This document shows, one piece after another, positions 1-64,000 of a stretch of 64,000 bases of DNA. This stretch comes from Vicugna vicugna (lineage: Eukaryota): NCBI GenBank assembly GCA_013265495.1, contig MU057809.1, positions 248,001 through 312,000 of the forward strand, given 5' to 3'. The notes under the pieces were generated by a model that did no database searches, had not been told where the DNA came from, and saw only the letters and a list, made by a program, of their open reading frames with translations. The number at the start of each line of letters is the position of its first letter. The first letter of the stretch is position 1. Made by a program: the position numbers and the translations under genes.

Positions 1-1989
1 CGTGGGGGAAGGTCTGTGCTGTTTCACACATGCTGTGACCGCTGACAGCACAGCGACCCAATCCCAGCCCCCATGGGGGCCACGGGCACTTCGAACGGCA
101 GCCACAGAGCAGGACCTGTCCTCCAGGGTGGGGGCATGAGACCCCACGGCCCGAGCCTGGACTCACGTATCGCCCCAGCACGTATCCTGTGGCCCCAGGT
201 GACGTGCAGGACCCAGTGTGGGTCTGGCTCTGGGGAGAAGCCTGGGCCCAGCAAGGGGAGGGGGGCAAACAGCAGAAGGATGTCAGGAGAGCAGGTGACC
301 GGAGGGAGGGAGGGAGGGAGGGAGGCCACCGGGCTGCGCAGTCAGCACCCTGGGCATCCCCTCAGGCTATTCTGAGGGGCCTGAGAGCCGTCTCCACCTC
401 TGGATCCCTCCCCGAGGCTGCTTATCAACCACTTGCCTTGGCTCCGAAGCCAGCCTTCACCGCCCGCCTCCCTCCCCCCGGGAAGACAGAGACAGCCTCC
501 AAAACCGACCCCTCCCCAGACGCAGCGGTCAGGCAGAAGATGCTGGACAAGGCGAGGGGGCAGGGCCTGCCCTCCTGGTTCAGGAGAGTGCCCTCCCCCG
601 AGGGTCTGCAGCGAGTCTATGTCCACGGCCCCCCGACTTCTCTGCCACCCAGTGAGCAGGGCTTGGGCCAGGGTGGCAGCTGCCCCTCGCATCTCCCACT
701 CTGCAGCGTCCTGAGTCTCCTCTCACTCCCGGCACATGCTACAGATGGTCACTCTTCATAACCAAGAACAGCTCCCCCGATCGAGCTGCGTGCTCCCACC
801 CCGACCCACGGACTGCCCAGAAGATGGCTCGACCTCACTCCCCTGGAGTCTTGGGTCCCTCCTGGGCGGGCAGAGGGCTTGCAGGGCGCACCCACTTCGG
901 GCCCGGGGCTCCACCGGCCGGGCTCCCGTCGCTGCTGCGCTGGTGATGTGGACAGGCTGGGCATCGGCCCAAAGCAGTGCCTCCTACCTGAGCCCAGGGC
1001 TCCGGTCAGGGTCAGCTCAACCCTCGCGTGGTCAGCTGAGCCCCAGCAGCAGCTCGTGTCTGGGACAGACAAAACCCAGGGCTGTCAGACTGGCTTCGGG
1101 TGTGCCACCTGGGCCCACGGCGGGGCAAGGGGCACCGGGCTGGGGGCCTGGGCAGAGAGGAGGCTCCCAGACACACCAGGACCACGTGAAGATCACTCAA
1201 GGACAGGGGCTCCAGCCTCTCCCGGAAACGCCTCCCCAGGAGGCAGGGACCCCCCCCTCCGAGGTGGAAGATGTGTGATTGCAGGCATCCCGAGGTCAGG
1301 GATAAAGGATACTGGACGTCCCAGACAGGGTAAAAGTCGGGTACGGTCACTCCCTGGGAGGGAGGACTGCGCCTGCCACCTGCTCACAGGTTCCGGTCTG
1401 GCAGGGAGCCCCCTCTGAGCCCGAGCTGGTCCTCCGCCCCCTCCCCGGGACACCATCTTCAGGGCAGCCTCACACGCAGGGCAACTCCTGTTTTCAGAGC
1501 CTTCTCCCAAGAGGCCAGGTGGGGCCTGCAGGTGCCCAGAGCAGCACCCTACGCCCGCCCTCTTGTGGCTGCGGCCTATAGGTGTCTTGGTGGCGGGAAG
1601 CTGACCTCAGCTGCAGGCAGAGGTGCCTGTAAGGGACTGGTGTAAATTCGGGGCCTCAGGCCATGAAGGGTGGGCCCTGCTGGCCATCCCTCCCACCCTC
1701 TGAGAGAACAGCCTAGCCCAGGATCAGGGGAGAATGCCGGACGGCCCAGCCTCAGGCGCCTGGGCGGCTCCCATCTCGCCAGTGCTCAGGCCACACACCC
1801 TACTGGGCTCCCTCTGGCCCCCGGCCGAAAGTCAGGCTGCCCAGGAAGACACACTCCACGCCCCGAAGCCACACGGAGACTGTCCCGGCCTGCTGCTCCC
1901 CACCTACCCGTCCCTGAGCTGAAGGCCATGGCCACCCTGACCCGCCCCACACCTGTGTCCAGAGGCCTGTGGACTGTGTGCGCGCGTGT

Positions 1990-2480
1990 GTGGAGCACAA
2001 TACACACAGCGTGGCGGTCACACCCTAACCACCTGCGTGCTCAGCTCAGGGCCACCAAGCACATTCACACCGTCGTGCAGCCATCACCCCGTCCATCTCC
2101 AGAACCTTCCACCTTCCCAAGTTGAGACTTATCCCCATCACTCACTCACTCCCCCTCCCCCAGCCCCGGGCCCCCACCCTCTGCTTTGTCTCTGTGACTC
2201 CGACTCCTCTGGGGCCCTCACAGAAGTGAGGTCACCCAGTGTCTGTCCTGCTGTGTCTGGCTTATGTCATTGAGCACCGTGTCCTCAAGGTCCCTCCACG
2301 CTGCAGCAGGCGTCAGGGGCTCCTTGCTTTTTACGGCTGAACGATATTGCAGTGTGGGTGGGCCCCACCGTGTTCATGTATCTCCGCTGACGGACGCCTG
2401 GGCTGCTTCAGCCCGTCGGCTGCGGCGGGCGGTGCTGCCGGGAAGGTGCCACGTGTGGGGGTCCCCGTCCCCTAAGCTTT
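1990..2480 (-). mobile_element. Old LINE-1 3' end (L1MB-like), heavily GC-shifted
   Basis: Colinear with the recalled reverse L1MB 3' consensus: 'gtgcagccatcacc...tccagaacc', 'tgtctggcttatgtcattgagcacc...tcaaggtccctccacgctgcagca', 'tttttacggctgaacgatattgcagtgtg'. Boundaries and subfamily approximate. Confidence 0.65.
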
Positions 2481-3995
2481 TCCCTGATCTGCCCCCTCCT
2501 GTCTGTCAAGCCTGCACCTCGGTTCAGGTCCTCGTGGTCTCTCCCCTGCACCTCCCAGCACGCTCCCTCCAGCGCCAGTTCCTTGAATCCGCCTGCTGCC
2601 CGGGCTGCAGGGCCCCGGCCCCTCCAGGTGCCCTGGGCCACTGGCCGTGACTCTCGGCACTTGGCAGTGCAGCTGGATCTGGCAAGTTCATATTCCTAAG
2701 CGGGGTGTGGGGCTGGGAAGGCAGTGTGTCTTCTGTGAGCTTCACTTGAAATGAAAAATCAGGCATGATGACCATCAGGTGACCAGCCGGCGTGGGGGCG
2801 ATGGGGAGGCCATCCCCGGCCTCTGGCTGCTGCCCCTACGGGAGCACAGAAGATGGGGCCCCCGCGACCTCCCATCCACAGGCACTCACCGGGCGCAGCG
2901 GGCTGATGTGCCTGGCCAGTTTTAACGTGCGTGGCTGCAGCCCCAGCAGAACCACGAACAACCACACACCCTCCCCAAGCTACATGGGACACCTGGGAGC
3001 CAGGAGACGTCAGGGTCGAGCAGGCCCGAAGCTCAGTCCCTGCCCAGGACAGAGGACAAGGGACATCCTCTGTTGGGCGGCAGGGGCAGAGCAGACCGGA
3101 CCTGGCTCTGTGGGTTGGGACCCACCCATGAGGAAGGATCTCAGGTGGAGACTGGCTGGGCTTCATGGGGGCCCGGGCAGGAGGAGGTGGGAGCCCTGGA
3201 CTCAGATGGGACTGGAGTGGAGGCCACAGAGTGACCGGCCAAGAGAGACCCTTTCTCCAGGGCCCATGTGTCACTGGAGGGCACTCCGGCCCTGCCCATG
3301 GGTCTTGCGTGCTCTGAGGACCCCAGAGGAGCAAAGGACCTGGTAACACACTGTGCCAGGCCCTGGCTGCGGCTGGCAGGGACGCAGGCACTGGTCTGTC
3401 CACCAGGTGAGCCCTGCCTACGCCCAGCTGTCCCTGGAGGGGTCACCAGGCTTGGCAGAGACACGAGGTAGAGTCTAGGGCTTGCCCACAGCCTCCCCTG
3501 CTTCCAAGGGAGAGGAAGTGGGAGGAGGGGGAGGAGGGGGGAGGGGCGGAACCCCGGGCTGCCTGTGTGGCTGAATCATCAGGCCCTCAGCCAGTTCCAG
3601 GAATCTGGACGATTCCGCTTCATACGGCAGCTCCTAACTCCTTCCAAGAAGACCGGGCCCTGCCCCGCCTGTCGGCAGGTTCACATGTGCGCACACACAT
3701 CCTCAACCCCGTCTGCTCTCCCAGAATCCCCCGCAGGGCCCCGCGGCAACCCTGTTCCTGAACCCGGCTCCAAACCTCAAACCCCAGTCCTTGGCTGGGC
3801 TCCGAGGATTCTGTGAAAAGAACACAAGTTCCTGGAAGGAGATGTGGGGTGTGCGCGACGTGTGACAACAGCGTGACGACAGTGATGCTGGTGCTGATGT
3901 GGGTGGTGCAGGTGGTGGTGATGATGCCACCGGGTCCCCTGGGCCCACAGCCTGCATCCTCCCGGGACACCAGATGCTCCCGGGGCCGGTCTTAC

Positions 3996-4171
3996 CCACA
4001 CAGGTAGTCCAGGGCCAGCTGGGCCCCGGAGCGCCTGGCCAGTGAGCTCTGCGCCGTGGCAACGCCCGCCTCCCGCAGCCGCTTCCGCTCCTCCTTCTTC
4101 CGTTCCTTCTTCAGCTTCCTCTCCAGGACCCTCCGCTCCTCTGGGGACAGGGTCCCGAGCACTGCTGCTCC
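3996..4171 (-). CDS. C7orf50: Internal coding exon (176 bp, phase 0 to phase 2) of cholesin / C7orf50
   Basis: Minus strand reads cctttgcctttcag|GGA...TGTGG|gtaag and translates [58 protein letters not shown]. This matches recalled human C7orf50 [29 protein letters not shown]...ARRSGAELALDYLC. Both splice sites are canonical. The exon has no start codon, so the ORF track misses this frame. I did not find the other exons in the window. Confidence 0.93.
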
Positions 4172-7100
4172 CTGAAAGGCAAAGGGAACCGGCGGTCAGG
4201 GTCCCTGGACCCCGCTGCCCGGAGCTCAGACGCTCTCCGGGCGGTGCGTCCCGGCGCAGAGCTCCACACACTCTGCTGGGAAGGAGGAAGGGGCTCCTCA
4301 AACCCCTGCATCCGCGGGGACCCAGTGCCTGGGGGAAGCCCTGTGGGATGGCCGGCATGTGTCCCGGGCACCCCCACTGGCTCCTGCTGCAAACCCTGCA
4401 CGTGCAGGGGGGCCATACCCACTGGGCCCCTCGGCTCTGGGGGAAGCAGGAGGTGCCTGTGCGGAGCTGTCTCTCCTTGGGCTGAGCCCTGGGGGCGGGG
4501 TGGGGGGACTGGGGTCTGTGACGCAATCTTCCTGCCACCTCTGCCTGGAAAGCACGCCCCTCCCCCACCCTGACCAACAAACCAAACAAGAGCGGAGTCC
4601 AAGGACTCCAGCAGCTATCCACACACCCTGAGCCTCGGGGACACCGAGAGTTCACTGCGATTCAGGCTGGCCATGGCCCCAGCGCTTCCAGGGAGGGCTC
4701 AGGCCGCTGCCCCACCACACGCCAGCATTCAGAGCCCCCGCCCCAGTGAGCAAGGCAAGGGGCCCTTCCCACACACACCAGTAGGCCCTGCACAAATGCC
4801 AACCGCCGACAACCTGTGTTCCCCCTCAATGCCTGCTCCTTCTGGAATCGTCTACAACAATAGATCAGCTCTCCCCAGCCCCTCCCTCTCCCTCCTTAGA
4901 ACCAGCTGGATGCACCCACGGTGGCGCTTCGGAGCCGCACTGGGTAACTCAGACCACCCACACAGGAGATGCTTCCAGACGGGGCCCCAGGCTCTCCTGG
5001 GGGGGGGCCGGGGACCCGCTGAGCACATGCCTCGCATGCACACGTGCACTGCACCGCAGCCGGGCCAGCGAGCTGGGGGACAGCCGGGCGCCCGAAGGAC
5101 AGGGCAGCAGCAGCTCTGACCACAGGGGTGGTCGGGGGTGGGTGTGCTCTCACCTACACTCACGCCTAGAACACCCCCGCCAGCCGCAGGCTCCCATGGA
5201 CGGGGGTGAGTTTTAATGTTCTTTTTACTGGGGGACACTGGTTTACGTCACGCGAGTTTTCACGCTTGTGTGCCCTCCAGAGTGCCCGCCACCAAAGCTG
5301 CGGTCTCCTCTGTCACCGTGGGGTCCACCCTCTGGCCCAGCACGCCCCCAGCCCGCACCCTCCCAGTCTCCATGTTTGCCTCCTTGTACATGGTGTAGAT
5401 TCCACGTGAGTGAACTGACACTAGTCTTACTTCACTCGCACAGTGACCTCTGGGTCCATCCAACCTTAAGTGGGATCTGCTGGGGTCTAGGAGACACACC
5501 CGCTGGCTCCCAGAAAAGCAGGCAACCCCCCAGCCCTGCAGGCCAGGCCCTGCCCTCTGAGCCACATCGGGGGCATCACACAGGCCACCAGGCCGAGTCC
5601 CAGTGAAGGGTCAGGGCTGCGGCAGTGGTGGGTGGGCCTGGGGGGTCTGTCAACGCTGATCCTGGAGGGAGGCCTGTAGGTTGGGCAGGTCTGGGAAGGG
5701 ACAGGGAGGGTGGAAAGCATCTGCCCGTGTGGTGGCCACACCCTCCACAGCTCCAGGTGTCGCTGGGCATGGCAGTGCCCTCAAACCCAGGGCCTGGCCC
5801 CTGCCATCCCCCTACTCTGACCCTACAGGGTGCTGGCTGCTGCCCCAAGGCCAGAGGACCCTGGTCACTAGACAGGGGAGCCCTGTCCCACTCCTGAGGG
5901 CTCCTGGGGTGCTCTGTGGGCCCAGCGAAAGCCCGTGAGGTACAGCAGTCACCAAGGACGGACACAGGAAGGAGGCACGGCCCGGGCTGCAGGGCTGGCA
6001 GCGGGAACTTGAACTAGCGTGGGCCCGGGTGGAGGAGGACGTGGGCCAGGCGGGTCCCTCGGGGAGGATCCCCAAGGGCCCAGCCACTTCTCTTGCGGCT
6101 TCCAGAATGCCCAGCATTAAGGGCCTAAGTCTCGGGTTAGGCACAGAATCTGAAAACTACAGAAAAGTCTTCTTTAAATCATTCCCAGTTTGGTCAGTGG
6201 CCTCTGAACTGGTGGAAACAGCCAGCGGGCACGAGCGCTGCTGGCGGCACAGCCTGTTCCTGCAGGGGACACCGCCTCTGGGGGCCGACGCCAACACTCA
6301 GGGATTAACACTAGGGTCTTGGTTCCCAGACTGTGGTTTTGGGGCCACCAGGAGATCCCAGGAGGCTGCCAACACTCCGGCTGCTGGGCTGCAGGGCCCC
6401 CAGCCCCACCCCAATCCAGCCACTCCTCCCCTTCCCTCCAGGGATCGGAGTCTCTAAGAAAGGGGGCTGACCCCGGAGGGCGGGGAGGGGCCCGTGTAGA
6501 CCCAGGAAGGACTCACGAGGTCTGTCTGGTCATCGTGGTGCCAGTTTCCCTTCTCTGGGGCCCCCGGCAGCTCAACCACGGTGTCAGGCCTTCAGGGTGA
6601 GGTTTTCCCCTGCTCCGTGTGCATCTAGGGGTGGGTAGTCCTGAGGGCCCTCTGTCCCAGTCTGTGGTGGGGCAGGCAGCCCAGGAGTCCTCATCCTGCA
6701 GCAGGGGGCTGGAGATGGGGGGTGACATGGGAGCAGCTGAGGGTCAGCCCTGAGGGCGTCGTGAGGACCACCCACCCAGACTGAACTGGACACAGACGTG
6801 GGGCCACTTGGCACAACAGAGTGTGCTGGGGCGGGGGACCCCCCATCACCCTGCCTCCTGGGAAACTCAGGTCCTCCAGCTGGTGCGACCCATCCAGACA
6901 AAACCCCACCCAGCACTCCCGTCTGGTCCTGAGCCAGCCCGTCCACTTCGGGCTCTCTGTCAAACGAGGGACTTCTCGCACGTTTATTCTGGGGAGGGGT
7001 CTCAACCGCCCACCACCACCCTTGGACATACATAGGGCAGCGCTGGGATGAGAGGAGGCCCTGTCTGTGCACCGCCTCGTTCCTCACACCTCCCACTGGG

Positions 7101-9829
7101 TCAGCTGCCCCGGCCGAGACGCCCCAGAGCTCCGAGCGCCCCAGACCCCAGGCGTCCAGCCATCACCCAGCCTGAGCTCGGGCCCCGGGAGTGTCAACAG
7201 CGGCTCTCTTGTGTCCCAGAGAAAGGGTCCATTGTCTTCCCGGAGCTCCCAGAGCCAAGATAAAGTGCACCCCCCCAACCCGGCACAGAGAGCTGGAGGG
7301 GAAGGGAGCCACCAGCGCCCCGCGATGCCCCATGCCGGTCCAGTGGGCAGAGGGGCAGCGGCCCCGGGGGTTTCTGGAGTGACTTGGCAGATGACCAGCC
7401 CCGCTACCAGCTGCAGAGGAGAGGGTGCTGGGACAGTCCACAGGGTCCCCCGATTTCCTGACAGGAAAGGCTGGGGGGCACGAGGAAGGGGGACCCCCTT
7501 GACCTCCAGGACTGCCCCCACTCCTGCCAGGGGCTCTGCAGGCTGGCCAGAGGCACAGGTGCGAGGAGATGGGGCTGGGGGCTGGCTGGGGCTGGCTCTG
7601 CAACACGGAGCAGCACAGCCTGTCTGCAGCGCAGGGACCCCTGCCTCTCCTGGGACGCTGGGCGCTGACAGCACTCAGCACCGAGATGGCGGGCCGTGCG
7701 TGCTGGAGTCCAGCCTGCCTCCTTGCAGGGGACACATCACCCAGATGGGGCCTGTGATGGACACTGTCTCTACCTGGTGACAGGTGGGAAGGCGAAGGAA
7801 GTGGCGGGAAGGCCTCAGGTGGCCCAGCAGGCCAGTGACAGAAGCTGGACACCCCCAGTCCCACCCCTCCTCCTTCCTCCCCACAGCCCCACCGCAGCTA
7901 GCAGTCCTGGCTTCTGCCAGGTGAGTGGCTGGTGGTCCGGAGGTGCCCAGCCTCAGCCACCACTTCTCTTCACTGAAGCCAGGCTGAAAGGGCCCTGAGC
8001 CAGGGCTCTGGTGCTCCGTCCACCCCAGAAGGCGAGCTCACCAGAGTGAATCCATACACGGCAGAACCACGGCGCCACCTCCACGGGGCCCCGTCCACGC
8101 TGCCCTCTGAGCGGCGTCCTGGCCCAGCACAGACAAGCCCCCACGCTCTCACCAAGGCCGCCGGCTGTGCGTGGAAGGTGCTCCGCCCCACCTCCCACCC
8201 CAGCTGGAGCCCCGACTGTTCAGATGGGTCTTGCTGAACCTCTTGAGTGCAGGGTGGGCCTTGTGCTCTCAGCCTGTCCCACCCTCCTGGGGGGTTCTCC
8301 CCTTCCCTGCAGACATGGCCCGGACTCCCCTAGAAACAGGCAGAACCGCCATGAAACAGGTGCGCTTCTGAGCCACTCCCGGGTAGCTCGCCGTGCTCCA
8401 CACATTCCCCCTTCACCTCTGATGACAGGGCCCCCCCTCCAAGAAGGCGGGCCTTGCTCTGCTGGGTGGAGCTGGGGGCACAGGCTGGGAGGAAGGGCTG
8501 ACCAGGAATGCATCACCGACAGAGTCCCCAGAAGCCTTTGGTTTGAGATGACAGAGCGAAACTTCACCAAAAATGGTTTAAACAGCATCAGACTCGGCAC
8601 GTGGGGTCCAGCTTACCTCCTGCCACTGAGCAAGTGCCTGCAGGCAGTGGTCGCGGAGGCGTGTGGAGTGTGACCTGGTGGGGCTGCAGCTTGCTGGCTG
8701 CTGTCAGGTGGGGACCGGGACGGTCTTGCAGCAGTCGGCCAGCATCCCACCCACCACCTCCCTAACCCGCTCCATCTGTCCAGACAAATCCACCAGCCAA
8801 CAACCCTACAGAACGAGCAGATCAGGACTGGGAGGAAGCAGGGGCACTGCCACCCCCAGGCCATGTCTGGGACACAGCTGCTCACCTCACTGCGTACAGG
8901 TCAGATGGTGTCCCAAAGGGCACAGTGCCCTCCAGAGCTGGTCAGAGCCCAGGGTGCCTCCAGGTGCCACCCCTCCCCGTTGTGCCCTCGAGGACCCCTA
9001 GCAGAGCGGTCCTTAACCATGGGTCTGTCTGCAGGCATGGTCTTCTGGGCTGGCTGCTCCTTCGGAGTCACTGGTGCTGGCTCACTCCCTGGGTCTGGGT
9101 GCCCGGCTGCCAACCAAAGCTCGGGCGCAGACAGGGCTCCGGAGACCGGGGTCCAGCGTGGAGAAGCAGAAGTGTGTGTCCCTACAAGGAAGCTGGCCCC
9201 AGAACACGAAGCCCCCTCTTCCTTTTGGTTCCGAACCCGGGTGTTGGCAGCATGAAGTCCTGTGCTCGAAGGCAGCTCCTGCAGAGATGCTGCTCCAGTG
9301 TGAAAACTCAACCCTGACTGGACCCACTACCACAATTACTAAAATTCAAAAGGGGACCTAGTAGCAGCAAACCACTTTCTCCTTTAATAAAAAAATGAAG
9401 AACAAAAAAGGGAGTGTTTCCCACAGTATTTTAATGAAACTTTTTATCCTGAAACAACCAGATGCAACTTGGGAGGCAACACAGAGCACCTACCCCAACC
9501 TCCCAGCAGAACCAGACCCTAAACACTCAGGTTTGTTAGACTTAACTAGGCACGCAAGTCCAAACTGTCAAGTTCTTTTAAGGCCGATTCCCCCAACACC
9601 TGAGTTATGCTGAGTTACTTCTGCTAATTCAGGATCATGGAGGAGTAATGTTTCCCCTCTCCATTTGGTTTACAATACCCTGGTTAAAACTAGAACAATT
9701 CTAAACAGTTTCAGAAAGTGTGCACGCTGACAAAGCAGGAAGCTGCCCTGATCAACCACACTTGGGTCACGGGAGCCGGGAGCCGTGCGTGGGGCGGCGG
9801 GGTCCCTCTGGAGCCGTGGCGCTGGTGCT

Positions 9830-9918
9830 GGTGCTGAGGCAGACGCAGGCTCTGGCCTCGAGGGGCTCACGGCCAGAGACAGGTGAGCTCCTGGAGGACA
9901 GGGACAGCGGCAGCCCCG
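9830..9918 (-). ncRNA. MIR339: pre-miR-339 hairpin (5p about 9883-9904; 3p about 9847-9869)
   Basis: Reverse complement of 9883-9904 is UCCCUGUCCUCCAGGAGCUCAC, the known miR-339-5p. The partner arm UGAGCCCCUCGAGGCCAGAGCC base-pairs with it. Position in the C7orf50 intron upstream of GPR146 matches human synteny. Confidence 0.95.
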
Positions 9919-12900
9919 GGCGGAGCACGGCTCCTCCATCCGGACACTGCAGCAGGCCTGAGGTTTCCAAATGTGTGAACCCGGGGACAGACATGGGCGC
10001 AGATGAGACAGGTACCAGGATGTACGGGGAACCCTCGTGCTTCATTCATGCACCGTGGCAGATCTGGGCAACAGGGCGAGGTGTCCCCTGACGTGCCCGC
10101 CATGGCCCTGCCAGGCCTGCTCTGATCTTCTGCCAACATTCACAGCAGAAGGAAATGCTCGATTTTAGTTGAAGGCAGTGCAGGTAAGAGTTATTTTTTC
10201 TCATTCAGGTCCAAACTCCCAGAGTTTGGGAGATGGAATGCTCTCACAAGAACTCCAACCAGAGCCCTGCCCCCCAAGCCCCGGAAAGGCTGGGCTCTCC
10301 GGTGGGACGCACCCCGATGCGGCCTCTTCCCAGGAAGCAAGTTCCCTTCCAGCCGACAGTTCTCCTCACCCAAACCTACTGCCCTCATTCCGTCTGGGCC
10401 TTGGATGCTATGACGAAATCACTGGACCCTCTTCCCAGAAACACACACACAAATGCACAGGAATCAGACCTGGAATCCCGAGGTTACAGGGGAGGAGGTG
10501 AGGCTGTTGAGGGGTGGGGTCCCACTACCCCAACAGCACCAGGTGAAGGCGGCTGGGACAGTGGCCCTTACGAACAGCTCAGTGCTCTGGGCAGGATCTT
10601 CCACAGCAAACTTTTCACACGCCGTGGGCTCGGCTGACAGTGGAACCTGCCCGTATGAGCTGGAGACACGGGCCTCTGCCAGAGACCAGCCTCAGAACAA
10701 GGCTTTGCGCAGGCTGCACGCTTTGCAGGCTGGGGTACCAGCCCCTTCTGCAGCCAGAGCTGAATCTCAGGAAGACACCAGAGACTCAACTCTATCCTGC
10801 TTCTCTTCTGACCCAAGGACCAAGGGTTGAACTGAAAGCCTGTTACATGCCAACAGCGCTACAAAAGCTGGAGGACACGTGACTCCCGCATCTGGGTGCC
10901 GAAGCCGGGTGGGAGGTGACCAGCCCCACAAAACTCTTCTCAAGGCCCACCAAGCTTCACCCTGGGACGGCGTCGGGACTCCACGGCCTCCCCAAGGCTG
11001 TGGGTGACCGACTTCTCAAGTCCTCCGCACCTGGTGGTCCCAGCCAGCAAGGACAGCCTCTCTGCAAACCCCACACGTACAAGATGAGGGCCAGGGGCTG
11101 GACCCTTCGGCTGCGAACAGCAGGCCCTGGCATCACTGCCCTGGGACACAAACCCTCTTTACAAAGATCAGATGAGGTTTTGGAAACGGCTCTGAGACAC
11201 CACAGGTTGCTGTTCCACTCAGCACACGTTCTACTTCTCAGGCCGTCTGTCCACTCCCGCCCTTGGACGGACGGAACAGGCAAAGCTAGACTAGGTCTTC
11301 GGGGGGTGGAACTCCCCCAGGTTGCTGTCTGACAGGGAAGGGGGTGAAGGCAGAGGCCCCGGGGATTTGTGGCCAAAGGCAGAGCCAAACGGCAGGCACA
11401 GACCAGACGCAGACGCAGACGTGGCAGAAATGCAAATGCGCCCCTGCCCCATCTCCTCAGCCCGCGGGACCAGCCGGACACCAGCAGCCCATTGCACACC
11501 CCCCTCCCAGCAGGTGCATGGGTGGCCCAGCAGTCATTGAAGGCCCAGGGCGTGGATGCATGGAATCTGGTCCACCCAGCAGTCCCCAACCAGAGTGCCG
11601 TGTGGGATGGGACAGCTGTCCAGGGCCAGCCTGGACCTGGTGCGTCAGGGACCAGGTCCCTGCGAGCTGCAAGCGAGGCCCCGCCCCTAAGCTGGTGGAC
11701 GTGGAGCAGGACAGGGGCCGAGCTGACGCAGGCCCATGGGCGGAGAGCCGTGACCAGACGTGGAGATGGGATGTGGTGGGTTGGGGGCCCTGCAGGCTGC
11801 GGACCCGGCCCCCAAGCACACCAGATGTGTTCACGTGCTGCTGAGAAATGGGGGTCGTCCTCCTCAGACGTGCACAGCACACAGAGGCGGGGGGCAGGAG
11901 GACAGAGAAGACGCAGTCATTTCACCAGGAAAACTCCCACCAGGAGTGAAGCTGTTCAGAGTGCCACGCGATCTACTCGCATCAGGTCGGCTTTCCGTTT
12001 CTGGACAAGCGACAGGCAGAGTCTGGGGAGGCTGGCCGGGCCCCCTCACTGCCTCCTGGAGCCTCACAGCCCGGAGGCCTCCCGCCAGCCAGGCACAGAC
12101 ACGGCCCTGGCCCAGGACCGCACACACCTGCCAACTGCAGAGGGCACAGGTGAGGGTCTCCTGACTCCAAGGTCAGTCTTCCCAAGCCCAGGTACCAAGG
12201 GCTGCCCTGCCCTTCTCCCCACCCCTCGCCAGCCCTCACTGCCTCCCAGGGTCTTGGCTAAGCCTCCGGGTTGATTCCGCCTATATCCAAGGAGCAAAGA
12301 GACCCCAGTTGGGCCTCCTCCACAAGAGCTGCAATACTAACGCGTAGGACCACCCAGCGGGCCCCCTTTGGTTTTAGGCACGGGGAGGACTTATGACCCC
12401 CCACCCCATCTCTCTCACTGCTGAAGGCCGACCCAGCTCGGCCGGCTGCACTCAGCGCAGTCAACAGCCTCACGTGGGACGTCCCAGTTACCAGAAGGCA
12501 AAGGGTCACACACTCGGTCCGGCCTGTGTTCACAGCAGGCCACTGTGCTCCCCGGGCCCCGGCCATGCCCACCTCCCTCCTACTGAGAATCTGTTCTCAT
12601 CTGCGGGAACCTGTGGCTCGTGACGGGTTCAGGCTGTGTTTTGTTCTTAACCTGAACATGCCGTCCCGGCAGGAGGCAGACAGCACGGCGGAGCTGAGTG
12701 GAGTATTCAGTGTCCGAACTGTGAGTCTAGAAGCAGCACTAAATACACAGAGAGCACACTTCTCAACAGCTTCCCCACATTAGCCAACAGTTGTTCTAAT
12801 TTGGCAGTTCCGATCTCGCCCTTTATGAAAATCAGATCCTTACTGTTTGAAAACCACAAAGCCGTCCCTCCTGCTCCTTCGAGGTGGGCCTCCAGCTACG

Positions 12901-13199
12901 CCGCAGCTACCCCTGACGTGGCTCCCCCAAAGCGAAAAAAAGCGCCCCATTTGGCACAAGACTGTCAGTGACGTTTTCGCCCCGCGACAGCCTAGCAGCC
13001 CCTGGTCTGAACTCCTCCTCAGGAGAGGAAGCTGCACGACCGGGCCCGTCGTAACCGGGCCCCGCTGCCGCTCGGCCCAGCAGGCACGGCGTCCAAGGCT
13101 CCAGGGCCCGCCAGAAGTACGAGCTTTGGGGGAAAAACAAAACAAAACGTGTTACTGCCCCAAGACAAGGAAGGAAGCAGCGAAACCCAAAAGCTTCAC

Positions 13200-14110
13200 C
13201 AAACGTGTACCAGGCACCTCCCAGCCTCCGTCGTCCGCTGCTGGAGGCAACCTCGCGCTAGGACCGTGCTGCCGGGCCAGGCTTCTCCCTGCGCGGCGAC
13301 TCCTGAGCGCGCGTAACGCCCCGAGAGCAGTCGCGTCGCCGAGCAGCGAGCACAGCCAGGTCCTACGCCAGCAGGCCAGCGCACACCCTCGTGGGCGTTC
13401 GCTACTGCGCCCTGCGGGGCTGGGGCGGGCCCCGCAGGGCTAAGGCCCCGGGAGACCCCGCGTCGGTCCCGGGCCGCGCGCTGGCAGCCGGGCCCGGGGG
13501 AGGCGGCAGGAGGCGGGGAAGCGGCGCAGGCCGCGGCCCGGAGAGCCCAGGGGGCCCGCCCGGGTCGCAGGGCTGCAGCCGCCGCCCGAGGTCGGCGGCG
13601 CGTGGCAACCCAAGCCCCCCGCCGGCCCAGCCCCCCTCGGTGAGGACGCTGGGCCCGGGGCCCTCTTCCCGGGGTCTCGGGCTCCAGGGCGCCGCCGGAG
13701 CCCGCCCGCGCCCCGCGCGTGCAGAACGGACCCCCCACGCCCCCACCGGGCCCCGCTCCCGGGGTCGACGCACTGACCTCCGCCTCCCCGGCCGCCAGGT
13801 GCGCCCGGGCCCGCGGCTCCCGCCCGGCCACAGCCCCGGCCCCCGCGCACTGCGCATGTCAGGCCGGCCCGGCTCGGCTGGAACCAGATCCAGCCGGCTG
13901 GACGGTGACGCAAGCGCGCCGGCCCGGCGCTTGGGCGGGGCTTCCGGCGTGTGGGCGGGGCTCCCTGCCGGAGAGACCCTGCGCCTGGCGCCCCGTCCGC
14001 CGCGATGGGCAGAGCTGGACCGTGGTGGGCGCGGGCCCACGCTCGCCGCGCCACGTGAAGGCCGGACGGAGGCTCGCAGCCTCTTCTCAGCCCACAGCTC
14101 GGCCGCCAAG
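13200..14110. promoter_or_regulatory. Intronic CpG island / candidate internal promoter
   Basis: Dense CpG. GC box GGGCGGGG 13933-13940 abuts ETS CTTCCGG 13941-13947. TGACGCAA at 13906-13913 and NRF1-like GCGCACTGCGCATG at 13845-13858. Minus-strand donor GAG|GTCAGT at 13778/13777. Confidence 0.7.
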
Positions 14111-15089
14111 TGGCAGACGAGCCCTCTCCCAGGGCCTGGCGACAGGCAGGCCCTGCCTCCACCAACACCTAGGCCTGCAGTGGACCAGGGCGCTGGCGGT
14201 CCCCACAGGGGAGGCAGGAGACCCACGCGGTGCAGGGCCCCCGGCTGCTCCCAGTCCGCACCCCACATCCCCACCAGCTGCAGCAGGGCTGAACCGGCTC
14301 GCTGTCGTCTCCCCAGGACCTTTGCACACGCTCTTCCCTGGGGCGGGAGTGCTCACAGCTCGTCCTCACTTCAGCTCCCCTATCAACCCTCGGTGTCAGG
14401 GAAGCCTTCCCTGCTTCACCTGCTGAACACCCCCAGCACTCAAGTCCTGGGGAGGCGGCACAGGGGCCTACATGAGGCAGAGGAGAAGCCTGGATGGCTG
14501 GGGGCGAGGGGTGGGTAGAGCGGCTCTGCCAGGCATGGAACTTCCCCCAAGCCTTCACCCAGAGGCAGTGAGAATATGCTTTCAAAACCAGGGGCCGGCA
14601 CCCCAAGATCATGTGGACCACTCTGAGCCATTAAGGGAAGAGTAAATACGTCAGACACAGACGTTATTAACCAGAATGTCTGGCTGACCAGCGTGCCCCG
14701 TTTCCAGGGCAGGCCACCTCCCAGAGAACTGATCCTTGGTGAAACCCGCAGTAAACACTGCAGGGGTTTGGAACACCGGCCTTCAGACCTCTGCTCACAG
14801 CCTACAGAGCTCCTGCACAAACCACTTCCCTCCCACTCAGCCCCGCCACCAGGACAGGCCCTGCTTGGAAGGGTTTGGCAACGGATACTGTGAGAGAGAG
14901 TGTGTGTTGTAGGCTGGGGGTGGGGAGCCCCAGCCTCAGGGGAGCAGGGTCCACTGTCGGCCCCAAGCAAGAGGAAGCTGTTGGAGGCCTTGGTGCAGCC
15001 GGCCCACCAGTCCCTTCAGAGACGGCCTCTGCAGGGCCTCGCTATCACTAAAGAGATGGAGGCCCCAACATCCCCGACTCCAGAATCTT

Positions 15090-17320
15090 ACGTCCAAGCC
15101 CAGATGGTTTCGCTGGAATTCTAGTAAACACTTAAAGAAGAATTAACACCAATTTTATACAGTCTCTTCCAGAAAATGGAAGCGGAGGGATCATTTCCCA
15201 GTTCACTCTATGAGGCGAGTGTTACCTAGATACCAAAACAGGAAGGAGGGAAGGAGAGAAAGAAGGAAGGAAGGTACGGAACAAAATCTCTCATAAATAT
15301 AAGTGCAAAAATCCCCCTCAGCAACATATAAAAAGAATTATAATGAAGCCCAGGTGGAGTTCACCGCAGAGAGGCAGGGCTGGTTCAGTATTCAAGTGTC
15401 AATCTGTAAAATCCATCATGTCAACAGGCTGAAGAAGAACATCACGTGCCCATGTCAGCTGATGCAGAAAAAGGATTTTACATCATTCAAGATTCATTCA
15501 TGATATACGTTCTCAGAAAACCAGTAATAGAGGAGAGGTTCCTCAGCTTGGTGGTAACATAAGACTGGGAACGAGACGGGGAGATCCACCCACCAGGCTG
15601 TTCAGTGTAGCACTAGAAGTTCTAGCCAGTGCAATAAAGCAAGAAAATGAAATCAAAGGCATTTGGATTGGAAAGGAAGATGTAAAACTGCCTATATGAA
15701 CAGACGGCATGATTGTCAACACCATGAAGATTCTGAGGAATCTACAAAATAACACCCAGAACTCGTAAGTGAATTTGGCAAGATTTAGGACACAAGATCA
15801 ACACACCAAAGTCAACTGTATTTCTATGCATTAGCAATGACTGCTTGGAAGCTAAAATTTAAAATATAACTCCATTCACAACTGCTCAAAGAAATGAATA
15901 CTTAGTTGTAGATCCGATAAAGCATGTACGGGATTTGTATGCTGAAAACAGACAGAAACTGAAAAATATTTTTAAAAAATCTGAATAATTGGAGAGACAC
16001 GCCGAGTTCACGGACTGGAAAGCAACACAGGAAAGAGTCAATTCTGCCCAACTTGAGATTCAAGTTTGATGCAATTCCTGCCAAAACCCCAGCAAGATTT
16101 TTCCAAGATTTATGTGGAAAAGGAACTAGAACAGAAGAATTTTGAAAAAGAATGAAGTGGAAAGAATCATTCTACCCGATTTCAGGACTGACTCTGTATC
16201 CAGAGTCATCAAGACAGTGTGGTGTTGATGGAGGAGACACAATAAATGGACAGAAAGGAACAGAGACTCCAGAAGCTGTCCCACATTAGCAATCTGATTT
16301 CTGACAAAGGTGTACAAGCAATTCAATGGAAGCAAGAGTCTTTTCAACAAATGGTGCTGGAACCGCAGGACATCCACGGGGAAAATGAACCCTGCATCAA
16401 AGAAGACACACAGATGGCAGATATGCACAGGAAGATGCCCCGCCTCACACGTCACCAGGGAAATGCAGATTAAAACAGCGAGGAGACACCACCCACTCCC
16501 GAACGAATGGACAAAACTGGGGACACTGACAACACCAAATTCTGTCAAGGATATGGAGCAATAGGAAGTCTTATCCATTTTCGGTGGGAATGCAAAATGG
16601 TACAGCCCATTTTGTAAGACAGTTTGGAGGTTTCTTTCAAAACTAAACAGACTCTTACCATGTGGTACAGCAATTGTGCTCCTTGGTACTTACCCAAAGG
16701 TCCACATGAAAACCTGCACACAAGCGTTTATNNNNNNNNNNNNNNNNNNNNNNNNNNNNNNNNNNNNNNNNNNNNNNNNNNNNNNNNNNNNNNNNNNNNN
16801 NNNNNNNNNNNNNNNNNNNNNNNNNNNNNNNNNNNNNNNNNNNNNNNNNNNNNNNNNNNNNNNNNNNNNNNNNNNNNNNNNNNNNNNNNNNNNNNNNNNN
16901 NNNNNNNCAGCCTGAACAGGCTGCATACTGTATGATTCCAACTCTGTGACCTTCTGGAGAAGGCAAAACTATGCACAGTGAAGAGACTGGGGGGAGGGAG
17001 GCGTGAGCAGGCAGAGCCCAGGGGGTGTTCAGGGCGGTGAAACTGGCCTGCATGACACGTCAGTGGTGGTTGCGTGCCACACATTTGTCCAGACCCATAG
17101 AATGTAAACACCAAGGGCGAGCCTGATGTAAAGTGTGGACTCGGGGTGACAATGATGTGTCCATGTAGGCTCACCAGCTGTAACCAATGTACCAGTCAGG
17201 TGGGGGCGTTAACAACAGGGCAGGCTGCACATGTGTGAGAGGGTATATGGCACATCTCTGCACCTTCCCCTCAAGTTTGCTGTGAGCCTAAAACTGCTCT
17301 AAAAACTAAAGTCTATTGAA
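15090..17320 (+). mobile_element. Degenerate LINE-1 (ORF2 3' part plus 3' UTR), spanning an assembly gap
   Basis: AT-rich L1 ORF2 remnants ('cagatggtttcgctggaattctagtaaacacttaaagaagaatt', 'aaatcaaaggcatttggattggaaaggaag', 'caattcaatggaagcaagagtcttttcaacaaatggtgctgg') and an L1M-type 3' end ('gtgagcctaaaactgctctaaaaactaaagtctatt'). No intact ORF. A purine-rich (GGAA)-like insert lies near 15240-15275. Confidence 0.9.
16732..16907. other. Assembly gap (176 N)
   Basis: Run of N inside the L1. Confidence 0.99.
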
Positions 17321-17329
17321 AACACAGGA

Positions 17330-18760
17330 AAAAACCTCAAGCCAAACCTCACAAAAATTAGCATAGAAAAAGTAACTCAAATGGATCATAGACTTAAATG
17401 TCAAATGTAAAGCTATAAAACCGTTTGGAGAAAACACAGGAGAAAAATCTTTGGGACCTAGGAAGAGTGAAGAGTTCGCGACATGACACTCGAAATAGAG
17501 CCCTGAAAAAAACCAGCACGCAGCAGCCAAGACACAGAGGCCGCGTGAGCGCCCGCCCACGGGCGAGCGGCCAAGGCGTGCTGCTTCACGCACACACGCA
17601 CAATGAAGTATCTACTGCCCAGCCGTTAGAATAAGACTTTCCCTGTGCAAAATCGTAGGTGAAGCTGGAGGGCACTGTGCTGAGTGAGGTAAGTCAGACA
17701 GAGGACAGATACTCCATGCTTTCACTTCGATGTGAATTCTATGCCCAACGTTATAGTTGTTATTAAACCAAAACAGAGGCAGACTCAGGTACAGAGAACA
17801 AACTAGCAGCCACCAGTGGGGAGGGGAGGGGGAGGGAAAGCCGGTGCCTTGCAGTGCCTTTGCTGGGGTGTGATCTATAGAAACATCGGACCACTATGTT
17901 GCACACCGAAAACGAACACCGTGAATCCATTATACAACAAGTTAAAAAAATCAAAAGAAGTGGACAACTGGACTTCACCAAAATTAAAAGAAAAACCTTT
18001 GATCCCTTGAAAGATCTCATTAAGAGGATGTAGAGACAGGCTCTGACTGGGACAAAGTATTTACAACCCCACGTGTAACAAAACCTGTTATCTAGACCCT
18101 ATAAAGAAACCTCAAAATCAACAGTAGAAAACCACCACCCAACTAGGAAGTAGGAAAGAGACACAAGACGTCTCACCAGCGAAGACACAGGGGCGGCAAG
18201 CGAGCACGTGGAAAGGCGCTGGACATCGCTGGTGGTGCCACCACGCCCCGGAGGGGCTGAGAGGTGGCCCGCACACACCGCCGGAGGGGGCACGGTCGTG
18301 GAAGCAAGGGAAGCTTCTGTCCACACAGAAGCCTGTGCAGCCTCGCGAGCAGCTTTGCCTGTAGGAATAGCCCCCAAACTGGACACCGCGGAAACAGCCC
18401 CCAGCTGGGGCTGGCATACCCTCACCGTGGAAAGCCGCTCGGTAGTCGAGAGGCTCGGACACCCGCACGCGGGAGGACTGGGGTGCGGGGAAGGGCTCAC
18501 CCCCGAGCCCTCGCCGCAGGTTCCACGTTCAGAGCCCCTGGAACCGGACCAGAGGCCCAGGAGGGCTGTGCGGGGCTGCGGCGTCCCAGAACCCACAGGG
18601 CGACAAGCCCACACGGACCCACACCGCTCTGCACGGCGACAAGCCCCTGGTTTTGACGTCATACCAGCATCAAAGAAACCGCCAGGGGCAAGTGTGCGAA
18701 GGGTACAAGGGACCTCTCTCTGCTATTTTCGCAACTTCCTGGGAACTTACAATTATTTTT
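17330..18760 (+). mobile_element. Second degenerate LINE-1 3' portion, interrupted by a nested L1 3' end (about 17515-17950)
   Basis: 'aactcaaatggatcatagacttaaatgtcaaatgtaaagctataaaac...gacatgacac' resumes at about 17955 as 'aagtggacaactggacttcaccaaaattaaaag', colinear in L1 consensus. Between them is a separate L1 3' end ('tgctgagtgaggtaagtcagacagaggacagatactccatgctttcactt') ending in an A-rich tail. Confidence 0.75.
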
Positions 18761-18789
18761 TTAATTTAATGTTTTTTTAAAATAATTTC

Positions 18790-18913
18790 TCTCTTTTTTA
18801 CGAGGGGGAGGTAATTGTATTTGTTTGTATTTGGAGGAGGGGCTGGGGATTAGACCCAGGACCTTGTGCAAGCTAAGCATGTGCTCTACCACTGAGCTAT
18901 ACTCTACCACCCC
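18790..18913 (-). mobile_element. tRNA-derived SINE of camelid type (Vic-1-like)
   Basis: Minus strand: GGGGTGGTAGAGTA-TAGCTCAGTGG (A box)-TAGAGCACATGCTTAGCTTGCACAAGGTCCTG-GGTCTAATCCC (degenerate B box)...AATTACCTCCCCCTCG plus A-rich tail. Family assignment is from recall. Confidence 0.8.
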
Positions 18914-21900
18914 TGTAATTATTTTAAAATAAAAATTAAAAGAAAAAAAATGATGAGGCATCCAACCTAAGAAGGAGCGTCTGTGCCTCCAGGCTCAGGG
19001 AGCAGGGAGGGGGAGTGGCTCAGAGGCTGGTCCCCCACAGGAGCGGCACATCTTGGGGACAGCCCCCCATGCAAGGCAGAAGGAGCGAGGCCACGGGTGG
19101 GGACCAGCTTGGACAAACGCCCAGCATCCAGTCCCAGTCCTGAGCCCACGTTTTTCTCTGTAGGGGAACCTCTCGCCTTGCCACCTTCTCATCGAGAAGT
19201 CTCACTGGGTGAAAAAAAAACAAGACCCCACCAGTGTCCTCTGGGGCCTCGGTCAGGACACTGGCACAGGGTGGACAGTCTGCCCCCCATGACTCGGCCA
19301 GATCTGCCATGGAAACGGTGCGCTTGCAGCCTCAGGGCCCCGGCCTCCTGGGCCACCTCTGAATGGCAGGTGGCTGCGGGCCCCCGGACGTGGCAGGTGG
19401 GGGGGGCGCCAGCACAGGCTGCTGAGAGCGAGACCTCCGGGACACACGCTCCTCCTGGGATCTCACTCCTCCTCGAGGAGGCGCCTTCACACACACTATT
19501 TTTAACATTGATTAAAGGTTTGGGAAGAGAGAAAATAAACTCCCAGAATAAAGACTTGAGTTCTCTCCCCTCCTGACCACAGCTTCGGTGCACACATGTG
19601 TGAGGTCTTAACCGACGGCAGCCGTGCCAAATCTGGAAGCTGGCGGGCGTCTGCAAGGCACAAGGAGGACCAGGGTGCTGATGGGGAGCTTCCCACCAAC
19701 CACCAACCAGAGGGCTGAGCACCGGCTTTGTGAAGGAGCGAAACAGGGAAAACAGGAGGAATGAGGGTGTGCACATCCGAGGTGAAGACGTAGGTCCCCC
19801 AGCAGGAGCCGGGCGCTGCCCTGCAGCAGAGTCCCCACTGCGACTCTGGGGTGCAGGGGGAGGCCCAGGCGGCACCGGGACACACTCAGCACCACCTGGC
19901 TTTCGACTGCCCCACTCTCCCTCGCCGTCTCTGTCTGACATTATGGAAGAATCCAAACACACGCACAAGGAGGAGAGTGTGCCGACTCCGCTGCCTGCGG
20001 TGTGTCTTCCCTCCTCCCCGTGCCCCCAGACCTCCCATCAGCGCTTCCCACACCCCGCAGACACTCAGGTACGTCCACACACCCAACACGAACAAATAAG
20101 CACACGCATAACTACAGCAGGATAGCGTTCTCTAAGTAACGGAGTATCACTGCTGATTGTACCGTCTGGAAACCAGACTGTGAGTTCTTCTTGGCCAAGA
20201 GTGCGGCAGACAGGTTTGATCAGGGTGAAACACCAAGTCGTGCCCCGACCTCGGGGCGTGTTACCTCGGCTGCACGGTGGCTGCCCCGAGTCGCACAGGG
20301 CTCGACGTCTCCCGGGCTCCCACGCGCAGACTTCCTCCACGTCCCCAGCTCTGAGGAACATCCAGAAACAAGCTGCAGAGCGTGCCCCTGCAGCCACGCC
20401 CGCCCTTCCTGCCCACGACCACTCACCGGCCACGGGGAACCTGCCCCTTGTGAAGGCTGGGGGAGCGCCCCGGGTCCACGGGCGGGGGCAGCACAGACGC
20501 AGAAGCAAGGTGTCCACTGCGGATGAGGGTCTGGTCCCTCCCCCGGAGCCGGGAGTGTCAGGGGATTTTGCCAGAGCCCTTGACTCAGGACTAACCCGGC
20601 TCCATGCGAGACGCTGCAGGGCTGCGTGGGGCAGCTCCCCTCGGGGCCTGAGCCCCCCCACGCACAAAACAGAGCAACGCCGCGTCCCCTGCGACGAGGC
20701 TGCCAGGGGCCCTGCACTGAGCCGAGCTGTCTGCTCTGGTCAAGAGCCAGCCTGGCCTCTCTAAACGGTGCCTCCACCAGGATTCCTAAATGCAAGAAAT
20801 CACTCCGTCCAGACTGCCCAGGTCTGCTTCAGAGAAAGCGGCTCAAGGCCGGTGCCAGGGGCCCCACCCAGGCCCCACGGGCTTCCTCTGGGACACCTGG
20901 CTCACCTGAACCTTTGTGTCCCCCAGAGAACAAGCAGGTCTCTCCGATGCAACAGCCAACGTGGCTGAATAGCTGCGTTGCAATAAAGCTCAGTTAAAAA
21001 GGTCGTGGGGCCAACTCTGAGATACCCTTGCCGCTTCGAGGTGAGGGAGGAACAAAGGCTAGAGCCCCGCACCCCTGCATCCTCCCCTAGCCTGCAGACA
21101 GCGGTCGGGGGCACTGCTCCCAGTCCTGCAGAGACGCGGCCGCCGAGGCCCGGGCACTTCTCCCCATGCGTGCGCGGAGCAGACAGCCCGCCCCCAGCCC
21201 CAGGCCCCGCGTGCTCCTCACTAGCATCCGCTGGGCCCCCATGGGCAGTGAACCGTCCTTCCCTCCACGATCCTCTGCTGGAGGGGCTGTGGGAGAGCTG
21301 GGGCAGCTGGGGAAGATGGGCTCACGAGGGGTCTAGAAAAAGGGCTGAGTTCGGCTGGCGGGCAGCCGCTGTCCCGGCAGGACTGCACCTAGAATCAGAG
21401 TGCCCCAGTGGACAGCTGGACTCCTCCCCGCAGAATGTCTTCCTTGCTTCAGTGGGGTCCTCATGCACCCACCCGGTGTCCTGGCGCCCTCCCCTGGCTC
21501 CCCCTACCCAGCTGCCGTTGCCTGTTCCAGGGGCTCTTGGGAGGGGCCACATTTTCCAGACCTCAGAGGCACCACCAAGGCTATGCCCGGGCTGCCGGGC
21601 GTGGGGTGTGCCTGTCCGCCTCAGGCTAGACAGGACACTGGGGCAGGTGGAGGGGCCAGGGCTCCGAGCATGGCTGAAGCCGTGGCTTGGGGCTCGGCAT
21701 GGTCTCTCTCGGCCCCAGTGGCCCTCCTCTGGGCTGGCCCAACCGCACCCCCAGGCCAACTCCAGGGGTCCCCAGTGCCCCCTGCAGAGGACCTGTGCAT
21801 CGGCTCACTGCCTGCCTTGGCCAGCCCCTCAGCACGCTGCCCTGTTAGAGCCACCAGTCTCCCACGGGCTCCAGCTTACCCACGCCCGAGAAAGGCACAG

Positions 21901-23199
21901 CTCAGGCAGCGCTGCACTGGACGCCTGAGTCGGGTAGCCCCCAGGCCCTGCACACAGAGGGCTGCAGGGATGGCTGCCAGCTAAGAACGACACTTGGTAT
22001 GGTCATCAGGCCAGAAGACTTCATGCACCATCAGACACCCATCCTGGTGCGTCCCGTGTTAAAAACAGGAAGATCTGCTTCCCCAGGGGACAGAAGAGCC
22101 ACTGGCAGAAGCCATGCGGGACAGGATTTGGTGGAGCGAAGAGGCAGGTGCAGAGGGAGGCAGGGAGGCAACCGCACTGATAAATGACGGCCTGTGACGA
22201 CCACACAGAAGCCGCTGGCCCAGCTCACCGCTGCTGCCCATCTCACCGGCCCTTCCCAGGAGGGGCTCCCCACGCTCCTGGGCCCTGAGCAACACCAAGT
22301 ACAGGAACCGAGCCACAGAGACGTCAGAACACAAGCCACACTCCTGGGAACGAACATGTGAACCGTAAACGTTCCTAGCCCTTGGTCGACCTCTCATGTA
22401 AAGTCATACCTCCCTGTAGGTGCATCATTACTAAAAAGAGGCTGCACCTTTGGAAGGAAGGACGGAAACCAGCCTGCCTTGTCGGCGGGGCAGTGGTGAC
22501 CCTCTGTCACCCTCCCAGCTCGCAAGAGAAAGACCAGACACAGGCTCGGCCAGCAGCCCAGGGCCCCGACTGGGAGGTGGGGGGAAACGCGGTAGCGGCA
22601 CCATCAGCAGGGGGCCTCACCGAGCCCGCAGCCCACGGGGCTGGGGGGCAGCCCGGGGGCAGCTCAGCGGGGCACCCACTGCCCGGCCGCCCTCGTCCTC
22701 CGAGGTAGGGGAGCTGGCCCTGTGAACACGGGCCTCCTCCCCGCCCCAGTGCGTGCCTGCCCAGGCACAACGGTCCCTGCAGACAGACAGACGGCTGGGT
22801 CTTGCACAGGAGTCGGCATGCGCTCTGGGAGCAGCTGGTGCAGACTGCAGAGCTGCAGCCCTCCGGGGAGTTTACACTCCCCGGCTCAGCAGAGGGGGCT
22901 CACTTTGAAGGCTCCCCGCATACGCAGACTCTGCCGTCTGGCCTGGGTGCCTGCTTGGCAGGGGAAGTCTTTCCCTGCGGATGAGGCAGCCAGATGACCT
23001 GAGGGCTGAGGGGCTTGAAGGGAGCTGCACTTCCCCACTTACGATCGGCAGCTCGACCAAGCGCGAGCCCATGGGCAGACTCGTTAAGCCTGGCCTTCAG
23101 GGGACTCTGACCAGGAATCCTGGGGCCCAGGGCCTTTCATAAAAAAGGAGGTAACAACACTTTTTAAGACTGCGGGGATGACCCCAAATCCCCAGCCCT

Positions 23200-23310
23200 A
23201 GGTTAGAAGTTGAAGACTACCTAGGTGCCAATTCTGGTGCCACTCTCTGCTGTGTGACCTTGAGCAAACTGCTTGAGGTTCCTGAGTCTCCATACAATTG
23301 AACGTGAGGA
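23200..23310 (+). mobile_element. MIR SINE fragment
   Basis: 'ctgctgtgtgaccttgagcaaactgctt' resembles the MIR core 'ctgtgtgaccttgggcaagttactt'. Confidence 0.55.
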
Positions 23311-23439
23311 AAGTACTGCGTTTTCTGGGTGGTAAGGCACATCTCCCCATTTCAGCATCTCTGAAATCAGGGTTCTCTCTGTAGCCGACCGTGTCAGAAC
23401 TTAACCGGCAGACTGTTTTCTTGTAGTGGTCCATGAAGT

Positions 23440-23565
23440 GATGATCTACGGAGCACAAATGGAGTCTCAAATTTGATGAAATGTGGGAGTGTACTCTGTA
23501 TTTTATGCTCAACTCTGCTGTGAGCCTGAAACTGCTCTAAAAAATAAAGTCTATTAAAAAAACCG
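23440..23565 (+). mobile_element. LINE-1 extreme 3' end fragment
   Basis: 'ctgtgagcctgaaactgctctaaaaaataaagtctattaaaaaaa', the same terminus type as at about 17280-17320. Confidence 0.7.
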
Positions 23566-24329
23566 GGAGTATATCCCTCGAAAGGCTGCTCTGGGCCCAG
23601 AGCAGGAGCGGCACAGGCTAAGCTGGGCATCGGCACTGGCTGGCAGTGGCCAGTCCTGCCCCGCTGTCGGATGCCCGCTGTCACAAAAGCCCAGTGCTGG
23701 GGTGAGGAGCAAGTTACCGTCATGACGACAGGGTGGAGGTAGGGGCCCCAGGGGTCTACAAGTGGCCTTGACAGAGAGTGAGATCTGGCCCTGCCCTTCA
23801 ACCAGAGGGAGTGTGGACCCCCAGCTGACCCCCGACTTCCCTCTCGATCCATGGTCAGGAAGCTGTCCTGTCAAGCAGGATGGCCCAAGGTGGAGCCCTG
23901 GGCCTGGCCGGCAGGACCACAACGCTCAGGGCCAGTCTTGGTGGCTGTTCCCTTCAGCCCCTGGTCACACAGCAAATCTGGATGAATGCCACAACCTGCA
24001 TACTTGGATTTCACAAAGAAACGTTCTGAGAAACTGAGCCAGAACGTGCTGCCAGGAGTCCTGCCCCAGCACAGGGATCAGAGAGCCGGTGACCTCACTC
24101 TCAGCTTCCCCAACACCTAACTATAGAAGCAGGTACAGAATTAATCCACTACGAACAAGGCACTGTCTCTTTAAATGGTTTTCCTGCGGCCAGTTCAGTT
24201 TACAAAGAAATTCCTAAAGCCAGGAAGTAAACGGTGAGTTTGGAGCCGCCGAGCACGCTTCAGGGAAGAGGAGCAGGTGCACCCGGCAGGACCCATTCCG
24301 ACCTTCGGAGGGAGGGGGCGTCTGTCCCC

Positions 24330-24900
24330 TGCAGCTTAGAGCGCGTTTGGCCATCCGACCCCGGCCGGGCCACTGGGTCTGAGCGCCGGGAACCCAGGCC
24401 CAGGGGCGGGGCTCACCGGGGCGTGGCCAAGCCCGGCGAGCTCCCGGGGGCGTGGCCTGGAGGGCGTGGCCAGCGGGCAGGCGCGGTCACGTGTGTACAC
24501 AGGCCCGCGCGGCGTGCGCGCCGTGAGTCCCGCCGCCTCCTCGGAGCCCGTAGCTGCCCGCCCGGCGGCCACTGCGTGGCCAGCGGCCCAGCAAGCCGGT
24601 GAGTGGGCGCCGAACGCGGGGTCGGGGGCGGTCGGCCACATTAGGGTCTCGGCCTGCACGGGGGCAGCCCGGGGACGCGGCGGCCCCGCGCGGCCAGTGC
24701 TCCGCTCGGACTCTCGGGTCCCCCGGCCCCGCCCTGGCGCTGTCCCCTTGCGGGTGGGGGCGCTGTCCCCATCCGTGGCTGCCCTCCAGCCGCGCCGAGC
24801 CCAGCGCGGCGCAGCCGGGGCCGCTGCCCTGCGGTCATTCACCTGTCCAGCGGCAGCTGAGATCTGCTGGCCGCCTAGGAGGTTCCGCACATGCCCTGCG
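24330..24900 (+). promoter_or_regulatory. GPR146: CpG-island promoter and probable non-coding exon 1 of GPR146 (donor after 24598)
   Basis: CpG island with GC box 24403-24411, three GGGCGTGGCC boxes, E-box GTCACGTG 24486-24493 and consensus donor CCG|GTGAGT at 24598/24599. It lies 8.6 kb upstream of the GPR146 acceptor, consistent with human gene architecture. TSS not determinable. Confidence 0.7.
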
Positions 24901-27900
24901 GGGGACTGACTGCGTCCTCCTGGGTCGCCATGGTTATAGCTTTCGTCCCTTTTTGATGAAAATTGATTGTAAAATTTTGGTAAGTTCTGGAACAATCTCT
25001 AAATGGAGACATCAAGTGTCGTTAATGGTCTTGGGCATTTGATGAGAATATAGACTCCCCTGGGCACGCAAAGCCTTCAAAACCTAAGGCATTGGTGCTC
25101 CCCAGGCTCTGAACACCTATCCTACCGGCAGCAAGAAACCCAGCACCGAGTTAGGGACGCAAACATGTCAGCGCGGTTCTCTTAAGCTGGCCGCTGGTCG
25201 GAGTGCAGCGGTCTGACCAGTCTTTGTAGCGCGCGGACCAACGTAAGTCTGTATCTGATAGACGGCCCAGAGCTGCACTTGTCCTCTGATCTCCCCTCAT
25301 TGCTGGACGTGCACTCCCTCCGCAGCTCCTCCACCTGTACATAACCAGCTCCTTATCTTAAGGGGCCAGCAGGGCACATCTAGCAGGGGCTAGCGTTCAG
25401 TAACGGTGGCCAGAAGCTTGCTTCACAGGCCTCGGCAGATATGGGAGTGTGAGTAAGATGGCCTGACCAGGGTCCCAGGCTGTTCACGCGTAACGGGGAG
25501 CATCGTGCCTGGGTGCTAGCCGGGGCACCTCTGGGTGACAAGAGGCACTAGTAATGACCGCGGCAAGGGTATGGCTGCAGAGCTCCTTAAGGAAGTGCTG
25601 TAGGTCCCGCTCTCCAAACCAGAGCCTCAAGTATCTTCCCAAACGCAGAAGGCCTCTAGAGATAATAGGCTTTGAAAAGCCGCGGCTTCCATCTGGGGAG
25701 TGCTCGCCCTGCCAAGTCACGGACAGGAAGCTGGGGCTGGAGCAGGGGTGCTCCTGCCCCAGGGCCACATACGCAAGGTGCATCTGGCCGGGGCCCTGCC
25801 CATGGCCACTGCTGTGCTGCCTCCCTGGTGGGTCTGGAAACCTCCTGAGGAAGGAGGCGCACAGTGTTGACTGGGGGACCCCGGGACTCGGGGAGAAAGG
25901 CACAGACCTCCACCTGATGGAGCAGGGTGGGGGGTGAGGTTCGATGTGGAACTGTTTGTATCTATTACGTAGTGAAAAAGTGACTTAACTGCAAAGACCC
26001 CTGCCAGGAAACACGCGTGTGTGACTGGTCGGGGCTGTGTTCTGGGGCGGGGAGAGGACAGAGCTCCTTGGGGAAGCTGCATCCACCTCCCAGGCCCTAG
26101 GGTGTCATCTGGATTCCTGAGAAAACAGCCTGCCACCTGGCCTTTCCTGACCCGGCCACACACCAGGGCCGTGTCTCGGGGGTGGGGCTGTGGTGTCAGA
26201 GCGTCCAGCTTTCCCCTCACCGCTGCTGCTCAGCTCTCTAAGGATAAAGCCACCTGCACGACTGGGCAGCACCAGGCTGCATCTGTCCACAAGGTCTACG
26301 CCCAGGACCCCTAAACACTACTCAGGCATCAAAGAGCAGGGGGGACTCAGTGTGGAGAGTAAAAGTGAATTTCCCCTCTAATTTGAGAGGCCAAAATGTG
26401 ATCCTGCCAAGGAACAGAGTTCGGTCCCCCAGGACCTGCAAACAGAACACCCTTCAAGCAGCAGAGGGACAGGGTGAAGTGGGCCGGGTGTCCCATGCTT
26501 CCTCAGCAAATCGCCCTGGGTCCCTTTCCTCCCACACATGCCGGCAAGAGGGCAGGACGCACCCTGGAGTAAGTTTCCTAGTTTCAATTAGAACCAAGGA
26601 AGCAACTGTTACTCTTAGACCAAATATAATAAGTAAAAATAACGGCTGGTTCCTCCCTTGGACAGAACCACAGGTGGTGATAAGATCTGGGGCTCTGAGC
26701 ACCTCCCCCAGATAACAGCACACCAGTCAAAAGCTGGGCGAGCTGGGGGAGTCAGGAGAGTGCCAGGCCTGCCTGGAGCCTGAAACGGAGCCTGGAGCCG
26801 TCCTCAGCCTGGCCCTTGAATTTCTTTTTGTTCCTCTTTTTCCCGGCCCAGGGTACCTGGGGGGAGCAGTAGCCTCAAACCAAGTCAGGGAACAAAAAAG
26901 CCAAGTACCTAGTGCTCCGGAAACAGAGAACACGTGTCCCATCCTCCTCCAGGGAGAGGAAGCCTGGGGCCGGGGCAGGCGCCCTGCTGGCCCAGCCAGC
27001 GGCCAGCCGGCCTGGTTCCCCACAGCCCTTGCTTCTCATCCATGCAGGCTGGGAGGCAGCTTAGTTTGTGCATCTGAGCCAGGCTGGGTTTTCACTCTCA
27101 CTACTCTGCAGTTTAGAACCGCAAAAAGCAAAAGGCTACAAAAATCAAAACCACCCATCTATATGATGAACTGTTTCTTATCGCAGCCCAGGAAGGCCCA
27201 GCGTCTGTGATAGGAATCAGTGTGCGCAAGCTCTCCACACTGAAAACCTACGAAAACACCAGCCTTTCCGGAGCGTCTGGCTCCAGCCAGCTGGATGTTA
27301 ATTGTAGCTAAAGCGTCTGCCCGTTGTTACAAAAGGAAATAAACATTCAGGAGTCATTTTCAAAGCATTTTGATGGCTCCAGAACGTTCATCTGAAGTCC
27401 AGGCACGGTGCACAGCAGGTCTAGAGGACAGTTGGCCAGGCCGAACTGTCTGTCCAACCAGGAAGCACTGCCTGGGCCTCTGAAGCGTCAAAGGGGACAC
27501 GACTGTCCTCGCGACAAGAGGCCTCCTGGGCTCTGCTCTGCCCTCTACGCAGTGGGAAGAAAAGCCTTGACGCCATCTCCTGCATCTCTCTCCCCCACCC
27601 CCCACCCCCAAGGAGCCAGCCAGGCCTCGCACACATTAAGAAGGCCCCACTTCCGGGAGCTGGCAGCAGGTGGGAATGGGGGAAGGGGGAGGGCAGAACT
27701 AGCACAGCCCTTCTCCCAGGAGGTGACCTGGCCTTCCATTTCTGCCAGCTCTGTGCATGTGCACACACATGCACACGCAGGAGTCCCCTGCCACCACGCG
27801 CCATGCCACCCCCGCCCAGGCTGCTGCTCTGACCCGTTTGTGACATCCTGTTTCCATGGAGAGCACGGAGTCCTTCAGCCTTGAATTTTAGCAAGCTTTT

Positions 27901-30900
27901 TAGTTGCCTGCAAACAGTCACTTTTGAAGGGTTGGTTTCCACCGTTCTGGGCTCTTTTTTCAAGAGGCCTAGGAAGGACACTGACGTCTGGCCTCAAAAC
28001 GCTTCCAGCAGCTGGCCTGGCTGGAAGGCAGGCCTTGCCAGCAGTGAAAGAGCAGGGACCACGGGGCGCATGCAGGCAGGGGCCTCGTTGGGGAGAGGAG
28101 CCTCAGACTCTGTCCTGCATCTGGGTGGAGAGAGCCGACCCCTTGGGGTGGAGCACGTGGCCCTGGAGTGGGTCAGGGGACGGAGCTTGGTAAAGCCCTT
28201 GCGGCCCCACGGGGACCTGAGTCCCATGAGAACTCACACTTGGTTGTGACCTTGCTCTGGTCCTCCGTCCTCCCTCCCAGTTTCCTCTCTCCATTGTCAG
28301 TTGACAGAGATTCCGAATGAAAGTTCACAGGATGGCTTCCTCTGCACAGAAGGGAATCCAGGAGGAGGGAGGAGGTCTGTGCTGCCCCAGCCCCAGGGGG
28401 TCACCAGGGCTCGCCCTCTGTTTCGTGCATCCTCCCAACAGCCTCAGGGCTTCCCTGAACTGGCGGACAGAGCTACTCAGTCCCCGCCCAACCACAGCCA
28501 CACAGCTGGGAGCAGGGGGCCCGGGGAGCCCCGAGCCCGACCCAACCGTGTCAAGTCCTGGTCCCAGGGCCCTCTGCACTTCACACTGTCACCAGAGTTC
28601 TCCTGGCCACCTGCAGGTCCCTAGTACGGGGTGGGATGAGTCAGGCCTGGGGGGAGCGCCTGAGCTGCTTTCTCAGAGTGCAGAAACGCAGGACAGGAGC
28701 CCTGGTTGCAGGAGGGCCTGGATTCCCGCTCCTGGGCCCAGGTGTTCCCAGGTGGGGCACTGCTGGGAGGGGGAGGGTGGCCCTGCCCCGTCTGTTCCAC
28801 TCCATTGCCTGGGACCCCGGCCCATAATAGGGGAGAGCTGCTGTCCCACTGGGGAAGCCCCGGCCCCTCCCGGGTTTCAGGACTCCTCGGACCTCGGCAG
28901 AGGCGTGGTCTGTCAGCTCATCCTCTCTGTGGCCTGCTTCCCCCTCCAGCCCCACTCCTGGCCCACGTCCCGCGAGGCCCTTTCTGCCTAGTGTGCTGTG
29001 CTGCCTCGCCCGTCAGCATGGGTCCGGCCCCCACCCAGGCCTCAGGGCCGGCTGCTGGGGGGCTCCTGGCCCAGCGGCAAGCACCGAAAAGGAAGAAACC
29101 AGATGTCCTGGAAGGACTTGCTCAGGGCGCAAAGCAAGGAACCATCTTCCACGATTTCCGAGCCAGCAAGGAGCGCTGCCCAGGGGAGCTCAGGCCAGGG
29201 CCACCCAGTCCTGCGCTCACGTCAGGGGCCGCCTTGGACTCGGCAGCCTCAGCGTCTCCGGCTTCTCCCTGCCTGAGCCTGGAGCAGCTGCACCTCAGTG
29301 CCTCGAGCCCAGCTGACAGCCCCGCCAGGGAGCCCCCGCCCAGCACAGCCGGAGGGAGCCACCTCCACCCCCCGAGGGGCTCGCACAGTGTGGCCGGGGG
29401 GGTGGCCAGGCCTTCCCAGGGCTGGACGTTGGCAGGTCTGGGAGAGCATCTCCTTGGAAGGTAACTACTAGAGCTGAGAGAGGTCTTGGAAGAAAATACT
29501 TTGACATTTATGACGAATGTCACTCGAGTGTAGGATTCGGAAGAGAGGGCTCTGGAAACAGCTAGTCCTTAGAAGCTTCGATGAGACAGGATGCCCCAAA
29601 AGGGCTCCCTTCCCTGGGCCTCCCGTGGACCCTCAGAGACAAAACCGCCACCTCCATGCGTACTGACCTCGCCCTGCCCATCCTGTCAGAGGCGGCTGCT
29701 CTGTCAGATCACTGTGTTGTCCACGTGGGCAAGCCCGAGGTCCACCAGCAGCTCGCAGAGATGCTGCATGGCAGGGCCACAGCCCTCAGCGCCACCGGTG
29801 GACGCAGCCTTTCCGACCACGAACCCCTGGCCTTGAGTGCCTCGCCTAGCTTTCCTCTAGAGGAGAGGCCACTGGGTCCGAGAGATGACCCTCTGTGTTG
29901 CAGGAGTGGTGACCTCAGCTTCGTTCCCATAAAAGCTTCCTTCCCGCAGCCCCAGCACCCTGCGAGCTGCGTAAGCAGCGAGCTGAGAGCGTCACCCCTA
30001 CCCTCACTGGACAGCAGCCCCTCCAAGCCACGTGCAGGCCAGCCTGGGCATCGAGATGCTGGCCTGACTTCCTGGTCCTCTCACGTTTTCTGTATTAAGT
30101 GTGGTCTTTGAGCTCCGCCCCCCCCCCCCCGGTTGCCCTCTCTGTGATGCACACGTGGCTAAACTCGGAGGGAAAGAGACCCTGGGCAGGCACTGAAGCA
30201 TCAAGGGCAATGTTCTGGGGTGGCTGAGGGCTCCCTGGGTGGGGCGCTGACCCCTGCTTGTGAGCCTCAGGTGAGCGGTACTTCGGGGACCTGGCCCGGG
30301 GCCCAGAGCCAGCCTGCACTGAGTCAGTCTCTGCTCCGCCAGGCTGGCCTGTTGGCCCTCCTCTCTCCTATCTGCTGCTGGCCCCCAGCCCGGGATCACC
30401 CTGCCCTGGAGCTGTGAAGACCTCTCTGCCCCCTGGGACCAGCGGGGAGCTGGAGGGGAGCGGGCGCTGGGGAGCCACCTGTGCTCGCAGCGCTGAGACA
30501 GCTGTCCCACCAGCAGAATCAGAAAACAAAACAAAATCCTCAGAAAGACGGGGTGCCAGTCCCCTTCACATCACGTTACTCTCCTTATAGGATAGCAGGA
30601 CCCAGTGACCACCAGACCACCTTAGACAACCCCCGGCATGTGCCAGGGCCCAGCCCACAGAGCCACCTCCAGGCTCCAGCCTCACAGTGGGCAGGCCTCC
30701 TGCGGCCCCTCCCTGGCCAAGCCAGACCGGGGCCCGGCAGTCCTGCCGTGGCATCACTGTGGACCTGCCCGTGCTCGGCGTGCCCCTGCTTTGCGGACCG
30801 AGGCAGATGGCAGTCCTGGCTCAGAGAGGCCACGCACAGCACATCACTGCGGAGGCCAGGGTCCCGAGAGTGAGCAGGTCGTGTGCACCCCAGTGGCTGG

Positions 30901-33214
30901 GTGTGCGCCTTGGTGTGGTCCCGGTCCCTGTGCAGTGAGGGAAGGGAGGGGCTGTGGCTCGCAGAAGCCATCTTGGGGGAGGGGGGGAGGCTAGGACCCT
31001 GACTGGGCAGAAGGGAGAGGTTCAGGGACAGAACTGGGTTTGGCTGAGACAGCCGGGTGGCAGGAGTGGGGGTCCAATGGAGGAACCCTGGGGTGCAGTC
31101 CTGTGGGAGAGGCAGGACAGGAGGTAGGACTGGCGCAGGCACCTTCTATGGGTGCTGGTGCTGAGAGCAGCACAGGGAAGGGTGGGGAGGGTGGGAGGCG
31201 GCCAGACCAGCCAGTGAGAGTCTGGAGGCCGGCCTGGCAGAGACAGGAGGCAGATGGGGGGTAGCCAGGTCAGGCAGCCCAGAGGGGGGCAGTGGGGGGA
31301 GAGGGAGCACGGAAGAGGGCGATGCAGGGCCCAGAGGGGCCTAGAAGAGCCCAGTGGGCAGTGCAGTGAGGCAGGGGTGGGCAGCTCTGCCTGGGAGGTA
31401 TAACGAGGGACCCAGGGACGGGGTGTGGTGACAGGGCCAGCCTGGAGGAGAGGCCATTGGGGTCCTTGCTGACCCTGACCCCTTGAGCTGAGGGGATGCA
31501 GCAGGTGATGGGGTCGCCAGAGGTTGGACTGTTAACTCTGCCATTTAGGGAGAGCATGGCCGCCTTCAGACTGAGAACTGCAGAACATGGAGCGTCCAGC
31601 CCCACGAGGCAGGGGCCACCTTGTCCCTTCTCTCCTGCCTCTGAGAGGGGCAGAAACGCAGAGGGCCCTTCCTGGAATTCTGGTCTTTGCGCTGGCTGGA
31701 GTCCAAGTTCCTCTTTCTCAGGAAGGAAGTGAACAGAGAACCTGGTGACTTGAAAGACAGCCCAGCTCAGACCATGTGGAGGGTGGCAGCCAAGCCATTG
31801 TCCTCAGGCCCCCTCCCCGGACAGCTGGGGCCGGGGGAGGAGTCTTGTTCCCAGATTCCTGCACTTGCAAAACCAGAGTGCGGAAGAGAAGTGGGGTAGC
31901 AACCACTGGGAAACAAGATGGGGAGAGGCAGGGCTGGTCTCTGCGGCCTTGGGGCAGGCTTGGGGCTCAGGAGTGTCTCTGGGGTCACAGGTGCAGGATG
32001 ACAGGTAGGAGCATCCTGCAGGAGTCTCCCAGTCCCTGGACAGGGCAGGAGCCCCCGCCGCCGTCCCCAGAACACCAGCTGCCCTGCCACCTGGGCAGGT
32101 GGACACTTCCCGACGTGACCGCGCTCTCCTGCCAGACCCAGTGCTGCTCTGCAGTTCTCGGGGTGCCAGTGGGTGCAGCCTCTGCTCTGCTTTGTCTGCA
32201 CTGTGCAAGAGAATGACCGAAAGTGGAGGAAAAGTGGGGCCTCTGAGCTCACGCCCAGCACTTGAAGCCCAGCACGTGACTGGTAGTTGACACGTAAGAG
32301 CTACTAGTAGCTCATGAAGCAAAGTGTGTCAGTTCTGTGGCTGTGATCTGCCCGTGAACAAAAACTCAGGCAGGTTTTTAACCTAAAGCCCAGCGCAGCC
32401 GACAGCTCAGACCCTCACAGCCCCCTTGGGCCTGGCGAGCCGCTGCACAAGCACGTGGGCCCATGAAGGAAAATTCTGAGCAGATTTACTCCGTATGACG
32501 CTTTCCCAAGAATCAAGCCATTCTTTGCCCAGGGCAGGCAACCCCTTGTGGCCGCTCTGCTCCCTCCTCCACCTCAGCTGCGTGTGCGCCCCTCTCTACC
32601 GCGGAGGGCCAACAGTTCCTAGTTCCTGCAGACACCTGCGCAGTAGGCGTCCTCCAGGCTGAACCTGTGGTCCACCAGGATGGGTCTGGACCCCAGGGAG
32701 GGGCAGGGGCAGCAGGGGACCTGCCTTCTTGCCACCAGTGGGTGGGGCCATCCACCCTGTGTGCCAGCCCTTTCAGACTCAACCGTTACTGCCCAAAACT
32801 GGCTGTGAGCAGAGAGGGAGGGGCTGGGCAGGGGGTGAGGGGGATGTCGTGAGGCTCCCACCCGCACGCGCGCACACTGGCTGGCTGCAGACAGACGGGG
32901 AGGCCAGGGGTGGCTCAGCTGCCGGGCTCCTTCTTGGCACCAGTTGTGGGGCACAGAGTGAGGCAGGGGAAGCGGAGGCCCTGAAAGCCAGGCTAGGACG
33001 GGAGATGCTCGGGAGCGTAAGGTCATGTGGATGGGGCGGGACCCTCCTCAGGCTGCAGCTCCCACGCCCTCTGCCCATGGAGGGGCTTTGAAATGAGAAT
33101 GGGGGGAACGTCCAGGGCAGACCCCAGGGCCCATGGACACCCTGAGAGCTGGGTGAGGCCACAGCGGCGGGCTGGACGGAAGGCACTCACTCTGCGCTCT
33201 CCCCACAGCCCGCC

Positions 33215-34216
33215 ATGTGGAGCTGCGGCCCTCTCAACGGCACGGGCGGGGGTGAGGACCAGCTCCTGTGCCCGCACGTCCAGCGGGCCCTGTCCGCCCT
33301 GTCCCTGCTCCACCTGGTGGTCGGTGTCCCGGTGGGCCTGGGCTACAACGCGCTGCTGCTCGCGGTCAACCTGCAGGACCAGGGCAGCATGACCATGCCT
33401 GATGTCTACTTCGCCAACATGGCCGTGGCGGGCCTGGTCCTCAGCGCCCTGGCGCCCGTGCACCTGCTGGGCCCTGGTGCCTCCGGGTGGGCCCTGTGGG
33501 ACCTGGGCAGCGCGGTCCACATCACGCTGCTCGTGCTGTTCAATGTGTCCTCACTGGTGACCCTGTACTCCACTGCCCTGCTCAGCCTGGACTGCTACAT
33601 TGAGCGGGCCCTGCCGCGCACCTATATGTCCAGTGTCTACAACAGCAGGCACGTGTGTGGCTTCGTCTGGGGCGGGGCGCTGCTCACCAGCTTCTCCTCC
33701 CTGCTCTTCTACATCTGCGGCCACGTGGCAGCCAGGCTCGCGGAATGCGCCAGGATGCAGGACACCGAGGCCGCCGACGCCATCCTGGTGCTCACCGGGT
33801 ACCTGGTGCCCGGCCTGGCCGTGCTCTATGCACTCGTGCTCCTCTCACGAGTCCGGAAGGCGGACACGCCGCTTGACCAGGACGCGGGGTGGCTGGACCC
33901 CTCGGTGCACAGGCTCCTGGTGGCCACTGTGTGTGTGCAGTTTGGGCTCTGGACGCCTCACTACCTGACCCTCCTGGGGCACACGATCCTGGCTGCGCGG
34001 GGCAAGCCCCTGGATGGGCACCACCTGCGGATGCTGCGCTTTGCCAAGGACCTGTCACGGTCCCTGGCCTTCGCCAGCAGCTCAGTGGTGCCGCTGCTTT
34101 ACCGCTACATCAACAGAAACTTCCCCGGCAAGCTCCGGCGGCTGCTGAAGAAGGTGCACCGTGGGCAGCAGGGCTGCGCCCTGGACCAGGCGGGGCCGCA
34201 GCAGGCGATGGCGTAG
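33215..34216 (+). CDS. GPR146: G protein-coupled receptor 146 (333 aa, single coding exon)
   Basis: [10 protein letters not shown]...[23 protein letters not shown]...[39 protein letters not shown]...LLYRY matches human/mouse GPR146. Acceptor ctctgcgctctccccacag| ends at 33208, 6 nt before a GCC-ATG start. Confidence 0.98.
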
Positions 34217-34615
34217 ACGGCCTGTCCAAGGACTGCGCACAGCTGGAGACTCAGTGCGGGGAGCGCACCACCCGTCTCAGGAGACCCCCAGGAGACGCGC
34301 TGAGAGAGAACCTAGAACAGCAGGGGGCGTGTTCCTTGAAGTTTTCTGTTTTCCCACAGAAGGCCATGGCCCTTGGGTGGGGGTGAGCAGCGTCCAGGAC
34401 GCCCCGCTGCTCCTGGGGTGTGTTTTCCTCCTGACACACACGGCTCGGGTCGGCGCCCTCGACAACCTGCTCGCCCTCAGCCTTACACAGGGCTTTCCAA
34501 TGAAGTGATGAAAATCTAAAGTCAGTATTTATACATTGCATTGTTCAAATATTTGATTCCTCCCTCTTATCTTCTTGTTTATGAAAATTGACGTCTGGTG
34601 GGAAAATCACAGGGT

Positions 34616-34621
34616 ATTAAA
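34616..34621 (+). terminator. Candidate GPR146 polyadenylation signal (ATTAAA)
   Basis: ATTAAA at the end of an AT-rich 3' UTR-like block (about 34500-34630) in otherwise GC-rich DNA. Not the only possibility. Confidence 0.35.
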
Positions 34622-37600
34622 ATGAAGGAAACAATACATGCACACCTGGGGGTGGGGGGGCTGGAGCCGGTGGGCCCCGCAGAGGTAGTGGTAAGGGGAG
34701 GGTCAGATAGGGAAGCGGGAGGCGGTGCCCGGCCCCTACTACCCCCAGGTGCGCCCTCAGAGCACCTCCCAGGGCTCTGAGTACAGGTCTGCGAGGGTTT
34801 TAACCTGACGCCAAAGCTGGAAGGGCCCGCCCTCAGGACAGAGGGTCTGTAGACGGGGCCCCCAGGTGGTAAGAACGGACGGAGACTGGTGTGCAGCCAC
34901 CAGGTCTCGGCTGCTCTGCGCTCGGGGACATGAGGACACTCCTGGACTGGATGCAGCTGCTCTGGCACCAGCCAGGTGCGCACAGGTGCGGTGCGGGAAC
35001 ACGCAACCCTTCCTCCCACGGTCCCAGCCCAGCATAGGGGTCCCGCCCACCCCGCTCCCTCCTTTAAAAACACCAAAGAGACGCTTCCTCCCCCCCAAGT
35101 GTTGATGAAATTACGGCCCACGACCTTCTAATCCTCAGTTCTGAAACCCTTAAAAGCTCTAAAAACAGTTTTCTCAAGTTCATAGCAGACTCCTTTGGCA
35201 GCAAGCCCTGCCCGGAGCCTGCAGGCGGCGCGTTTCCGAGGGAAGAGCCGAGCGGTGACCCTGCCCCCCGGCCCCGCGCCTCCCGCCCCCCGGCGCCCCA
35301 AAAAAGCGCCCCTCCCCTCCCTCCGTGCCCCCCACCCGCTCCGTGCTCCGTGATCGCAGTTCCCGCAGCACCTGTACCTCCGACAACCTGAAAACTCGTG
35401 CATTCTGACCCATCGGCCGGGGATGAGTGCAGCCCCACTTCTGAGGCTTCTACTGGGGCCTGGCCTCCTGGGAGGGTCAGTTACTTTTCTGCAGAGGCTG
35501 CCGGCTCAGAATCCCAGAAACACACCAGGCGCCGGGCTGGCCCCTTGCAGTCCACACGGGGCGCAGACCCTGAAGAGGTTTCTGCGTCGTGCCGGTCGGT
35601 GAAGGGCTCTTTATGCTCAAGAGCACAGCCACCTCTCTGCCGCTCCAGGTCCCCAGAGCGGCTGGGGGCACGACTCTTCAACCCTGACAGTCTCAGGCCT
35701 GACCGCCCCCACTCAGACCTGCCCCGAGGGCCGTGTGTCTTGGAGGAGCCACACCAGGGCCGGTCCGCGCCTGTGACTCCCCTCGGATGCCCTGGAGTTG
35801 GCTAAGGGGGTGACAGGGCCACCCTGCAGGGTCCCCGGCACAGCACTGTCACTAGGGGAGGGCGCCTCAGGTTTAAAATAGAAGACCCTCCCCTTCTTCA
35901 TCCTTTCCAGTCTCCGCTCCAGTACAGAGAGTGCCTGGGGTGGGGTCCACCTGGGCCCTTGGTCCCTGGCCCCCGGCCCAGCCTATCTTGCCCGAAGAGC
36001 CAAAGGGGCCTCAAATCACTTTTTTTTCCTTTTCCGTTTCAGTGGCCTTGGTTACAAGCTGGCTGGTCTCTGGGGCCTCCAGGGGTGGGGTGGGGTCCCG
36101 CCCAGGCAGCTACATGTTTCTGTTCCTCCCCCGTGGCAGTGTCCACCTCTGGGGGCAGCAGGCCCCATGGACAGCACTTCCTGCCGCTGGATCGGGGTCC
36201 CCGGTGCAGAACCCCGCACCGTGGGAGGTTCAAGCTCCCCTACACAGAACCTCCTCTCAGTCCGCGTCTGCCCATTCTGTTTTTATTTTTTTTCTTGAGT
36301 GTTTTTGTTGCCCAACGTTCTTGTGTGGCATTCGCCTCCATCCTTTCCCGGCCACTCTGTTATGCCCCACAGCCAGCACTTCAGCCGTGGACGGATCTTG
36401 GGCTGTTCAGAAGAGACTGAGGAGCTCTTTGGAAAGAGCTGAGGTGGACTGTGAACTCAGCCCTGTTTTTGTTTTCATTTGAACAGTCCTGTATTTCTTC
36501 AAATGTGTTTGCAAGATACCAGAATATAAGCTTTTCAGTACAGTCCCAAGGTCCTTAGTTTTGCTATTGACACTTCACTATAATTCTAATATCAATGCTC
36601 TTATTTTTGTTGATAAACAAAAGCTCACCTACTTCACTACACTTCGTTATTTAAGATCCCAAAAGGTGCCTTTAACCTTGAGTTTCCTTCACGAAGGCTA
36701 CAAAGGTCACTGCAGGATCCTGGATCTGCTAACTGGCAGACACATCAAGAAGTCAAACATTTGTTCCTTTGTAAGAACCTCCCGACAAAGGACCAACAGG
36801 AGTAAGTCATCAAGAGGTTAAATTACAAGTCAAGTTCTTGAATTTAAAATCCGTCAGGATTTTTGGGGGCTTTCTTATTTCTAATCCGTTACATCTGCCC
36901 GGGTGGCCTGAAGTCCTACACATGCATCTGAGGGAGACACTGAAGAAAAACCCACACTGGAAGGCCAGGAAGTCGTCTGAGCCTCACTGTCGGATCTCTG
37001 AACCATCACGTGTGATCTGCAGGGTGTGTGACGTGTACCAGAAACCGGCACAGAAAGTACCACAAGATGGCCCCTCCCCTCGTGACTTAAACTCCAGCAT
37101 CTTGGCTACTTCTCTGGGGGACCACTGCACTCGGTACAGCTGGCCCCAAATGTCAATGGGCTGGATGGCGGGGTCCCCGGACGGCGGGCACTTCCAGCAG
37201 CAGCCACGCAGGAGCCACGCCAGTGGGCGGATCCTGGGCTGGGCCGGCTCGTCACACGTGGAGTCCCCCCTGCCCCCCCCGAGCCCCAGGCCCCTTCGTC
37301 GCTGCAGCTCTGTCAGAGTCTGTCACGGGCACATGACCCTCCAAGAGGACGGACACTGCCTGGCCACACTCAGGGCTCCGGAGAGGACAGGGCCGAGGGT
37401 GTCCGGTGGTCCCGGCCACTCAGCCCTGCATGGCAAGCACTCCGCCAGACTGCGCGAAGCACGCGCATGGAAGGCGGGTCTGAGCAGCTTGCGTTCATGT
37501 TCCTCTCCTCAGCCTCCCTCCCTGAGCAGACCCCACTTCGGGGACAGAGCCCAAGACTTAGACCCAAACTCCAGCTGCCTGTCAACAAGGTGAGGTTATT

Positions 37601-40374
37601 TTCCAAGGAACCACTTACTGCAAACAGAAGTGGAGACCAGTAAGAGGAGCCCCCGTGTCACCCAGTTACCGGCACACCTGCAGCAGCACCACCCCGACCC
37701 CACTGGGAACTGGACCTGTGACGTAACTTCCCTGGGAGCCTGCTCCTCGCCAGGCCGGGGGCCCTCTGGAGGCCTGCCTGAGGCCACTGTCTTCAGCCAC
37801 AGGGTCCCAGCCCCCTGGTCTCCACCACCTGGAGCCAGACCCGCCCCCTGGTAACCCCACTGGTGGTGCTGCGTCTGCCTCTGAATGACCCCCTTCCCTG
37901 TGCTGGCTGGCCCTTTACAGACCCAAAGACACGACCAACCACGTGAGCCCCCCGTTCATCCAGCACTTAAACCAGACACACTCAGCACCAAGTGTGTTCA
38001 AACTCTTGGTCTCCCTGCCACGAGCAGATGTGGAATGGACAGCACCAGCACCCCCAGGTGACCTGGCTGATGCGTGGAGAGCCAGAGCCGAGGAGAAACC
38101 CAGGCCTGCCCGGCTGGAGAGCCCGCCCAAGCCCCCTCCTCCTCCCTGGGCTCCTCTGACCCTGCGTCCTCTTCAGGTGCTCGGCCCAGGACTGAACTGA
38201 TTCCAGGCTGTTCTGGACGCCGGGAGGTGACCCCTCGACTCCCTCCCTCCCTCTGAGGACAGGCCAATGCCTTGGTGGACTTGCCCTCACAGACCCCCAG
38301 ACCTTCCGCCTGCAGCAGCCCCGATGTGCATGTGGCTTTGTTCGAGCACGGGATTAAGTCCCAGGAGGAGAACGTGCCTGTGTTGGCCAGAGAGTAGGGG
38401 GCGCCCAGAAACTGCACCCTCATCCCCAGAGGACATGGAGCATCACGGCTCTGGGAACTGAGGGGCTGATTACGTGTCCCAGTTTCGAAGAGAAACCCCT
38501 TGCCTGGCTCGGGGTACAGCTGCCACCTGCTGTGTGACCGGGGGGGTTCTGAGCCTGTCTGTGCCCCTGCCCCCCTGGAGACGGGGGAGCAGGAGGCCGA
38601 GCATCAGCCCCTGGAGGTGCTGACACGCCTGAGCAATGGTCGCGTTTCTCACCAGGCCTCCCTGCGTGGACCCGACGAGGGTCCCTGCTCCACACGAGGG
38701 CACCTGGGGGAGGGGCGCCCGAGCTGCCATGGGAAACAGACGCGGCCTGAGCGACCTCCAGGCGCAGAAGGACTCAGCCATTGGCGGAAGAGATGTGATC
38801 ACAGAGCTGACCTGCAAAGGGCAGGCGGGTGAGCGGAGATGATCCTCTAGGACAAGGGAATCAACACTGGCTTTTGGGTGATGAGACACCCCGTGCGTCA
38901 GGAACTAGCCCCAGGCCGAGCCGTGCAGAGGCTGGAGCTCAAGGGAGGGAGGTGGGGAGGGTCATTTCCACGAGGTTCTAGCACTGCACCCCAGACCCAG
39001 CACCCTGCCACCCTGAGACGTGAGGGGAGGGCGCCCCTTTTCACAGAACGGAGTTCAAAGTGTAGGGCCCAGCCCAGGACCCGGCTCGGCCTTGGCTGGC
39101 GTGTGGATGCGACTGAGTTCTGCAGGACTCGGGGATGCGGGTGAGCCGAAGCCCCGGGGGACGCCGGCCAAGGGTCCTGAGTGGTGAGGCCGCAGCCCCT
39201 CCCAGCACAGGTCACGGGGTGCGGGGTGGGGGCTGAGGACCAGGGGAGCAGGAGAGGGCTGGCGAGCGGCGGCTGGAGGCGCAGGGCTCCTCATCCAGGT
39301 CACACCCGAGGAGGGGCGTCCACAGCCCTTCCCTGCCTTACTTAACCAGGGAGCCTTCAGCGCAGCACCTCAGGCTCCTTACGGCACGAGTCTGAGCGAC
39401 ACTATAGCGCAGGGTGGGAGGAGTCTGGGGCCCCAGCCCCGCTGGGGCAGAGCCGACACCCTGGTGCTCACTTGGGGCCGCACGTTTCCAGGCCAAGGCT
39501 CAGGCACTGTGCAGAACGGAGGCCGCGTGGGGTGGAACAGGGAGCAGCCAGGGGGAGCTTCCCTCTCAGTCGGGGCCGCCTGCACAGCGGCCACCTGCAG
39601 TGGCCACTTAGAACCGGGCACTTCCTCCCGGTGTGTGGACAGCTTAGCTGTTTCCTAGGCAAGGGGGCAGGGCTGCTTCGAAACCGCCTGCCACTGCTGT
39701 CACTGACCCTGTGAAATAAGACGCTGGCAGACAAGTGGCTGTGCGCGTCTAGGCTCTAAGCAGGATAACGGGCGACTCAGCGGGGCCGTCCAGCCTCGGG
39801 AGCAGGCGCACGCGGGGCTCCCTCCAGCGGCCACCGTGCGCCTGTGCGCTCAGGCCGGCGCCCAGGGCCTGGAGAGCCCCGGACCCCCTGCCCGGAGAGG
39901 TGGGGAGCCCCAAACAGACAGGCCCCACAGCTGACGTGGCCGAGGACACTCGCAGACCCAAACCTCGAGCCCCTCATCCCCAGCAGCCCCTGCACCGCAG
40001 CCCTCCTTCCCGGCACAACTGGGAGGCCCTGCCCCTGCGGCCCACACTTCTTCCGCCCTCCCAGCCTCAGGCAGGCCTCTGCCGCCGCCTCACGTTTGGC
40101 TAAATGTCCTCTGACTTTCTGAACTGGGTGATCATACAGTCGGGGCCCCCGAACAGGACTGTACAGGAACCGCTGTCACAAAACCAGCCCCTCAGGAACC
40201 CGCAGCCACCTGCCACTGCAGTCCCCAACGCCCCTCGGGTCTCACGATCAGACGAGGAAACTTCTACAGGCGCGTCACGGTCCCAAGACTGAAGAATGCT
40301 CGGGAAAACCGCCAGTCTCCACGGTGCTGCCCTGGGGTCCTGGCACCCGCCCCCTTCAGGATGTCCCTAAAGTG

Positions 40375-40485
40375 CCTTGTGGTGATGGCTGCCCAAGCCC
40401 GTGAGTTTCCTAAGCAACACTGAACTGTACTTTAAGACAGGTGAGTGATGTGGTATAAAACACACACTCTGAATAAAGCGGCTCC
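40375..40485 (+). mobile_element. L1MB-like extreme 3' end fragment
   Basis: 'gtggtgatggctgcccaagcccgtgagtttcctaagcaacactgaactgtactttaag...aataaagc' follows the recalled L1MB terminus. Confidence 0.55.
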
Positions 40486-43400
40486 TCTACACGCAGAGGC
40501 GTCTTGGTGTCAAGGCAGGAAATGACAGCACCACCCCCGCCCTGGCGTCCGCTCCCCTGCCCTGTCTGTGGGTTTGAACAGGAAGTCTGACCGCTGGGCT
40601 CACCAGAAGGACAGTGCGTCCCGGAAAGGGGCAGTGGGGGGGGCCACTCCCCTCGATCCAGCTGTCACCAGTCTCCTGGCCTCCTCAGCATGAGGCTGGG
40701 GACACACAGAGAAGCAAGGCAGTGGGCAGTGATCTGGGGCGCGACTGACATGACGACCAACGCTGGTCGGACGGCCCACCCCCCAGGCGGACAGGTCGGG
40801 AGGTGGGGGGGTCAGGTGTCCTGTGCTTCGTGGGTGGGAGGGGGGTGTGACACTCCAGGCGTCAGGTGCACAGAGCACCCCCTGCTCCCGCCTCCCGGCT
40901 GGTGACTTCACCAGCTCCCACATGTGCGCCGAGGCGGTTGGGCCGCTGTGTGTTGGGGAGGGCGGACGCTGCAGGCCAGGAGGGAGGAGACGTGGCTTTC
41001 CGTCCAGGGAGCCCTGCTTCCTGCCCCCAACCCAGCCCAGAGCAGGCAGCCTCGGGGCACAGACGACCCAAGTGGGGAGGCAGTTCAGACCTGTGGACAC
41101 AGAAGACGCCAGCGCCCGGTGGGATGGGTGGGTGGCCTGGTGCTCACAGAAGGAGCCCCAGCAGTAAACGGACGGTGCGCCGAGGGGCTCCAGGCAGGCC
41201 CCGGGAACGGACAAGGGCAGGCCTTCTATGGGCGGGAGGTCACTTTGTCCACCAAAAAGCCCCTGACCTTCTGTCCTCACACTCGGAGCCGTCAGCTCAT
41301 TTACTGCTTAAACAGCTGCTCTGAACACGGGCGCCGTCACCGCCATCCTGCAGGGGGCGGCCGCTGCCCCCTGGAACCAGAGACTTGCCCTAGGGCCTCC
41401 CGACCCTGTGGGAGACTGGAGGTTCCGGGGAGATGGGCCTGTGGCTCTTCCAGGCGCTCAGAAACTTCCCCGCAAGGCTGGAAGGGTTCACAGGGAAGCC
41501 AGTTTTGCTAAGTCAGGCCTCTTGGATGGAAAAACCCCAGGGGCTGAGCTCGCAGGCGTGGAAGGCAGGCCAGCCCCCAAAGTGCAAGGCGGGGCTGCTC
41601 CTCCTGGGGGCCTGTCCTTCCTCCTGGGGAGCAGCAGCGGCCAGGGGACCGGGCCCTCCCCCTGCAGCCCGCCTGCTCCGCCACTCCGAGGGGCCTTACA
41701 ACAGTGAGCAGCTCCGTCACCTGCTCCCGACAGGAGGCACAGGGTGGAGGCCCACGGCCACCAGCTTCCAGCGCAGAGCAAGGCCCAGAGCTGCGGGACC
41801 TGGCTCAGACCCAGCGCGCCTTTTTTTTTCTTTTTTTTTTGCATTTCATATGTTACCCAGTTTCACATTCTCACGGGATCAGCGACTACAACAGCCACCT
41901 TGTCTCCCATGTCTGGAAACGGCAAGACAGCCACAGCTGCAGCCAAAGGCAAAGCGCTGACATGCTCATGGAACAAAAAAGATGCACAACTTTTCCTTCA
42001 TTTTTCTTAAACTCACGGCCGCCGCTAAGGCTCACTGCTGGAGAACGGAAACCCTCTTCCTCTTCATGCCTCAAACTCAACGGTAAACTTACCTGACAGG
42101 GTGGGCAGGTCTCTTCAATAATCAACTGCACACGCACACAAAAAAAACCCTTTATGATGCGTAAGTACCTTGTCATACGAGGTACAAAACTACTTTCACT
42201 TTTTGGTTGGTTTGAAGTTTGGAAAGAACGCGGGGCCACGGCAAGGGTGGGGTGGGCCATGGAGGGGAAGCAAAACGGGCGGAGGGAGGGCTTTCTGAAC
42301 GGCTGTTGGCCCATCTGAGGAGGCGGCGGCGGAGCCCACTCTGAAATGACCGGGGCAGGGGCCCGTGAGCCTCTCCCGCTCTGCGCTTGGCGGCTCAGGG
42401 TCCTGCACGGGGCTCCGGGTGACAAGCGACCTGCTCGCCAGCTCTCCTCCGGCGCAGCCCACACTCGCTGTCAGGACTGGGTCCTTCCCTGAGCTTGCAG
42501 GCTCGGGACGCCAGTGGAGGGTGGCTGGCCACGGGGTCTCACAGCATAGCACCTCGTCGCCCGAAAGCCCGAGGAGACCCAGGATGACGACACAGGCAGA
42601 GGCCCAGCTCCTCACCAAGCGCTGCGCGCCTCCCCCGCCTCCCCACACCCAGTGGTCCTCAAACGTCTGTGAGGCTTACCCCTGCAAGCACGCTCCAAAG
42701 CCGTGCTTGGACCCGGGGCTCTGGGAACAGGGTCCCCGGTCTCATCATCACACGTCACAGGACAGCGTGGGCAGCACAGCTGTAAGAGACGTTCAAACAC
42801 CAGGGCCCCCAGCAAAGCCCACCTGAGGCCCTGGGGCGTCCTTCACCGCCCTGGGGCCTCCGTGGGCTTCCCACGGTGCTCCCATGGGACATGCATGCTG
42901 TCAGGGACCCCAGACAAACTGGGTACCGCACAGGAAGACCCTCAGAGTTGGGGGCCCACTCTTGGGGGTTGGGTTACCCTGTCCTTGGTTACTCCCTCCA
43001 AAACTCTTCCCTGCCAGCTGCCCAGCCCACTCGGGGAGGTGGGGCGAGGAGGACCCCACGCAGAAAGAAGGGTGCTTTGGAACAGCCCCCTCCCCCGTCA
43101 GGCCAGGCCCGCAGGGCGGCAGGGAGGGGTCCCGGGCTCCACGTTCAGGACCCCCATTACCTGGCGTCCACTGGCTGTCACAGGGCAGAGGGAGACCCTG
43201 GGCACCCTGAGGGGAAGGGCAGACAGGTGGCGAGCACAGTCCCCTGTGCTGGGTGTGGGGCTTTGGGTCCCGTTTTAAGCTGCAGACGTTGCCAGCTTTC
43301 TGGGAGGGGCTGTCCTGTGGGCGAGCCAGCGTGTGGGGCGTGCAGGAAACCACTGGCCCAGGCACACACACTACTTTTTCTGTCTGCAACTTGAAGCCAG

Positions 43401-46400
43401 CTCCCTTCTAGGTCAATTCGGGTTTTTCTGGGTCACGTGGCCAAACCAAGTTTGCTTAAAATGCAGCGTGTGGTTTGAATGACTTAAGAGCGAATTCCTG
43501 TTTTCCTTCCAGTAAGCACAGAGCCCGGAAGGCAGGGTGAGCCCAGGGGCGGGAAGACGGTGCTGGACGGTGCAGCCTCGGAGGAGCGGGAGCTGGGTAC
43601 CCCCGCAGGTGAGCCACCCCCCCCCTCCCCTCTGGTCGCCTGTCTGCTTTCCAAGCCAAGGCTCTCAGCGTTCAGAGTGAGCCGGCAGACTGGAGCCAGC
43701 TTCTCTGAAAACGAAAGTCTGTCTCTGCTCGAAGTGGGTCCCAGTGGCAAAGAAAACAATCTGAAGTGAGCAGACTTCTCATCCCTGTCCCTGAGGGCAG
43801 GCGAGCAGAGGCCGCAGCTCTGTGTCCTGTAGACGAGGGAGGGAGCTGTCAGAAAGCAGCCAGCGCTGACTGGGTGTTGGGTTTTCCTTCCACGCAGAGG
43901 ACTGGGCGTGAGCCCTGCACAGGGAGGCCCCTTCCCGGCGGCGGCGGGGCTGCTCCGTGTGCCGGGGACGGGCACTCAGAGTGAGGAGGGCGGGAGGGAG
44001 CTGACCCACGCCCCACGTGCCAGGCTCACCTTGTCATGAAGCTGCTGGGTGGTAAACAGCCCGTCCGGGCGCCTGCTGTCACAGACCGGGAAGTGAGGCC
44101 CTGGGCGTCCCCTCGCAGCCAGGCCTTCAGCAACTCGGGTCGGGCTGGGCCTGGGCGGCGGCTCACCCAGTCCGCATGGACCTTGATTTAAGGCCTGGGG
44201 CCTCCCGTCGGCTGCCCCGTCAGCTCGGGAGAGGCCCGAGTGGTGACCGCAGGGCGGAGGAGTTCCCAGCAGCAGAGCCAGACGGGACTCGAGGTGGTGC
44301 TGGGAGGGCCCTGCCGGGAGGCACTGACCACGGTGGCCAAGGCTGGGCCCCTCAGGCGAGACCACAACCTGAAGCCACACTCTAGGACGCCGCTGTCAGA
44401 CACGGTCCCCTGGCTGGCACAGGAGGGCAGCATGGCCTGCCCGCACCCCCATCAAGACAGTGTACACGTGCTGTTAAACGTGCAGGGTGCGGGGCGGGCG
44501 GGGGGTGTCAGTGGCACTACGGTAATTATGGCAAGGACGCATCCGTGTGGAAGCGGGGAAACGCGAAATGGAGCGAGTGGCCCCGCTGGACCTGGAGCTC
44601 GCTCACAACAATACAGGTCTGACCAGAGAGCACCGAGTGCAGGGGAGGGCGGCCACGAGACGGCGGGACGCGGCCAGGTCTGCACGCCGGGGCTGGGAGG
44701 GGCTGCAAGGACCACCCACACCCACTGTGGACCCCTGGGGCCACGGGGACCGGCCCTTCTAACTCCGGTGAGGCAGAACCCGCTTCCTAGAGCCACTCTG
44801 AAAACTATTTAAGGAGCTGCAGCAGCGAACACAATGTTCTCGAGGCTCTGGCCCTGGGAGTCCCCTGGGAGGCTGGACCTTGGCAGCCCTTTTGTGTAGT
44901 TGAGGAAGGGCCCCAGAAGCCCTGGTCCTTGGCCTGAAACTGGCACCAGAACAAGATGGAGGCCTGTCCTCCCAGGAAACCCTGAGCCTCAGGTAAGAAC
45001 CTCCGTTTCTGCTGGAGCAGCGCAGGCATCAGAGCTCCCGGCTGGAAGGCAGGACAGACGGCCGTGCGGGAAAATGCAAGCAGTTTCATGTGAAGTTAAA
45101 CACTTACCCTGAGAACTGGCAGACCTGCTCTGCGTGCTCACCCAAGAAAAGAAAGTGCTCAAGTGAAAACTACATTCAAATTCTAAAAAGCAGCTTTATT
45201 CATAGAGTCAAAACCCCAACGTTACTCAAACGGAGTGGCCGTCCACACAGCAAGTCCTGCTCAGAGGTGAGGGGCCAGCCCTCTGCCAGGGCAGCATCAC
45301 AGCGGGTGCCAAGAACAGGTGCCTCACACGCCCTGGACGTCCGCAGGGGTGGAAAGGGACCACCAGGACAGGCACCGGGGTTCTGGGGTGCCCTGCGTGC
45401 AGGGGGGCTTGTGGGGCTGGATGTCCAGGCCCACGGCCCCATGGTCTAGGAGCAGGTCTGGACACTGGCCTGGACATCGCTCCATGACTCTCACCTCAGC
45501 TGGAAAGTGGTTTCACACGTGTACCTGCTTCGTGTGGAAAACCAAGGTCTGAGCAAACCTTCACACAGAAGGTGCTCCGACCTGTGCACGTGGGGACACC
45601 CCACGCGTGGAGACAGTTTGTCCACCATGGCCCCAACTCCTGGGAGCCCGTCTGCTCTCTCCTCTGAGGACCCCCAAGTCCACGGTCTCCCACCGGACAG
45701 CTCACACCGTGGGGGAGGACGACCCCGTGAAGCTGGAGCCCCTTTCGCCCCAAGGCAGGCCTGGCCTGGAGAGAAGCACTCAACTCGGCGAGGAGCAGGC
45801 GAGGGCTTCCGGTCGGCAGAGTCCGGGACGCACTCCGGGCCCAGCTTGGACTCGCGCCCTCCCTCCGCCTGGCTGGGCGACATGGGACGCGGGGCCCGCC
45901 AGCACATCAGGTCACACCCACAACTGGGTGGCCCCTGATAAAGAATGCCCCAAATGCCACCAGCAAGGACAAGGGCGTTTGCTCCAGAAGGCCTGAAATG
46001 CTGGCCAGCCTGAGGCTGTTTCCTGCACCAGGGTCAGTGGTTCACAGCATCTTCTTTCCAATTTGCCTTCATCAAGGAAACACTCCAAGTCACTTCCTCT
46101 CGGTCTGGCCACCAGTCCTAGGTGTGACGTCACTCAGGGAGTCACTGACCCCTGAGCCCCGGCAGGTGGAAGACGTCATGACCCCCTGCGGCACACGGGC
46201 CCCGCCACCCCCACAGGCTGGCGGGACGAGAGCAGGGTGCGCACGGGCACGGCTCTCCAGGAAAGCAAGCAAGCAGCCATGTCGCGGCAGACACAGGTTA
46301 GTCAGTGTTCATGTGGCACACGAGCCTGCCACACACACGTGTGCTGAGACAGCCAGCCAGAGGAGCCACGGTGGACCCACGTCTGCACAGACCCCCGCCC

Positions 46401-47124
46401 ACTGCCCGTGGTCACCATGCAATGGAGCCGGCCTGGCGCAGAGTGAGGACGAGCCTTGGCACACCCGCCGTAGGCTGGGGGCCCGTCCCCAGCAGGGGGA
46501 GCCACGCCCGCCTTTCAGCGTTTCATTGGGTCCGTCCCCAGTTTTTCCTGCTCGCAATGGCTTTGAACAAACAGCGGTGTGGTCTGCCAGCCTCGCCTGC
46601 TGTTTGGCTGAAATCTAAGGAGGGGGCGACATGTACACAGAAACGAGGTCTTTCCCGTGGCAAGGCCAGGCCAGGAGGGCTGAGCCCTCGCTCCTGGACT
46701 CCAGCTCTGAGCAGAGTCCCCACCAGTGGGCCAGAGCTGGTGACACCTGCAGTGCGGGCACTAGCCGCTCCCCTGGAGGGCAGGGGCCTGGGTGTGGAAA
46801 GCAGGACAATGGGCTCAGAACGGAAGCCCTAGCCCTCCTGCCTGGACACCCCCCACGGAAGGAACCCTGTTTGGGAGACAGGGGCCCGGCACACATCTGC
46901 TCCAGGGGCGGGACGGGGAAAGCGGTTTGTCAGCAATGAGGGGAGGGGGTGCTCGAGGGGTGGGGTGAGGAGTCTCCCCAGGATCCACCCCGCAGGGAAG
47001 ATGGCTGTTAATACCACGCCCCATGCCCTCACCCTCCGCGGGAAAGGGGGCAAGACCCAGAAATGTCTTTAACGAGGTCCCAGACTGTCCCAAACCCAGG
47101 GGGCAGCCTGACGCTAGGCCCACG

Positions 47125-47146
47125 TCCCCCGCTGCTTCTGTTCCAG
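47125..47146 (+). promoter_or_regulatory. Splice acceptor of the orphan GPCR coding exon
   Basis: Pyrimidine tract 'tcccccgctgcttctgttccag|' ending at 47146, 16 nt before the ATG. An in-frame TAG at 47115-47117 closes the frame upstream in genomic DNA. Confidence 0.7.
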
Positions 47147-47162
47147 GTGGGACCCGGCCGAG

Positions 47163-48152
47163 ATGAGCACCCACAACATGTCCTGGATCCGGTACCCAAG
47201 CCGCGTCTCCACGGCTGTGGAAGAGGTCATAGCCGCGCAGAGCCTCGTGTCCAGGTGCGCGCTTGTCTACACGGCACTGTTCCTACCGCTGAGCCTGGCG
47301 GCCGGGCTCTTCAACTTGACCACCTTTGTCCGAGGCCGCGCCAGGCTGCAGGGCCTGGATGCCTGCCTGGCGGACCTCACTGCCACTGGTCTGCTGGTGA
47401 CACTGCTCTCGCTCACAGCGATTGGCCGGCCAGACTACCTGGCCACGACCCACCTGGGCTGTGCCGTTCTGTCCCTCGTGTTCAACATCTGCTACTTCAA
47501 CGCGCAGTACGTGCAGGTGGCCATGCTCTCCGCGTTCCTGCTGCAGTGCCCGTCCTGCCTGCGCGCGGCCCCCCAAGGGGCCCAGAGGCCCGCAGCCAGC
47601 CTGGCCGCCGTTGGGGGCTGTGCCATCTGCAGCTCCCTGGGAGTGGTGGCCCTCCTGGGCACGTCCGGGGAGCTTTACGAACCCACTCTGTGCCAGGTGG
47701 ACCCACTGACCGCCTGGCCCGAGTACGAGATCGTGAAGGTCAGCCTGGGCCTCGGGCTGGCCCTCGTCCTGAAGCTTGTGCTCCTCACCCTGCTTGGCAT
47801 CCAGCGGGCTGGCTGGGCGGCTCTGCCCCTGGGGGACGCGGGCTCAGCTCACTGCTGGGTGGTTCTGGCCATCACCCTGGCCTCATTCGCCTGCCGCCTC
47901 CTCTACAACACCGCGCTTGTCCAGCGGGCCCGGCTGAAGCTGCGGAGGGACATCGGTGCCCCCCGGGACGAGCTGCTCATGAACCTGGCGGAGCTGGCCC
48001 TGTTTGGGGAGAGCTGTGCAATTGCCCTGGCCACCCTCCTCCTCCACCGGCCATGCAGGCAGGCCCTGCTGAGCCTCCCGGAGCGGCTCACCCAAAGGTG
48101 CCGGAGGAGAGAGGCCAGCAACAACTTCTCCCTGAATAGAGTGGGGAGTTAA
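47163..48152 (+). CDS. Orphan, highly atypical class A 7TM receptor related to GPER1/GPR146 (329 aa)
   Basis: Seven hydrophobic segments (about aa 32-56, 65-87, 99-127, 144-166, 190-213, 232-253, 271-294). N-terminal sequon N5-M-S; Cys100 (3.25) and ECL2 Cys177. Near-gapless manual alignment to GPER1 from this window ([59 protein letters not shown]). From recall, mouse has the uncharacterised C130050O18Rik at this syntenic position; not verified. Confidence 0.88.
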   Translation: MSTHNMSWIRYPSRVSTAVEEVIAAQSLVSRCALVYTALFLPLSLAAGLFNLTTFVRGRARLQGLDACLADLTATGLLVTLLSLTAIGRPDYLATTHLGCAVLSLVFNICYFNAQYVQVAMLSAFLLQCPSCLRAAPQGAQRPAASLAAVGGCAICSSLGVVALLGTSGELYEPTLCQVDPLTAWPEYEIVKVSLGLGLALVLKLVLLTLLGIQRAGWAALPLGDAGSAHCWVVLAITLASFACRLLYNTALVQRARLKLRRDIGAPRDELLMNLAELALFGESCAIALATLLLHRPCRQALLSLPERLTQRCRRREASNNFSLNRVGS

Positions 48153-49409
48153 GTCGGAGCCCCTACCTCCCAACACAAGCCACACAGGCCAGTGAGGGCC
48201 TCTTCCTGGCTCTGCCAAGACTCAGAGCGACTTGCTCAGAGTCAGCAGGGATGACGGTCTGTCTAGGAGGCACTTAGAAATCAGCTTGATGGGCAACTCA
48301 GTTTCTGCAAAAGCGAGACAGCTCAGCCCAAACCAACACTCACACCTGATGGAATGAGTCTGGAGGGGGCAGGTGCTGGCAACACACCTGACCCAGGCGG
48401 GAGGTTCTACCTCGTCTGCAAGCCGGCACCTCTCCCCCGCGCCAGCGAAGGGCAAAGAGGGAACCCTGAAAATAGAGACGTTATTTAGGTAACTTGATGG
48501 CCACACTATACTCTGGCCCTGAATGGCCAGGCTGGTTAACTTCCAGCACCGCCAGCAAGTGGGGGCAGTGCAGACGTCTCCAAAGGCTTGTTTTGTCCTC
48601 AAATGTACCACCCCTGGAGGTCTGAGGTCTGGTCCCCGTGACCTGGTGGACAGGAGGTGGCCGTCCCGGGGTGATCAGTGAAAGTGGTTTCCAAAGTCTC
48701 AGCTGTTCTGTTTGATGTTATCTGCAGAAAGTGAAACATCAGGATGCAGAGCATGGTGATCAGTCTCATTCCATTGTTGTCGCTGGCTTTATGTTAAGAT
48801 TCTCTTGGTTGACTAGAGCACAGAGACATGCAAAGAATGGCATCTCTCTGGCTGCATAAGACCTACACCTTTAATAGTTAAAAAAAAAAAAAAAAGAAGC
48901 TAGGACCTTACTTCTTTAGAGCATTTTTCAGACGCAGCAAAATTAGGAAATTGCCTGTTTGCCTCCTGCCCCGAAACATGCACAGCCACCCTCTCAAGGG
49001 GGTGCGACAGCCCATGAGTACGTGGACACGTCACCGTCGCCCAAGGCCTCGGGTAGATCAGGGTCCACCCTGGGTGCCGCCCATCCTGTGGTTTGGACAG
49101 AGGTACAACGGCGTGCGTCCTTCACTGTCCAATCAAATGGGAGAGTTTCGCTGCCCTAAAACCCCCAGCCCTCCGCCTGCAGCTTGACCCTGACCCTCCC
49201 CGGCGCCCGCCGAGCCTCTCGCTGTCTCCACAGGTCTGCCGTCTCCAGGCCACGTACTAGAATCACAGAGCGGAGCCTGGTCAGGCGGGCTGAGGCCACA
49301 CACTAAGGTGCAGCTTGGAAGCTCGCTTCTCTCTAACGCTGAGCGATACTCCGTTGTTGCGATAGCTTCTATTGTAGTGAATATTTTAATGTTAATCTGC
49401 AACCCAAAG

Positions 49410-49415
49410 AATAAA
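49410..49415 (+). terminator. Candidate polyadenylation signal of the orphan GPCR (AATAAA)
   Basis: First clear AATAAA I saw after the stop, in an AT-rich patch followed by U/GU-rich sequence ('agcttttgagtgttct'). Implies a 3' UTR of about 1.27 kb. Confidence 0.5.
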
Positions 49416-51689
49416 AACACAGCTTTTGAGTGTTCTCAGTACTGAGTACTTCTCAGTACTGATGTATTCGCATTCCTTATTTGGAAGGAAAGTGATTTGG
49501 ACCTTAACAGTCAGGCGGCTTCTGTAATACGCCATTAAAACACTCAATGCTTTTTACAGAGAACCCCCTTCTACGACTTCTTCGTTTACTCGCACGTTCA
49601 TAAAACCTTCCTGTGGCCTCTGTGCAGCACGCCCAGAGGAGGGCCTGGCGTGTCCCCGCCCACCTGGGCCAAGCCCGGGGCCGCGTGGGAAGGCCGCTTC
49701 TTCACGGACCATCACTGACGGCTAGACGCAGGCCCTGAGTTTCTTGCTGAGAACTTTAAGGAGCACTGAAGTTGGCTCGGGTGCGTGGGTTTCGATGAGC
49801 AGGCCGGCGGCATTCTTTGCAGAGCTGTGTTTGAGCCTTGTCAGCCGGGGTCTGGGGTTGCTGTAACACTCAGGTCCTGTCCGGGGCCCACCTGTCATGG
49901 TGAGTTCCGTGAGGATGGGTGAGGGCAGTGCCCAGCCCACCGTGGGCTCCTCAGAGCCGCCCCCAGCTCAGCGGGGGGACACCTGTGCTCTGTAGGCACA
50001 GGACTGGCCTGAGGTTCCAGGGGCGGCCACCCAGACCGAGGTCTGGGAGCTCCTTGTCAGCGTGGCTGCCTCCCTCCAGGACTGCCCGCAGCCTCCCAGA
50101 AAGCCCTCTCGTGCCCGCCCCCACCCCGCCCCCTTGCAAGGGGAATGCCCCAGGAAGGCAGGTGGGTGGGTCTCACACCTCCTTTCAGCAGCGGGAGCCT
50201 CACTTCAAGCAAGCCCAGAGGGAAACAGGGCTGCTCTTAAGGCAACAATACTTCAACAAAAAACAATAAACAAAGAAAATGGGCTGCTCTGGCTGGAGGG
50301 GAGGGTGAAGAGACAGACCACAGAGAGGTAGAGGGGGCACCCAGACCCCACCCCCCGGCCCACGGGCCTGGTCCACTCCCCCAGGCGTCCGTGACCACGG
50401 GACCTCAGGGAGCCATGGGAACATGCAGGCTTCCTGGCAGCAGGAGGGCGTGCACTCCAGGAGGAAGCCTGCATGACCCCCGGGCCTAAAGACAGATCAG
50501 AACTGACCTGGTCGGGTGAAGCCACTTCCCAGGGCCCCTCACCTTTCCCCAAGGACACCGCTGGGGGCCACCAAGGTGGGGCTGGGACAAAGACTGCTGG
50601 CATTCTGGAACATTCCACCCATAAACCCCCAGTGCTGGGCAGCCCCCCCAGGCAGCCCCGTGTTCTGGTGGCCGCCGGCACATCCTGCTCGGAGGGTTTG
50701 AGGAACCCGGCAACAGCCAAGAGGGCCCAGCTGCCGAACGTCAACACCAGCGAAGCTGCAGGCGGGAGACCTGGGGCACCGAACCCGCCCAGGACCCACA
50801 GGCTGTGCCCACGCCTGCACACGCACAGGACCGGGACGGAGCCCACAGCACAGGCCCAGGTGGCGTCCAGACAAGCTCAGTGAGGGACACTCCAGGAGCC
50901 GCCCTCCCCCTACAGGGCTGCCAGGCCCCGCACGCAGACACCACCTGGCAAAAGGCCCCGATGGAGCACAGCCCTCGGCCAGGGCATGCGCGAGGGGCCA
51001 GAGCTCTGGCCCAGGACCGCCGGGGCACTTGGTCAGCCTCACACGGAAACAGCACCCTCCTCCAGGCACAGGACGGTGCACCCTGCTCCCCCGACTCTGG
51101 ACATTGGAGAGAAGGCACAGACACCGTGCGTGAGGGGTCACCGCTGCAGAAGCAGCTTCTCTGAGGGCGCCGGCCCTGCCCCTGCCATGCAGCTGCGCGG
51201 GCTCCTGGCTCCCACAGCTGGAGCCTCACAAGTAAACCAAATCTCGCCAATGCTCCTCGCACACTGGACTGACACGAGTGCCCAGGGAAGACAGAGAAGC
51301 AGCTCCTGGGACCGACTCTGCTCACAGCTGATGGGCAGCACGGGACTGAGGAAGATCTGACAGCTGTGCTTCACTCTACTCACATCACCCGCGTCATGAT
51401 GAACACAGGGGCGCAGGAAGGGGGGATGAGGCCCAGGGCCACATGGCGTCAGTTCTGAGCGTCCCCACTGCACTGTGACCCACGGGGGGATTCCCACTCC
51501 TGGAGGGGAGGGCACAACACAGGCCCGGAGCCTCAGCTGTACTCGCGGAGGGGCTGGGCTGCGTTTGCAAATTTAAACACGTGGAGGCTGATCATCTAGG
51601 GTTCCCTGTGAGGAACCCAGGCACCGCGCTCCATGGAGGTGCCTACTCGGGATGGTTGGGCCGACGTGGCAAGTGCTGGTGTGGAGATG

Positions 51690-51830
51690 AGACCTCCGGC
51701 TCAGAGTCTGGGCAGGCGGGCCAAGTCCCAGCTCTGAGGTCCTGGTTAAGCCATTTCTCTGGGCTCCGTTTTCCTGGCTAAGTGGGAACAGCAGCAGCCT
51801 CTAGCTCTTGGGAGCTTCCCGAGGATCCCC
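51690..51830 (+). mobile_element. MIR SINE fragment
   Basis: 'ggctcagagtctgggcagg...aagtcccagctctg...ggttaagccatttctctgggctccgttttcct...aagtgggaacagcagcagcct' follows the MIR consensus order. Confidence 0.55.
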
Positions 51831-52694
51831 GAGGTGGTGGACATCACACACCCACCACAGTGCCCAGCTCGGGGTGAGCACTTGCTAGGAGGTCTTCATG
51901 CTCTACCCAAACCTCCAAGAGTCCTCTCACCCCTCTCCCTGCAGCACCAACCAGGGTTCAGTGGACAAGCCCCCAAATCGGGGTCCCGGCCCTCACACCA
52001 AGCAGCCACATGGGGTCGATCTCCTCAACCATCTGGTGCTCTGGGAAAAGGGGGGGCCCCATGAGCTCGTAGCCCCAGCTCAGCTCCAATTCTGAGCTTC
52101 AAGCACGAAAACCAGGGTTCCAGACACAGGACCACGGGCCCCAAGGCGAATCAGCAGGGAACATGGGAGTCGCCAGCGGACACGCAGGGCCAGTGGCACA
52201 GCCACAGGTTGGGCTCCTATCCGGGGTGGGCAGCTGTTCTTCAAGTGACGGGACTTGGATATTTCAGGTCTGAATTTTTGTTTTGCCTATTTATTTATTT
52301 AACTAGAGAGGAAGCTGTACTTTCTCATGACTCATGTCTCTCAAAATGGTGTCTCCAGCATTTTTAATGCTCAAATCATCTTGAATTTTGGAGCTGGCCA
52401 AAAATAGGTCTAAAATCAAATCAGCCTCATTTATGTCATTCAAATGTTTAAAAAGTGAACAGAGTAGAATCACAGCTGGAAAAAACCAAGAGAATTAATA
52501 TTTTCCATAAAAAATTCAACACAGTATTCTCTGTTAAAACATGTGTACGTCTCCCAGAAAGCGCACCCAGCACTGTCAAATCACCAGCACTCAGAAGGCC
52601 TCCTAGCCCACTGGCACTCGCTCATGGCGGAGCTGAGGGGCCCAGGGACTGAACTGTGCCTGACGGCCTGTCCCAGCATCCAGCAGCTGTGGGG

Positions 52695-52815
52695 TCTCCT
52701 GCCACCCCCAGCCCCTCCCCCCAGGAGGGGCACAGGCCAGCCCAGCTCCCCCCAGCCCAGGAGGGGCACAGGTGGCCCAGCTCTGCGCCACCCCCCACCC
52801 CCCGGAAGGGCACCG
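52695..52815. repeat. About three imperfect copies of a ~30-bp unit (ccccaggaggggcacaggccagcccagctc)
   Basis: 'cccaggaggggcacagg' occurs twice nearly identically, followed by a degenerate third copy 'cccggaagggcaccgg'. Confidence 0.6.
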
Positions 52816-53734
52816 GCTGGCCTTGTGGAGCTCACTCAGCAGCAACCTGCTTCATCCACGTTCCGTCATCCAAAGACCACTCAGAGCTCAGTCTCACAGC
52901 TTCAAAAAACTCCGAAAGGTAGAAAGACACCAAGAGGAAAATACGAGGTGGATTAAAATGCAACGTTTAGGAAAACCACACGTCTTGTGGCAGCTGCCGG
53001 GGCACCGCAGGCCCGCTGGCCTCACAGCCCCGCACTGCACGCGGCTGGGACACCTGGGCCCTTGGGGCGGGGCCGGCCCACCAGCCTCTCCAAGCCGATG
53101 GTAAACTTCCAACCACCAGCAGGGGGGGTGCTTGGTCAGTCAGCACTGGGGACCAAGGGACTGGCTTATCCTGACGGCACAGCACGCAGGCAGGCAGAGA
53201 GCAGAAGGGCGGCGGCCGGGCAGGGACAGGGCCTCTTGGTCAGCACTCGCCAGCCCGGGCACTCAGGTGGTTTCAGGAGCAAAGGGCCAGGGAGCTGAGA
53301 CAGGCAAGCCGGGGAGCAGGATAACCACCGACTCCTAACTCACCTGCCCAAGTGCCTGCAATTCTGGGGTTCAACTTCCTTCTACAAAGTTCTTGTGAAA
53401 TTTCTAGGTTAAGTTCTCTACATATAATTCACACAGCTCCTGTCTGAACTTCTGACTTTCCGTGTTTAGTCTCAAAGGTGGTCCACTGCTAAAACAAGCA
53501 AGAATATTTAAGTTTCAACAAAGGATGATAGGCTACTATCCAAAAGATAAAACAAGATCTGTTTACCATCCCTTCAAACTTAAAAAAAGGTTCCTACCAG
53601 TGGATGAAGCACAGCAGTTAAACTGGAGCCTCCAGGAAAACACTCAGTGGGCTGAGCTCCCTGCCACGGCACAGGAGAAAAACAGCCGGCAAAAAAGCGG
53701 TTAACGCAGGCCTTCAGGGAGGCCGCCCAGTGCC

Positions 53735-53962
53735 TATAAAGGCTGCCGCCACCGGGGGCTGGCCTCTCCTCTCCTCTCCCGATGGCCCAGGGCTGAGGGC
53801 TGAGGGCTGAGGGCGCCGGCAGGGCGCTGCTCACCAGTCTCTGCCCTCTTCTCCGGCATCCCTCGAAGGGCCCCACTCCACCCCAGGTCCAGAACTCAGG
53901 CCCCCGCCGGCCGGGAGCACACCCCCGAGGCTGGCCGAGAAGGTCTGCGCAGAGGGACACAG
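53735..53962 (+). promoter_or_regulatory. GPER1: TATA box and probable non-coding exon 1 of GPER1
   Basis: CCTATAAAGG (TATAAA 53735-53740) followed by a pyrimidine-rich initiator-like tract at about 53763-53780. Consensus donor CAG|GTGAGC at 53962/53963, 2.1 kb upstream of the coding exon. Confidence 0.6.
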
Positions 53963-56083
53963 GTGAGCACGTCCCAGGTTCGGGGTTCGCGTCTGGGTCG
54001 GTGCCGGGATGGAGGTGGGGGTGGGGACACTCTGGCCGGGGCGCAGCACAAGGTGGCGGCAGGCGGAGCAGACGTGGACCAACACGGGCACCCTCAGCGT
54101 GACTTCAGGGAGGGCGGCTCGTGTGAAGGCCCCGTTTATAATGCAGGCCCAAAATAACACCATCCGGCTTTTCTGTCAGGGTTGCTCAAGCAGGGCCTGT
54201 CTCACTTCGGGTGCGTGAGGCCGCTGGGCCCTGCCCGACGGCCCGACTCCACTCACTGCCCCAGCCTAGACGCCCGCCCGGCCTGGAGGGTGGCAGGTAG
54301 TTACCACTCCGTCACAGAGACACGCACCTGGTGGCGCTGACAGCGGCGGCTCTCTGAAACAAGATGACCGCCAGCGCTTCAGTGCTCACCTTCACAGTGA
54401 GTTCAGGGCCAGCTTCCATGAGGGAAGTGTCAGCAGTGAGGGTTATACCAGGTCCTTATCTTTTCAGACCATCATGAAAACAGTGTTTGTCAAGGATCAA
54501 CAGACGCATCCCCACGGGGAGGAGGAGCCCGTGTCTGCCCAGCACAGGGGAGGGAGCAGGTGCGCCGAGGGTCTGCCCACCTGTGAGCGTTCCGCCAGGA
54601 AGTCTGAAACTTTCCAGAGTGCCCCCGCTTAAAGAGTGAAACAGATCCTCTGCGTAGTTTCCCCGAAGAAATTAAAACACAGAGGCTTTAAACATTACAG
54701 GGAGAACCTGAGAACAGCAGCATTTGTGTGGTTCAAATCGGTATCACCTACGAAAGATGAAGAACACAAAACCACCAATAAAATCCAACTTATCGACCCC
54801 AGCAAAGCAAAGGTTGCGGAATCTTTTTAAAGTAGTAACTGATACCACGCTCGTGCTTTATCATTTTTCTTTTCCTTCCCTTTTCCCCAAAAGCGGCACT
54901 TTCAAGCAATAGGTGAGTGTCTGGTCTGCGTCAGCAACACCTTGGCCACGACCCCTAACGACCTCACAGGAGAGGTGATGCCTTCCCAGTGGGGTCGCCA
55001 GGGCTCCTCAGACCAGCAGAGCCCATGGGGGGCCGGCAGCAGCCCCTCCCCAGGTGCCGGTCGACTCCGTGGGTCACCGCTGGGGAGGGGATGCAGACGG
55101 CCAGCTCCAGGCCTCGCGGTCCGGCCAAGCCCGTGAAGGGCCAGGGCACCAGCCCATCAGAAGCAAAGGTCCAGGAGGATTTCTTCACCTGCCTCCAGGT
55201 CCCAGTTTCTAGACTGCAAACAGCAGCAAAAAAAAAGAAAAAAGAAAAAGAAAAGGAAAAGGAAATGATTTTACAATAATTTGTCAAAACATGGAAAAAA
55301 TTTTAATATTATTTTCTAAAGTAATTACTATTTTTATTCCTTACGTTCTCTTTTTCGTTTCATATTATGAAAAAAGTTTCACTTTCGGCACCCAAACTTA
55401 GGATTAGCAAAAAAGCTCCCTTTCTGATCCATTTGATTGTCAGGAAGAGGCTCTGCTCCCGTTCCCACAAAGCGTTCATTTTGCGCACTCGCGCACTCTC
55501 GCAGAAGCCGGCCTTCCCCCCGCCATCCGCCTTCTCTTTCCAACGGTGGCCAAGACCAGCTCACCTCCTCTCCTGACCAATCCCGACAGGTTTCCCAGGG
55601 CCTCCACGCCACGTCCACATCCTCCACCAGCCTGCACCCGCTGCGCATGAGGAGTCACATCGGCCTCCACTTAGACGAACGGGCCGGAGCCCTCAGGGGG
55701 GAGAAGGGGGTGTTTTCTGATCCTCCTGCTTTGGCTGGGCAACAGCCACTTGTCTGAGCAGAGCGGACGAGGTCCTGCCTTCCCCGCGCCCTGCACTGCC
55801 TCGTAGCCCTGCAGCTACCCCGCCTCGCTGGAAGCCTTAGTGACACGTAGCCTGTGCCCTCTGCTCTCGCTCCCCCAGGTGCCCAGCGTTAGGAGCCCCG
55901 AGGACATAGCAGCCACGCCCCAGAGGCCAGGCGGACACACGTGCCCCCCACGCAGACACTGTCACCTCCTCCATTTGCTCAACTTTCTGCAAATCAAACT
56001 CAAATTGCACACGTGCCACCTGTGAGCAGCTGCGACCTCACGTGTCTAGCTCACGTCAAAGAGCTCCACCTTTCCTCCTCAGG

Positions 56084-56134
56084 ATGGACTCACCACTGAA
56101 CAAGGGCTTCTGGGAGCCCTGTGGCAAATCCTAG
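56084..56134 (+). CDS. 16-codon upstream ORF in the GPER1 leader ([16 protein letters not shown])
   Basis: ATG at 56084 with G at +4, one base after the candidate acceptor ccacctttcctcctcag| (56082). TAG at 56132-56134, 44 nt before the main ATG. Confidence 0.6.
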
Positions 56135-56178
56135 GGCCCCGCGCGAGGGGACGAGGCGTGAGCCCCGCGCCCGCCGGC

Positions 56179-57243
56179 ATGGAGACGCAGCTGGGCGCCT
56201 ACAACGGCAGCCCCGCGGGCCTCGACCTGCCCCGCGCGCTGGCCAACGGCTCGGGCGTGCTCTGGGAGCAGCAGCAGTATGCCATCGGGCTCTTCCTCTC
56301 CTGCCTCTACACGGTCTTCCTCTTCCCCATCGGCTTCGTGGGGAACATCCTGATCCTGGTGGTCAACATCCGCTTCCGGGAGCGGATGACCGTCCCCGAC
56401 CTGTATTTCATCAACCTGGCGGCGGCCGACCTCATCCTGGTGGCGGACTCGCTCATCGAAGTGTTCAACCTGGACGAGCAGTACTACGACCTCACCGTGC
56501 TCTGCACCTTCATGTCGCTCTTCCTGCAGATCAACATGTACAGCAGCGTCTTCTTCCTCACCTGGATGAGCTTCGACCGCTACCTGGCCCTGGCCAAGGC
56601 CATGCGCTGCAGCCTGTTCCGCACCAAGCCCCGCGCGCGGCTGAGCTGCGGCCTCATCTGGATGGCCTCCGTGTCTGCCACGCTGGTGCCCTTCACCGCC
56701 GTGCAGCTGCAGCACACAGAGGAGGCCTGCTTCTGCTTTGCGGACGTCAGGGAGGTCCAGTGGCTGGAGGTCACGCTGGGCTTTGTCGTCCCCTTCGCCG
56801 TCATCGGGCTGTGCTACTCACTCATCGCGCGGGTGCTGGTCTCGGCGCAGGGGCACCGGGACCTGCGTCCTCGCAGGCAGAAGGCCCTCCGCATGATCTT
56901 CGCCGTGGTCCTGGTCTTCTTTATCTGCTGGCTGCCTGAGAACGTCTTCATCAGCGTCCACCTGCTGCAGCGCCCGCAGCCGGGGGCCGCCCCCTGCCAG
57001 CAGTCCTTCCGCCACGCCTACCCGCTGACTGGCCACATCGTCAACCTGGCGGCCTTCTCCAACAGCTGCCTGAACCCCCTCATCTATGGCTTTCTCGGGG
57101 AGACCTTCAGGGACAAACTGAGGCTGTACGTCGAGCAGAAAACCAGCGTGTCGGCGCTGAGCCGCGTCTGTCACGCTGCCCTGAAGGCGGTTGTCCCGGA
57201 CAGCACCGAGCAGTCAGAGGTCAAGTTCAGCAGCACCGTCTAG
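56179..57243 (+). CDS. GPER1: G protein-coupled estrogen receptor 1 (354 aa from the first in-frame ATG)
   Basis: [31 protein letters not shown]...[25 protein letters not shown]...SFDRY...[16 protein letters not shown]...NSCLNPLIY...FSSTV is GPER1. The ORF track starts at GTG 56158; the first ATG is at 56179 (GCCGGCATGG, good Kozak). Confidence 0.98.
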
Positions 57244-57789
57244 AGCGGGCAGGGCTGCAGGATGGCCAGGCGGACACTGCCCCCAAGCGCGCTCCCAGGA
57301 CCCCAGCCCAGCTGCCCCGACTTTGCTCGGCTCCCAGAAGAGCCCCACCTGCCCTGGTCACACTGCGGGGTCACCAGCCTGCACGCCGCACACGCCCATC
57401 CCGTGGAAGAGATTTCTGCCGCCTGCCGGGCAACAAGAAGAGAGGAGGGGGCACCAAGGTGAAATGTCATAGTTTCAAGGTAGATTTCCCATAAATCTGC
57501 CATTTCAGGGAAAAAGCAGCCTGGAGACGAGACACGCTCCACTGCTCTGAGCTGGATCCGGCCACACGCAGACCTGATCCGAGGAGGAGGACACCTTCGT
57601 TGACGATGTCTCTGCCCCACTTACAAGTGGGGGCCCCGCCGAACATGGACAAAGCACACGGGCGGGGGGCGGGGGGGCGAGGAGTCGCCTCTACAGACAC
57701 AGCAGGACAGCGGTGACCAATGGGAAATGCCCCGTCACAGCGTAAAAAGGAGGGAACAGTGAGGACTCTGGGAACATTCAGCCTCTATC

Positions 57790-57795
57790 AATAAA
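57790..57795 (+). terminator. Candidate GPER1 polyadenylation signal (AATAAA)
   Basis: AATAAA about 550 nt after the stop, followed by GU/U-rich 'gtcgtgtgctgagtcttctgcgttctct'. Confidence 0.6.
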
Positions 57796-59514
57796 ATGGA
57801 GTCGTGTGCTGAGTCTTCTGCGTTCTCTGCACTGCTCCCCAGTGGGGCAAGGGCGGGGGGAGCTCACAGGGCCCTGCAGCAGCACTGCCCCCTCCTCACA
57901 AAGAGAAAACAAGGCCCCTCACCAGCCAACAGCTCCTGTCCGAGCCCCGGGTGCTCCGGGCACCAGGAGACACCAGGGTTTGTGCTGCACCATCTTCGGG
58001 CACCAGATAAGCTTCATCCCAGGCGCACTACACGCCCTCACTTCTCCCGGAGGCTCAGCGGCGCCAGCTTCATCCATGGCGCGTGCAGGAGCTCAGGGCG
58101 CTCCCTGCGCCGCAGGGGCAGGCTGGGGGCTCCCGATTCCAGCGCTGACACTCCTCCCGCCCACCGGCTCTGCTCAGGGAACCCACCTCCCCAGAACCAC
58201 AAGCAAAACAGGGCCCAGCTGCCTGGGTCTCCACACGGCAGGGCCTCCCTGGGGACCACACCAGGCAACGCGTTAAGTGACAGGAAATGAGCCATTTTTA
58301 GTTTGAATAGTTTTTTACGGGCGCAAATCTCCAAGAAACAGTATCTGCCCCAAGTAAATATTTGCCTTTACCAAGTGCCGCCTCCAGTGGTTCAAGTCCC
58401 ACTTCAGACGGAAACTTCCAACTCTCAGAGGAAAACTAACAGGCCTGCCGGCGGCCCCCGCAACACGCCCCTCCCTGCAGCAGGGCTGAGGGCCAGCGTG
58501 CCTCTGTTCCCCGGAGCCCCCGCGCGTCACCAAGCACACAGACAGACACCCCGTCTTCTGGGGGGTCAGAGACGCCCTCCCCTCCGCACCCGGCGCCCCG
58601 TGACACGGCCCCCCCTCCTGAGCGTTGCTCCTAGGGCGGCTCTGCCCCAGCACAGGGCCCCGAGAGACCTGCTGGCCTGGCCCAAGCACTGTGGCCTGCA
58701 GGCCAGGACAGGAGCATCTCACTAGACAGGCGCTGTCCGTAAGACCCCCTTCCGACCTGGCAACTCCAAATCGCAGGAGCCCCCGCGCTGAGCACGCCCG
58801 ACACCAGGGGTTCTCAAGCAGGTGCGCTCCTGCCCCAGCTGGGAAGGTGGTGGCGGGCGCGGAGGGGAGACGGGGGTGGGGAATGAGGCCTCGTCCTGGG
58901 CCCTCCGACAAGCCCAGCAGGTACATGTGTTGATGCCACGGGGGCTGTGACCTGACCGCCGAAGACCTCACCCGGCACCGAGCCCGTCTCCTGCCCTGTG
59001 GCTCTGCCTTCCCCAGGCCACAGGGAGCAAGCCACGTGGAGGCCATGCAAGCCCATCGAGGTGGCAGGTCCCATCCTTTCAGAGGGGACGCCTGAGGGGC
59101 GAGGGCAGAATAGAGACCCCCCCCCGCAAGGATCTCTGTGTGGGAACCGACCAACTAAAAGCCGCAAAGTGCTGATCCAGGACAGGCAGCCTCCCCGACG
59201 TGGGCCTCCTGGGGCAGCAGCTTCCACCCAGGGGTCCCTGGTCCGCCCGAGGCCACAGAGCAGCCTGCCTCTCTGGCACCTGACAGTCATACTCCCAGAC
59301 TACGAGTGCCCTGCCAGGAAGCCCTGCCTGGGCCCAGGGGGCACAGGGCTGGACACAGTGCCTGCTCGGAGCCCCAGGAGCCCGTCTCCTCATCTGTAGA
59401 AGTGGCTGCACAGCTGCTCCGAGGGCCCCTCCGTGGAGGGCAGGCAGCAGGGCTGCAGGGAGGCCAAGGACAAGGTGGAAGCTGGGCCAGGTGCCTCGGG
59501 AGTCCCGTTCCCCT

Positions 59515-59720
59515 CAGGCCCTGAGGCCCAGATCCACCCCTTGCCTGGCCCTGCGGCCCTGATCCACCCCCAGGCCGTGAGACCCAATCCTCCCCAGGCC
59601 CTGCGGCCAGATCCACCTCCCCCAGGCCCTGCGGCCCCATCCCCCCCAGGCACTGCGACCTGATCACAACAGGCCCTGCGGCCCAGATCCCCCAAGGCCC
59701 TGCGGCCCCATTCCCGAGGC
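59515..59720. repeat. GC-rich minisatellite, about 8-9 units of 22-28 bp (caggccctgcggccc[ag]atcc[a]cccc)
   Basis: Core 'ggccctgcggcc' recurs with variable spacers. Confidence 0.85.
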
Positions 59721-61639
59721 GCAGAGCCAAGGTCTGCACCCCTGCGGGCTCTGGGCACAGCCCGCCTGCCCCTTCAAGCACATGCCCTTCTCAGAAGCAT
59801 TTGTCTGAGGGAGGCTGACTTAATTATCTGGCAGGGGCACCAGAAGATAAAATCAAGGCATTTGATTGCTTGGTTGTTTCCTGGAAACCCCGCTCCCCCA
59901 CACAGCAAGTCTCTTTAAATCCCACCAAGAGCCCAGAAGTGCAGAGCTGTAAGCACATGACAGCCGCCCGCGACAGCTGCCGACATGAGCACCGACTTTA
60001 CTTCCCACTGTCGTCTGTGCTCAGTACCCCCAGCTGCGAGCCTCCCCTATCCCATGGCTCGCGTGCCCTTGGTGGGAGTGGAGGCTGTCGGCTCCCTAAG
60101 ACCTTGGCTGGGCTCCCCGTCATGAGAAGGCTGGGGGAGACAGACGAACCTCCAACGGAAGGCTCGTTTTCCAGGGTGTGGCTGAAGCTACTCCGAAACT
60201 ACCTGAAATCACTATGGACCAATTATAGCAGCCTGTGTTGACTCCTGGACCAGGGCCGCCAGCGTGGAGGCAAGTGCGAGGGCGGAGGGCCGGCAGCAGG
60301 GCCCGGGCACCGGGGCGGGGACTGGGCTCCCGTCTGGGAGAGAGCATGCACAGGCGCGTGGTGTGTATGTGTGCCCGGCGGGCACAGGCGTGGACGGGGC
60401 GTGCGCACAGACAGACGGACGCGCAGTTACGTGCTCCCCGCTCCGTCTGCTCACAGAGCACCTGCGGGCCCACCCTGCCCGACCGGGGTTCCCAGCACCC
60501 TCACCCTCACGGGAACAGGCTCCTCAGGCAGGGAAGCAGGGCCAAGGCAAGGCTGAACATGGTGTCCTGCCAGCAGGTATGAACACGGCAGGATCACACC
60601 AAAAGGACGCAGGGACCCACATCAGGGGCTCCCGCTGGACCAGTCTAGGCTATCTGACCACCAGGCTAATTACGAAAAGTAAACAAACTATTAAAAAACA
60701 ACAATCCACGAGTCCATCCAGTAATAAACCGACTTTAACTTAAACAAACAATGAAATAGATGCAGTAACCCGGGAGGGAAGGGAGGGAGGAGTGGACGGG
60801 GGGGCGCGGGCTGGTCTTGCTCAGAACAAAATGCCGACTACCTGGGATGGGGTGGGGGCTGGAGGGGGTCGTCACCTATGACTGTCGTGGTGGAGACCCC
60901 CGAATGCAGCTGAGCCAGGGACACCTGATGGACGAGGAGCAGGGCTGTCCCCTCCGGCCAACTTAGCGCAGGGAGCAGTAACTAACAGCTCTTAATGCTC
61001 ACAAGGGGCCCACCCATAGGCAGACCAGACATGTCCCCGAGGAGGGCACTGTGTCTCCATGTCTGAATCTGGGATCAAAACCTGAATCTAGTTGGGGGGA
61101 AGCATCAGAAAATCCAAAGCGGTGACAGGAGGAGCCAGCACTCCTCCGCATCGTGTCACGAAGACAAGGCAGAGGAGCGCCCCACAGCAGGGATGTGACC
61201 CCGGGGAGAATGGTCTGCTGCAAGGAAGGATGCTCCAAGCAGGGGTGCTTGGGGGCCGTGGAGCCCGAGGATCGAAGTGTCACACCCACACGCACCTGCC
61301 TGGGCCGAGCTGCCTTGGGGCCGAGAGGTGATCCCCCCTCTAGGGAACACGTCAGCCCCTGTGGCCGGGGTGACGCACGGAAAGAGGGGTGCGAGTGCTG
61401 TAAGCGTCAAAGTGCCGTGCGGAGGGTCAGCTCCACACTCAGCCTCAGACTCGAAGGGACGGGAGCAGGCGCTCAGACAAGCCCTTGTGCACGGACGTCC
61501 GGGCACAGCGGCCAGCGGGGGAAGCAACGGCCATCAGTTGGCAGCTGCTCGGCAAACAAGCTGTGGTCCGTCTGCACCACGGACAGCGGTTTGGCCAGGG
61601 AAGGAGGCACTGACGCCAGCGGTGACACGGAGGAACTCT

Positions 61640-61910
61640 GATCGCACGATGCTCGGGGGGAAGTCAGATACCACGACCATGATGCAGGAGCCTGTTGGCA
61701 CGAACCACCCAGGTGGGCAAAGCCAGAGACAGAGACAGGACGTCGGTGCCGTGGCTGGGAGGGATGGGGAGGGGTGTGGAGGGGAGGGAAGGGAGGGATG
61801 CTAGTGGGGATGGGGTTTCTTTTGGGGGAGTTGGTGGAAAAAATGCTCTAAAATCAGCAGTGATGGTTACACAACTCTGTGAACCCATTAAAAACCACTG
61901 AAGTGCAGAC
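61640..61910 (+). mobile_element. L1MB-like 3' end fragment
   Basis: 'ggggtttcttttgggggagttggtggaaaaaatgctctaaaatcagcagtgatggttacacaactctgtgaacccattaaaaaccactgaa' matches the recalled L1MB terminus. Confidence 0.7.
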
Positions 61911-63559
61911 CTCAAGGGTGAGCGTGCAGAGTGCACGCCATGTCTCAGGAAAGCTGGCGTGTGGAAGAGCAGGACTGGGCCCTGGGCCTCCTTCTCCCGA
62001 GGCCGCCTTCCCTGCCTGGACGCTGGTCCCTGCAGACAACGATGCCTCCGCAGCAGACGCCGCCAGCACCTCCTTTTCTGCCCACGAAGGGGAGACAGCC
62101 CAGCACCCTGCAAGCATTTCCTGAAAATGTTCCTGTTTAAGCCGCCTGGAATCCTAGACACTTCCTCTGACGTTTATTACAAGTCTTCTAATTGAGGTTT
62201 TCTCTTCTTACTTAACTGCCTAACAATCCAAGCTTTATTTTCTTTCCCAGAGGGAAACGAATAAGCTGGGGTATCTTTCGATGTGCTTTTAAATTAAAAA
62301 TGGAGGAAAAGAACTTCAGCAAAACTACAGCCTAACTTACTAAACTACCCTCGGCACCTCGTGAGGCCAGGAAGGCCAGTTACGCCCTGTGAAGGTTCCG
62401 GCTGGGCGCCGAGGTCAGCACCCCAGCCAGGCACCCGCTCCCTGTGGTCTGGGACGCCGTCACTGGGCGTCCGCTCGGAGCTCCAGGAACCCAGGGCTCT
62501 GCTGCTCCGCGTGCTTGCTCACGGGCCCACTGCGATGCTGTGCTTGTGACACAGTCGTCTGGGACACTGCTGGGCAGGGCAGCAGCAGAAGCAGAGATGC
62601 CCACACGTCTTCTGGTCACAGTCCCCCACTGAGACTGGCGGAGGGGGGGGCCAGCCAACCAGGCTGGCCCCAGGACAGGGAGTGGGAAGAAGGGAGGCCA
62701 CTGACCCTCTTGCCCGCCGGCCTACCAGCAAGCCCTCCGCAGGTGCTGTAGGGCCACAAGATGGGGTCTCAGGGACGCGGGGGCACCAGCCGGCAGAGCA
62801 GCACCCACACAGGCCAGAGGCGGACATGGCGCCACGAGGCCGGGGAGCCCCAGGAAAGGCCCTTCCCCCACCACAGTCCACGGACCACACCGGCTCCGCC
62901 GCAGCCCTAGCCGCCACACGCCCAGTCCAGTGTTGCAGAAGGAGCCAGCTGCTCTGAGGCAGTCTGATTTTTGCCACTGTCTAGTGGGTGGGGGATCTCG
63001 TCCGGGAAAAGGGTTTTAAAAGCCAAAGGAACACAGAACAAAAGAGCACCAACACCAGACTGTAATTCTAAGCCTTCATGGTGGGAGGATCAATTAAAAC
63101 TTATCACGAGAAATCAGCTGTGGGGGGTCCTGCAGAGAGTCCACAGTTGTTCCTAGAACAGGCACCGTCCCCGTCTCGCCCCTTCAGGGGCCAGTCCTGT
63201 GACAAGGGGAGAAGCAGAGTGATGAAGTCCACGCCCCTCGGCTCCCCCCCGGACTGGACAGCCCACCTCCCGCCACCTGAGCTCCGGGAAGGCAGGCGGT
63301 GCCAGGTCGTCAGTCCCCATGGTGCCCGGACAGGGCGCCGCGGGACACAAGCCCCCACCCTGACAACCGTGACAACATTTGTAGAAGTCAAGACCTTAAA
63401 ATCATGGAAATTCTGAAAGTGGAGGGTTCCCCAGACCGATCTCTGGAAGAAAGCTTGAAATCAGGGTGGGAAGTAAGGGGCCGTGAAGCCACCAATGCCC
63501 TCACCAACGCCCTCGCTGGGCGCTGCCTGCTAACAGGGCCGGGGGCCGGATGAGGCGTC

Positions 63560-63860
63560 AAAACGCGCAAACTCCCAGTTGTAAGACACACAGGGAGAAG
63601 GAACGCAATTATGTCACGTGTGTTGCACGTCAGCACTGCCGTGTGTTTCACGTGAAAGTTGGAGTTAAACCCTGAAATTTCTCATCACAAGAAAAGAATA
63701 CTTCTTCTTCCATTTTGCATCCACATGAGACGACAGCTGCTCGCTAAACTTACTGTGGTCTTCATTTCATGACGTATGTAATCAAATCGTCACGCTCTAC
63801 GCCTTAAACCTACACGGTGCTGTGTGTCAACTATTTCTCATCAGAACTGGAAGAAGTAAA
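63560..63860 (+). mobile_element. L1MA-like 3' end
   Basis: 'gaaatttctcatcacaagaaaaga...ctaaacttactgtggtcttcatttcatgacgtatgtaatcaaatcgtcacgctctacgccttaaacctacacggtgctgtgtgtcaactatttctca' follows the recalled L1MA9/10 terminus. Confidence 0.75.
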
Positions 63861-64000
63861 TGAAGATGAAAACGCAGAACAAGCGCAGCGACGCCGTCTG
63901 TTGGCCAGGGGACCAGCGCAAGGAGGCGGCACTAAGGGCTCACAGGGACTTCGGGACAGCCCGTGAAGCGCAGCTCTGGAACAGCCAAGCCCTCACCCGT

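Follow-up and report, generated by a model that had tools for sequence, protein, structure and literature searches.

A GPER1-related C130050O18Rik orthologue between GPR146 and GPER1 in Vicugna vicugna

Gene model and transcription

The window analysed is a 64,000-nucleotide stretch of Vicugna vicugna DNA (contig MU057809.1), in which an intact ORF lies between GPR146 and GPER1 on the same strand (Table 1). The sequence-only reading had described this ATG-to-TAA frame as a third, uncharacterised GPCR gene of the locus. The ORF was confirmed in the ORF listing and was deduced to be the camelid orthologue of mouse C130050O18Rik and rat LOC102546864, a selectively maintained protein-coding gene. 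An alternative frame contains a longer ORF that overlaps this one (47063..48139, 358 aa); it was rejected as an artefact of GC content, and every database homologue fits the 47163 frame.

The whole ORF lies within one exon that probably follows a spliced 5' UTR, and the gene is antisense in an intron of C7orf50. A splice acceptor belonging to the gene had been placed 16 nt 5' of the ATG, and it was found there: the tract ctgcttctgttcc precedes the acceptor AG at 47145-47146, giving a predicted exon start at 47147. In an annotated seal gene model the splice falls on the homologous AG, and the tgcttctgttNcag motif 5' of the ATG is kept in horse, seal and mouse. Where a downstream AATAAA had been noted, two are present on the plus strand, at 49410-49415 and 50265-50270.

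Table 1. Features of the C130050O18Rik-type gene and its neighbours (positions in the window)
Feature	Position	Strand	Basis or remark
GPR146, upstream neighbour	33215..34216	+	99% identity to Camelus bactrianus GPR146 cluster
Polypyrimidine tract and AG splice acceptor of coding exon	47132..47146	+	Sequence; eutherian conservation; seal gene model
ORF, 329 codons plus TAA, single-exon coding sequence	47163..48152	+	C130050O18Rik orthologue, divergent GPER1-related 7TM protein
N-glycosylation sequon N5-M6-S7	47175..47183	+	Inside conserved N-terminal HNMSWxxYPS motif
Gly76 at 2.50 (typical class A: Asp)	47388..47390	+	G in 4 camelid-type sequences
Cys100 (3.25), TM3 half of TM3-ECL2 disulfide	47460..47462	+	Invariant in 30/30 vertebrate sequences; aligns with GPER1 TM3 Cys
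Cys177 (ECL2), start of most conserved block CQVDPLTAWPEYEIVK	47691..47693	+	Invariant in 30/30; top sliding-window conservation
C244-R245-L246-L247 replacing CWxP; Arg at toggle 6.48	47892..47903	+	Aligned to GPER1 FICWLP
Glu283 at 7.45, candidate counter-charge to Arg6.48	48009..48011	+	E in 20/20 amniotes; G/A/Q in anamniotes
Probable 3' UTR, about 2.1 kb	48153..50290	+	RNA contig end and poly(A) signal AATAAA 50265-50270; strand inferred, contigs directionless
GPER1, downstream neighbour	56179..57243	+	86% identity to bovine GPER1; closest characterised relative

The RNA evidence was taken from a relative about 95% identical to the window species, in small RNA-type runs at 88% likeness, and its contigs are unstranded. 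In two of these runs (X5 and X6) the contig graph breaks at 47144-47173, where depth rises from about 16 to about 33, and a 3132-nt RNA contig starts at 47144. The predicted end of the RNA contig in the Camelus sequence (L001) is position 13113, adjoining an AATAAA at 13114. The suggestion that RNA would join at 47147 was thus supported by a contig break and a doubling of depth at the acceptor, but no explicit splice joint was recovered from the relative's RNA contigs, and in another pair of runs an unspliced contig spans the acceptor. Two further runs (X15 and X19) say nothing on expression because their flat depth and contigs of 29-67 kb are DNA-like, and they were set aside.

Orthologues, selection and losses

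The database holds 63 clusters of orthologues with intact ORFs from platypus to eutherians, and intact ORFs were also found in lizard, newt, frog, sturgeon, bichir, bowfin, gar, teleosts and shark; the family is at least as old as the jawed-vertebrate ancestor. The rodent proteins show 59-65% identity (about 62%) over 98-100% of their length, and two are named RIKEN cDNA C130050O18 gene. The correspondence to the mouse gene, which the earlier reading had offered, is borne out by these names and by the synteny, which holds in Mus caroli. Mouse C130050O18Rik has the same C7orf50-internal position, single coding exon and acceptor region as the camelid gene, and nothing essential differs between the two. 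C7orf50, a WKF-domain gene, hosts the gene antisense in all seven species checked (camel, horse, mouse, platypus, monito del monte, anole and shark, the last read from gene calls). In camel and horse GPER1 lies 8-9 kb 3' of the gene; the anole counterpart, a 7tm_1 gene taken as GPER1, begins about 9.5 kb downstream. In gar, the gene model is a fusion of GPR146 with the C130050O18Rik-type gene. A protein atlas holds the family in two unnamed chordate clusters of 55 and 272 members. Automatic annotation labels within the family are inconsistent and include GPER1 isoform, GPR146, CXCR1-like and C3a receptor.

The rodent orthologue has been described as a GPCR-like membrane protein and a CSF1R-dependent transcript of microglia and macrophages in rat and mouse, with orthologues in most vertebrates, primates excepted (PMC7941205). 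None of the 63 database matches is from a primate, though the database is rich in primate GPER1 and GPR146 sequences. It had been proposed that the receptor was lost in humans and overlooked for that reason. The primate absence is borne out by both the database and the published account, but the gene was not wholly overlooked, having been flagged in that account (PMC7941205). For baboon, a 10-kb flank was searched for a remnant, and this flank probably ends just short of the expected position. In sperm whale the gene is a pseudogene, and in zebu it is deleted.

Selection was estimated across the orthologues, as had been suggested. Between eutherians dN/dS was 0.29-0.36, with bootstrap intervals below 0.5 (0.21-0.48). 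The N-terminal sequon, read as N5-M-S, was recovered as NM[ST] in 31 of 31 aligned mammalian orthologues. Of the 121 alignment columns with mammalian conservation of 85% or more, the window protein differs in three, all conservatively, a count in the middle of the mammalian range. A chance ORF, against which the earlier reading had argued, does not fit 63 orthologues, a dN/dS of about 0.3 and so few departures.

The least probable of the readings considered, and a very improbable one, is that the camelid copy is a decaying relic whose ORF is open by chance and which is heading towards a whale-like pseudogene. Other cetartiodactyls have lost the gene, and dN/dS between the window and Camelus was 0.51. 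Since the interval on that estimate is 0.23-1.07, some relaxation on the camelid lineage is conceivable. The camelid protein also departs from C130050O18Rik by Gly for Ser at 2.50, by IALAT for N-x-x-x-[TI] (NSLAT) in TM7 and by one additional residue before TM6, which would suit decay. However, neither camelid lineage has a broken ORF, and between the window and Camelus the CDS has no indel, whereas 5.3 kb of surrounding alignment has 17 gap openings (about 3 per kb). The three conservative changes and the transcription of the region in a close relative likewise argue against a relic.

Predicted fold and kinship with GPER1 and GPR146

The seven hydrophobic segments noted in the translation were reproduced by an AlphaFold2 model of the window protein, in which seven TM helices are followed by helix 8 (pLDDT 72.9, pTM 0.69). 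A Foldseek search returned 167 PDB matches at E <= 1e-3; the best 50 of the 167 are all class A, with GPR30/GPER1 at the top (TM-score 0.60/0.72). Chemokine-type receptors are the next-nearest neighbours in both fold and sequence. From the model a class A 7TM fold, helix 8 included, is predicted for the protein, and the TM3/ECL2 cysteine pair proposed earlier (C100/C177) holds throughout the vertebrate alignment.

Kinship with the neighbouring genes was deduced from profiles. The window protein matched no Pfam-A family by hmmscan at E <= 10, and the precomputed Pfam field is empty for every full-length orthologue, so the 7tm_1 check that had been advised gave no match from either. A single-sequence search of PDB sequences gave no match, and pairwise BLASTP to GPER1 (E 0.4) and GPR146 (E 0.05) was not significant, significance coming from profiles alone. 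A near gap-free alignment to both neighbours had been claimed; the BLASTP alignment is in register with GPER1, but that with GPR146 is out of register. With a family profile, GPER1 was the best match among PDB sequences (56.6 bits, E 1.9e-14), 18 bits ahead of the next family at 38.5 bits; GALR1 (6e-9) and CXCR2 (2e-8) followed, and the matches span the full 7TM length. The family and GPER1 profiles aligned in hhalign with a probability of 98.2% (E 5e-14), against 40% (E 3e-4) for GPR146. When raw six-frame translations were searched with a mammal-only HMM, the GPER1 CDS was also picked up (E about 1e-10 to 1e-12). The best solved-structure match of GPR146 is itself GPER1, at 97 versus 57 bits, a lead of 40 bits.

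The listed residues in common with GPER1 were all present in the alignments, namely Y-T...P in TM1, R.R.R in ICL1, V[ST]LG, F.C.L..N and LA.F..SC. The TM3 pattern F-N-[IV]-x6-Y, said to be common to GPR146, was found in the profile alignment. Glycine at 2.50, the other trait assigned to kinship with GPR146, had to be given up: it is not shared by descent, because it is confined to camelid-type sequences, and most mammals have Asn and most fishes Asp or Glu there. The specific tie to GPR146 is weak, given the hhalign probability of 40%. The proposal of an old tandem paralogue held up, given GPER1 as top profile match, GPR146 also nearest to GPER1, a C7orf50 position kept from shark to mammals and the gar fusion model. 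GPER1, GPR146 and the window gene form one old local cluster, and the identity and descent of the window gene (C130050O18Rik orthologue, old relative of both) are regarded as close to certain.

GPER1 has in common with the C130050O18Rik family the class A fold, the TM3-ECL2 disulfide, local motifs in TM1, ICL1, TM5, TM6 and TM7, the strand and the host intron, although it is only about 20% identical to the window protein. It has evolved far more slowly, with camelid-to-fish identity of about 70% versus about 27% for the family. GPER1 keeps N1.50, D2.50, DRY, W4.50, P5.50, CWLP and NPLIY, whereas mammalian C130050O18Rik proteins keep none of these. GPR146, from the same tandem cluster, is also without a canonical DRY; unlike the C130050O18Rik family it matches Pfam 7tm_1 and has retained W6.48, P6.50 and P7.50/Y7.53-like residues.

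Replaced activation motifs and a possible non-canonical role

The microswitches N1.50, D2.50, DRY, W4.50, P5.50, CWxP and NPxxY are replaced in the window protein by G48, G76, A-F-L, G151, A200, C-R-L-L and I-A-L-A-T, respectively, and only C6.47 is kept across the family. Arg occupies 6.48 in 29 of 30 aligned sequences. Position 2.50 carries N, S, H or C in other mammals and D or E in 8 of 11 aligned non-mammals, and it is in non-mammals only that D/E 2.50 and P5.50 survive. The designation as a GPCR is supported for fold and descent only; the activation motifs are absent.

Exactly one acid, at 2.50 or 7.45 and never at both, accompanies Arg6.48 in 28 of 29 Arg-bearing sequences; it is at 2.50 in most anamniotes and at 7.45 in amniotes. 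The shark sequence has Arg6.48 with no acid at either position, and three percomorph teleosts that have no acid also have no Arg (H or L there). Arg6.48 is probably buried and paired with an acid in the former sodium pocket, either Asp/Glu 2.50 (most fishes and amphibians) or Glu 7.45 (amniotes), and such a pair may hold the core in one state. This pairing is read from two or three evolutionary events and general class A geometry.

The pattern of constraint was found to be the reverse of that in GPER1. In the C130050O18Rik family the extracellular half is better conserved than the intracellular half (0.70 vs 0.53, permutation p < 1e-4), and in GPER1 the corresponding values are 0.70 and 0.77. 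ICL2, ICL3 and the short C-terminal tail are least conserved; ICL2 and ICL3 also vary in length and are poorly modelled. Conservation is fair in ICL1 (R.R.R) and where helix 8 begins (PCR..L). The constrained surface comprises the N-terminus, the top of TM3, ECL2/TM5 and ECL3/TM7, and forms one compact face. Such a surface suggests an extracellular ligand or partner that has itself been conserved.

These data bear on two further alternatives. The first is a conventional G-protein-coupled orphan with non-standard activating residues, in which the motif loss reflects fast divergence with the mechanism unchanged. The class A fold with helix 8, the GPER1 and chemokine-type neighbours, the conserved extracellular pocket regions, the retained ICL1 and helix 8 motifs and the persistence of D/E 2.50 and P5.50 in non-mammals would all accommodate ligand binding and coupling of the usual kind. 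It was nevertheless judged unlikely: replacement has affected all five canonical microswitch positions at once, Trp6.48 has given way to Arg almost throughout, the usual G-protein contacts in ICL2 and ICL3 are the least conserved and length-variable parts, and the conservation runs opposite to that of GPER1. No report of ligand-dependent G-protein or arrestin coupling was found in the searchable literature. Motif loss is not in itself proof that G-protein coupling has gone; GPR146, too, is poor in motifs, yet is reported as a signalling receptor.

The second is a non-receptor 7TM accessory protein, either a partner of GPER1 or GPR146 or a protein of intracellular membranes whose conserved face meets a luminal protein. 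A three-gene arrangement kept for more than 400 million years, the loss of activation motifs and the compact, one-sided conserved surface are consistent with this. An obligate partnership is unlikely, however, because some lineages have dropped the gene while retaining GPER1 and GPR146 (the whale pseudogene, the zebu deletion and the missing primate protein). Moreover, the invariant sequon and TM3-ECL2 disulfide fit the ordinary topology of a secretory-pathway receptor. An accessory role was considered quite improbable.

The overall best explanation, and a fairly probable one, is thus a C130050O18Rik orthologue encoding an atypical, probably G-protein-independent receptor. Its mechanism is put forward more tentatively: the protein may be an atypical receptor or binding protein on macrophage-lineage cells that works without the canonical G-protein activation machinery, with its output passing through scavenging, a co-receptor role or another non-canonical route. 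ACKR1-4 and other 'silent' class A receptors offer a likeness, as an altered or absent DRY and a myeloid context are common to them and the C130050O18Rik family, which suggests a ligand-binding protein that does not signal through G proteins. Most of the other microswitches (CWxP, NPxxY, D2.50) are retained in the ACKRs, whereas the C130050O18Rik family has lost all of them, and we know of no chemokine binding by the family. In its fullest form, which we regard as doubtful, the hypothesis would describe an ancient vertebrate 7TM receptor of the macrophage lineage in which an Arg6.48-carboxylate pair replaced the sodium pocket and the Trp toggle. As amniotes arose, the acid would have shifted from 2.50 to 7.45, while percomorphs would have lost it together with the Arg. 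The resulting scaffold would be permanently locked and would act by way of its conserved extracellular face alone, as a scavenger or co-receptor, and it would have been discarded more than once, in primates, whales and ruminants.

The gene is already known as C130050O18Rik (flagged in PMC7941205). What the locus holds is a conserved receptor-like gene that is present in mouse, rat, dog, horse and camelids, is absent in humans and has neither a name nor a Pfam assignment. Because the rodent orthologue marks microglia and tissue macrophages, it could be a hidden respect in which macrophage biology in model animals departs from that in humans, and it could confound studies of Gper1 and Gpr146 next to it. 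As a class A scaffold in which every activation microswitch has been replaced, yet which has been under purifying selection for more than 400 million years, it serves well for testing what a 7TM bundle can do in their absence.

The locus, its orthologues and selection

The ORF lying between GPR146 and GPER1 was found to run intact from ATG to TAA, as the sequence-only reading had described, and the splice acceptor and downstream AATAAA that it had pointed out were both located.

Features of the C130050O18Rik-orthologue locus (window coordinates)
Feature	Position	Strand	Basis or remark
C130050O18Rik-orthologue ORF, ATG to TAA, 329 codons	47163-48152	+	ORF listing and raw sequence
GPR146 ORF	33215-34216	+	product 99% identical to Camelus bactrianus GPR146 cluster
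GPER1 ORF	56179-57243	+	product 86% identical to bovine GPER1
Acceptor-like ctgcttctgttccAG	last base 47146	+	exon start would be 47147, 16 nt 5' of ATG
AATAAA sites 3' of ORF	49410 and 50265	+	sequence

An overlapping 358-codon ORF in another frame (47063-48139, +) was without homologues or database support and was set aside as an artefact of GC-richness. The 64 kb contain 23 AATAAA hexamers, the majority on the + strand; shuffles that preserve dinucleotides would give 2.7. The GPER1 product has 354 aa in camelid, bovine, hippo and sperm whale, its N-terminus being about 21 residues shorter than that of the 375-aa primate/rodent form.

The window protein matched 63 clusters in a search of a 5.8-billion-protein collection. 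The best was Camelus ferus LOC102511494 (95% identity), a value that suggests a camelid outside Camelus as the source of the window; others include horse, rhinoceros, seals, dog, bats, moles, shrews, lagomorphs, afrotherians, marsupials and platypus (53%). Rodent clusters were numerous, and two are named 'RIKEN cDNA C130050O18 gene', which supports the suggested link to the mouse gene. A profile search (1.84 billion representatives) and subsequent cluster look-ups widened the family to anole, horned lizard, newt, frog, a shark and a range of bony fishes (sturgeon, bichir, bowfin, gar, arapaima, mormyrid and percomorph teleosts).

The coding DNA was open and collinear in all seven orthologues compared. 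The dN/dS ratio (Nei-Gojobori, bootstrap 95% CI), a check proposed in the sequence-only reading, was 0.29-0.36 for unsaturated eutherian pairs, with intervals within 0.21-0.48. The window and Camelus orthologues gave 0.51 (CI 0.23-1.07; 13 synonymous and 18 non-synonymous changes), and the GPER1 controls gave 0.09 (window versus Camelus) and 0.25 (window versus horse). Between window and Camelus there are no indels in the CDS and 17 gap openings in the surrounding 5.3-kb alignment. Of the 121 columns with at least 85% conservation in mammals, only 3 differ from the consensus in the window protein (F105L, F197L and L253V), a mid-range count for a mammal. The orthologue is fast-evolving, yet under purifying selection, and the camelid ORF is a real, conserved gene; a decaying relic is very unlikely.

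Kinship with GPER1 and lineage losses

The BLASTP/HMMER comparison proposed earlier was borne out only in part. The window protein had no Pfam-A match (hence none to 7tm_1) even at E <= 10, single-sequence phmmer found no match among PDB chains, and pairwise BLASTP against GPR146 and GPER1 was not significant, although the GPER1 alignment was in register over TM1-TM6. Family profiles did lead to GPER1. The mammalian profile (A1), run against 177,635 PDB sequences, placed it top (E 2.7e-8), as did the vertebrate-wide profile (A2; E 1.9e-14, 56.6 bits), with galanin receptor 1 (38.5 bits) and CXCR2 (36.6 bits) as runners-up. By hhalign, the family matched the GPER1 profile with 98.2% probability (E 5e-14, 297 columns) and the GPR146 profile with 40% (E 3e-4), while GPER1 and GPR146 matched each other with 99.5% (E 1e-22). 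The GPR146 profile likewise had GPER1 as its top PDB match, with a lead of 40 bits, and a mammal-only HMM, run on cattle, baboon and whale DNA translated in six frames, detected the region coding for GPER1 (E ~1e-10 to 1e-12). The relationship to GPER1 is settled by these profiles. The AlphaFold2 model (pLDDT 72.9, pTM 0.69) contains seven helices plus helix 8, the topology that had been anticipated, and Foldseek against the PDB ranked GPR30/GPER1 first (TM-score 0.60/0.72), with CCR5 and the apelin, B1 bradykinin and other chemokine-type receptors next.

C7orf50, the WKF-domain gene, hosts the family's gene in antisense orientation in camel, horse, mouse, platypus, a marsupial, an anole and a shark. 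The distance to GPER1 downstream is 8-9 kb in camel and horse, and in the anole a 7tm_1 gene, taken to be GPER1, starts ~9.5 kb downstream. An automated 792-aa alligator gar model (P0113) fuses GPR146 (1-330) to a C130050O18Rik-family protein (413-792), which shows that these genes are neighbours in the same orientation in a holostean fish. It was concluded that GPR146, the C130050O18Rik orthologue and GPER1 belong to one ancient tandem cluster, older than the split between cartilaginous and bony vertebrates; the old tandem paralogue proposed from the sequence is thereby upheld by the vertebrate-wide profile, hhalign and synteny from shark to mammals. Elsewhere, family members carry the pipeline labels GPER1 isoform, GPR146, CXCR1-like, C3a receptor and OPSD.

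None of the 63 clusters contained a primate, ruminant, pig or cetacean protein; GPER1 and GPR146 of these groups are plentiful in the same database. In sperm whale (L010:1812-2598), 7.4-8.2 kb upstream of an intact GPER1, a clear pseudogene remnant was found: an in-frame stop interrupts it close to the N-terminus, its pieces fall in three reading frames, and internal parts are deleted. In zebu (L008:3577-6204), the conserved flanking anchors (window 44767-45005 and 52244) span 2.6 kb versus 7.2 kb in the window, no trace of the orthologue was found in that interval, and the gene has been deleted. Because of the whale pseudogene, the zebu deletion and the absence of ruminant, pig and cetacean proteins among the 63 clusters, camelids are the only cetartiodactyls keeping the gene, among those examined or represented in the protein search. 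The primate loss, raised as possible for humans in the sequence-only reading, rests on PMC7941205 and the absence of primates from the same clusters, which agree; the baboon flank covered stopped a little before the place where the gene would be expected.

Outward-facing conservation and replaced activation motifs

Conservation was compared using region boundaries from the AlphaFold2 model, the extracellular half comprising the N-terminus, ECLs and outer helix halves. Among mammalian orthologues this half scored 0.70 and the intracellular half 0.53 (permutation p < 1e-4); vertebrate-wide, the values were 0.51 and 0.35. Vertebrate GPER1, treated alike, showed the opposite, with its intracellular half better conserved (0.77 versus 0.70). 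Mean column identity in the family was 0.65 for extracellular loops versus 0.45 for intracellular loops. The top conserved blocks were CQVDPLTAWPEYEIVK (ECL2 and top of TM5), G-x-P-R-D-E-L-L-M-N-L-A-E-L (ECL3 and top of TM7), N-x-C-Y-F-N-A-Q-Y (upper TM3) and NMSWxxYPS (N-terminus), and variability was greatest in ICL2, ICL3 and the C-terminal tail, the first two being poorly modelled as well. This bias argues that the conserved function would be binding at the outer face rather than coupling to a conserved intracellular transducer.

Several class A hallmarks are kept: the predicted N-terminal sequon (NM[ST] in all mammals aligned) and the invariant C3.25-ECL2 disulfide pair, both already noticed from the sequence, as well as basic ICL1, C6.47 and the TM7 F-x-x-S-C stretch. 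The elements that make up the activation machinery have all been replaced. N1.50 is G, DRY is A-F-L, W4.50 is G/L/F, Y5.58 is L/F and CWxP is C-R-L-[LF]; D2.50 is G in camelids and N/S/H/C in other mammals; P5.50 is A/T/S in mammals, with Pro retained in every non-mammal; and NPxxY is I-A-L-A-T in the window and N-S-L-A-[TI] in most mammals.

Of the 30 aligned sequences, 29 carry Arg6.48. All 20 amniote sequences combine it with a non-acidic 2.50 and Glu7.45, and newt, frog, sturgeon, bichir, bowfin, gar, arapaima and mormyrid combine it with Asp/Glu 2.50 and Gly/Ala/Gln 7.45; no tabulated family sequence has both acids. Three percomorph teleosts have neither (Gln 2.50, Gly 7.45) and carry His or Leu in place of Arg6.48, the shark being the only sequence with Arg6.48 and no acid. 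This co-variation represents two or three evolutionary events only. Since these three positions border the sodium/water pocket in class A receptors of solved structure, a buried Arg6.48-acid ion pair in place of the sodium site is plausible.

Transcription and proposed role

Runs containing 92% of the words sampled from the window were DNA-like and were set aside as evidence of expression. RNA-type runs of a ~95%-identical relative gave deep contigs over the locus (depth 15-33), a depth impossible for genomic DNA in runs of only 70-420 Mb. The region is thus transcribed in this relative; the contigs are strandless, and no explicit splice joint was recovered from them. In two runs one contig stops at 47173 and another starts at 47144 (30-nt, k-1, overlap), with twofold higher depth to the right. 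Such a break would be the pattern expected of spliced and unspliced forms diverging at the acceptor, provided that the exon upstream likewise has CAG as its last bases. Two other runs gave a single unspliced contig across 45232-48869. The downstream contig (3132 nt) ends, projected on the Camelus locus, at 13113, directly at the AATAAA at 13114 (window 50265). The putative acceptor at 47146 is supported independently by tgcttctgttNcag, which horse, seal and mouse carry directly 5' of the ATG, and by an elephant-seal annotated model spliced at the homologous AG.

A separate low-depth 623-nt contig of the related species (window 44501-45113) shares part of its span with a zebu-conserved block (44767-45005, 75% identity) and could be an upstream exon of the orthologue, another transcript or an enhancer RNA. 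Contigs of this species at about half exon depth upstream of the acceptor (45190-47173), strandless and with their left end on a minus-strand AATAAA (45195-45200), may come from an antisense transcript, from an intron that is retained or from a long alternative 5' exon.

The rat orthologue LOC102546864 (mouse C130050O18Rik) has been described as a 'GPCR-like membrane protein', and its transcript, found in most tissue macrophages, disappears along with microglia in Csf1r-knockout rats (PMC7941205). C130050O18Rik was also down-regulated in Brucella-infected RAW264.7 macrophages in a microarray study. We tentatively hypothesized that the orthologue would serve macrophage-lineage cells as an atypical receptor or binding protein that works independently of G proteins, the likeliest mechanism, held at somewhat under even confidence; a conventional, if unusual, GPCR is considered unlikely, and an accessory role other than that of a receptor even less likely.

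The sequence-only reading was essentially correct in observation and interpretation. Orthologues were already known as LOC or hypothetical database entries with one flagging in the literature, and the searchable literature naming C130050O18Rik or LOC102546864 holds mentions only and no study of the gene itself. What is new is the descent from the GPER1/GPR146 cluster, now backed by statistics; an origin at least as early as the ancestor of jawed vertebrates, with fixed microsynteny; the documented whale pseudogenisation and cattle deletion; the wholesale replacement of activation motifs, with a co-varying Arg6.48/acid arrangement; and a reversed bias in conservation, pointing to the extracellular face.

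Follow-up and report, generated by a model that had tools for sequence, protein, structure and literature searches.

Arginine 6.48 and, as a rule, a single sodium-pocket acid characterise C130050O18Rik, a divergent GPER1-related receptor family, in Vicugna vicugna and other jawed vertebrates

The C130050O18Rik locus and its transcript

The window analysed was a stretch of 64,000 nucleotides from the vicuña Vicugna vicugna (assembly GCA_013265495.1, contig MU057809.1, positions 248,001 to 312,000 of the forward strand). It contains a receptor open reading frame (ORF) flanked by a GPR146-like ORF and a GPER1-like ORF, the latter located approximately 8 kb downstream on the same strand (Table 1). 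A second ORF of 358 amino acids overlaps the coding sequence in another frame. In five species (camel, ass, warthog, gar and a shark) the receptor gene was located within an intron of a minus-strand WKF-domain gene (C7orf50-like), a nesting that supports orthology across the jawed vertebrates. Gene models fused with GPR146 or GPER1 were present among the relatives.

The gene consists of two exons and is transcribed and spliced, as was observed in the unlabelled run X15. Contigs from this run covered 47144-48468, 48467-49709 and 49706-49970, and the spliced contig carried 223 letters ahead of 47144 that mapped uniquely to 43576-43605 and were followed in the genome by a GT donor. The genomic letters at the two junctions are those of canonical intron ends, cag/gtgagc at 43608/9 and ttccag/g at the acceptor at 47146/7. 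The region around the 3' end of the X15 contigs contained neither AATAAA nor ATTAAA as a polyadenylation signal. Runs X16 and X18 covered the stretch evenly and appeared DNA-like.

Table 1. Features of the C130050O18Rik locus, in positions of the window (position numbers in brackets are generic class A receptor numbers)
Feature	Positions	Strand	Remarks
GPR146-like ORF	33215..34216		flanking ORF
Non-coding exon 1	43383..43608	+	5' end approximate; donor cag/gtgagc at 43608/43609
Intron, GT...AG, 3538 nt	43609..47146	+	begins with the donor gtgagc at 43609 and ends with the acceptor ttccag at 47146
Exon 2	47147..49970	+	16-nt leader, whole coding sequence and ~1.8 kb 3' UTR; 3' end approximate
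Coding sequence	47163..48152	+	ATG to TAA, 329 aa plus stop; orthologue of mouse C130050O18Rik
Gly48 (1.50; GGG)	47304..47306	+	Asn in ordinary class A receptors; G, S, T or A in the family, never Asn
Gly76 (2.50; GGT)	47388..47390	+	ordinary receptors have the sodium-site Asp; fish, frogs and salamanders have Asp/Glu and amniotes a neutral residue
Cys100 (3.25)	47460..47462	+	TM3-ECL2 disulfide with Cys177; 196/196
Ala124-Phe125-Leu126 (3.49-3.51)	47532..47540	+	in place of DRY; profile and GPER1 alignments
Gly152 (4.50)	47616..47618	+	in place of Trp4.50; throughout the family no Trp lies within 4 residues
Cys177 to Lys192, ECL2 to top of TM5	47691..47738	+	most conserved block; Cys177, Asp180, Tyr188 and Lys192 each 196/196
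Ala200 (5.50)	47760..47762	+	replaces Pro5.50, which every non-mammal class retains
Cys244-Arg245-Leu246-Leu247 (6.47-6.50)	47892..47903	+	in place of CWxP; Arg245 (6.48; CGC, 47895-47897) is the family hallmark
Glu277 (7.39)	47991..47993	+	pocket residue, invariant 196/196
Glu283 (7.45; GAG)	48009..48011	+	single sodium-pocket acid of amniote orthologues
Ile287-Ala-Leu-Ala-Thr291 (7.49-7.53)	48021..48035	+	in place of NPxxY; profile and GPER1 alignments
GPER1-like ORF	56158..57243	+	flanking ORF

Identity and range of the family

The ORF is the camelid orthologue of mouse C130050O18Rik and rat LOC102546864, a gene already annotated but uncharacterised. Sixty-three mammalian orthologues from placentals, marsupials and the platypus matched the window protein with 53-95% identity (E 1e-193 to 1e-97, coverage 98-100%), several of them named RIKEN cDNA C130050O18 (such named proteins matched at 62% identity), and identity to the Camelus ferus orthologue was 95%. 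The mouse and rat proteins (59-62% identity) are encoded at the same place between Gpr146 and Gper1 and carry the same hallmark residues. No primate was present among the 63 mammalian relatives, and 1:1 orthologues of C130050O18Rik have been described in most vertebrates except primates (PMC7941205). The rat and mouse gene encodes a predicted GPCR-like protein, is expressed in microglia and most tissue macrophages and was depleted in the Csf1r-knockout brain, indicating Csf1r dependence (PMC7941205). In RAW264.7 macrophages that had taken up Brucella, C130050O18Rik was also listed as down-regulated (PMC3716731).

The range of the family was assessed by a profile search of 1.84 billion representatives together with an alignment-seeded search, and members were found in every jawed-vertebrate class sampled. 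These included birds, crocodilians, turtles, tuatara and squamates among the sauropsids, all three amphibian orders (caecilian, salamanders and frogs), and among the fish bichirs, sturgeons, paddlefish, gar, bowfin, osteoglossomorph and percomorph teleosts and one shark. The sturgeon protein as a single query recovered only sturgeons and paddlefish, while an alignment query reached birds, reptiles and amphibians. An Atlas search yielded nothing beyond clusters of the family itself and generic class A receptors.

In the literature searched, no functional study of C130050O18Rik was found, and neither its motifs nor its kinship to GPER1 was mentioned. The same searched literature did not contain the Arg6.48 hallmark, the one-acid pattern with its proposed relocation or the extracellular bias in conservation that are described below, and a literature search on Arg or Lys at 6.48 in receptors returned nothing relevant.

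Fold and nearest relatives

The window protein alone gave no Pfam hit at E<=10, 7tm_1 included, and some orthologues carried a precomputed PF00001 hit. AlphaFold2 applied to an alignment of 36 orthologues predicted seven helices and a helix 8 (pLDDT 73.4, pTM 0.69), and this model matched class A receptors in Foldseek with probability 1.00 and TM of approximately 0.6 and in VIA-align with Z of approximately 20-21 over 250-290 residues. Inactive-state structures were mostly at the top of the structural matches, a weak hint from the predicted model as to its conformational state.

A profile of the 36 orthologues matched GPER1 best among solved structures (8xof_R, E 3.7e-8), followed by CXCR2, CXCR1 and the B1 bradykinin receptor (to 1e-2), and hhalign against the GPER1 ORF of the window itself gave a probability of 84% over 246 columns. 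The protein is a divergent member of class A nearest to GPER1, which is also its neighbour in the genome, as would be seen in a tandem duplicate of GPER1. Kinship to the other neighbour, GPR146, beyond a shared fold was rejected at a profile comparison probability of 1.5%. The class A fold, the TM3-ECL2 disulfide, Cys6.47 and Ser7.46-Cys7.47 are shared between GPER1 and the C130050O18Rik family, although identity between them is only around 15-23%. GPER1, by comparison, is a G-protein-coupling receptor that has kept N1.50, D2.50, DRY, CWLP, N7.45 and NPxxY.

Ancient loss of class A motifs

Translation of 47163-48149 on the plus strand, with codons checked, placed every residue named in the first-pass annotation at its stated number, including Asn51, Lys192 and Lys204. 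The register assigned there by manual comparison with GPER1 was reproduced by HMM alignment to human GPER1 structures and by hhalign, and both gave the position numbers in Table 1. None of the seven class A features N1.50, D2.50, DRY, W4.50, P5.50, CWxP and NPxxY was present in the window protein.

Most of this loss extends to the whole family. DRY, NPxxY, W6.48, N1.50 and W4.50 were absent from all 196 family members aligned, as were Tyr5.58 and P6.50, and the only survivors at the family level were an acid at 2.50 (D or E, in fish, frogs and salamanders) and P5.50, which was kept in all non-mammal classes and lost only in mammals. The first-pass annotation had proposed that orthologues retaining DRY or NPxxY would point to lineage-specific decay; as none of the 196 sequences retained either, the loss is therefore ancient rather than a camelid event. 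Some changes are more recent. Gly2.50 occurred in 7 of 52 placentals, the camelid lineage among them, with Asn or Ser in most mammals, and Asn7.49 was retained in 39 of 52 placentals and not in camelids, so that the IALAT sequence is in part a camelid-specific extra loss. Motif loss does not by itself prove that coupling to G proteins or arrestin has been lost.

Selection and the distribution of conservation

In codon alignments, dN/dS was 0.32-0.45 against ass and warthog and 0.51 against Camelus ferus (18 non-synonymous and 13 synonymous changes), and was below 1 in all pairs. These ratios indicate purifying selection on the ORF, weaker than is usual for receptors, for which values of 0.3-0.5 are high. 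At the 32 family-conserved positions the window protein showed no change.

Eight residues were identical in 196/196 sequences, namely S83, P90, C100, C177, D180, Y188, K192 (5.42) and E277 (7.39), among them both partners of the TM3-ECL2 disulfide. Two TM5 lysines had been singled out in the first-pass annotation and they differed in this respect: Lys192 was invariant, whereas Lys204 was not conserved and varied between K, Q and E within the mammals. Mean conservation was 0.64 for the extracellular loops and outer helix halves versus 0.48 on the inner side, which comprised the inner helix halves, the intracellular loops and the tail (p 7e-12 by the Mann-Whitney test), with 33 of the 40 most conserved positions on the outer side and the lowest value, 0.34, in the intracellular loops. 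This bias suggests that what has been conserved is binding on the extracellular side and not an interface for transducers.

Arginine 6.48 and the acid of the sodium pocket

The class A sodium pocket is lined by positions 2.50, 3.35, 3.39 and 7.45, with 6.48 listed alongside, and Asn is the usual residue at 7.45 (PMC6037435). The three segments that carry 2.50, 6.48 and 7.45 aligned across the family without gaps. Arg6.48 spanned the range from shark to mammals and was carried by 182 of the 197 sequences, and the remaining fifteen had His (10), Cys (3), Ser (1) or Leu (1). Exactly one acid at 2.50 or 7.45 was present in 180 of the 182 Arg6.48 sequences; the acid was at 7.45 only in 141 and at 2.50 only in 39, with one sequence having both and one, the shark, neither.

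The position of the acid followed the major groups. All 60 mammals, nearly all sauropsids and the caecilian had Glu7.45 and a neutral residue at 2.50 (Asn, Ser, Gly or Tyr). Frogs, bichir, sturgeon and paddlefish, bowfin, gar and osteoglossomorphs had Asp or Glu at 2.50 and Gly or Ala at 7.45, while salamanders had Glu or Asp at 2.50 and Gln at 7.45. Since Gln is one nucleotide step from Glu, the salamander residue hints at an intermediate stage that may have had two acids.

Sequences lacking a pocket acid tended also to lack the arginine, as Arg6.48 was lost in four of five. In Hemicordylus, Ser6.48 occurred with Met7.45 and none of the 32 other family-conserved positions was changed, and in Porphyrio, His6.48 occurred with Gly7.45 and one of the 32 was changed. 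Two much-diverged percomorphs had Leu or His at 6.48, Gln2.50 and no pocket acid. Tuatara and two passerine-type sequences had Cys6.48 with Glu7.45 kept, and the single shark sequence had Arg6.48 with an acid at neither position.

Statistical tests of the coupling were limited by the number of events. The 2.50/7.45 pair ranked 124th of 52,650 by MI-APC, and this rank was not counted as specific evidence because clade-defining pairs ranked above it. On a FastTree tree there were four independent contrasts, none in the opposite direction (p at least 0.25), which are too few events for significance. On the gene tree, the acid may have moved from 2.50 to 7.45 just once, on a long branch along which many unrelated changes also fall.

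The first-pass annotation had described Arg6.48 and Glu7.45 as a charge pair that could replace the ion site. Conservation of the two residues was upheld, both being invariant in 60 of 60 mammals and nearly so in sauropsids. Their joint origin was not, because Arg6.48 is much older than Glu7.45, which was confined to amniotes and a caecilian; the sole acid of the pocket in ray-finned fish, frogs and salamanders is Asp or Glu at 2.50. The distribution instead supports a putative buried pair of Arg6.48 with an acid, in which the acidic partner would have moved from TM2 to TM7.

Comparison with known receptor systems

The GnRH receptor, with its reciprocal swap of Asn2.50 and Asp7.49, provides a precedent for a TM2 acid that has moved to TM7 in the same polar core. 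It differs from the C130050O18Rik family in using position 7.49 instead of 7.45, in having no arginine as part of the arrangement and in its full capacity for signalling.

A basic side chain among the sodium-pocket positions beside the 2.50 acid has a precedent in CCR7, CCR10 and CXCR6, members of the same broad class A branch, which have Arg7.45 with Gln6.48 (PMC6037435). In these chemokine receptors the arginine is on TM7 and the acid on TM2, DRY and NPxxY are kept and the receptors signal, whereas in the C130050O18Rik family the arginine is at the toggle-switch position of TM6 and, in amniotes, the acid is on TM7.

The atypical chemokine receptors, offered in the first-pass annotation as a model for a decoy or scavenger, proved a poor match. 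ACKR1-4 resemble the C130050O18Rik family as seven-transmembrane proteins of the same branch with a link to immune cells, and their DRY is damaged and classical G-protein signalling absent, as DRY is likewise missing from the family. However, most of the other motifs are intact in ACKRs, which carry His7.45 and capture chemokines with long acidic N-termini. The N-terminus of the present protein before TM1 has approximately 25 residues with one Tyr and two Glu and is not of the long acidic Tyr-rich type, and 7.45 in the family is Glu, Gly, Ala or Gln and not the His (or Arg) that is a hallmark of chemokine receptors (PMC6037435). The likeness is poor on account of the short N-terminus, the residue at 7.45 and a far deeper loss of motifs. 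For a heterodimer or trafficking partnership with GPR146 or GPER1, also suggested in the first-pass annotation, the supporting observation was the adjacency of the genes.

Proposed mechanism and alternative explanations

The best overall explanation, which we regard as somewhat better than evenly supported, is that C130050O18Rik is a GPER1-related seven-transmembrane protein with an Arg6.48-acid bridge and a locked bundle, which binds at its outer pocket without canonical G-protein activation. The guanidinium of Arg6.48 would reach into the former sodium pocket and form a buried salt bridge, for which the predicted partner is Glu7.45 in amniotes (Arg245-Glu283 in the window) and Asp/Glu2.50 in fish, frogs and salamanders. 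This tethered cation would tie TM6 to TM2 or TM7 and hold the bundle in one inactive-like shape, and the downstream G-protein switches would then have been free to disappear. Function would then proceed through the conserved outer pocket, comprising Lys5.42, Glu7.39, Tyr5.38, the ECL2 Asp and ECL3, where a ligand or partner may be bound on cells of the macrophage lineage without canonical G-protein activation.

That the camelid copy is decaying or no longer functional, or that the ORF arose by chance in DNA rich in GC, might be suspected from the missing Pfam hit of the window protein alone, the dN/dS of 0.51 against Camelus, the camelid loss of Asn7.49 with Gly at 2.50 and the 358-amino-acid ORF in another frame. 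This was rejected, within the reach of sequence analysis, as extremely improbable, as intact orthologues occurred in approximately 200 species from shark to mammals with the nesting conserved, the transcript is spliced, every pairwise dN/dS was below 1 and no family-conserved position was altered. The same evidence (dN/dS 0.32-0.51), together with the class A fold, sustained the earlier view of selection on a folded seven-helix bundle rather than random decay. A stronger competitor, although still unlikely, is that Arg245 and Glu283 are unpaired and each conserved separately. Arg6.48 would in that case bind an anionic ligand or pair with Glu7.39, Glu7.45 or Asp2.50 would be a leftover or an independent polar core residue, and the protein would be an ordinary ligand-gated receptor of unusual chemistry. 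It is in keeping with this that Glu277 and Lys192 (196/196) are more conserved than Arg245 (182/197), that conservation clusters around the outer pocket, that the shark has Arg6.48 with no acid and the Cys6.48 variants keep Glu7.45, and that the tree-based tests of the pair were not significant; the Asp2.50 of fish could also be merely the ancestral class A residue, unrelated to Arg6.48. Independent conservation is harder to reconcile with the rule of one acid at two sites, which held in all but two of the Arg-bearing sequences with both sites acidic in a single case, or with the appearance of Glu7.45, at a site where class A usually has Asn (PMC6037435), just where the acid at 2.50 vanishes. 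Hemicordylus and Porphyrio, in which both residues changed while other conserved positions were almost untouched, also argue for a pair.

The third alternative accepts the Arg-acid bridge and treats it as a lock that a ligand could break, a new type of activation switch rather than a permanent staple, with signalling through a non-canonical G-protein or arrestin route. Conservation of helix 8, Cys313 and the TM7-helix 8 junction would suit such a receptor, both GPER1 and the chemokine receptors, to which it is related, signal, and the conserved outer pocket implies a ligand. Against this, the intracellular loops were the least conserved part of the protein, DRY, Tyr5.58 and NPxxY were found in no class, and the C-terminal tail is short with few Ser or Thr, and we consider this reading improbable, less so only than that of a relic. 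The locked bundle with an Arg6.48-acid bridge was preferred over these readings. In its full form, which we put forward tentatively and at rather less than even confidence, Arg6.48 would be a built-in cation permanently placed in the sodium site, the counter-charge would have passed from TM2 (Asp/Glu2.50) to TM7 (Glu7.45) toward the amniotes with one acid per pocket, and the family would be a locked, G-protein-silent group of macrophage seven-transmembrane binding proteins, around 450 million years old and discarded by primates.

Significance for receptor and macrophage biology

Should the buried Arg-acid bridge be real, the family would be a natural experiment in class A in which a tethered side chain stands in for allosteric sodium and none of the downstream activation switches is needed any longer, and it would bear on the control of receptor state by the sodium pocket and the 6.48 toggle. 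C130050O18Rik is also a surface protein of macrophages and microglia in mouse and rat that has received no study and that primates lack, a point to bear in mind when findings on rodent myeloid cells are applied to humans. The invariant residues of the outer pocket, Lys5.42, Glu7.39, Tyr5.38 and the ECL2 Asp, provide concrete targets for finding its ligand.

Genomic surroundings and transcription of the gene

The vicuna orthologue of C130050O18Rik is flanked by GPR146-like and GPER1-like class A receptor ORFs that lie on the same strand as each other. The true ATG of the GPER1-like ORF is probably located downstream of the listed GTG start.

Features of the window around the C130050O18Rik orthologue
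Feature	Window position	Strand	Remarks
176-N run	16732-16907		Assembly gap or masked stretch
GPR146-like class A receptor ORF	33215-34216	+	Single-exon; 7tm_1 E 4e-14; upstream of the orthologue
X15 short contig	45455-45907		Within the intron of the orthologue
X15 short contig	46577-46826		Within the intron of the orthologue
358-aa ORF	47063-48139	+	Frame different from that of the orthologue
GPER1-like class A receptor ORF	56158-57243	+	Single-exon; 7tm_1 E 1e-49; downstream of the orthologue

Short contigs from the RNA-like run X15 were located within the intron of the orthologue. They could represent alternative exons or intron retention, or they could come from exons of the WKF-domain host gene, which runs antisense. 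An overlapping 358-aa ORF covered nearly all of the coding sequence and was rich in proline, glycine and arginine, a composition that matches the expectation for a chance ORF in DNA of 65% GC.

Orthologues in other vertebrates

Many public records of C130050O18Rik orthologues were misnamed or fused, including those of birds (labelled 'OPSD/OPSG protein'), alligator gar ('GP146 protein', 792 aa), a bat and a manakin ('GPER1 isoform X2') and bowfin ('C3a receptor'). These names are unreliable and should not be trusted.

Fish and shark orthologues (proteins P0068, P0069, P0070, P0074, P0075 and P0076) had in common a motif of the form NRNI(M/I)xPxIEI after helix 8, within the C-terminal 30 residues. 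This motif was absent from the tetrapod members of the family and may be a signal for trafficking or binding that has been lost. Much greater divergence was seen in the percomorph teleost copies P0076 (Ophioblennius) and P0080 (Synchiropus), where 10-14 of the 32 family-conserved positions were changed and both Arg6.48 and the pocket acid (Asp/Glu at 2.50 or 7.45) were gone. Either decay or evolution towards another function may be under way in these copies.

From shark to mammals (loci L001, L002, L003 and L004 and the shark place), the C130050O18Rik orthologues lay inside an intron of a WKF-domain (C7orf50-like) gene on the minus strand, and this host-guest arrangement is of unusual longevity.
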